Assembly (NCBI RefSeq): GCF_964204865.1
Contig: NC_135262.1
Location: 744,001 to 808,000, forward strand
Direction of reading: 5' to 3'
Length of the DNA stretch: 64,000 nt
Source: Styela clava
Taxonomy: Eukaryota
The position numbers and the translations under genes were made by a program. This document shows, one piece after another, positions 1 through 64,000 of the stretch; within the stretch, counting starts at the first letter, position 1; the number at the start of each line of letters is the position of its first letter. A model generated the notes under the pieces. It ran no database searches. It worked only from the letters and a program-made list of their open reading frames with translations, and was not told the origin of the DNA.

Positions 1-15545: not shown

Positions 15546-16616
15546 ATCACTAAGAAGAGCTATAAAAGCCAGTCAAAAATATCAAAATATTTGTCAGAAA
15601 AAAGGCTATATTTCTGATTTGGGGAGAAAAATAAAAATACAAATATATATAAATATATACAGTGATTGGAATAAAGTGCTCATACAGGACATAATATGTG
15701 CTTCAGGAAAAAAAGTGAGGAGTGTTTTTTTTATACATGTATCACTCTGAACAAATAGCCACTTCTAAGACAGAAGATAATGAATTTTAGAACAGCGTTT
15801 CTCAAACTTTGTTCCGTGGAACAGAGCTTCTTTGGAGCGTTCTGCAGAACAGGCATCGAACGTACGACGAAATTGGTCCCCAAAGCAATCGCAGGGTCGT
15901 AAATTTGTCTTCTAACTGGCAACAAACAGACGACGGACAGCCTAGCTATTTAAACAGGTGCACATGCCTTGTGCTAGTACGGAAAGCATAGAATTTTCGC
16001 TAATAACAATTCAATATCATCAACCAAGTGTACAACAAACAAACCTTTTTAATTTTACCATAGGCTAAATGTTCTGGAAACCACCCATACATTTTACCTT
16101 CTAATTTGTTGGTGTTCCATGAGGCAAGATAAAAAGCATAGGTGTTCCAGGGCAAAAAAAGTTTGAGAAACACTGTTTTAGAAAAACTAGCAAGGATGTC
16201 CCAATAGATTATATCGATAAATAAATCGACTATACCCCATACCATATAAATTTATGATTGGCTACTATGGCGATTACTCAGGTTCAAATCAAGAGCCCAC
16301 CACTTCAAACGGATTGTAATAAATTTGATAGGTAACGCCGAAACCAAAAGATTCTGATTGCTCCACCAAACAGCATATCGGTAGATATCAGTGGTTGCTT
16401 ATATAAAGCCCTGTTTAAAACAAAAGGCGTAATCATTGAATAAAAAAATAAAAGGAATTATCACCCCTACTTTGCATCGTTTAACAACATTCTCGTCAGA
16501 GATGAATTTCGAATTGTAAACAGGAAAGATTTCAGTCACTAGATATTTGTGGCCGTTTGCAGAAGGAATCATTGAGAACGAAAAGTAAGCATCGTAAAAA
16601 TAATTGTTCGTCACCA

Positions 16617-19250
16617 CTACCTTGCATCGTTTAATAGAACGTTCTCATCAGGAATAACTTGAAGCATAAATTTAGAATCATAAATATTTTTGAACAACAT
16701 TTTAATAAATGAAGAAGTTACAGTTTGTACGTTATCGACTACAGATATAAAGTTAGCTACAGATCCACATATCGGCATGTTTAAATCATTTTTTTCGTCG
16801 CCTTTTTGATACCAAAAACCTGTGTCTTTTTCTGGTATATTATTCGAATCGGATAGTTTTTTACCGGGATGAAGAGCGAACGGTACAGGCTGATAAAGTT
16901 GGATGTGTTTGCCGTTTTGTTCGGAATCGGCTTTTTCTTCTTTGGTTATTAGAGATGATCTTTCGATACATGTGTCTAGCATCGCTTTCGTTAGACTAAA
17001 TTTCATTGAAGATAGCAGCACTACGTCTTTTTCATTATCTTCTTTAGACCTCGTAACTTCTTTTCGAGATCTCGAAATATGTAAAACAGCTTGCATGTAC
17101 GCAAAATCTATATTATGTGAGTAAGTGTTTTGTTCCGCTTGCGAACCAGTGTTCCCTTTCGGAAAAACTTCCATTTTTGAATCGGGATATTTTACACGAA
17201 ACCAGTTTACCACGTCTTGTACGGACGGTGTTATAGAATCCTGAGCATCTGAAATTCCGTTGGATTTACTGTTATACATTGAAATAATCAGCGTAGGAAT
17301 GATATTGACAGAATCTTGAGATCCGAAAGCACGCTGTAAAATTGTGGGTTCGTAATATTTCCGAATGTAGCGTTCTAAATCCCCAGAAGCACTCGGACTT
17401 TCTCGAATCGGCAGAATGATATAAAGATTAACCGTCTCTAGTTTGTTGTCGTATTCTTCAATCGCTGACACTTTCAAATCTTCTAACGGTCGTAAAATAT
17501 GAACTCGCTTCACCTCGTTAGGTTTCCCTTCCTCTTTGCTAGAAAACGAAATATCCAATAGATAGTCTGTGCCTCGTAATGGGTCAGTACGGTAATATCC
17601 CCCCGCTAAATGACTGTATGTTAAGTGTGTAGCGCTGTGATCTATCGCTACGTCGATAGCAGTTTCCCCGATTTGTTTGAGATCAGCTAAACAATCGTTT
17701 GTAATGTCTCGACTGGGAGTCATATACGACAGACCGAACATTGCTTCGACGTTGAACGACTTCCACGATGTAACACCGTTAATTTTTTCAGCTTTGTAAG
17801 GCCGGGGAGGAATTTTTACCGTCGATAGTTGGCGGTGTTTGAAAACTGGAAGGTGCTCGTTCAAAGCTTTTGATTGGTGTCGTAAATACGATATTTCTTG
17901 GGTCGAAGAGTTCAAAAGTAAACTTGTAAAATGTCGATGAATTTTGTACATAATGTACGGTACTTTAACATGGTGGAGGGTGATTGCTTTCTGGAGATGA
18001 ACATTCTCGGCTAAATTCCCTAAAAACGGACGTTCCTCAGTGTATTCTTCTTGGTAGGAATGATAAAATAATTTCAAAGTCTCCCAAGCATGAGTGCACT
18101 CAATATGTAGATGGTTACTCACGCAACGACCTATTTCAACGTCTTCCTCACCAGAGACAACCTCAGCCATACACTCATCGAGATGTGGGCACAGTTTTTT
18201 GAGTGCTTTTCGATTAAACATCACCGTAGGGCCGCCCATACAAAAATTATGTCCGTTTAGTCCAAGTCGGTCCCGCACTTCTGGGACCCCATGCCCCGGT
18301 TGACCCATGTAGATTAGTTTATTGCTGTCAATCAAGCCCAGAAACTCTTTTAGCTCTTCAACGCGGATATAGACGTCATCGTCAGCTCTAATAAACCAAT
18401 CATAATCGTCGATATGGTTCTCGCACATGTGTTTCAACATTTTGAACGCTTTTTTCTGTGGGGGGTACTCCCTATCGCTAACGCCCTCTAGGTTAATCAC
18501 AGGAACGCCATATTTCTCCGCAGATCCAAGCTCGGTGAAAAATGAGAGTTTATCGACTTGGGACCCCCATGTTGAATTCACTGCTATTGCTCGTGATCCG
18601 AGGAAAATTTCAGCAGTAATAACCCCAACAAACACTTTGGATCCAAAATTTATTTCTTTATTTATCGATTTAGGGACGGTCTCTTCAGATGGGAGTTCTT
18701 CAACTACGTGTTTTGGGCTATCAGCTTTTACGACAGGGTAATCTCCCCTCCCTTTTCCAAATTCGGGCTCCATAATCGGATCCTTACCCATCATATTATT
18801 AATTTCTTTTAACCTGACTTCATATGGGATGGTGTGTTGTAAAACGTCATTGAAAAAATATTCAGATTTCTTCGTTTCCATCCCCCCAATCAGAAATCGG
18901 TGCTGGAATAATAAAGCTGTTAGAGTGATCCCGAGAACAACACCCAGAATGAATGAAACAATCGTCTGCGAGGATCGATCTTTCGTCACAATTTGCATCC
19001 ATGAAATGCAACGATGCGCTAAATAAAATACAAATTGAAAAGAATTTTCATCCTCTAGGTGGGGTTTGGTGTTCAAATCTGATCCATGTTTCAAACGCTT
19101 GTCATGGCGCTCATGTTGGTGTGTAATATAAACTTCGGAGTCAGAGAAGTGCTCTTTATCGCCCTCACTTTCATGCCGAGCCGACTGATGAAAGAACTGA
19201 GTTCGCTCTGACGTTGACGCCTCCATGCCAGACTCTAGGATCGTACTCAT
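16617..19250 (-). CDS. CHSY1: Chondroitin sulfate synthase family glycosyltransferase (type II membrane protein), intronless, 877 aa
   Basis: N-terminal TM segment (FILGVVLGITLTALLF). GT31-like domain with VFVGVITA, YPPQKKAFKML, WFIRADDDVY, FCMGGP and EDVEIGRC. GYYRTDPLRGTDYLLD linker typical of CHSY/CHPF. Acceptor at 19267-19266. Confidence 0.9.
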   Translation of the reverse strand: MSTILESGMEASTSERTQFFHQSARHESEGDKEHFSDSEVYITHQHERHDKRLKHGSDLNTKPHLEDENSFQFVFYLAHRCISWMQIVTKDRSSQTIVSFILGVVLGITLTALLFQHRFLIGGMETKKSEYFFNDVLQHTIPYEVRLKEINNMMGKDPIMEPEFGKGRGDYPVVKADSPKHVVEELPSEETVPKSINKEINFGSKVFVGVITAEIFLGSRAIAVNSTWGSQVDKLSFFTELGSAEKYGVPVINLEGVSDREYPPQKKAFKMLKHMCENHIDDYDWFIRADDDVYIRVEELKEFLGLIDSNKLIYMGQPGHGVPEVRDRLGLNGHNFCMGGPTVMFNRKALKKLCPHLDECMAEVVSGEEDVEIGRCVSNHLHIECTHAWETLKLFYHSYQEEYTEERPFLGNLAENVHLQKAITLHHVKVPYIMYKIHRHFTSLLLNSSTQEISYLRHQSKALNEHLPVFKHRQLSTVKIPPRPYKAEKINGVTSWKSFNVEAMFGLSYMTPSRDITNDCLADLKQIGETAIDVAIDHSATHLTYSHLAGGYYRTDPLRGTDYLLDISFSSKEEGKPNEVKRVHILRPLEDLKVSAIEEYDNKLETVNLYIILPIRESPSASGDLERYIRKYYEPTILQRAFGSQDSVNIIPTLIISMYNSKSNGISDAQDSITPSVQDVVNWFRVKYPDSKMEVFPKGNTGSQAEQNTYSHNIDFAYMQAVLHISRSRKEVTRSKEDNEKDVVLLSSMKFSLTKAMLDTCIERSSLITKEEKADSEQNGKHIQLYQPVPFALHPGKKLSDSNNIPEKDTGFWYQKGDEKNDLNMPICGSVANFISVVDNVQTVTSSFIKMLFKNIYDSKFMLQVIPDENVLLNDAR

Positions 19251-19650
19251 ATTTTAAATAAATTACTGAAAAAAAAAAAATTAAAATCAATTTTTTCCTT
19301 GTATTGTGACATCTTCATATCTTACAAATTGGAAACAGATTTCGTTTAATAGTAATCAACAGATGGCGTCTTGCGAAGTAAACGTCGTAACTGCTTAAAT
19401 AACACCAAACACAAATGTGATGTGAAAATGAATGCTGTGAGTACTTAAATATTGCCAAATGCAACCCAAATTCGAAAAAAAATAAAATAGAAGTCCGTTT
19501 TGCGCGAATACTATACACTAAACGCAATGTGGCCATGGGACATACGAAAGGCGACAACTCGACTACACAGACAACTTGACTACCGATGGTAAGTTCTCCG
19601 TCTTTTCGCATTTTCTACGGCGATGTCTTAAGTCAAAACGGGTGTTATTT

Positions 19651-20019
19651 AGATCTTAGTTTCTTACCTAACATACTTCTAGTGGGCATAGCATGACAAT
19701 TTTTCACGTATCAATCCTAACCACCACCTGACCACACCATCCAAAAATTACGTCACAGTGACGAACTGTCATCCAAGACGAGCAGACGAGAACCTGAAGA
19801 CGAGATCGCTGACGTTGGTCAGTTCTTTATCTGTTTATCGTTGGCGCCGATGCCATTTCGGGCGATCTTACGAGTATTTGGCAAGCTCTATGATGTGATT
19901 ATGACGTCATAGTGACGTAATTTTTGGATGGCGTAGTCAGGTGAGGGTTAGGATTGGCATGTCAAAGAATGGTTATGCTACGCCTACTAGAAGTACGTTA
20001 GGTACGAAACTGAAGGGCC
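19651..20019. mobile_element. MITE (family M3)
   Basis: Long TIRs (AGTTTCTTACCTAACATACTTCTAGT.. / ..ACTAGAAGTACGTTAGGTACGAAACT), homologous to 23384-23840. Confidence 0.75.
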
Positions 20020-20634
20020 CTAATTTATAGCCTAGATAGGATGAAATATTATTTATTAATATTGTTTACTGCAATAATGTTTTATTTTATAAAAATCCAA
20101 AATAAAAGGTATGCATAGTGTGATCTGGAATCGTATTGTTTGTTGATTGATATTGTTTCTCGCAATATTGTTTTATTTTTCAAAAATCTAATGAAAAAAA
20201 GCAAGCGAAAAACAACAATTCAATTGAATTACCCGCCTACTACAAACTAAATTTTTAGCACACACAAAGGCTATCCAAGTGAGAATTAAAGCTATTTATT
20301 CCAGTATATACCAGTCTGCCAGTAGAAGTGCTACCGGTATATCCTGATATCATTTTAAGTTCCCTGTCAAGCAAATCCAGAAATCAATGTACTGGAATTA
20401 TAGGACTACCTCACTAGTTTACAAATAAATACCTATACAGTACCGGTACCGTAGTACTGCACATATCGGTAGCTCATAGCTTTATAGCTGCGCAGATAAA
20501 ATAGATAACTAACGTATCACGAAACCCTACGATGTGATAAAATCCACATAAATTCCAAGTTTGCTAAAGTAAGGAAGGCAAACTGCTTTTCCAACCTTTG
20601 ACCCTAAGAAACTAAAATCTGACAAATGACCTGA

Positions 20635-21152
20635 TGGACCTTTCCCCGACCTTTGAACCCCGGAAAATTCTTCCCATACTTTACCATTGCAACATTTTCG
20701 GGGCTATTTTAAGAGTGCTTTTGCGAGCTAGCGCCTGTAGATGGGTTATGTGTTTCAAACCATCATTATGATTCATCGCATACAACAATCTGTTTTTTAA
20801 AAGTACTGTTAAAGAATTTCAGGATAGTGTATCACAGCTATTTCTACACCATTTTTCATTACTGCAATTAAATTAAAACTCCTAGGAAGACGTAATCATT
20901 GAAGAAGAGTAATCATTGAATTATCTGATTTTTATTTAAGTTCGAAATCCGAAACACAACTGAAAACTAACGAATAGAGTTCAAAAACGCGAAAACGAGG
21001 TAATGTTTACAACCACGCTTGAAAATCTGCCTGAGTGAGAAAAGTGTCTGAGCGGATGCGAAAAGGGGGCATTGTTACGTCACTTTATACATCTTGCTGA
21101 TTGGCCAATGTCACGAGGTAAACAAGGAAGTCGATGCTCGGGGAAAGGTCCA
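20635..21152. mobile_element. MITE with TIR GGACCTTTCCCCGA (PIF/ISL2EU-like, AT flanks)
   Basis: AT|GGACCTTTCCCCGA...TCGGGGAAAGGTCC|AT. An inverted, internally deleted copy lies at 42350-42695. Confidence 0.75.
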
Positions 21153-23383
21153 TTACAGTATATCTATATATGTTTAATGCGTTTTCTGGCGTTAACTGCA
21201 ATGTCGTTAAGTTGTCGAAATGCTCGACTGACCAATTTTGCGATAACAAACTCGGATGATTCTGTGTCGTTGGGAGCCGACATTTACCTATCACACTGCT
21301 ATTCATGACCAAAGTTTTGACTGCACCTCTAAATTAATTTCAAATTTTTTTGAGGCTAAATTTGCGTTAACTTGTAAATATACACAGTTAGAATTTCTGA
21401 TGTCCGCTGTCTGATAAGCGGATTCGCTGATTTTGCACGTTTAGCCAGAAATAAATGAGAGTCGGTGCATTGCTCCGCTGTTCTCCTCTAAATTTAATGA
21501 TGATTTACTTCAAGCTCGAATGGCAACAAAACGCAGAAAAGTTGATGCTAAGTGCAAAGGGTTCAATGGCGCTGAAAATATTCAAATGGAATTTTTTGAG
21601 ATGCAATGAGGAAATAAATCTATATTCTATTCGAGAGATGTATCACTGCTTGATTTTTAATATAAAAAGTATCATCCGTTCAGTTTCAACTTTCTAAAAA
21701 TATGTGCGGCCGGCCGCCAATGACTCGCAATCCTTAATTTTGGCCCGCGGGCGACAAAAGTTTGCCGACCCCTGCCGTAGATGTTGCAAATATTCTGTCA
21801 GAGGTGAAGCTAAATTTGCAGGGAAAAAATTTGTATTTAAAAAGAATGTTTGCGATTTTTACGAGAAATGTCTATCGTATATAGAGCTGCACGATGAAGC
21901 CTACAATGCTGCCACACATATTGACAAATTTGAAGAGTGAAATAAACTGGACTGAAGTGTTTGGTCTGCAAAATTGATAAATGATATGTTTGGTTAGCTG
22001 ATCAGGTTTTGAATAGCGATGCACTTTTCGACGAATACTGATAAAGAGATATTTATCTGAGCATGGTTCAAATGCAATTTGACTTACTTTGCCGGTTGAA
22101 ATTAAGTGGACAGAGATGTTTAACGTTTTTTCTAACAGAAATATTAGCATTTCGAATTTGCAGCAAATTGGTTGATTTTGTTTTAAGGAACATCGCCTAC
22201 TGTTAAAAAGATTTTTTCCATTGTTAAAAAAATTTGGTCCGAAAGCAGGTGCAGAATGCCAGAAGAAAATATAAAACCACTCCGTAACCTGCAAATTTAA
22301 TGGTGATGTCTCTTGTTATCAGTTTTATGACAAAATCAAAACAAGAATTTTTGAGAAAGGTTCAATCTGCGGACTAATACTTTTGGTCTAAATGAATAAT
22401 ACAAACTAATTTTTTGTGTTTTTTCTAATTCAATGATCAGTAGAGATTTACAGCCGTATATACCCGCAATGGCACGGTAGACGTTCCAATATTATCAAGA
22501 CTGGCAATCGACCGAATGTTTGCCAAATCGCACCGTCCCGGTTTTTTGTTTCAGATTTATGGCAAGCCTAGTTATCATGTGGATAAAAAGTGATGCGTTT
22601 ATTAATAAAAAAATAAAAAAAAACCAAAATAAAAAAATCACCCTGGCGAGCGTTTTCTGTTTTACTTTTGCGCCTAATATCAAAATCTTTGCGAAATTCT
22701 ACCGTACATAATTAATTTTTGCAAATTGAAAATAAATATGTAAATCTCAATTTTTTTTTGTTCCACAATGTTGACACATGGCGACACTATGGAGCAAATA
22801 AACGATTTTGGCGAAGATCTGGCTGGATAGCATGAGTAAGTAAGTAAGTGTAAGTGTAAGTAAGTAAGTGTCTTTTCTATATTAAATGCCGTACCGTATT
22901 CGAATAAATAGGATTGGATACGCATTGGATAGATTAATAATAATAGGTTGATTATGATTACTTGGATCCGTTGGATGCATGAGTTAATATTATGTATTTT
23001 TATATGTTTATTTCGGCTCCGTAATCAGCATAATTGAAGACGCTACGGTATGGTATTCATATATTCTGTATATTTCTTGGTAAAAATAAATAAAAACAAA
23101 CTGATTACAAAATTAGGACAGCAAACAAAACCCTGAGGAAACCCTGGTTGCCAAAAGAAGTAATAAAGACACAATAAAACAAGAGAGCTACGCCCAAATA
23201 TATGGACACGTCTGTTCGCAGTACAGTACGGTTTACCGTACCGTCAGATCACAGTCTACATATATATTTACACCAAGCGAAGCAGTACCGGTACAGTAGG
23301 ACACAAAATGGGGTCCGATGCCGCAGAACGTTTAATGACGTCATAGCAAACAAAAAACAAATCTCACAGAGCTAACAGAAATA

Positions 23384-23840
23384 GGGTCTGGTATAGTTTA
23401 GTACCGGTACCACATGTACTTCTAGTTGACCTGGCTCAACAATTTTTGCATATGTCAATCCTAACCCCCACCTGACTACGTCACCGAAAAATTATGTCAT
23501 TTCGACGTCACAGTGGCATAATAAGGCCCACCGAAGTATGGGATGGTCGTCCAAAACGCGCAGACGATCACTCGAAATCGAGCAAGCAATTTCTCTCGTT
23601 TTCTCGTCACAACGATCACTATAGAAGAGAGATCGCCGGCTTTAGCAAGTTCGTTATCGGCGGCGCAGATGTCATTTCGGGCGATCGTAATTATACTTTG
23701 GCAATCCCTATGACGTGATGGTGACGTCGTAGTGACGTAATTTTTGGATGGCATAGTCAGGTGGGAGTTAGGAATAGCATATGCAAAATTCGTTATGCTA
23801 CGCCCACTGGAAGTACTTGTGGTACTAAACTATACTACCC
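23384..23840. mobile_element. Merlin-like MITE (family M3) nested in an older element
   Basis: ~110-bp imperfect TIRs, GG..CC ends and perfect 8-bp TSD CAGAAATA. A related copy lies at ~19651-20019. Confidence 0.8.
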
Positions 23841-24293
23841 CAGAAATATTTAAAATGAATAAAAGTAATAGCCTTCTGGGGAAAAAATTTATCTTCAACC
23901 ACTGAAAATTTCAAAGCAATTGGTCCAGTATTCGAAGAGAAAAGCGGTTTTTTAATATTTCCACTAGGTGTGTTATTCTGTGTCAAACAACAAGAAAAAC
24001 ATAATATTGAAACGATCGTTATGTCCACTACGTGTCCAATAAGTAAAAGGAGTGAAATTTGGATTTTATAATCTACAAATCTCATTAGAGGAAATTCTTC
24101 ATATTTTGAGAAGAGTCAATTCTATTAGATGATGTCAGTTCACATTACGGTACTTAGCTCACTTTGTTCTGTTTTATGATGTCAGAGGTAGCTTGCAACG
24201 TGCCCTTTCCTTCAAGCGAAATAGAATTTATAAATGCTTGTTATTTTCAGTGACTAATTACTTCAGTAAATTTAATTTTATATTCAAGACAAC

Positions 24294-24971
24294 ATGGAAC
24301 TTCAATTGGACCGGAACGTCAAACTTCGAGATCTTAACGAGCATATAACCTGCTTCGTATGTGGCGGATACCTTATAGAAGCAACAACCATCGTAGACTG
24401 CTTACATACTTTCTGTAAAAGCTGTCTCATCAAACGATTACTCAGCAAAAATTATGATTGCCCGAAATGCGGAAATCAAATTCATCATAGCCATCCGCTA
24501 CAATATATTGGTTACGACAGAACACTTCAAGATGTCGTCAACAAATTAGTTCCGAGCTTACAGCGTCTTGAAACAGCAAGGGAGGAAAAATTTTATCATG
24601 AGCGCGGATTGGACTGCCCTCGAAAAGATGTTGTCGCTATCAAAACGGAAAATTTAACTTCACCAGAAGATCGAGGAAAATCTCAAAACTACCATCGTCA
24701 TGACGAACAAATTCAAATCTCTCTCGTCCGTGGGAGTGACAAATTAAAAACATTGGAAAAACCATTTATGATTTGTTCTGTAAACGCTACGATTAAAATT
24801 TTGAAAAAATTTGTTGCAAAAAATATCGGAATTACGAGCGAACTTGATATTTTATGCAATGAGGAAATACTTGGACGAGATCACTCGTTAAAATTTGTTC
24901 TCGTCACTCGATGGCGCTCAAAAGCACAGCCTTTGTTACTAGAATACAGACCTAGAGTGACTTTGCTATGA
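24294..24971 (+). CDS. PCGF3: Polycomb group RING finger protein 3/5-like (RING plus RAWUL), intronless, 225 aa
   Basis: C3HC4 RING (CFVC..CLHTFCKSC..CPKC), HPLQYIGYDRTLQDVVNKLVP, and C-terminal LDILCNEEILGRDHSLKFVLVTRWR..PLLLEYRP. Confidence 0.93.
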   Translation: MELQLDRNVKLRDLNEHITCFVCGGYLIEATTIVDCLHTFCKSCLIKRLLSKNYDCPKCGNQIHHSHPLQYIGYDRTLQDVVNKLVPSLQRLETAREEKFYHERGLDCPRKDVVAIKTENLTSPEDRGKSQNYHRHDEQIQISLVRGSDKLKTLEKPFMICSVNATIKILKKFVAKNIGITSELDILCNEEILGRDHSLKFVLVTRWRSKAQPLLLEYRPRVTLL

Positions 24972-25391
24972 AATGCAGCCATTTAATATATCTGTTATAT
25001 CTTTAGTTCCAATTTGACCTCTCCTTTTTACTTGAGTAATCATTGAACTGTGACTGGTCAGAATAATCTCTACTTAATCGCCAACAGCGTATTCTGTCAT
25101 TTCATGCTTATTTGATTCTTGAGATGGCTCCTGGGGAAAGCTTATGGTTATCCTCTGACTCCTGATCATTTTTTCCCATATTTTACAACGGTGAAATTCT
25201 AAGAGTATTTCGTGATATGACGCCCAAATATTGAATGAATATAATTGGTTTGTCTCGATGAATAACAAATTGTATAATTGAACGCATGAGGGATTATGAG
25301 TCGAGAGGGGCATATCGCATATAAGCTGAGTTTACAACTCAAAAAAAAGATGCCAAACTAAGTGGTCGGCTTATACTAGCATAACTCAGAT

Positions 25392-25638
25392 CAGGGGTGT
25401 AGCCAGAAATTTTTAAAAGGGGGGGGGGGGGGGGGTTCTGAATTATTTTTTCGCAAAGTTAGATCGAAACTGCTAGCGGGCCCGATCGAACGCTGGAATA
25501 CACGTGTTTTTAGTAGTCTTGGGGGTCTAATAAGCATTTCAAATTGCTATCTATAATACAGAAGAATGATTTTATTTTTTTTAATTTTGAAAGGGGGGGG
25601 GGTTGACCCGCAAAACCACCCCCCTGGCTACGTCACTG
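25392..25638. mobile_element. hAT-like MITE
   Basis: TIR CAGGGGTGTAGCCAG / CTGGCTACGTCACTG, perfect 8-bp TSD ACTCAGAT. Confidence 0.8.
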
Positions 25639-26150
25639 ACTCAGATTGCACTAAATTTTCTTCCGAACCAGCGTGTTCTGATTCGTAGTTTCAGCTTATG
25701 TGCGACACTTTTAATTGAAACACGATTGTGCGATGTCCCTCTTGACAAATATGAACACTGCCAAAATAATTCAACAAATTCAAATGAACAACACGAAGAA
25801 TGCATTCGGGATAATGATATCCAGTTTTGGTTCTCCGCATTTCCTTTCCCCAGCAAAAAGTGTGCTGATTTTATTAATTTTTTTTCTCAATTTTGTATGT
25901 TGTTAAACTTGACAATGACTTTTTGATTTGGATGATCAACGAACAAATTTTTGTATTTTTATTGCAATATTTTACTTTCTTTTTATTATAATTTTTTTCA
26001 TTGACTCAGGTTTTATGAAGCTCTCTAATTAATCTGTGAAATATGTCTGCGCAGAAGAACCTAATCCTAACTCAGAAACACATTGATGAAATTTATTTCT
26101 GAGTTGAGCATAACCTATGTTGAATATATTCGATGTTTCATATTCTATAA

Positions 26151-26406
26151 CAGTGGTTCCCAACGTTTCACAGCTCGAGGCCCCTTCAGGCGGCTTTTGG
26201 CACTCATGTTCATCATCCCAGTGTTATTTTGATTGGTAGATTCCAAATCCTATTATGTTCAAACAATTCATGCTCAACAAAGTGAAAACGTCCTGTGAAA
26301 TAACCTTATCGAGCAATGAAATTAGGAAGAACGAGGAGTTTTCTTGTAAATTGAAAAGTAAAATGAGTTATGCGCCTGCCACTGTGGCTCCGGTCAGGAA
26401 CCGCTG
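26151..26406. mobile_element. hAT-like MITE
   Basis: TIR CAGTGGTTCC / GGAACCGCTG, perfect 8-bp TSD TTCTATAA. Related to ~13700-13940 and ~43350-43776. Confidence 0.8.
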
Positions 26407-26634
26407 TTCTATAATATGGATTTGGATGCGAATCAGTATATATCAAATTTTTTTAATACTCATAACTTAATTATGTGTTTGTAGCAATAGATTACCTGTA
26501 GTTCCACTCTAAATTCCCTTGCATTTATCACGGCTAAGTGCTAATCATGGGTAACATTTTTACTGCTTTTTGAAAAAAATTTGGAGCTAAATTCAGCAAT
26601 TCCATAACACAGGTTTTTAATATTTATTCTGAGA

Positions 26635-26830
26635 GGAGAGAAAAGTCGATGATACAGCTTAACCATATTATGAACGGCCTCTTGTCCAGTTACCGGTCCA
26701 TATCGGGGATGAGATTAGTTAGTTATCAGTTTCATATGCATGGACTTGATGGTGGAGAAAGCTGTGACTGACCAGTGGTTTCGTGAACCACTCTACAGTG
26801 GCAACGAGACTAGCAATTCTTTTGCGCAGT
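26635..26830 (-). mobile_element. Degenerate SINE (family A)
   Basis: Reverse complement of the SINE body. Confidence 0.65.
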
Positions 26831-26899
26831 GAAGTGTAGCAAATAATTTTATACTCGGTTTCAACTGTTTTTTTTTTACTTTTTAGAGAAATAATAAAA

Positions 26900-27325
26900 A
26901 TGCCTCGCTATGAGATCGCACTCATAATGAAAGTTTTAGAGAGACCCGAGACGGTGAGCACCATGAAAGGACTTTTGAAGAACGTCATGAATAACGGAAA
27001 CGTGGTTCGAAAAATACAATGCCTTGGCTCGAGAGGGTTGCCAGCTTCGAAAAGATCTGAAGGAGAGACGCACAGAAACGGAATGTATTTTATTTTAGAC
27101 GTTCATGCACCCACTACCCAAGTTCAGCCAATAAGGAAATCATTTTTGAACGATAAAAATGTTCTTTTTACGAAAGTGAACGATTATTATTCCGTTTATA
27201 AACCTGAGCCACCGTGTGGCGGAATGAACGAGCCAGATTATGAAAAACTTTTGGAAGAAAAACCGAAGCAAATGATGTCGCATCCTTACTCAAATGATTG
27301 GTCGACAGGAGTGACCAACTTATAA
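26900..27325 (+). CDS. MRPS6: Mitochondrial ribosomal protein S6 (bS6m), intronless, 141 aa
   Basis: MPRYEIALIMK...GNVVRKIQCLGSRGLP...H.NGMYF matches the bS6 pattern. A polypyrimidine tract and AG at 26886 sit just before the ATG. Confidence 0.9.
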   Translation: MPRYEIALIMKVLERPETVSTMKGLLKNVMNNGNVVRKIQCLGSRGLPASKRSEGETHRNGMYFILDVHAPTTQVQPIRKSFLNDKNVLFTKVNDYYSVYKPEPPCGGMNEPDYEKLLEEKPKQMMSHPYSNDWSTGVTNL

Positions 27326-27539
27326 GGCGAGTGGCATGGCTTATTCATGAGAATCATATTCTTATTAAAGCCTTGTTTGATGACTTAGTCAAGAACATCA
27401 TGATCCAATAATTTTGTTGTGAGATTCATTTTTCGTGAAAAATTTGCTCTAAGCAAGGTCACGCGCACTCTTCACGTAGACTTATCTCTGGGCGAAGTTA
27501 CAAAGACCACTGAAATGCAAAGAGCTATGGCTGACTGTT

Positions 27540-28440
27540 CTGAGAAGGATTTAATTACAAGGATCCAGGATTTTGAAAGTAGGCTATTTCCACACAAAAC
27601 CTTGGGGCTTTTGATAATGTTTATGGATTTTGCCTCATTTGCATATTCCTTCTGTACTGTTCAAGATGATGATATAACTTATATTTATAGGGTACCAATT
27701 CTGGGGGCTGAAACTGGCTTATACCATACTGGTCCTGGTAAGCCAAGAAGCGCACATTCTTCCTCTGACATTGAATTTAGTTGGGTCTGTCCCAATGTTG
27801 TAGGTCAGACACTCGAAAGGACGGAACTAGCTTTGGTGAATTCGGAAAATGTTCCAAACTTGTAATGAGAAATCGCTGCAGCAAATTGTTGGTGTTTAAA
27901 AAATTTACCTGAATGTGTTTTGTAGCAAGTCATGAAATACAAGGTTTTGTTTAGCTGCAGTATTGTCTCAATTTTCAGAGTGGATGAATTGCAGAATTTG
28001 TTGAATGTAAACTAAAGCTTTGAATTGCTGCTAAATTTTGCGCTTCAATAGCCAGCAAGCTTCGAGCTTTCGTTAGTTTATGAGGCCAGCAATATCCTCG
28101 ACAGGAGTGATGACCATACATTGCATGGGCTGTTTTATTTTTAATTTCATAATAAATCTTGTGGTTTCAAATTTGTTTTTATATTGTAGTATACGAAGGA
28201 ATAGTTTTTTTCGGGTGGGGTTGCTGCCCTTGCAGCTTCGAGTAGGTTTGACTGAAAGGATGCCTAATGGATCTTTCAATGCTAAAGGTTGATGACCCGA
28301 GCCTAGTAGTTGAAGCGTTTAAATTTAGCCCTGTTGGTATCAAAGCTTACACATGTCGGGTCCAAACCCATGTCACCCACTAGGCGTTCTTATGCATCTG
28401 GATCCTGGCGAGCAGAGCTTGAAATAGACATTTATTACCA
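27540..28440 (-). mobile_element. Possible decayed retroelement ORF fragment (Penelope-like N-terminus)
   Basis: Broken minus-strand frames contain LARIQMH..LIPTGLNL and SMSEEECALLG, reminiscent of PLE N-terminal motifs. No RT core was seen. Confidence 0.25.
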
Positions 28441-29005
28441 CGCCCAGGTTGTTGTGATCGGTATAGGTCAGCGTTTCTCAAACTGAGTCCTAACTATTCT
28501 GCTGCGATGTTCTCAGGGGTGTCAAAAACAGATGACACATAAAACAACGGCAACACAAATCTTCCATGATAGTAGCGTGTCTGTAACAAAAATACCTGGT
28601 CTGACAACCAACTGAGGGAGACAATGCATAGAAAAATCACTTTATTAAATTCATCTAATTAAATTTGATATTCAAATATCTGCACATGCTTCTGTAAACT
28701 AACAACTCTTTGACTTGTATCAGGGGCGTAGCCAAGAAATATCAGAGGGGGGTTTAAGTTTTTTTCTTTTTACATCTCATTTCCGACCCACAAAACCAAG
28801 GCCCTAGGTTGCATGCACAACTTATAGACTGAAAATCACAATTTTAGTGGTGTGATAGATTAGGTGGGGAAACAGTAGCTGCCTGTACAGAGCCTTCTTC
28901 GGAGCGAAAGGCATGGATAGAAGCCGTGAATAATTTAAAAAATCATTGAATATGCATCGACTTCCACACATTCTCTGTTGTCCATATCACGATAAAGTCA
29001 TTTCA

Positions 29006-30633
29006 TTAGTTCCTTGACACTTCGTCATTATTATAGTTTATCGCTTGTTCCTGTGGTTGTGCGACAGGCAGCGTTCCCTCGATGAATTTTAATTTTCTCT
29101 CTTTTCTTCGTTTGAAAATTCTGAAAAAATGAAAACATTACTGATTGCAAAAGAATCACTAACATATGGGGCTAGGCAGTGGCATATTTTACGTAAAATT
29201 AAGACTACGGCCCAATTTAAAAATTACCCTGTCCAAACAGCGCTCATTGCACGAGCCATGGTTGCCATACCCTAGATACGCCACTGGGTTTGGTGTCGAC
29301 CTATCTATGCCTGAGGACCCCTTCTCACTCATGGGCAAAGGTGATGAAATTGGGTACTCATTGTCGAGCGGGAAAGCATCACATATCTGCAGCTGCTCGG
29401 TTGGAGCTTTTTTCAGGGTCTCACAGTTAACACAAATTTTGTTGATAAAACAGTAGATATTTGCAACCAGAAAGATTATTTTCCAGAGACAAGCGCTGGT
29501 TGCGCTATCTAGAAACCCGAAAGCCTGTACCAGGGCTACTCAACTATTTTTACCCAAGATCCACATACAAAACTTCAAAATTATTTGAGTCCGGTCTTTC
29601 CAGAAATTATATTTCGGCATCCTTCCATCGGCTAATGATTATTGGATAATCAAGATTGTTTATCCTGGTGTTATAGTTCTTTTCATATTTATTTAAATCT
29701 ATAATAATGGTTTTATAAGAGGAAACTTTAAAAGTGGGGCTAATGATCCAAAATAAAGAATTAGATGCAGTACGAATCAAATACTCGAAAGGTCCCGATT
29801 TGGACCGCGGTCCGCCAGTTGAGTGACCCCGATCTATAACATACCGTAGGTTCTGAAAGTGCTCCATTAGAGTAACCTAAGGGCTCCCCAAGTTATTCGT
29901 TAACTTATTAAAACACTGACTTGGCGAATTTTATAGCTTTGCAAAAGAGCAATAACGGTATCAATGAAATTTCACAACGGCAGCGTCGAAATGTGTCAAC
30001 AAGGCGGTACGGTAATTCAAATATGACATTATCTATAAGCTCCAAGGAATTTTAATTCTGGCGCGGCGGTGTGGCTCAACGGGCTAAGCGTTAGGAATAC
30101 GCTCTCCACCGCACCTCTAATTACTCTGCATGGGTTCGCAGGTTCGAATCCCATGCAGGGATGGTTATGTGCGAGAGGTTGGGTGGTTCACGCGGTTACG
30201 GCTTCCTCCACCACCAAGTCCATGCTTTCGAAAACAAACAATATAACTAATCCCATACCCGACTTGGAATGGTAACCGGACGAGAGGCCGTGGTTCGCCA
30301 TATGGATAAGCTGTCTTATCGGCTATCCTCTCCCCCAGGCTAAATATGTAAATCCTATCCTAATTTAGTCACAAATGGGTGAAAAACAATGTTTTTTCTT
30401 TATTTCAAATTTATTGTGAGAATCCGTAAATAATAATCAATCTTTTCACGGGCTCCATAACATCAAAAGTTTGAGAACCCCTGTTCTAAAACACACCATG
30501 AAAATTCAACTTACTCATAAACAATATTCCCAAGAAACACGCTGCCGACGACCGTAGTGATTATTAAACTAGAGGAAACCAATTTGTATCCTCTATCCAT
30601 CCAGATCTCACGAGATTTCCAATTCCAACCCAT
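29006..30633 (-). CDS. COX14: Cytochrome c oxidase assembly factor COX14-like, 2 exons, 77 aa (absent from the ORF track)
   Basis: Exon 30633-30515 (GA|GTAAGT) joins exon 29120-29006 (TTTTTTCAG|A) in phase 2. Protein: MGWNWKSREIWMDRGYKLVSSSLIITTVVGSVFLGNIVYEIFKRRKERKLKFIEGTLPVAQPQEQAINYNNDEVSRN. The D-x-GYK-x-x-S-x-S, single TM, VY..F..RR layout is that of COX14. AATAAA at ~28641. Confidence 0.8.
30064..30362 (+). mobile_element. tRNA-derived SINE (family A) in the COX14 intron
   Basis: Box A TGGCTCAACGG, box B GGTTCGAATCC, SINE body and ATCCTATCCT tail. Confidence 0.88.
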
Positions 30634-30930
30634 TTTACTAGGTTTTGCTGTAAACAACCGTTGATAAACTAGAACTGCAGTGAGAAATCAAATCAATAAA
30701 AATATACTGTAAGCGGTTAGAGATAAACTAGAGTTGTGCTGAGATAATAAATCGATGGAAATAAATAATAACGAAAGTAACCATCAACAAAAAAATAGAA
30801 TGAAATGATGCCTGATCCAACAAAGCAAGGTGACACTGACTGAATGAGATAAAGGGGAGATATCGATACCACTGACTTAATAATCGATTTTGCTCAAAAC
30901 GAGGAGTTATTGCCAGTTGATGAACTAAGC

Positions 30931-31371
30931 CAGTTGTTCCCAACCTTTTAAGGCTCGTGGCCCTCTTTCAGTACTTGTGGCCCCGATTTATTTGCCCTAA
31001 GAAATTGATACAGATAAGTCTATGATGTATTTACGACTGTTCATGGTATACAAAAACAAATGGAAAGCCAAAGAGTCGAGGGTGTTTAGTATGCGACCAA
31101 TCACAAATATTAAAATTCAAAGTGTTTGAATATGTTTATATTGGTAATTTGATTGGCAGGTTCCAATATTATCAAACAATTTGTGCACAAAAAAGGGAAA
31201 ACGCTATGCCACTGAAAATGATTTACAGAGAAAGAGAAATGTTTTTTTAAAGGGAGAAGTATTGAAACAAAATTGCATTAATTAAAAGCAATTCAGCGTC
31301 CAGTATATTGGCCACTCTTAAACTGTACTGTGACCCCTTGGGGGCCATGGGCCCTCAATTGGGAAGCACTG
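30931..31371. mobile_element. hAT-like MITE
   Basis: TIR CAGTTGTTCCCAA / TTGGGAAGCACTG, TSD AACTAAGC/AACTAAGT. Confidence 0.72.
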
Positions 31372-32770
31372 AACTAAGTGATGTTTTAGATTTACCAAAT
31401 GTTATATGTAAAAAAAAGGAAACCAACCACCGATGAAAATATTTCAGAGTTCGGGACAGATATGTAATTAGGTATTAGATAAAATATGAGCCATAAACCA
31501 TAAAAGCATCACTGAAATAGGACACTCCTGAATTCTGCCAATACAGACTGGGATTATATAAACAACTGACCAACTAAAGCCGACATAAAAATACCTAATT
31601 CTTCGATTCACTCCTTGAATATAATAGATAAAGATAAGTAACTATTAATATTGAAAATGAAACATTTTTTTAAATGAATGGGATTTAAAACAGAGACGAT
31701 AACCTGTAATGTTATAAACACTTTACCCAGTGGGCCACCGCACCAATGAAACTACACTAATTGCATGAGAAAATCTAAGGTTACGAAGAATACTGTTGCC
31801 ACAAGCACATTTACTCAATATAATATATCGAGAGCTTCAAGTGAAAACTTAAAATAGCTGTTTTAAGTTGACATCTTCAACTTTTATTCTTGAAATACTT
31901 CAAACTAGGATTAGATATCAGCTTGAAAGCATTATTAATTTTTTGGGTATTCCTGTAGTATGTGTACCAGGTTAGAGTATAATTTTATTCCGATTTTCCC
32001 TTATTTTAGTTCTATAACGATTTCGGGGACTGTCTGTGTTAGCCAAGTGAATATTCCCCCCAACATATGTCTCAGTCCCTTCACACAACTTGATGTAAAG
32101 TAGATGAACAAAATTAGTTACCTCCATATTGGTACACACACTTCTGGAGCACCATTTTTGTAATTTCAAATGTGTTTTTTTTTTATATAATTTCAATATT
32201 CATCCCTTTGTCAAAAAGCTCATGAGGCTTCCACATTAAATGAACACTGTGTAATATTTAAAAAAATAAGATTGCACAAAAATAACCGCTGTCTTAAACC
32301 ACCAACAGAACTTCAAAAAATAAATATCAATATAAGGTGTTCTCATTGAGAACAGACTTCATAACAAAATTGTAAAGGGATTTTATGGACAACCTGTATA
32401 AATCAAGAAATATTTACAATATACCAGATTAATTTTTTTTAAATCTCAACTCCGATTTTATCCGATTGCATAATTTCAAAGAACCTGCTAAATTCTCCTC
32501 TGCAAAAGTTTTCTATTCAATTTCTAGTCAAATATTTAATGTGTCTTGTTTTTAACCCACTTCAATTTATTGATCCTTTTTAGGCCAAACCCTTGTGGGG
32601 TGGCCGACTAGATTGTTTAAATAAAGACTTTTTCCTATATTGTTCAACAATTCCATGTGGCTCAAAGTAGCCGTTCCATTTTTTTTTAAATTTTAAAATT
32701 AAAAAAGTTCGAAGACATGGTTAGACGAATATCAATTTAAATTTTTGTTTCCGAATTCTAGCCAGCGAGG

Positions 32771-33973
32771 TTACAAATTTTTCTTCGAATCCAGGCATTT
32801 TGCACTCTTCTCCTTTCTTTCTGTCAATGCTCTTGCTTCATGGATAAAGACACTAAACCTTACATCACATTGCGAGGCCGCTCGCACAAAACCAGTGTTT
32901 GCTGTCACAGTGACTGCTTTGAGGCTATCTCCCGTACCAAATATAACCTTTGACCTCTCATTGATTTTTCCACTATTCTGTAGAAACATTGTTCTTTCAG
33001 ACGGGTTGTCATCGACAACGATAACCTTTTTTAAAAGTTCATAGGAGCGTATTTTTTCTTTCTCACCCCCAACAGTTTGCACAATATCGTTGAAACTTTT
33101 TATCGCAGTTTCGCAAGCGTAAAGCGTTTTATTTTCAATAAATTTCTCAATTTTTGACAAAACAGGGGAATTCTGTTCCTCAATTGCTTGCTTTGTTAGC
33201 ACAGGGACTGCAAATTCGAAATTATTTTTTCCGTGGCACAAGTTGGACACTAAACATAATAACGCAGTAATGTCTAAATTTACAGAAGTTGTTTTGTGCT
33301 TTTTTGATTCCAATTTTGGGCAAATTAATTTCGAATTATTCAATAAATTCTCTGTTTCGAAGTTTTGGTCGTCGACTATATTTCCTTTGACTGTGATCCC
33401 AATTTTTTGTAAACCATTTGCGATGGTTAACGGAACACCTTTATAAAACACAAAATGTATTTCTGGAGGGTGGAAATTGTTTAAATTTGTGTTCGCTGTA
33501 GCCAATAAAAGTTCTGCTTGAGTGATGATGCTCTTCTCTCCGAAGCCTCCCCTCCCTTCCCAAGCTGTAAGAAGCGCTTTCGCATTGCGAGCAACTACCT
33601 TCATCCAAGTGCTCCCGTCGTTGCAAACAATGTCAACAATAACTTTTCGCTCTTGGTCGAAAATTTCTTCCTCGTCTCCATTTTGAATACCAACATGGAA
33701 TGGACACAAGATGGCGCTGATGCACTTCGTATCTTCAATACAAGTAACGAGCGCTTCTAAGCTTGTTAAATTCGAGCTGCTAAGATGATCATCTTTAAAT
33801 TCAATTTTTCCGCTTATTATTTTTTTCAAAAATCGTAACTCTGATTTTATTCGATTGCTCAATTTCATAGAACCCGTTAAATTTTCATCTGCAAAAGTTG
33901 TCGATTTTTCAAACAATTTTTCCGCAATGTCAATTCTTTCTTGAATCTTTTCCCGCCAATTTTCATCATCCAT
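32771..33973 (-). CDS. C7orf25: UPF0415 protein C7orf25 homolog (DUF1308), intronless, ~400 aa
   Basis: Motifs SELRFL, HLSSSNL, VDIVCNDGSTWMKVVARN, NLDITALLCLVSNLCHG and VIFGTGDSLKAVTVTAN.GFVRAA. The first ATG is at 33973 (the ORF track starts at a TTG). Acceptor at 34021-34020. Confidence 0.9.
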   Translation of the reverse strand: MDDENWREKIQERIDIAEKLFEKSTTFADENLTGSMKLSNRIKSELRFLKKIISGKIEFKDDHLSSSNLTSLEALVTCIEDTKCISAILCPFHVGIQNGDEEEIFDQERKVIVDIVCNDGSTWMKVVARNAKALLTAWEGRGGFGEKSIITQAELLLATANTNLNNFHPPEIHFVFYKGVPLTIANGLQKIGITVKGNIVDDQNFETENLLNNSKLICPKLESKKHKTTSVNLDITALLCLVSNLCHGKNNFEFAVPVLTKQAIEEQNSPVLSKIEKFIENKTLYACETAIKSFNDIVQTVGGEKEKIRSYELLKKVIVVDDNPSERTMFLQNSGKINERSKVIFGTGDSLKAVTVTANTGFVRAASQCDVRFSVFIHEARALTERKEKSAKCLDSKKNL

Positions 33974-34882
33974 TGTGATATAATAATCCAATAAAAATTA
34001 GTTTGATCTACTAATATATCTGCAGAAAAAAAACAACAGATTGAAAAAATGTCAAAAAGTCTTTAGAGTAGAATGATTGAATAATAATAATTGTTGAGTA
34101 AAGTTGTAAACAGATTTGAATGAAATCAATTTATTTTTTGTTGTTAGGAGCAAAAACAAATTCCCAACTGGAAATAATCTTACAGACATGCACTGACATA
34201 ATTACTCATAAACCAATCATATACGTAATCACCTCCCTACTATCCCAAAAAAACTGATATCAAAATAATTTTTGGTAACAGTTCGGAAACATAGTTTTAT
34301 TATTATGAAACTAGCAAAGTAGGCCATTTTAGTTTTATTCAAAAATGCTAAATTTGAATTTTCAAATTCGTAAATTTACAGCAATGGAACCAAATAAACA
34401 TTTACAATTTGAGTCCCTAAAGAGTAATCAATGTGGAACAGAGCATGTCTGTTTAAGTGAAACTACATTCCCACAGAAAATCGTTTTTAAATTAGCATGT
34501 CCTTGAAAGTGTCTTTTGCGAAAAACCGCAACAGAGTTTCAGTAACTGTCTGCATTTAGCGTTCTAGAAATGAGAGTTTGGGCTTTATGGGTCATCTTTA
34601 CTCTTGCTATGGTATCCTTGCATTATAAACATACGCATATTCACCAGCATAAAGGCATAGAAAATAAGTAGGTGGTCACACAGATTGTATTTGTGTTATT
34701 ATGCAGCAAGACTCTAAGATCCCTTAGAGTAGTTGACTTTATTCTTGTTACAGTATCCTTGCATCATGGGCATTCACCAGTGCAAAAGCATAGGTGCTAA
34801 TTCGTTAGTTCTGCAGAAACCCAATTGACAGGCTAAAAAACAGAGTTCTACTCTAGAAGACTTCTTGAATTTCTTCAAATCT

Positions 34883-36655
34883 TCATTTTGACAATTTTTC
34901 AATCAGTAATTCTGTCGACTTCACTTTTTTATTCTTCTTCAAAAGCTTCAAATTCTTTTTCAGCATCTTCGCAGATTTTGAAGCAACTTCTTCTATCGGG
35001 CATTGTATGAGACTCAACAGAACTTGACTTCCTCTGTTACAAGAACACCAGGAGGAGATATTTTCAGAAGCAACAGTCTCTAACAAACTTTTAGCAAACG
35101 AAACTGATGTATTATCGTCAGGTTTATGGGAGATTAGTCGTTTGACAAGTAGATGTCCAGCAGCGTCTTCCACAAGATGTAATTTACCGTTGCCATCGGT
35201 AACGCCAGCTTCGAAAGGTACCGACAACAATTCTATTAACGCTGAAATTAATTCAGAAACATCTGTAGAGCAGTGGTTAATTGCAGCCTCGACTAACATA
35301 AATAATGACTTGTCTCGAGCAAGGGTGCTGATGTTGTCTTTTAAGTAGGAAACAAGTCCAGGAGAAATAATGGCAGTTAGCTCTTTATGTCTTGTTTCCA
35401 TTGGTTTTTTACTGTGTTTATTTCGATCCCCTTGCGACAGAAACGTGACGGTTTCTGGCAAAAAATGTGACTTGTTTCGGGGAGAGATCAAGTACAAAAG
35501 GACTTTTCTTGCATATTTGTTATTTATGATTTCAGGAATCATTTTCACAATGGAAGCAATCAAAGCTTTATTCATGAAAACTGTGTCGTCGACAGAATCG
35601 AACGCAGCCAGAAGAGCTAGATGTCCGTATTCTTCTTGGCACAGTTTTCTAATGAACTCTTTCATCGTTCTAACAATGACTTTTCGGTCTTTGGCCGTTC
35701 CATGCCATAGACACTGCATAGCGACGTGAGCACCATCTCTCGTGTGCATCAAATGAATCACAGAATCCCTCAGAAGTTCGATCGCTTCCGAACGCAACTG
35801 CTCCTCATCACAAAACGTGAAAAATTCGTTAAAAACACGATGAACGATTGTGTGAGTAATAACCTCCTTATCAACCAACGGAGTCAGACACTGCTTAAAA
35901 TTGCCGAGAATCATCGACTTTTTCTCTGGCTGTTCTTTAAAAACATCCTCAAGTGTCGAACTGTCGTTTGATTTCGTCACGTTGAATGTATTCCCGTACA
36001 ACTGCTGAACTAGAAAGTTCCTTTGTTCCTTATTGGCGTAAATATTATACGCAAACTCAATCACACTCGCTGGTCCTGGTTTTCGAATTAATTTCGGAAC
36101 CAATCCAGCAAACGCATGAATGATTTCATCTCTTTGTTTTGATGATCCGTATTTTAAAAACTTCCACACCATATTTTTCGAATATCGATTTTTCGACATG
36201 TTTACGATCTCAGATTTTAATTCATCGTAAATAGACTGTCGCTGTTCCTCGTTACCTTGTTTTAAACAGCTTTGTAGAACTCGTGATGTGTCGTGAGCGT
36301 ACATCAAATCCACCAACTTTTTGTCTTGTTTCTTAACAGTTTTCATCAATTCATCTACAAGATCTACTTTTTCCGCTTTCGTCATTTTATTCTTGTTTCT
36401 TCGAAGCTTTTCCCATTGCTTCAAAGTCTCTTTTGATAACTCATAATTAGGTTTTTGCATTTTTCGAGTCATTTTTCTATCTTTTCTCGTAGCAGCTGTG
36501 TCCTTTGACAATTTTTTTTCTGTTTTATCATCATTTTTAGCTCCGTCACTTTTGGCAATATTTTTAGGTGGTCCAGCGACTTTTGCTTTTTTTGCTTTAA
36601 CGACTTTGTCAGATTGGTCTGACTTTGAAATGTCACGCTTTTTACTCAACGTCAT
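34883..36655 (-). CDS. PUM3: Pumilio homolog 3 / Puf-A (KIAA0020), intronless, ~590 aa
   Basis: Basic N-terminus, then AHDTSRVLQ, HTRDGAHVAMQCLWHGTAKDRKVIV, FDSVDDT and WCSCNRG motifs (PUF repeats plus CPL domain). First ATG at 36655, after an acceptor at 36672-36671. Confidence 0.93.
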   Translation of the reverse strand: MTLSKKRDISKSDQSDKVVKAKKAKVAGPPKNIAKSDGAKNDDKTEKKLSKDTAATRKDRKMTRKMQKPNYELSKETLKQWEKLRRNKNKMTKAEKVDLVDELMKTVKKQDKKLVDLMYAHDTSRVLQSCLKQGNEEQRQSIYDELKSEIVNMSKNRYSKNMVWKFLKYGSSKQRDEIIHAFAGLVPKLIRKPGPASVIEFAYNIYANKEQRNFLVQQLYGNTFNVTKSNDSSTLEDVFKEQPEKKSMILGNFKQCLTPLVDKEVITHTIVHRVFNEFFTFCDEEQLRSEAIELLRDSVIHLMHTRDGAHVAMQCLWHGTAKDRKVIVRTMKEFIRKLCQEEYGHLALLAAFDSVDDTVFMNKALIASIVKMIPEIINNKYARKVLLYLISPRNKSHFLPETVTFLSQGDRNKHSKKPMETRHKELTAIISPGLVSYLKDNISTLARDKSLFMLVEAAINHCSTDVSELISALIELLSVPFEAGVTDGNGKLHLVEDAAGHLLVKRLISHKPDDNTSVSFAKSLLETVASENISSWCSCNRGSQVLLSLIQCPIEEVASKSAKMLKKNLKLLKKNKKVKSTELLIEKLSK

Positions 36656-38498
36656 TGTGAAGTTTCTGAACTGCAACAAAGACTATTTAATTTCTTTCTT
36701 ATTATATTTTCTGCGAATTAAAAAAGGTAAATATGTTTTCCTTTTTTGGTCTTTTGAAGAAGAAAGGGATAAGACGGATAAATGAATGACGAACTATATT
36801 TATATCGGAGGAGACGCACCTCTGATTACCCTGCATGGGTTCACATCCTACTGTCAGGAATAATTACAGTATGGCACACTATACAAATCGGGTGACATTG
36901 TCCCGTTTCAGAGAAACCCATCTTACAGATGATCAGACACCCCTCCTTTGGAAGACGTCTGGACATTGTTGTCCATCAATATCGGTAATAATAGTTTAAC
37001 GAAGTTGCGCAAAATGCTACAAAAAAGCGCAATCTAGTAACGTCATCATTGAATTCCTTGGGAAAAAATAATCTGATTTACCAAAGGAAAAAAAAATGTT
37101 ACCGTGGTATTCGAGAGTTTTTAGCAAAAAACGGCAATTTTGGTCATGTGACGGCCGCGATTAATTTGGATTATTATTGAGACAAGCATGGCGCGATATG
37201 AAGCATCTGACGTGGTCCCAGACGCCCCTCGTTTGCGAGACACATGAAGTGTTTGTTTTATTGAGCCAAATGGAGGGAAATTCTTGGAATTTGGATAGTG
37301 CTGTACTGAATTATGTGCGAGAGGGTTGCTCGACTCGACCTTAGCGCGGTTCATGTTATCGCTCGTCGCTGACTAATCTCTTAAGTTATCCAACATGGAC
37401 TGGTAACTGGACGAGAACCCGTGGTCTGCCATATGGTTAAGCCGTCTTATCGAATTTCTTCTCCCCGGAATAAATATGTAAATCATATCCTAATAGGCCG
37501 GCTTAATCATGAAATAGAATCTACAGTGTTTGTCCTGGCAGCCTGGAGAAGAGAAAACCCAAGGGGAGGGCTTAATGATAGAGTGGAAGTGGTGACTCCT
37601 CTACGACCCACGGCCTGCCTATCAAGTTGTGTAAGTGGACTATTTACATGGCTGAAACAGACAGTCTCCAAACTCATAATATAACTATAATGTGAAAAAT
37701 CTGAACAAAATTTTGTCCTAACCCTAACCTGGTACACATACTACAGGAGTATCCTTTTTTGTTGCTTGGTATTTTGCTTCATTTTTATATAAACGCTTAT
37801 CGTAAGAAAAAATTCAAAACATAGAATTACTGAATTAGACACCTACCGTACCGTACCGGTACCGTATACAACTAGTCTACACGTGGGGTCTTTTGCTGTC
37901 GACTAGGGCGCATGATCCCATAATAGATTTCAAAACGATCCACATATATTCGTATATTAAGAAAATACGCATTGTTTTTCCTTCCCTCAATCGTGAAAAA
38001 CGTGCATTCGTTCCTTGACCTCTCTTTACAGCCTCGCTCAATTCATCTGCACTTGCCAGATTTTAGAATTATACAAGAACCTAAATTTACTTCATTAGCA
38101 TTGTAAATATTTGGTCTGCACATTTAAAAAAAATTAATGCAAAATATTACAGGTACAGTGCATAAAAATTGCTTCCATATATTATACATTGATTAACTTC
38201 TATGGGAATATTTCAACGTCACAAGTAATTACTATCAATTCTACAAGTCCGGTACACGGCAGTGTTAATAAGAACTGAGCGACCTTTGACCCAATGTTTT
38301 CCCCTCAATTTTTAAAGTGTGCGAGGCAGGAAAGGAAGAGATTTATTGTTTTGTCAGAGAAACAAAGACATAAATTAAATATAACGAGAAAAACGTATAA
38401 TGTATAAAAGCGCAACGTACGAGTGACGCCGTTCTACAGGCAGTAAAAATGAACAGTCGCATTTTTAGTGAGCTCAGATTTCAATTTAATTGCAAAAA

Positions 38499-38847
38499 GA
38501 TAGGATAGGGGATAGGATTTACATATTTATCCCGGGGGAGAGGAAAGCCGGCTTAATCATATGGAGAACCACGGTCTCTTGTCCGGTTACCAGTCCAGGT
38601 CGGATATGGGATTAGTTAGCCAGTTATTTGTTTTCGGAAGCACGGACTTGACGATGGAGGTGGTAGAGGAAGCCGTAACCGACCAGCGGTTACGTAAACC
38701 ATCTTACGGCGGCGAGGAGTTCGGCAATCCTCTCGCACATGATCATCCCCGCATGGGATTCGAACCTGCGATACCACGAAGGGTAATCAGAGATGCGGTG
38801 ACGAGCGTATTCCTTAACGCTTAGCACGATACGCCACACCGCCGAGC
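38499..38847 (-). mobile_element. Full-length tRNA-derived SINE (family A)
   Basis: Reverse-complement copy with intact CpGs, box B and (ATCCT)n tail. It explains ORF 38561..38824. Confidence 0.88.
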
Positions 38848-40750
38848 CCTATGGTATTTCATAGCTATGGTATTTCAATTTTTTGGACGAAGATGGGGTC
38901 GTATGTATTTATTAGTATATGAAAAATGTTACGATGCGAGGGAAAGATGTATTATTTCGTCAACCAAAATAAAATAGCAGTCATCGTAATAATAATAACA
39001 ATAAAATAATTTGGTATAGACAGGAGGGATGATACGACCAGGCGGTCATCAAAGTCAACTACCCGCTCACACTATTATTTTTAAGATTTACAAATTCAGA
39101 TGACTAAATATAAATGTAGAACATTCTAGAATTTTATAATGATCAATTTTTTGTTTGCAGAGTGTTGTGTCGTGAACTCGAAGAATAGATGATGTTTGTA
39201 GATATTCAAAATGTATTACAGAAACACACAGTCATCGACTGAAGCATCAACAAAAGAAGAAAGTAAGATATGAGACAATTAAATACCAAATAAGAAATGT
39301 AATTTACATCAAAATACAATGCAGAGATGAAGTCCATCATTTTCATAAAATATGAATATAAAGAGCCACCACCGGTGAGATGAAAGAAAGATTTGTAAAC
39401 AATCCCGAATATGAGTTCTAGTAAGATATATCAAGTGGAGGGATATTATTGTAGGAAAAAATTCGTCATATATGATATTTTGGAAAAATGGTATTTTTTT
39501 TTTGGACAAAGGAGAAAATTATTTTTGTGTATGATGTTTCTTTTTCTTGTCTCTCATCCTTTTTTACTTTTCTTCTGAGCCTCTCTCGCTCGCTTATTTC
39601 CTACTTTTTTCCGACCACCTACTTGGAGTATTCGCTACCCCACTTTTCACTTTGTTTGATTTATTTTGAATTTTCCACCTATTTTTTCACAGCCTGCTTT
39701 CTCCGTCTTCATTTTCGCTGACTGACGACGGAGACTTACGGCTGGCTCAATGTTCTCAATTATCCACTCCATCTTAATGTTCTTTCGTTGCTGCTGCTCT
39801 CTCGGTTGGTTGGTTTCAGGCCCAGGCTCTATTCCCTCTCTGGGGCTCTCAGTCTACCTGCCCTCTGTTTGGTCTCTTGCTCGGTGGTTCCCTAACTACC
39901 AACGAATGATGCTGGATCACATCCATTCTGCTGTAGGCTACTTACCCTTATGCTGGATTCCCCCCTATGTCACCTTTCTGACCTGTTCTTTTCCCCTGGC
40001 TCTTCGGTCTAGCTGCCTTCGTCTCGCCCACTTACTCTGGACCTTCGTCTATCACCCGTCTATCTTGCTTTTCCATCACCTACCACTAAGGTCGACCGAA
40101 TCGAACCTGGTCTGATGTTTGACCACCTGTCACTGCGCTACTGACCAGAATCGAGTTGATCAGAATTTTGCGTAATTACCGTCATGCTTAGCTGTCTATA
40201 CCTCCCCGTCTGTTGGTTTCCCCACTCCCTTATACTTGGCATGATTTCATTTGACTACCGTCTTATTTCGGGTTTACTTCATAAAAACATATTAGAAAAA
40301 ATGTTAAAATTTTGCGCGGCGCTATTGCCACGGACCATAATGCCCGTGTTTGTATTGTATTGGTATTTCTCTGTATGTTATTTTGTCAGACATTTTATTA
40401 GGGCAGTTTCGATCGGATCTGGACTCCGACCACCCATTACACGCACGAGAGAAAAAAATCTCTCGCTCAGGCCATAATTTCAGGTACAAATATTACGAGA
40501 GTCACGTGGCTAGTCTCCGAACTTGTAACAGAACTGAAAGAAGGAATATTTGAATAAAATTATGGCCTAACCCTAACCCGGTACGCATACTACGTTCCGG
40601 TGTCCGCCATCTTGATTCTTATACTTCGGGAGTACCCAATAAACGACCAATCCGGAAACGATATCATACACACTGAAAATAAAATGAAAAGTACACCGAG
40701 GACCAAGCAATCGTTTCCAGGATTATTGTGAAATAAAAGTAGGCTATGAC

Positions 40751-40921
40751 CAGGGGTGGGATTCAGCCGGTTCGCACCGGTTCTATAGAACCGTCTCACG
40801 GAATTTTAGGAGATCAGCGAAGTGGTTAGCATTACTGAAAAAAACATGACTTTTTGTAACAGAACCGGCTGAAAAAATATGTGATGAAACCGGCTGACAA
40901 AAAATTTGAATCCCACCATTG
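40751..40921. mobile_element. hAT-like MITE
   Basis: TIR CAGGGGTGGGATTCA / TGAATCCCACCATTG, TSD GCTATGAC/GCTATGAA. Confidence 0.75.
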
Positions 40922-41006
40922 GCTATGAATAATCGTTTGTCTTTTCTACTAAAAAAGTGGTATTCTATTGCAGGTCAACTACAGTATTGTCTGTGGTGCC
41001 CTGGGC

Positions 41007-41610
41007 TTATTGGACACTTTTAGTGGACATAACGATCGTTTCAATATTATGTTGTTATTGTTATTATTTGTCTCCATCATTTTTAAAAAATCGCTTTTCT
41101 CTTCGGATACTGGACCAATTGCTTTGAAATTTTCAGTGGTTAAAGATAAAATTTTTCTCCAGAAGGCTATTTTTTTTTCGCTATGACGTCATCAAAATTA
41201 TTGCCATTGGGTGGCGCTACGTGTCCATATATTTGAGCATAGCTCTCTTGTGTTGTTTAATGATTTATCCAGCACTGTTTATTGGACACGAAATGGGTCT
41301 ATGAATCGTTTTGTTATCGTGTTCTTGTTTATGTTGGTCATTTGCTCCTTGTTGTTCCAAAAAAATCACTTTTCTCATTAACTACTAGACCAATTGCTTC
41401 AAAATTGTCAGTGGTTGAAGATGGTATATTCCGCTATATTTCATACAAAATTCCGCTGTATTAATTTTTAAGCGGTTTCGCAATCGAATATAAGGTCTAC
41501 AGTTACGGGTAAGTTACCGTACCGCTTATGATTTTCTGGGAATTAATGATGAAATATTTTGTTTTGCCTTCCGTGTCCATAAATTTGAGCATCGCTCTCT
41601 TATGTTCATG
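41007..41610 (-). mobile_element. Two tandem copies of an interspersed repeat, also present in forward orientation at ~23177-24045
   Basis: Shared blocks TTATTGGACAC, CCAATTGCTTTGAAATTTTCAGTGGTT and GTGTCCATATATTTGAGCATAGCTCTCTTGT. Confidence 0.65.
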
Positions 41611-42349
41611 TACTATCATAATGTTTCTCAGCTCAAAGTCTGAGACGAGAATGTTTCATCGTGGTGGTTTCACTTATTTTATATGTCAAGGGTTCTCAAA
41701 CTTTTGGTGTTATGGAGCCCGTGATGAGGTTGACTATCACAATAATTTATAAAAACAAAAACACATCATTACTTACGGATTAATTTTCATGAGCTAATTG
41801 AAATTACTTTAATTAATGACTCGGATGTATTTAAAAATATTCAGTATTTTGATAAATAAACGAATAGCTCGCGGAGCCCCTGGGCCTAGTATAGAGCGCG
41901 TTGAAAATCTATGTTCTATGTAACAAGATGAGATTGACCATATAACACTCTTTAGAAGTGTTGACAAATTTGCCGAAATTTTGTAGCCTAGGCCTACTAT
42001 GTGCCGCCATTTTACGTACCACTGAGGAGTTTAAAATAAATTATCTTGTGTATGTTTCCCGAGCATACCTTCCTTGTTTATTTCCGTAAAAATAACCAAT
42101 CAGCAATGAGTCAACAACGGTGTGTAGGTGACCAGTCACTCAGAACGGATCGTCGTACGGATTTTAAGCGTAAATCCTGTAAACATCATTAAGTCTGATT
42201 GGGAGATGCAATAAGTGTTAGTATTATCGCCATTTTTGGTAAAAAAATGATATAACTTATGTATTTGACTTAATGAAAGGGTTAATTGAGCGTTTGATAG
42301 TTCGATTTCAGGGAAACGATATTAAGAAGTTTGGGAGCCACTGATCTAA

Positions 42350-42695
42350 TGGACCTTTCCCCGAGCATAGACTTCCTTGTTTACTTCGTGACATTGGCCA
42401 ATCAGCAAGATGCAAAAAGTGACGTAACAATGCCCTATTTTCGCACCCGCTCAGACACTTTTCTCACTCAGTCAAATTTTCAGGCATGGTTGTAAACATT
42501 ACCTCGTTTTCGCGTTTTTGAACTCTATTCGTTAGTTTTCAGTTGTGTTTCGGAAACTTGAATAAAAATCAGATAATTTAATGATCCCTCTGTCTTTCTA
42601 GGAGTTTTAATTTAATTGCAGTAATAAAAATTAGTGTAGAAATAGCTGTGACAGACTAGGCTAAAATTCGGGGGTTAAAGGTCGGGAAAGGTCCA
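42350..42695. mobile_element. MITE, same family as 20635-21152 (opposite orientation)
   Basis: Near-identical reverse-complement internal sequence and the same TIRs. Confidence 0.75.
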
Positions 42696-45045
42696 TACGA
42701 TCATTAAAAACATACGATAATTCCTACATAACTCAACTTATTAGACATTTACTTGAATTGTCGTCTTATATTTGTTAATTTATCAGCTCATCACCACATG
42801 ACGCTCAAATACCGCCCTCGGGTCTCGAATTTTCTGAAATCTGATATAATAATGACAGAGTAGTGCGTCAGCGTGCTGAGAAATTGTCATAGGAAATTAC
42901 TACGCATGCGTAAATAATCTTTATCTATGTCGTCAGAATACTAACCGGATAACAAATATTTGTCTAATAATCAATTTTATGACAAAACAAATAAATGGTT
43001 GTCGTCAAGTGATTATGACATCATGTATACAAATATTGCGATGATGACATTACAGACTACCGGTATATTCGATGTATGTCTAATGCTAAACCAGTATTTT
43101 GAAAAATTTCGAAATTATGGTAAGATATTTATTATTCTTCCAAGGGATAGGAGAATCAATAAGACAGGCTATGTGTGTGCGACACAAACGAATATTATCA
43201 TAATAACGTATTTTATCATATATTCTATCGCAAGGGAGTCCATGCTGTACTTCCATATTTTAAACGAAACTTTTCTCTGAATTTCTGTCTCTTTGCGTAG
43301 TTCAATGAGGTTTTTACCGCTCACAAGTCGAAAGTTCGATTAGAGAGTTGTTACCCAAACTGTTATGGCTTGACCTTCCCCCCCTCTTGGTTATCATGAA
43401 ATGATATATTTCATTGTTATTTTGATTGGTAGATTCCAAATCTCAAAGTGATAACAACCTGTGAAATACCTCAAGCAATACAACGGAGAGTTTTATTGTA
43501 AAGTGAAAAGTAAAATGAGTTTCGCACCTAGCATTGTGGCGCCATCCTTTCCCAGGATCATATTTGAGTAACATTGCAAGGAACTGAATATATGCCCCGT
43601 AAATATTATGAATTTACTAACAAATCCCAGGATTCTATCTTTTGTTATAGAATACGTCCTCATAACGGGTCGAAGTATTTGAACACCCAACACGTAATAT
43701 CGTAGTCCTGGTGCACAAAACTAAGCCAGTTATAAGATCCATTAAAATAAAAATCCATTACAGCTGGGAACCGCTGGATTAGAGAGTATTTCATTGTTGT
43801 AAAATGAGTGGTTTATGTCGCTTCTTATAAACCTATTTCCAACAAGCAACAGATAAGGCCATTTAATTCAGAATCTAAACGATGGCAGAAAAGAAGTTTT
43901 GGACCTCCAGAAGTATGCGCACCAAGATGGCATAGTATGTAACCTGAACATAATATGTGTGTACCAGTTAGGATTCAGGTTGTGCGACATCTTGGTGCGC
44001 ATACTTCTAGCGCATCGAAGTTTTTTTTTAAATTCGGTTGATATTTCGCAAACTGAAATTATCCAGTGCGCTACGACGGAAAGTTTGTGTCATGGAAACT
44101 ACTTCAATAGATTTCTTACGGAGGCACATTTTACGGTATCAATATCCGGCAAAATCTCCTGCGTTGGTAAATTTTTGCTAAGAGATTGCTCAGTGAGTGT
44201 TTTTTACTTCTGAATGAGTATACCCGTAACTCAATCGGAGATGAATCTTTTCAATATTTGAGTGAACGCGTGTCCTTCGTTTGAGCGAATCTTTTTGAGA
44301 AAGAAAAAAGTTTTTGGGAAAACTTGTCATGCGCAAGTTTGTTACAAACATGGCCGACTGTTTATAAATATTTAATATTTTTCAACCACACCTCGAAAGA
44401 TATCACGTCTTCGGCTCGTGGGTTGTGACGACACATTCGTCACAAGACCAAACGATGATCACGCCACAATCTACCTCGGATGATTTCCGTGTCACGTGTT
44501 TTAAAATTCCCCAACCGATGAATTGGCTTCGCGGTAATCACCACTTGTAATGGCGTATGGCTGGATTTTGAAATATGGCATGACCGTTTCTTTCGGCTCT
44601 TTCTATGAACAATACTACGTACAAGTAGTCAATCACGTCACGAGTACGGAGTAGGGTTTTAGATAACAGAGATCTCTCCCCACCTTACGTGGGGGAGAGA
44701 TTACTTTATAAACCAGTGTGATTGAAACTTTTTTCATCACGAGTCACTTAGCACGGCCAAATTTTTTCGCGACCTTCATGAGTTAAAATAAAGCGAAGTT
44801 ATAATACTTCGAATGAGACCGACGTGGTTGTATATTATCAAACAAAATATCGAATCTTGCCTCTATATCAGTGATGTGGGCCCCATGACTGATTACAAAT
44901 TTGAACATAAGTCAAGTGTCGATTCAAGGTCACCGGAACCTTTGCGTAGCACCGGGGGTCGGGCCATAATTTGAACAGCCCATGAACGGACTCAAATTCT
45001 CTCTCTCTATATATATTAGTTCAACATTACGAGACGAGTAAGCAT

Positions 45046-45434
45046 TAGCGCTGGGCATTTTCGAATACCTTGTGAATTCAGAATCGAATCGAATAATTTT
45101 TTCGAATCGAATCTCGAATACTTTGAAATATATAATTGTAAGCGACTTTTTTATATTGATTGGTCCTCTTGACAAATGAATTACTGAAGACATAGAATAC
45201 ATCACTCAGATAGATTACTGAGCGTTCACACACAAAATAACAAACACGTTTTATCAGTAACTCACTAGAAAAAATAGACATATGTTAGAATTGCGTTGAA
45301 AAAATATGAATTCAATGAAAACAAAATTGGGGAATTCACCTCGACCATTGGCAAAAAGAAGAAAACAAGATGGCGGCGATTCGAAATTTAGCTCTGAACC
45401 GATTCGAATATTCGATTCGAAATGCTCAGCCCTA
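45046..45434. mobile_element. hAT-like MITE (TAG-type ends, subterminal TTCGAAT repeats)
   Basis: TIR TAGCGCTGGGCATTT / AAATGCTCAGCCCTA, perfect 8-bp TSD GTAAGCAT. Confidence 0.8.
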
Positions 45435-48400
45435 GTAAGCATACACCTGCCTGCGATCCTATCATAGTTCATTTATCATAGAATATGATATTTCACACCT
45501 ATTACGGAAGATACTATTTTAGTGGTCACCCGTCACTTTGCTCAGAGATGATGCTTTTGGGGGAATTTGGATGACCTTGCTAAACGCGGAATACACCATA
45601 AGTGGAGACGCAGTTCTTACCCCTTCATGGCAATTCCTGTCAAGAACGAACCGCGGCGTCTCTTGCCGTGATTTTATGGCGCTATTCAGTAATCAGTATC
45701 ACAGGTATATTCACAAAGTCATGTACCAGATTTTAGTATATCATGAGGAATTATATCCACTCAAGCCTGAAATCTAACCTCGAATCCATCGTATTTGTAT
45801 CTATAAGAAAAATGGGTACTCCTGAAGTATGCGCACCAAGATGTCGCACAACCTGAACCCAGACCTGGTACACAACATGCGCCATCTTGGTGCGCATACT
45901 TCAAGAGGTCCGAAAAATGTACTAACTTACCCAATATTTGTCACCATCAGGGGCAGCCCTGCCATTACAGCCGACATGCCTTGGTCACGACAGCAAAATT
46001 TTTCTCGCCATTGGTTTGTGACAGATAAAAGTCAATCGCCGTGGTTTGCCCATAGAGGCCATGGTTTGGAAATCTCGCCATGATTTTGCGGCAGCTTCAG
46101 ACGCCACAAAATACTTGAAACTGCACTTGCACAAGTATGTAGGCTACTGTACGGGGGTCTCTCATAACTGGGTCAGGTTCCCATCGCGTCTGGAGGGCCT
46201 GGTGTGGACTTCTTGACAATTCCGTCTAATCTGACTTCATCCATTTTTCTGACACTGCATTCTACTTTTTCTTCTCTTTTCTTAGTGTGTGTATGAGATG
46301 AGTTCGTGAGCTTGGGTGATTGTCTTATAATTCGATCACCCGGTTGATTCCCACTAGCGCTTTCCCGAGGTAGTTTGAGCTCTTTGCTCACTGAAATAAC
46401 TCCACTGATCCATGGGCTCTAAATTTATTTGATTGTATTTTATTCCCACTCCCGCCACTTATCTCCACAAATTCACGCTGGGCAATAGGCATGGACCACC
46501 ATATATATAGATATATATAGTAGTTTTATACCGCTCGCCCCCATTATCCCAATTTTAATTTTCAGATTTATCATATGTCACTAAATTACAATTTTGGTCA
46601 ATTGTCTTTAGATTTTTTTCTTTCTGCGACCACTTCACACTTTTCTTCACCTCAATTCGGTCGATTATTACACATACTGTGTTCAGGATGTGCGCCATCT
46701 TGGTGCGCATACTTCTGGAGGCCCAGGCAAGCGGTACAGTCGTTTTCATCTTTAGTTGCCGAGTTGGCCAACCCTTCGAAGCAAGATTAGCGGGTTGGCC
46801 ACGACTGGCGTTGATTCAAGTGTTATATATAAACTTCAATTATATATTCACCAGATCGCGAGTTACTTGACGATCATCCGTCATTTATTTCATATTTCTT
46901 TGGGGGGCTGGCCCAGTTAGATAGGCCGCAATATTTACTTTTATGATGACATTTGTTATTTTCATTACATGCTTAATTAATTTCTTATTTAGGTTAAATA
47001 TCATTTGTATAAATACTGTTTTAGCCCGCCCGTGTGGGGGAGGCCAGGGTTACTGGCGATGTACCGCAATGAAAGTACTCATGGTCAAAAAAATGTATGT
47101 ATGTTTAGTAGTCGACCGTATTTCGCTCAGAGATGTATGAGTATACATAACTTCTGAGCAAAACTTTGTCATTTCAGTGACAGCCCGTAAGTTTGATTAG
47201 AGATCACATTATTCTTAAAACCGAACTAAAAAAGCGCGAAAATAAATTCCAGCCATGACGTAAACTCACTTAACCTTGAACTCATTCCGCACGAATGAAC
47301 CCGAATCAACTTTGTTTCCCGCCACTCGAAGATTATCGAGGGCGTTGAGCATAATTTACGGATCATTCGAACTGAAAGAAATACCTAGCTAGAATACATT
47401 CCTTAAACTTTGTTTTCGCCACTTCTAAGAGGCCACGTATGAACGTTATGAGAGAAGACTTCCACTTGGTACCATTCAAAGCAATAATTCAAGTAGGACA
47501 GGATTCACATATTTCAACCTGGGGGAGAGGAAAGCCGATTAGACGGCCTAATCATATGAAGAACCACGGCTTCTCGTCCGGTTACCATTGACTTTGATTT
47601 GTTTGAGTTTTGACTACAATGCGTTCATTATTTTGCTTTCCTCTGTTGAATTTTAGCATTCGACGAAATGAATACAATATCTTATCAAAACTCATTAAAA
47701 GCAGGACAAGGAGTAAGGGAGCCACAAGTATTCAGGGTCTTTAAAAAGGCACAAAAGATGAAAGTCTGGAAACCACTGGCGTTATAATATTTAAGCCTGG
47801 CCGTATAGCCAAGAATTTTCTAAAGAGGGAGGGTTTTGACGTTTTTAATTCAGGATGGAAAACGTAAATTTTCATGAGTCTTGAGTGTATATAAATCGTT
47901 TCAAGGTACGAAAAATTGATGTTTATGATATGCTTTTCTTACATTATAAAAGGAGGATGGGTCCGCCCTCAGCGCTACGTCCCTGCACTGGAGGGTATTT
48001 CATAGAGACTGAGATGCCAGAAAAAGCCTCTGACACGAGACAACAATTCAATTTAACACGGACAGGGGAACAGTTAAGTTAGCCCTTCGAAATAAATCCA
48101 CAAATTTTTTCGAATAAACCTAAAACACAGAATAACAATTTCTTTTAATAGCGCAACTGAACCGGCACCGCCCACGTACCTCGGGGCGAGGAATAAATTC
48201 GGCATAAAATATGCGAAGAATTTTCTCTCGTTTCGCCAGGATTTTGTGGTATTTCATCGAAAATAGGCAGTTCGAGACAAGCTTAAAGTCTTGCGTCAAT
48301 GGGTACTTACTGGCGCCTAATGCACCACCCCTTCACTGAATACTAGCATCATTTGAGTATGACTCAGACGATCAGCCGCAAATACGTAGCTGTAAATGTT

Positions 48401-48679
48401 GTTCCCACACAGATTCGTGTTCGTATTACAGGGGCAGTGGCGTATCTAGGGTGTGGCAGCCATGGGCGCTGTTTGAAAAAGGCGCAGAATCGGTGAAGTC
48501 TTTTATTCGTAAACAATTTTAGCAAAATAATTTCAACTTGGAAATAATTGAAATTCGTATTTCTAGAGTATAACGTACAAGTGATTTGGTTTCTGCGAGA
48601 CTAACTACTTATCCTTCTTCTATTATTTTGTGCCGGTGGATCCGTATGCGTATGACGTAATAATGCTGTAGCAAGAGTA

Positions 48680-49008
48680 AAGACGAGAATATCGGTTGGA
48701 AACCGAAGACTTATCGATCGATAGTTAGGGGATCCCCCAAAACAGAAACTGCAGTTTCGATTCATCCGCTCTTGTAACTTGCGCACTACGCATCGCACAC
48801 ACACACTCGGCGGGTTTCAAAATTCTCTCGCTTTACAAAAATCTAGATTGCTATATCAATAATTGATTGATAACTCGCTAATTATACGACATAATTCGCC
48901 CAAAATCAATAGACTTCTGGTCCGAGATAAGATGAATGCACATGCAAAATCTGGAGCAGATTCAATCTCGCTTTCGTGAGATATCGCGTGCATCTAACAG
49001 ACACACAC

Positions 49009-49043
<35 letters not shown>

Positions 49044-49094
49044 TACAGACAAATACCTATCAATATACTTACCGATCTTAAGATCGATAAGTAA
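48680..49094 (+). mobile_element. Helentron-associated (HINE/DINE-1-like) non-autonomous element with (ACAG)n microsatellite
   Basis: Subterminal repeat CTTATCGATC, an (ACAG)n tract at ~48998-49050, and terminal hairpin TACTTACCGATCTTAAGATCGATAAGTA. An inverted copy lies at 63004-63290. Confidence 0.65.
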
Positions 49095-52000
49095 TAACTA
49101 TCCTAAGTGATACAAGAGTCCTACTGCACACTAACACAAATATATTTCCGTGACGATTCGTCTGACCAAGGTCAGACTTCTTCAGACATACATAGTTCAA
49201 CTATAACATGTCTGTTGTCCTATTATAACGCAGCAGTCCTAAACTGCAGTTCTACTTGTTGGGGTGCATGTCGGACATCTGTGTCTTAGGCCAAAAAGGT
49301 CTTAATAAACATGTATCCCGTCTCTCTTATACTGTTTAATTATTATGCAGATACTGTTACAGTTTTGAGGCAAATAAACATACAAATCCATATCCCGAGC
49401 AGGTTGAATAAAAATACAATACCTTTTTTAGTATTGGGATCCCTACGTGGGACACCCTGTAAGTGCGAGTGAACTGAATTTAACATCTGCCCGATACTGA
49501 TCCCATAACGGCATGACCGACATAGACTGGCAAATGGACGAGAGGCCGTGGTTTGCCACACGTTTCATCGGCTTTTTTCTCCCCCGGGATAAATATAAAA
49601 ATTCCATTCCAGGATTAAGCCGTCTGATCGGCTTTCCACTCCTCTGGATAAATACGAAAATCGTATAGTGAGCTCATTTCCGACGCAATCACTACGTCAT
49701 ATTATACATTGTTTTGTAAGAAAGCCACGTACCAATCGATTATTCGTTAACAGAGGATTTATAAACCGCCATTGATTGGTAATTGAGTCGTCATAATCGA
49801 TACTTTTTGTTTTGACATCTGTCGAACGAGAGATATGTAGAAAGAGGAAATTCGTTAAATATACTTGAATTTTACAGTAATTGTATTTACTTTTTTGGAT
49901 CAAATAAACGACTATTTTAATAAAGATATTCACGGGCTCCGAATAAGCCTTTCCACGAGAAAACACATTGATATGCAATAACTCATTTTTATTTTGGTGA
50001 TACGAAATCTTTCCGATTCGGTATTGTTCACGCAACATATTACACCCTTGATGGGGATGATTGGTGGGTGAGAGGGGCTGGCATGGGATTTGAACATCGT
50101 CAACATATTTAACCCCACTCAACGCCCCCCCCCCCCCCATTTCTCCCCCAAACTATGCATAAAAAAACGAACAATTTTAATTCTATTTAAGCCAAGAGAT
50201 CTTTATGATTACCATAAAATGCAAGTTAAATTGACTGTTTTTGTACGCTTATAATAAATCAACCACGGAATTCGATTTTTCATTGGCGAGTGCTTTGGGA
50301 TTCATGCTTTCAAAAAGTGTGTCATCTGAGACAAAAGAGTAGGAAGGCTTTGAGCTGCCTTATTGACAGCAGGTTCGGAATAGACGGGTAGGCAGCAGGT
50401 TGAGAATGAAATGGGTACGTGGCAGGAATCGCCTTTTCAATGGCGTCAAATGGTACCTGCGCGACATATACCCTCACAAGTATAATAACAGTTAATCTCT
50501 CAGTACATGTCAATGACCTGCCGATTAGTAAGAAAGTTTATTTTGTCACGTGGAATATATATTTGTGTTCTTGGAATCAGTATTGGATACAAGTCCATAA
50601 ACCCTGACTCGCGAGTCAACTCGAGACACGGCCACGGGCCATCTTAGTCTATGGTTAAGTCGGTGATCTTTCAAATTGGAGTGATAGAAAAAGTGTAATG
50701 TATAAGTATAGGTGAACTTTTCAATCTTTTTTTAAATGCAATTTTGCGGCATTTCAAGTAAGACATATTTTTACACGCTTTTTTCAACACCATTCAGCTC
50801 TAAGGAAATTGGAAGTGTGATGGCAAGTACATTCCCAACGCTTATCCCAATTGTCAACGGCAGAGTCCAAATACGGAAGTTGTTATTCAGGACTTTCAGA
50901 CTATTTTTCAAATCTCGCACTAACAAAGAAGCCGAAACTACGCTATAAAGTTGTCAATAGTACTATTGTATCGCCTTCCACAAAATCGGATATACTTGCG
51001 CGTCATATAGGTACTTTCTGTTGTGCAATTCATGAAAAGGCTTTCCCTTATCGATGACCGAATACGATCGAAGTAGTGCAATCTCTTACGACAGCATTTT
51101 CCAACCTTTTGTTTGTGCATGCCCAGGGGGGAAGATTCACACGAAAAAAAAATGCTGCTCAAAAATAAAACTCATTTTGTGTTTGTTAATGTGTACTTTA
51201 TGCCTTTGAAAGTTTGTAAACATGTAGGCAGGAATAAAGGTCAACTCTTCTTTTGCATCTCTGCCTGATTATTCCTCAGCGCACCTTCCGGGGACCGCTG
51301 TCTTATGCGCTTACACTTTATTTAAGCCGGCGTTCAGTTCATTCCGCATCGCCAATCCTGTTTACCAAGAGTGCCCACTCACTCCTGGGCACTCACGCCC
51401 GACTCGACCTAAGCGAGCCGTCGTCTTACCAATTTAAGTTTAAGGATAAGTTGGCAGCGTTTATTTTGCATAGGTGAAGGCACGCCACGATTTCTCAAAG
51501 CTCGCTGATTGCAAACAAGCGCAGCTTTCGGATTAGCGAAACTTATGAGTAATTACTGGTAAAAAATTCTATGTGAAAATGATTTTTTTTGCATTGGTAA
51601 TCAAAATATGCGGCCATAAAATCACTACATGTGGTTTATTATGCAAGCAAATTGTTACGTCGCGAGATTTCACCAATTTCATTAAAATATGGGTTGCTTG
51701 AAAAAAGGTGGCAACCGCTGCTATATATTACCGGCGAAGTCGTAAATCGCTAACGACCTGTTCGCCTGAATAGCTATTTAACCATTCCGTGTTCCGACAT
51801 GTACCGGTACCGGACGAGAGATGGTGGTATTGGTATGCCATATTATTAAGCCGTCTTATTGTCGACTTATTTCCTCCCTAAACAAATATATAAACCCTGT
51901 GCCACAATGAAGTCATCTTATCGGCTTTCCTCTCCGTTTTGTAATATAAACCCCCCACTATAATGCCGGCGTGGATCGCTAACAGCGTGGATCAAACATT

Positions 52001-53594
52001 CCGATGTTTACTTCGTCGACTACTACAAAGTTTTATTACGTCATAAATACATCGTGGAACGAACTTTAGATCGTCGTACTTTGGTCGGACTCGCGTGATT
52101 CTCTGGAATGTTATTAATGTTAAAAGTTGGAAAACAAATTAAATCTATTGGGAAGTTTTCGGAAATCGAAATTAAATGTTGTCGAATCGTTTATTTGTGG
52201 ATATCTTGGTGGATGTTGGATGATTTACATTGTGAGATCACGGCATCCGTCATTTTTTTTTGTATATAATGACGTGAAACGTCGCTTACACGTGTCAGTT
52301 ATCTCTCACTGCAAATGCTGCAAAGTTGCAATTAAACAAACATTATTAAACAATCGGATAATAAAGATTTCACTAGAAAAGATTTTATAGCGATTTCGAA
52401 GGAATGATTATTTTCAAAAGAATTTACTCTTAACAAGATCACGCGGTGACGCATTTACTATTGAAGAAGACTCGTAGCTTAGCAAAGTTACTGGAACTGT
52501 GTAGATTTATTGTGGTGAATCACGCGCCAACCAATGGCACGAGACTTTTAACAGTTTTAAGTAGTTCAGTCAACATCTATGAGGTACAACAGCCCGGAAG
52601 TTCTATACAGTCGCGTCTTTTTTGTGTGTGTTATTTCTGGCCAAAGCCTCGTCTTACAAGGTTTGTGTTTTTTTGTGAGTGTGTGCTGTAGAGCGGGCAC
52701 ATGATATTTCTTATGTTTTAAACATTTTTAAAGATTTACTCGCTCTCAAGAATTCTCCATTTTTGATTTGTGCGTATTATGGAGTTTTCAAAATAATTTA
52801 ACTACCTATCTTTGGGTAGTGCGTCCCGAAAACTGATTCGGGTTTGCTTTCGATTTCTTAGTATCACGACTCGAAGCGGGCTATATATAGATGTATCTTA
52901 ATTAAAAGTAGAGTACGATACGATACTTGAAGATTTACGTAAGTGAAGAGCGTGACGCACGCTCACGTTACGACAACAGAAACGAGAGAAAATCGCTCCT
53001 CGCTATTCGAACGTTGTCAGTTTATGAGAAATAAAAATAAATTTCACAATCATTTTGATAAAAAAATGCCAAATAAATAGATTTTGTTTGACTTTATTTG
53101 TATTCATTATTTTGTACGGCATCATCATTTTCCATGCGATTAACCCATTTCATAGGCTTTCTCGCTTCATAGGCCCGTCAAAATGAATTTTGAAACATTT
53201 ATGAATTTTAAACGGTAAACTGGACGGTTATTTTTATTTATCGCAAATGCGTCTAAAACGAATGACTGTTTAACTATTACCGCATCCGACGTTCGCTGAT
53301 AACTAAACGATAAATCTTGATTCGCCGAATCAAGCCGTTTCCCTTCCATCAGAGACAATGCACAACAATATTGTTATATACCATTTATGCTTCCATGTAA
53401 TAAAAAAAAAACAGTCAAGTTGATTCTATAAAACCTTTTTTGAATTATATTTCTTCGGTGGACCACCAAATATGTATTTTTACTTTCTGGATAGATCCAA
53501 AAACTCATTTTTAAAACAGAATCGAATTCTTAATGGCAAAATACACGCATAGCGACATACCGTAGCAACGAGAGAGAAATTGTCACCGGCGTTT

Positions 53595-53866
53595 TTAAAT
53601 GACGTAATCCCAAACAAGCGATCTGATTGGCTGATAAAAAGTGGCCTGATTTTGAGCCGACACCCATGCGATGCGCTTCGAGAATTTTATTTAAATTTCA
53701 AACATGATCGTTCAGAATTATGTTATATTCGAGTGCTTATGTATGAGTTAAGCGCGATTTAGATTACGGAATTTGGAAATTTTTGAATGGAAAAAAAATC
53801 TCCGGAATATCTTCGAGGTGTTACTTTTTATGGTGAATTTCTTCGACTCTCGGTTAGTTTGTGAGT
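53595..53866 (+). promoter_or_regulatory. Probable promoter and non-coding first exon of the CUB gene
   Basis: CpG-rich segment with CRE-like TGACGTAA and CCAAT box (GATTGG), a GTGAGT donor at 53861, and CpG-poor DNA downstream. Confidence 0.4.
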
Positions 53867-55784
53867 GAGGCGTGGGGCGCAAGGTTTCTTATTTTCATAA
53901 TAGTCTTGAGGTAGGTTGGCTTGTGTTTTTGATTATGTTTGAGGTTTCAGAATTCTAATAAGTTTGATTAGTACCGCCGGGACATCTACTACTGACTACC
54001 GGTACCTGAAACGGTATTATATCAGTATATTAACCGTAAGCCAATATACCGGTACCGGTACCGTTCGTTTTGAACTTTCAGACTTTCGCAAATCAGAAAA
54101 TCGTAATGTCAGTAATGTATCACGGTACCAGATGTTATTTCATCCAAGTCAGTAAGCACTGTATCGATTAGAAGATTATTACTGTATTAAGACAGGATTT
54201 TATGGTTGAGTATTTAAGTATTGCTGTATTGTGCCGCAATGATATATTGATATTAGATATCTAGATATCGCAAATAAATTCAAAAATTGCTATTCCTTTA
54301 TTCCAATTATTAAAATGTTTTCCGTAAATTGGTCTGTTGATATAGTGGACAGATTGGTATTATCAAACACAGATAAACACAAATCATTATGTATCGAATA
54401 GTAACCTATGTCTGTATATTCAGTAAGTTACATGCTAACAGGAGATGTTCACTGCCTGACTGCTTAAACTAAAATTTGAAATGTTTGAGGCAGAAAAGTG
54501 AGGTGTTTCAGATTACTGGTTTAGTGTTTTTGTGCGATACTTTTGACAATATTATGTATTCAGCCATTGTATGATTGTTTCTTATTTTTGTTTCATTATT
54601 CTTTTGCCCTGTTAAGCTAATGAGGAAATATTTGATTTGATTTGGACTAAAATTCTCCCAGACGTTGGTCAGATAAGTTTTATTTATTCTGCAATTAAGT
54701 TTTGTTTGTAGGAGATAAATTTAATGACATTCTTGTTTGCTAATCATCAACATAGGTTATACTTATAGTGTTCAAATATTCCCGAAATGATGTCATACTA
54801 TATTTTTATAAAGCTATTTTTACCCTCTAGATAAGCAAGTTTTTTTTATTAGATAGACATTTACCTCAATTCTCAGTTATTGAAGATATTCAAGATTATG
54901 TCTTACTGTCTTATGCTCATGTTTTGGATTTTTTTTTACAAAATTGACCTGGACCTGAACGCTTAGTTTTTGAGAGTAAAAGGTTCCATTTTTGTTGCTT
55001 ATTATGTGTCAGTGGATTTATTTATGCTGGATATGCCTTGTTTATGGGTTATCGGACATTTTTGGCTTTTGGCCACAAAAATGGGTAAATCTGGAAATTT
55101 TCTTTATTAAATATATTCCGGAATTAATTTTTGATATGAAATATTGAATATATTCAATTTGTGTAAATTAAACATAAATTCATAGAAATTGAATTTTGGA
55201 AGCAGAAAAATCTATTTGGCAGTGTTCCGACTTTCCATTTTACAATGTAAGGGGCTAAATGAGGTCTATTTTTGTCTTGGTTGTCAGATATTATATGCAT
55301 TTTCAAATGATACATTGAGTTTGGATCTCCCTCCTAACCCTGTATTGGCAAAATGTGACCCCATTGACCAAATCTGTTGGGTGATTCAATATGCCTGATA
55401 CTACCACAAACCAAATTTAAATGTTTTAGCTAAAAAATAGCTTGAGGAATTTGTCTAGATTGCGATTAAATTTAATTTTGGCGCAATGTTCATTGTTTTC
55501 CATTTTATTTTTGTAACACTGTAAATAAAATTCTGTTCCAAAAATGTAACTTTTTTGTCACACTTGCCTGTCTGTTTCGATGGGCAAAATGTTAGCTCCT
55601 GGTCTAAAATCCTTGCCCACCCGTGTTCTAACATAACAAAAAATCCTGCCTTGTTGCCGCTCGAAACATCCCTTATTTACGTAACCTAGATATGAATATA
55701 ATTGTGAAATCTCTGTTTCTAGGTTCCTTACTGTACAGTTCCATTTCTCATTGTAATTTATTTATTTATTCATTGTCCGCAGAC

Positions 55785-58700
55785 ATGGATTTAAAAATTA
55801 TACTTGTTGCTATGACGATGGTTGCTATGATTCATTGTGAGGTGAGAATAGTTTTAAATAAATCATGACATGATTTTTTTTGTTTGGGAAACTGCGTAAT
55901 TTACTAATGTAAATTTATTTTCATATCGATTTCTAACATCTTATATATTCATAAATATCAGGAAAGTGGCCATTCTTGTTGTGAAATAAAATCAATGAAA
56001 AATCACTGAAGCACGACTTGTCAGAATAATTGCGCTGTAACAACAGTGTACCCATGCGGTCAATTTTCATTGTAGGATTTTAAACTTATTCAAACTAGAA
56101 GTCACTGAAGCATGACTTGTCAGAACAGTTCCATTGTAACAACAGTGTACCCATGCCGTCAATTATTAATGTAGAATTTTACCCTTATTCAAACTGAAAA
56201 TCACTTAAGCATGACTTGTCAGAACAGTTCCATTGTAACAACAGTGTACCCATGCCGTCAATTCTTAATGTAGAATTTCAACCTTATTCAAACTGAAAAT
56301 CACTGAAGCATGACTTGACAGAATAATTCCACTGTATCAACAATATACCATTTCTGCCCATCCCTGATATCATTTTTTTTTTATTCAGGATTGCAACACC
56401 GAGCTTTCTGAAACTTCTGGAGTGATAGTATCGGGGAAATACGGACATGGCATCAACTGTTCTTGGACAATAACTGCTCCAAAAGGTATTTGGATTTAAA
56501 AACTACCAATATTGGTTTTTCACAACTCTTTTCACCCTGAAATTCAAGATTTCGTAGTTCTTATATGACGGTCATTCCTTTTGCCTTATTCCTTTTGCTT
56601 CAAAAGAGGCTTCATTCAAGCACCAAATTAAATCCATAATGATATTCGGAATTCGGATATTATGCATTCCTTACTAGTTTATTATGATAGGATTTAACAT
56701 ATTTATCCCGGGGAGAGATGAGCCAAATAAGACTGTTTAATCATATGGCGAACCAAGGCCCCTCGTCCGTCTATCAGTACATGTTTGGTATGGGATTAGT
56801 TAGCCAGCTGTTTGTCTCAGATGCAAGGATTACGTGAACCACCCACAAAGGCCAGAATCCAGCGATTCTCCAGTGCGGTGGCGAGGGTATTCCTAACACT
56901 TAGCACAATACGTCACACTGCTGAGCCCGGTGAGATTTGAGGTACGAGATTTGAACCAGAGATGTGTAATCTGCTATGTCGACACAGTCAAGTCTAACGC
57001 TTCATTCGTCAAGCCGTTGTGCCAGCCTAAATGACATCTCCCTTGCTTTTTTTTTCATTTCTGTAGAATATTAATTTTGACCCTTGACCCTTTCCAGGAA
57101 ATTATGTCAAACTGGAATTCAACAAGGAAAAGTTTGATGTCGTCAGCAAGTTCATGTCTTGTAGCCACGACTACGTACAAGTGTTTTACGACTCCGCTAT
57201 CCCGAGCCCACACATCCAAACTTTCTGCAAATCGTTCGGAAATAAATTTGTCCCGAAAGACGTGATAACAAGCACGACAAATGTTCTTGTCATTAGACTT
57301 ATCAGCGATACGTTTTTCAAAAACGGGGAGGGATTTGAAGCAAAATACACTGTTGTGGATGAGTTTGGTAAGTTTCTTTTGATTTTATCTAATAGAATAG
57401 TAACAATGGGGATCTCTTATTTATTCCAAGCTGAGGAAAGCTAAGCAGGTGGCTTAATCATAGGGTGGAATTTTTCATTTGTCCCGGGTGAAAGGAAGGT
57501 ACTCCCGTAGTATGTGTACCAGGTTAGGGTTAGGCCCTAATTTCAATCTGATTTTTCATGATTTTAGTTCTATTACGAGTTTGGGGTCTGTCTGTGTTAG
57601 CCGAGTGAATATACTTCGTGCCCATAGGTTTCATTACCTTTATATAACTTGATGAAAAGTAGACTAACAAAATTAGTTACCTCCATATTGGTACACATAC
57701 TTCTGGAGCGCCGAAAGGAATAACTACATGATGGTTTTATCATAAGATAGGATTTTAGTATTTATCCTTCTGGAGAGAAAGCTGACGCGATGGCTTAATT
57801 ATAGGATAAAATTTTCCTATTTACTCCGGGGAAAGGAAAGCCAATTAGGGTGGTTGTTTCTTATGGTGAACCGTGGCTTCTCATCTTGCCAGTCCATCTT
57901 TGGTTTAAATTCCATGCCCATCCTGTGTGTAATAGATTGGCAATGTTTAACGAAAATATCCTGGTTCATCTAAATCAGCGGTTCCCAAACCGCGGCCCGT
58001 GGTAAAGATTTAATATGGCCCACTGAACTTGGGTGAACTAGTTTAGCACTTGTGTTTTTATCTTTTTGCTATCTACATATCGCCAATTGTTATGTCATTA
58101 TCACAGTTTAAGTGTATATTTGTGTAACAATTCAATTATACCAGTATCTTAGTTACATGTATTGGTATCGGCCCCTTGCGAGCTTTCCCTTCTCCTGGGC
58201 CCCGAATAATTTTTGCCCCTGGTCAATCAACTGTGGAAACCACCATTGCTCTAAAAAAAATAGCTCAGCGTTTGCTTGTTCAGGGCCATGTTCTGAGCGA
58301 AATGAGCATCATATAACAAAATATTTCTAGCCAGTTTTAATTAACTAGCTTTTCCACAAACATTGACGATCTTATTCCACTTACAGGCGAACCGATTGTA
58401 CCTGAAGAGACAGAAGGAGGTTTTGATGAAGATGACTGGGGGGAGGATACCACGGTTAGTTTGGATACATTTTTTTTTGAGGTAGTGGGGAGGGGGGAGA
58501 TTTAGGGGTAACGCATTTTCGGTGGTTAATTTTGAGGAAATTTGGCGTATTTTACGGGGGGTTACTTTTTAAAGTAAGCTGGATACTTTAAATGTGGCCA
58601 TGAGTTGCAGAATTAATTTATTGTTCGCATTTTCTCGTTTCGAGTTACCAGACAGCGTGGCAATTTTTAAAATACCTTTTATGGGATGTTTCTTTCCAGA

Positions 58701-59730
58701 GAATAAATATGAAAATCTTATCTTTGGAATCTGGCGTTGCTAGGTGTGGTGATTAAATAATCTCTGATAGAAATTGTGACCCTTAGAAATGCTAGTCCTG
58801 GATATTTGGTGTTGCTTTATAATTTTATTTTAATTATTCTTGTGTTTATGTTTTTGATCGTTTTTGCATGTTTTGTTTGGTTTGAACTAATTTTAACCCT
58901 AATTGGTTTGAATTTACGGTAATAACTGTTTTCCGGAGCGAGGTTTGCATTATTGCTTACGCTTTTATAGTAAGTTACTCAGTCACACTCTCGCACGCTC
59001 CGAGAGTCTCGAACTCTAACAGATCGATCGCTCAAATAACCAAACTCAAACGTAGAAAAACCAATGAGAATTCCCAACGTAAACTGACTGTTAGTGAGCC
59101 TTGCTCAGAGTGAAATTGTAATTGGCTCGTCAATGGAACCACCATATAGGTAAATTCGATTTTTTTGTCTAAATTTTGATTGGTAATTTCGGTTTTTCTG
59201 AATGCTCTATCATCAAGGATAATATGGTTAGTCTATAAATTATTCGCTCCAAGGTTAGTAGAAATGACATTGGCAAATTCAACTAAAACGTTTTCATTTA
59301 AATTCTGGATTGTTTTACTTCAAATTATTATTGAATCGGAAATCGGATGGAATGCTACGAAATTGTGTTTCTCTCACAAAACTTGCAAAAACACACAAAA
59401 TTTGCACTTTTCAAAATTTTGAATTACATGGGGATTCTCATCTGGTACTAGGGTCGACTCGTCGCTGGAAAATATGGACTACCTATGAAAGATGAAGGCA
59501 AAAACAAGGTTGAAAAAGATTGGGATGGAAAAAAAGTGCCCACATTGGGATCGAAATCAAAGGATAGCAAAAAGAAAAACAGAAAAGGAAAGAAACGTCG
59601 GGGTAAGAAGGAAAAGAAGAGCAAAGAAGAGAGAAAACTGGAACGTAAACTTCAACGACAAAAAATGAAAGCGCTCAAGCGTAAAGCAAGGAAAGCCGAA
59701 AGAAGACGCAGATCAAAATCAAAAGCTTAA
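55785..59730 (+). CDS. Secreted single-CUB-domain protein with acidic linker and Lys/Arg-rich tail (isoform 1), 5 coding exons
   Basis: Exons 55785-55841 (signal peptide MDLKIILVAMTMVAMIHCE), 56389-56485 and 57098-57367 (CUB: C..SGVIVS..NCSWTITAP..VKLEF..FDV..CSHDYV..FC..LISD..GEGFEAKY), 58387-58454 (acidic) and 59452-59730 (basic). All junctions are GT-AG with intron phases 0/1/1/0. Confidence 0.82.
55998..56345. repeat. 99-bp tandem repeat (x3.5) in a CUB gene intron
   Basis: TCACTGAAGCATGACTTGTCAGAA (with small variants) recurs at 56003, 56102, 56201 and 56300. Confidence 0.9.
56687..56927 (-). mobile_element. SINE (family A), internally deleted, in a CUB gene intron
   Basis: Reverse-complement head and tail match the family. 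Confidence 0.75.
57498..57712. mobile_element. Merlin-like MITE (family M2)
   Basis: GGTACTCC...GGAGCGCC ends, perfect 8-bp TSD GAAAGGAA, contains GGTTAGGGTTAGG. Confidence 0.82.
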
Positions 59731-60747
59731 AATGGATTTTAACTCTTTATCTACATATAAAAAAAACTTCATTAACCCTCATACTGCTACTAACAACTCA
59801 TGGTTTACTACGGCAACCATCTTTGCAGTGTCCATCCAACCTGGACTGGTAATCACATGGAGAATTGCATATGATAAGGTCGTCTTTTCCGATGGTCTGA
59901 ACAACTTTTTTATACCCCCTTATAATAATGTCGTAATTTTTTTTTCAAACATGCGACAATTTTTTCTTAAGTATCGTTGGGAAGCTTGTTTTAGCCTTTT
60001 CCCACTCACTGTCACACATAGGCTTAATCGTTCTTATCGGCTTTCCTCGTTGCTGAGACAGAGACTGAAATCCTATCCTGTCTTACCCGGTTCCGACAAA
60101 ACAAATTTGCTGGTGAGCATCATGAAAGCAATCTTGGTGTTTTGAAAAGTCAGCGCTCGCATTTTAAACGCTCTGCACATTGGTTGTTATGTATATATAT
60201 TACGGGATTCGGAATTGATTATTTTGTTATTCAATCGGAACCCTAAATATCGAAATTTGAATTTGTATTTCAAATTTACTGATCAATTAATTTTAATTAT
60301 TTTGAAATATCTAATCTTAATATTTTTCCAAATGTTGAAAAAATCATGTTAATTTCTACATTTTTACGTTTCAAATATTACTAACTTATGTCAGTCTTTG
60401 TTGCATTCCTCAGGTTTCCCAATTTTCATTATCTCTGTTTGAAATAATTTTTAATTTGAATGCTGAATACCGGTACGGTGGTATCACAATTTGATTTGAA
60501 TTTGAATCTCGCAAGTTCATAATTCATAATAAATAATTCAATAATAAATTCAATTTTATAATTAAGAATTGATTAATAAGTTTAATATTTATAGATTGAT
60601 TAATTTTATCAGAACTACTCTACTTAACTTCTAAAACCAAAAGTTGAGGGCTTTGGACCTTTTTTTTTGAGCAAATTTGCAACAAATTTGCAACTCTTCT
60701 ATCGGTACTCTTTCACTTTGAGTTAAGTGCTCGGGAAAGCTATTTAC

Positions 60748-61317
60748 TAGGGGTCAGCAACCTTTTGTCACTCGCGGGTCAAAATTAGGGGTTGCAAGTC
60801 TTGGCACATATTTTTAGAAAGTAAAAAACCAAGATGGCCAATGACTCGAAATTTTTTCACACAGATTAGAAGAAGAAAATTAAGGAGACTGCGACAACAT
60901 GTGAACTCATCCTAGTCGTCTTACTAAAAGAAAAAAAAATTGTGAATGACATTTAATAATGTGATAATTATTGTTGATTAACATCAGTGAGACATCTCTC
61001 TAATAAATATGGATTTTATTTCCTTATTGCATTGAATATTTTCTGCGCTATTGAACCTGCTGCACCCAGCATCAACTTTTCTGCGTTTTGTTGCCGTTTG
61101 TCTAATTATAATTAAATTGTAAACTCGTTGAATGAGTAGCTGTCTGTTCACTAAATTGTTAGGTTATAAATAATATAATTCAATCTACAAGTTCTCACAA
61201 TAAAGTCTCTCACGTAAAGAATATAGTCGTAGAAACATTTTTTTTTAAAACATTGGTCGCGGGCCGGATTACTTTACTCTACAGTCCGGATCTGAGCCGT
61301 AGGTTGCAGACCCCCTG
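60748..61317. mobile_element. hAT-like MITE (partial inverted copy at ~21450-21773)
   Basis: Ends GGGGTCAGCAACC / GGTTGCAGACCCC. The internal GCATCAACTTTTCTGCGTTTTGTTGCC is shared, inverted, with 21522-21566. Confidence 0.65.
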
Positions 61318-62764
61318 CTACATACCTTCGTTTGAGCAAGCTTGCTAAAAACTTACTTTCGTTAATATCTATCCCTCGTTCTGAACTGTTATATTTTTTT
61401 ATATCCTTATCTTATCAACTGTATCTGTGACTCTTATCAATGTGATATTCATTCCGTAGCTTTCTGTTTCAAGTTCAAAGGTCATTGTGAGTTACCTTTC
61501 TGCTTCATATATCCTGTGTTTATCTGGTGCCAATCTATGCTTTCTCAAAATCACTGCTTTTTATGTTTATCCAATGAATCTGTAATAAATTGATTTTGCA
61601 CTGAGATATATTTCTAATTAATGGATTTATTTGGGGTCTGTGTGATTTAAGTTTAGTTCTCACTGTATGTTATTGTGGGCAAGTTGATCCAGCGTTGAGG
61701 TCTCGAGATGAGATGACTTGATTCTGACTTTAATCGCCATTTATTAAAGTTTGGGGTGTACTAGGGTATTGTGTATTGAACTGCAGGTTCTTTCTCCTCA
61801 TTTACTTCCTATTCTAGATCCGTATGTTGCTGTTGCCACAAGGATGCGTGACTGAGATAAGTAATATAAAGATAAATAATCTCTTTCCACGAAATATCGA
61901 GTATATTTATGAGCTTTCGTTAGATCATAGTCTAACTTCTTCAGATAAAACAAGATATGGCTGCAAATAATAAAGATCAGTAATTAGTTAAAAATTGTAG
62001 GATTAAAATTACAGAAATACATTGGTCGGTTAGGTCTATCTCTACTGTGCGGATTCAGAGATTGATACTGGGGGTTTCCAGGTTTGTCCATTTATATGTG
62101 TTCCAATGTTTGCATTTGCCGTTTGGTCGGCAAGTTTTATATACTACTGGACCGCATTTGGCCCGTTTGCCGACTCTTGCTCTAAGTGCTCAGCAAACAA
62201 ATCCAAGTTCAATGAGCAATGGCTGCTTATATACAGCTTTGTTCAAATTATTTAAAGTGTATTAAAAAAAGCAAATCTGAAAAGGCTATCTCAAGTTGAA
62301 AAAGGGTAGCTAGTTTGTACTACCGAGGGGAGTTCTTCTCAGCATTTTAATGGTTGCTCCTTTACTTCAGGATTGTTTGCGCATGAGCATGGTGATTTGA
62401 GGTGATTTTTTGGTGCTGCCGTAGTATGTGAACCAAAATGGAGGGAAATGGAACGTAGTATGTGTACAAGGTTAGGGTTAGGCCTAATTTCAGGTTCAAT
62501 TACTACAGGTGTCACTTGGCTAGTGCTTACCAAACACGTAATAGAACCAGAATAAGGAAAACTGAGATAAAATTATGGCCTAACCCTATTCTGGTACACA
62601 TACTACATTCGGTGTTTGCCATTTTGGTGCACATACTACGGTAGCTCCGATTTTTTTTATAAAAAAGATTTTGACACCATACAAGGCTTTCGATAAGCAG
62701 ACACTTTAAAAGTGAGAGGCCATTGCATCTTGCAAAGACTTGATCCAATTATTTCTTTGTTCAG

Positions 62765-63085
62765 AGCTCAAGCACAACAACTACCGCACCCACGACGACG
62801 CCTACAGCATCTTCAACCACCACAACTGCTAGTACATCTGCAACAACTACCTTGATAAGCAAAATCATTTCTTCAACTACCGCTAGTACCAAGGGAGGGG
62901 AAAGTGCCTCTAAAAGCTCAACATTGCCAAGCGGTGGTGATGACGGAATATCCGGAAATGCAGGTACCACTAAATTATTATTGATATTTAGTTTTATTCT
63001 TTATTACTTATCGATTTTAATCGGTGAGTGTGTTGATAGGTATTGTCTGTTAGATACACGCGATATCTTACGAAAGCGAGATTGA
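62765..63085 (+). CDS. Alternative last/downstream exon of the CUB gene: Ser/Thr-rich stalk plus GPI/TM-like hydrophobic end (isoform 2)
   Basis: Acceptor TTTGTTCAG|AGC is phase 0, matching the donor at 58454. Translation SSSTTTTAPTTTPTASSTTTTASTSATTT...SGGDDGISGNAGTTKLLLIFSFILYYLSILIG. The 3' boundary is uncertain, with possible donors at ~62964 and ~63024. Confidence 0.65.
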   Translation, partial: SSSTTTTAPTTTPTASSTTTTASTSATTTLISKIISSTTASTKGGESASKSSTLPSGGDDGISGNAGTTKLLLIFSFILYYLSILIGECVDRYCLLDTRDILRKRD

Positions 63086-63290
63086 ATCTGCTCCAGATTT
63101 TGCATGTGCATTCATCATATGTCGTACCAGAAGCCTATTGATTTTGGGCGAATTATATCGTATAATTGGCGAGTTATTAATTAATTAGTGATGGGACACA
63201 AGGTGTCACTATGGAGTAAGAGCGCTGTTTTGGGGGATCCCCTAACTTTCGATCGATAAGTCTTCGGTCTCTGACCGATATTCTAGTTTT
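63004..63290 (-). mobile_element. HINE-like element, inverted copy
   Basis: Reverse complement of the 48680-49094 core (GATTGAATCTGCTCCAGATTTTGCATGTGCATTCATC; GGGGATCCCCTAACT). Confidence 0.7.
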
Positions 63291-63526
63291 TGGGCTCCTG
63301 AAGTATGCGAACCAAGATGGCGGACATCGGAATGTAATATGTGTACTAGGTTAGGGTTAGGCCATAATTTTAGGTACAAATACTACGAGAGGCACTTGGC
63401 TAGTCTTCGAACTCATAGTAGGACTAAAATAAGGGAAATTGGAATAAAATTATGGTCTAACCCTAACCTGTTACCCATGCTACGTTTCGATGTCCGGCAT
63501 CTTGGTTCGCATACTTCAGGAGCACC
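63291..63526. mobile_element. Merlin-like MITE (family M1) nested in a HINE-like element
   Basis: Same TIRs as 10706-10931, with 8-bp TSD CTAGTTTT. Confidence 0.8.
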
Positions 63527-64000
63527 CTAGTTTTTCTATTGCTATGAATATTTATAGTGTCAGTGGCTTGATCAAGAGTCGTGAGTTATGAAAAGCATTT
63601 CAAGCAACGGAAAACTGCTATGTATGGTGCTGAAAAATGCTTTTTTTACATTTTAAAGAGGGGTCCGACCTTTCAAAACCCCCAGTCTATGCGATGCCAA
63701 CGTAGCTAGGGTTGGCCACTCTGGCTCAAATCTTATTCAGATTCTAAAACTGAAATGGGCAGACTATGGCCCGTTGAGTAATTCATTCTGGCATGCCTGA
63801 TGCAGCCATAACCAAACTAAAACAAAATTTTGATGTTGAGCCAAAAATAGCTCAGGAAATTTGTTGAGATTGCGATTGAATTCAGTTTTGGCGTGAGGTT
63901 TATTGTTTTCCACTTTTGTAACACTGTAAATATTGTTCCTTAAATGTAACTTTCTACTTCACACTTACATGACCCGCCAGTCTAGCTGGGCCAAAATTTT

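Follow-up and report, generated by a model that had tools for sequence, protein, structure and literature searches.

The question raised by this locus is whether a single extracellular module, a CUB domain, is supplied with two different C-termini and, if so, what kind of protein each of them produces. The window, a 64,000-nucleotide stretch of Styela clava DNA (contig NC_135262.1, positions 744,001 to 808,000 of the forward strand), covers all but the last two exons of LOC120333478, a single-copy gene in which one CUB module is followed by two alternative C-termini. RefSeq carries both products, a membrane protein of 339 aa (isoform X1, XP_039256842.2) and a polybasic protein of 287 aa (isoform X2, XP_039256843.2), and the joined exons of the window are identical to both from the ATG at 55785 onwards. 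Exon joins were compared with the RefSeq proteins by an equality test, while homology searches were run exon by exon or with database proteins. The initial annotation had recognized no known gene with such an architecture, a view that has to be abandoned, as the gene is annotated in RefSeq and full-length relatives exist in other ascidians; a literature search retrieved no paper on LOC120333478. Each exon is single-copy in the 377-Mb genome and no retrocopy was detected. A paralogue or retrocopy as the source of the spliced contigs described below was ruled out, the other match being one 28-aa fragment with stops (C17:996496). An older assembly contains a twin locus, LOC120333385, which is 97% identical, is absent from the present assembly and is probably a haplotype copy.

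The two products share exons 1 to 4, all on the plus strand. Exon 1 (55785..55841, donor GTGAGA) contains the start codon and a 19-aa hydrophobic signal peptide, as originally read, and aligns with the N-termini of the orthologues. The current RefSeq models start at an upstream in-frame ATG, giving a 31-codon extension (55692..55784, plus strand) equal to residues 1-31 of P0131 and P0133; this ATG is probably not the conserved start, because the orthologues P0135 and P0136 begin at the position of the 55785 ATG. An AG acceptor-like site is found 2 nt before 55785. The CUB domain is spread over two exons, again as first described: exon 2 (56389..56485, end phase 1) encodes its first third (Pfam CUB profile positions 1-34) and exon 3 (57098..57367, end phase 1) the remainder (positions 39-110, E 4.7e-6). 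With the RefSeq protein as query, PF00431 is matched over profile positions 1-110 of 110 with an E value of 1.3e-12 and 48.4 bits against a cutoff of 21.4 bits, and four Cys residues lie inside the domain, in keeping with its assignment as a CUB domain. Exon 4 (58387..58454, donor GTTAGT) encodes an acidic, Trp-containing linker with a net charge of -10 and ends in phase 0 at 58454, as had been proposed; it is the branch point of the gene, from which 58454 joins both 59452 and 62765.

The nearest solved CUB domains are those of cubilin, PCPE-1 and neuropilin, the a2 CUB of the last being among the closest. The similarity is confined to the CUB domain, at about 30-33% identity, and the protein is neither a cubilin nor a neuropilin: cubilin combines EGF repeats with 27 CUBs, and neuropilin two CUBs with two FV/VIII domains and a MAM domain, whereas the Styela protein has one CUB and no other domain. 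The RefSeq names 'uncharacterized' and 'zinc metalloproteinase nas-34-like' are automatic labels. A Pfam scan of both isoforms returned CUB and CUB-like matches and a weak mucin match only, with no astacin domain in either; the second name reflects CUB similarity only, the catalytic domain with a zinc-binding motif that characterizes an astacin metalloproteinase being absent.

The use of both C-termini was assessed in spliced contigs from four runs belonging to three studies; the runs were guessed to be RNA, and the spliced joints argue for this origin. The joints 57367>58387 and 58454>62765 occur in all four runs and 58454>59452 in two of them (runs X1 and X2), each with GT..AG borders, so that both acceptors proposed from the raw sequence are indeed used from the same donor. 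Contigs covering the proximal exon 5a were recovered from all four runs and all three studies, with k-mer depths of the same order as those of contigs of the distal exon 5b, although depth gives no isoform ratio. The acceptor of 5a, with 11 pyrimidines in 20 positions, is the weakest of the gene, while that of 5b has 15 in 20. One donor is joined to two acceptors, and the proximal exon has its own stop, with transcribed sequence reaching about 62000 and an AATAAA lying at 61969; the two products are an isoform pair arising from an alternative last exon (a skipped terminal exon), the poly(A) site presumably lying near that AATAAA, where the depth falls. The suggested choice of last exon on the same CUB module is borne out, with signal peptide, CUB and linker joined either to a polybasic tail or to a membrane-tethering Thr/Ser tail.

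Exon 5a (59452..59730, plus strand, stop codon at 59728-59730) is the alternative terminal exon of the short form, and the Lys/Arg-rich tail of about 92 residues originally read from it is a confirmed 92-codon frame, which recurs unchanged as the end of isoform X2 in RefSeq and is present once in the genome. The tail contains 29 Lys and 13 Arg (46% Lys/Arg), has a net charge of +31 and a pI of 11.2, and includes the basic runs KKK, KKRR, KRK and RRRR. Its base composition is of low complexity (133 A in 276 nt), its acceptor is weak, as noted above, and homologues of the tail were found neither in the Styela genome nor in a set of 5.8 billion proteins nor in the Atlas, while orthologue searches yielded membrane forms only. 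These observations would fit a young, lineage-specific exonisation of an A-rich intron, real as RNA and devoid of selected function, a noise or by-product of the gene; we regard this explanation as rather unlikely, since contigs of 5a come from every run at a depth comparable with 5b, and since a 92-codon open frame is rare at such a composition, being preserved by just 63 of 20000 shuffles of the bases (0.3%). Moreover, three versions of the frame, allelic or from different assemblies, are all intact and differ by conservative changes only, and the two substitutions shown inside 5a are at third codon positions and synonymous, in contrast to the many indels of the next 1.8 kb (ten indel rows among those listed for the adjoining UTR; a 14-nt deletion at 59914). 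As the searches yielded no homologue of this exon, it may have acquired a function only recently or have none; in the latter case, its use would amount to noise in splicing or polyadenylation, with no effect beyond a reduced output of the membrane form. Should the tail exon be lineage-specific, it would offer a tractable case of exon birth changing the location of a protein.

The AATAAA at about 60528, initially noted beyond the stop of the short form, is not its main 3' end: this signal and a second one at 60543 are read through, with contigs of all four runs crossing 60528. In run X1 the contigs cover 59786 to 61557 without a break, and the picture is similar in runs X2, X4 and X6. Over this stretch the depth is 25-260, versus 0-17 in 62000-62399 and 0-14 in the intron at 58600-59399, and drops only after about 62000, just beyond the AATAAA at 61969. 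From contig continuity and the fall in depth, the short-isoform 3'UTR extends over 59731..61990 (plus strand, about 2.2 kb, end approximate). A 137-aa ORF at 59732-60145, one base past the 5a stop, was considered as a second cistron and rejected, having no Pfam match, weak and scattered stop-bearing matches, and a 14-nt deletion allele inside it.

On the long-form side, exon 5b (62765..62963, plus strand, 199 nt, end phase 1, donor CAG/GTACCA) encodes an internal, mucin-like stalk in which 37 of 66 residues are Ser or Thr; it equals residues 196-262 of P0133 and gives a weak Pfam Mucin match. The initial annotation had let this exon run to 63085 and end in a hydrophobic segment and a stop, from which a GPI- or TM-anchored form was deduced. 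Its frame and the stalk stand, whereas its extent does not: in each of the four runs the contigs part from the genomic sequence at 62963/62964, where a phase 1 GT donor lies, and then run on for another 54 to 1132 letters, so that 62964..63085 (plus strand), the supposed hydrophobic C-terminus, is intron sequence absent from the mRNA. In the reading frame opened at 62765, residues from about 70-80 through 106 have 136 matches elsewhere in the genome, starting in the middle of the hydrophobic stretch. A genome search placed here, inside the intron, a dispersed repeat of about 290 nt with thousands of copies (63001..63291, no strand assigned; 2477 first-look candidates), the listed matches being 90-95% identical and lying on many chromosomes and both strands. 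The rest of the intron (63292..64000, plus strand) reaches the window edge, and exons 6 and 7 lie just outside it.

Exon 6 (L014:58-166, plus strand) encodes a TM helix with a basic stop-transfer sequence and exon 7 (L014:709-835, plus strand) the cytoplasmic tail and a TAA stop. For both, the splice sites were read, the sequence is single-copy and the joins match P0133; a tblastn search with P0003 gave matches of 100% and 93% at extended coordinates 64057-64179 and 64707-64832. The joints 62963>64058 and 64166>64709 are deduced from the agreement with RefSeq, from the point at which the contigs break off at the donor, and from orthologue transcripts. The best 19-residue window of the TM segment, with a mean Kyte-Doolittle value of 3.23, belongs to the sole segment above 1.6, and is followed by a Lys/Arg-rich stretch and a 50-residue cytoplasmic tail of net charge +5. 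By its hydropathy, the long form is a type I single-pass membrane protein.

The membrane tether that had been proposed is thus real, but is provided by a TM exon outside the window, and the GPI reading with its omega site falls. That 62765 might begin a last exon, so that 62765-63085 would by itself encode the end of a GPI-anchored or tail-anchored TM form, is extremely improbable. The frame that opens at 62765 does reach a stop at 63083-63085, small residues do precede a hydrophobic stretch, and low-level retention of the intron at 62964-63085 would be compatible with the contigs; these nevertheless depart at the 62963 GT donor in every run, and both RefSeq X1 and the orthologues splice the SGNAG/SNNPG motif straight to the TM exon. 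The repeat takes in the stop and the greater part of the hydrophobic stretch and, even as read, the 20 partly charged residues after that stretch do not resemble a GPI signal, while in the protein actually encoded the TM helix is internal and is followed by 50 cytoplasmic residues. It had also been allowed that the 62765 exon might continue by splicing into further extracellular domains: onward splicing does occur, its targets being the TM and cytoplasmic-tail exons and not extracellular ones. An intronic repeat read in frame had passed for a GPI signal, which is a caution for the reading of raw eukaryotic sequence.

The membrane form is conserved in other ascidians. Three orthologues, the 'cubilin-like' protein A0A6F9D9L2 of Phallusia mammillata (P0137) and the unnamed, transcript-derived P0135 and P0136, cover the whole long form and share its layout of signal peptide, CUB, Thr/Ser stalk, TM helix and tail. 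Their TM helix is near-identical to that of Styela and their tail ends in the same -(E/T)FPL motif; the TM and juxtamembrane part is 69-78% identical to Styela compared with 24-36% for the CUB, and the TM helix is the best-conserved part of the protein. P0137 carries a second CUB domain and lacks the acidic linker, whereas Styela has one CUB followed by the linker, and none of the three is known with a polybasic alternative end. With the Styela protein they form an uncharacterised family of CUB receptors, seemingly specific to ascidians, in which conservation of the TM segment is unusually high. When the TM helix and tail were used in a word-based search, the query itself was the sole match. 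In the Atlas, the look-alikes of this region (neurexin/syndecan-type, MUC1, glycophorin C) shared few features with it, had scores of at most 0.88 and serve as leads only; the Pfam Syndecan profile gave no match.

Taken jointly, these data are probably best explained by a pre-mRNA with two fates, which yields either a polybasic form, presumably secreted and perhaps held in the matrix, or a TM form. In the first, exon 4 (donor 58455) is joined to 59452, the weak acceptor, and the transcript is polyadenylated about 2.5 kb further on, giving a presumably secreted protein of 256 aa from the conserved ATG, with 46% Lys/Arg in its last 92 residues. In the second, 5a is skipped and exon 4 joined to the strong acceptor at 62765 and then to the stalk, TM and cytoplasmic-tail exons, giving a 308-aa type I membrane protein. 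The choice may be a matter of kinetic competition between the weak 5a acceptor with its poly(A) site and the strong downstream acceptor. Once released, the short form might be retained by its basic tail on polyanions, such as the sulfated glycans of the matrix or tunic; without the conserved TM and tail module, it would be uncoupled from the signalling or partners of the membrane form and could, for instance, compete for the CUB ligand while bound to the matrix.

The composition of the tail, with its high Lys/Arg content, strong positive charge and basic runs, fits a heparin- or GAG-binding segment, and we infer that it binds sulfated glycans. The additional suggestion that the acidic linker masks the basic tail intramolecularly is weakened, because a charge of -10 is set against +31 and because a similar acidic, Trp-containing linker occurs in two orthologues known only as membrane forms. 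Instead of serving matrix retention, the tail might be the precursor of a cationic antimicrobial-type peptide, released by dibasic or furin-type cleavage, or a ligand of the linker or CUB in an auto-inhibited protein, an explanation that we consider quite improbable. Cationic peptides are classically obtained from the haemocytes of Styela clava, and the tail has Lys/Arg runs and one R-X-K/R-R site (RRRR, tail residues 84-87); however, cleavage at this single furin-type site would release only five residues. For auto-inhibition, the net charge of the linker is suggestive but could not neutralise that of the tail. CUB domains of the Ca2+-binding type grip lysine side chains and are marked by the acidic triad Glu45, Asp53 and Asp98 together with Tyr52 in C1s numbering (PMC4222235). 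In HMMER alignments, both Asp equivalents of this triad are kept in the Styela CUB, but the Glu of cubilin FHLE and PCPE-1 FDLE, which contacts the ligand lysine, faces Val in Styela FDVV, the Tyr52 position is His, and the orthologues likewise have no Glu at the contact position. With the Styela positions presumably mapped correctly onto the C1s numbering, the domain does not appear to belong to the Ca2+-dependent lysine-binding subtype of C1s, MASP and cubilin.

Retention of the short form by its tail, the preferred reading, has parallels in CXCL12-gamma, VEGF-A (exons 6/7) and the long form of PDGF-A, in which the basic tail attaches to heparan sulfate and so keeps the factor close to cells. 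There too, a secreted module acquires its Lys/Arg-rich C-terminus from an alternative 3' exon; for these factors the alternatives are a diffusible and a matrix-bound form, whereas in Styela the alternative is membrane-spanning, and the likeness is one without sequence homology, with binding by the Styela tail being putative. In NETO1/2, SOL-1 and LEV-10, single-pass auxiliary proteins of type I with a CUB ectodomain, the ectodomain and the TM helix or tail work with a membrane partner, and the conservation of the Styela TM helix hints at such a partner; the Styela protein differs from them in having one CUB and no LDLa, and no homology was detected outside the CUB. We would propose only tentatively that an ascidian-restricted CUB/mucin-stalk/TM family with a membrane partner has gained, through a new A-rich exon in the Styela lineage, a glycan-pinned secreted decoy; if the exonisation is real, the origin of this matrix-bound decoy would be recent and datable.

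Secreted versus membrane isoforms and polybasic retention tails are long-established principles and, with both isoforms already in RefSeq, the Styela switch is a fairly ordinary soluble-versus-membrane splice switch that would not surprise a specialist. In IgM (mu-s/mu-m), soluble neuropilin-1 and sFlt-1, the choice of a terminal exon or poly(A) site further upstream drops the TM exons and leaves a soluble ectodomain. The Styela switch is of this same type, and neuropilin is also a CUB-bearing type I protein, but the Styela ectodomain is simpler, with one CUB and neither FV/VIII nor MAM domains. The soluble forms of those proteins end in short neutral tails, whereas that of Styela ends in 92 polybasic residues, providing a natural example of a terminal-exon switch in which a membrane anchor is swapped for a very basic tail.

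Two alternative ends are spliced onto a shared CUB module at this locus, and most of the anatomy proposed in the initial annotation, namely a leader, a CUB domain encoded by two exons, an acidic linker and acceptors at 59452 and 62765, was borne out by Pfam and by translation of the proposed exons after reading of the stretch 55500-64000. Exon 1 (55785-55841) carries an ATG and a 19-residue hydrophobic leader, exons 2 (56389-56485) and 3 (57098-57367) match positions 1-34 and 39-110, respectively, of the Pfam CUB profile, and exon 4 (58387-58454, 68 nt) encodes the acidic linker and ends in phase 0. In the RefSeq models, translation begins at an in-frame ATG further 5', which adds a 31-residue hydrophobic extension (55692-55784); since the N-termini of aligned orthologues coincide with the ATG at 55785, the latter, which had been proposed originally, is favoured. 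An acceptor-like TCCGCAG found 2 nt 5' of 55785 could be a spliced-leader trans-splice site, taking off the upstream ATG. In Ca2+/lysine-gripping CUB domains a glutamate contacts the ligand lysine (PMC4222235); this residue is replaced by valine in the Styela clava protein, and the domain therefore appears to lie outside this canonical type.

Public runs from the same organism contain 20-39% of the sampled words of the stretch, approximately the share of exons and UTRs. Four runs from three studies were compared as assembled contigs with positions 57200-63199; they were taken as RNA on the basis of a tool's guess, a status supported by the spliced joints that they contain. The two junctions on which the alternative tails depend are both used: that from 58454 to 62765 was present in contigs of all four runs, as was the upstream joint from 57367 to 58387, and that from 58454 to 59452 in runs X1 and X2 (two of the four; run names are unrelated to those of the RefSeq isoforms), in each case with GT..AG borders. 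The polybasic exon is covered by contigs from each of the four runs, and their k-mer depths are comparable in magnitude to those over the Thr/Ser-rich exon. A genome search found every exon to be single-copy in the 377-Mb assembly, which rules out a retrocopy as the source of the joints; these therefore derive from spliced RNA.

The Thr/Ser-rich exon (62765-62963) has a strong acceptor and, from translation and contigs, a donor CAG/GTACCA in phase 1. Its contig pieces break at 62964 in all four runs and carry on elsewhere, with continuations of 54, 225, 381 and 1132 letters, so that the exon ends at 62963. The hydrophobic GPI- or membrane-anchoring end and stop codon that had been read here consequently lie within an intron. 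Frame residues from about 70-80 through 106 give translated matches at 136 or more other places in the genome, and a DNA-level genome search revealed a dispersed repeat of about 290 nt at 63001-63291 (90-95% identity, 2477 first-look candidates). These results refute the GPI anchor, on which much of the original interest had rested; what looked like its signature comes from translating an intronic repeat in frame.

In a profile-free comparison with 1.84 billion proteins, the exon 3 peptide hit two proteins of 256 and 308 residues, 97% identical. Their clusters are made up of RefSeq models from Styela clava: LOC120333478, with isoforms X1 (339 residues) and X2 (287 residues), and LOC120333385, its twin locus from an older assembly. 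The last 78 residues of the long form map by tblastn just beyond the window, in the adjoining 3' segment L014, where splice-site reading places exon 6 at L014:58-166 (acceptor CCCAG, donor GTGAGA) and exon 7 at L014:709-835, ending in TAA. In a script comparison the joined exons were identical to residues 32-287 of isoform X2 and 32-339 of isoform X1, and the 1132 extra letters of the run X6 contig fit exon 6, exon 7 and about 0.9 kb of 3'UTR. Exon 6 encodes the sole strongly hydrophobic segment (3.23 over a 19-residue window), followed by a Lys/Arg stop-transfer stretch and a cytoplasmic tail of 50 residues (net charge +5), mostly from exon 7. The long form is predicted to be a type I membrane protein with a signal peptide, CUB domain, acidic linker, mucin-like stalk, transmembrane helix and short tail.

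The coding part of the polybasic exon (59452-59730) comprises an AG acceptor and a 92-codon frame with 29 lysines and 13 arginines (net charge +31, pI 11.2), closed by TAA at 59728-59730. Only 63 out of 20000 base shuffles leave it uninterrupted, so that the frame is not a chance product of A-rich DNA. Three versions, allelic or from different assemblies, preserve it with no more than three changes, all of them conservative; the substitutions shown within the exon, at 59511 and 59724, are both synonymous third-position changes. The following 1.8 kb holds at least ten indels and more than 20 substitutions among the rows listed, an indicative count only. No second match was found in the genome itself, no match among a set of 5.8 billion proteins and no look-alike in the Atlas. 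Contig depth is 0-14 in the intron 5' of the exon, and transcribed sequence runs on from the stop codon to about 62000. The AATAAA at about 60528, originally taken as the 3' end, is crossed by contigs in all four runs, as is that at 60543, and depth falls to near zero across 62000-62399, directly after an AATAAA at 61969; the 3'UTR of the short isoform, as estimated from contigs, is consequently about 2.2 kb long. An ATG-initiated ORF of 137 residues (59732-60145) begins one base after the stop codon. It has no Pfam match, its genome matches are weak, scattered and interrupted by stops, and one allele has an internal 14-nt deletion; it is most likely to be non-coding UTR.

The proposed alternative last-exon switch is upheld by this arrangement, in which one donor (58455) serves two acceptors and the proximal exon brings its own stop codon and poly(A) region. 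The pyrimidine tract of the proximal acceptor is the poorest in the gene (11/20), compared with 15/20 for the distal one. Early use of the weak acceptor followed by cleavage may compete with skipping to the strong distal acceptor, as in the classic case of a skipped terminal exon. The short form would be secreted and held on polyanions by its +31 tail. Because it lacks the conserved transmembrane and tail module, it may be functionally uncoupled from the long form and could, for instance, compete for the CUB ligand while bound. Complete masking of the basic tail by the acidic linker is unlikely given their charges (-10 versus +31); the linker is also found where no basic tail is known.

A search with the 308-residue protein retrieved two unnamed, full-length proteins encoded on transcript contigs (39% and 36% identity, 94-100% coverage), together with a 'cubilin-like' protein of Phallusia mammillata with two CUB domains. 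Identity to the Styela protein is 69-78% in the transmembrane and juxtamembrane part and 24-36% in the CUB domain; all aligned relatives share a C-terminal -(E/T)FPL motif, and two have an acidic, Trp-containing linker. The membrane form is therefore an old ascidian gene, and its helix probably makes specific contacts within the membrane. The initial annotation recognised no known gene with this architecture, but the closest known entry is the RefSeq annotation of LOC120333478, which already lists both isoforms, under a name that is uninformative or misleading. A Pfam scan of the isoforms found no astacin domain, and no paper mentioning LOC120333478 was found. In kind, the gene resembles the secreted/membrane switches of IgM, soluble neuropilin-1 and sFlt-1 and the polybasic alternative tails of CXCL12-gamma, VEGF-A and PDGF-A.

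Intron 1 contains a tandem repeat (55999-56349; 99-nt period, about 3.5 copies, 84-88% identity). Palindromic MITE-like elements with a common GGTTAGGGTTAGGCC core and inverted arms of 79-90 nt lie at 57498-57716, 62408-62650 and 63287-63526; their RNA contig depth in the tens of thousands and many chimeric joints indicate that they are embedded in many transcripts. A stretch of about 230 nt is found both immediately 5' of exon 1 (55408-55631) and immediately 5' of exon 6 (63820-64000 to L014:38), with 73% identity between copies and a partial minus-strand copy 13.4 kb past the window, and is probably another dispersed element. A 28-residue fragment with two stops lies 195 kb downstream, at 996496-996579 of the same chromosome; it shares 61% identity with the beginning of exon 3 of the CUB domain and is probably a partial copy that has decayed. 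About 10 kb 3' of the gene, on the minus strand, ORFs of 387, 145 and 207 residues (L014:9764 to L015:1894, or 73764-75894 in window numbering continued past 64000) resemble by eye a hAT/ZMYM-type transposase. Further on (L015-L017), plus-strand ORF pairs in a tandem array (about 79969-80578, 87124-87699 and 103135-103649) look by eye like C-type-lectin-domain exons, and similar signal-peptide-like exons (MDFVKI...) occur at about 84.9 and 95.6 kb.
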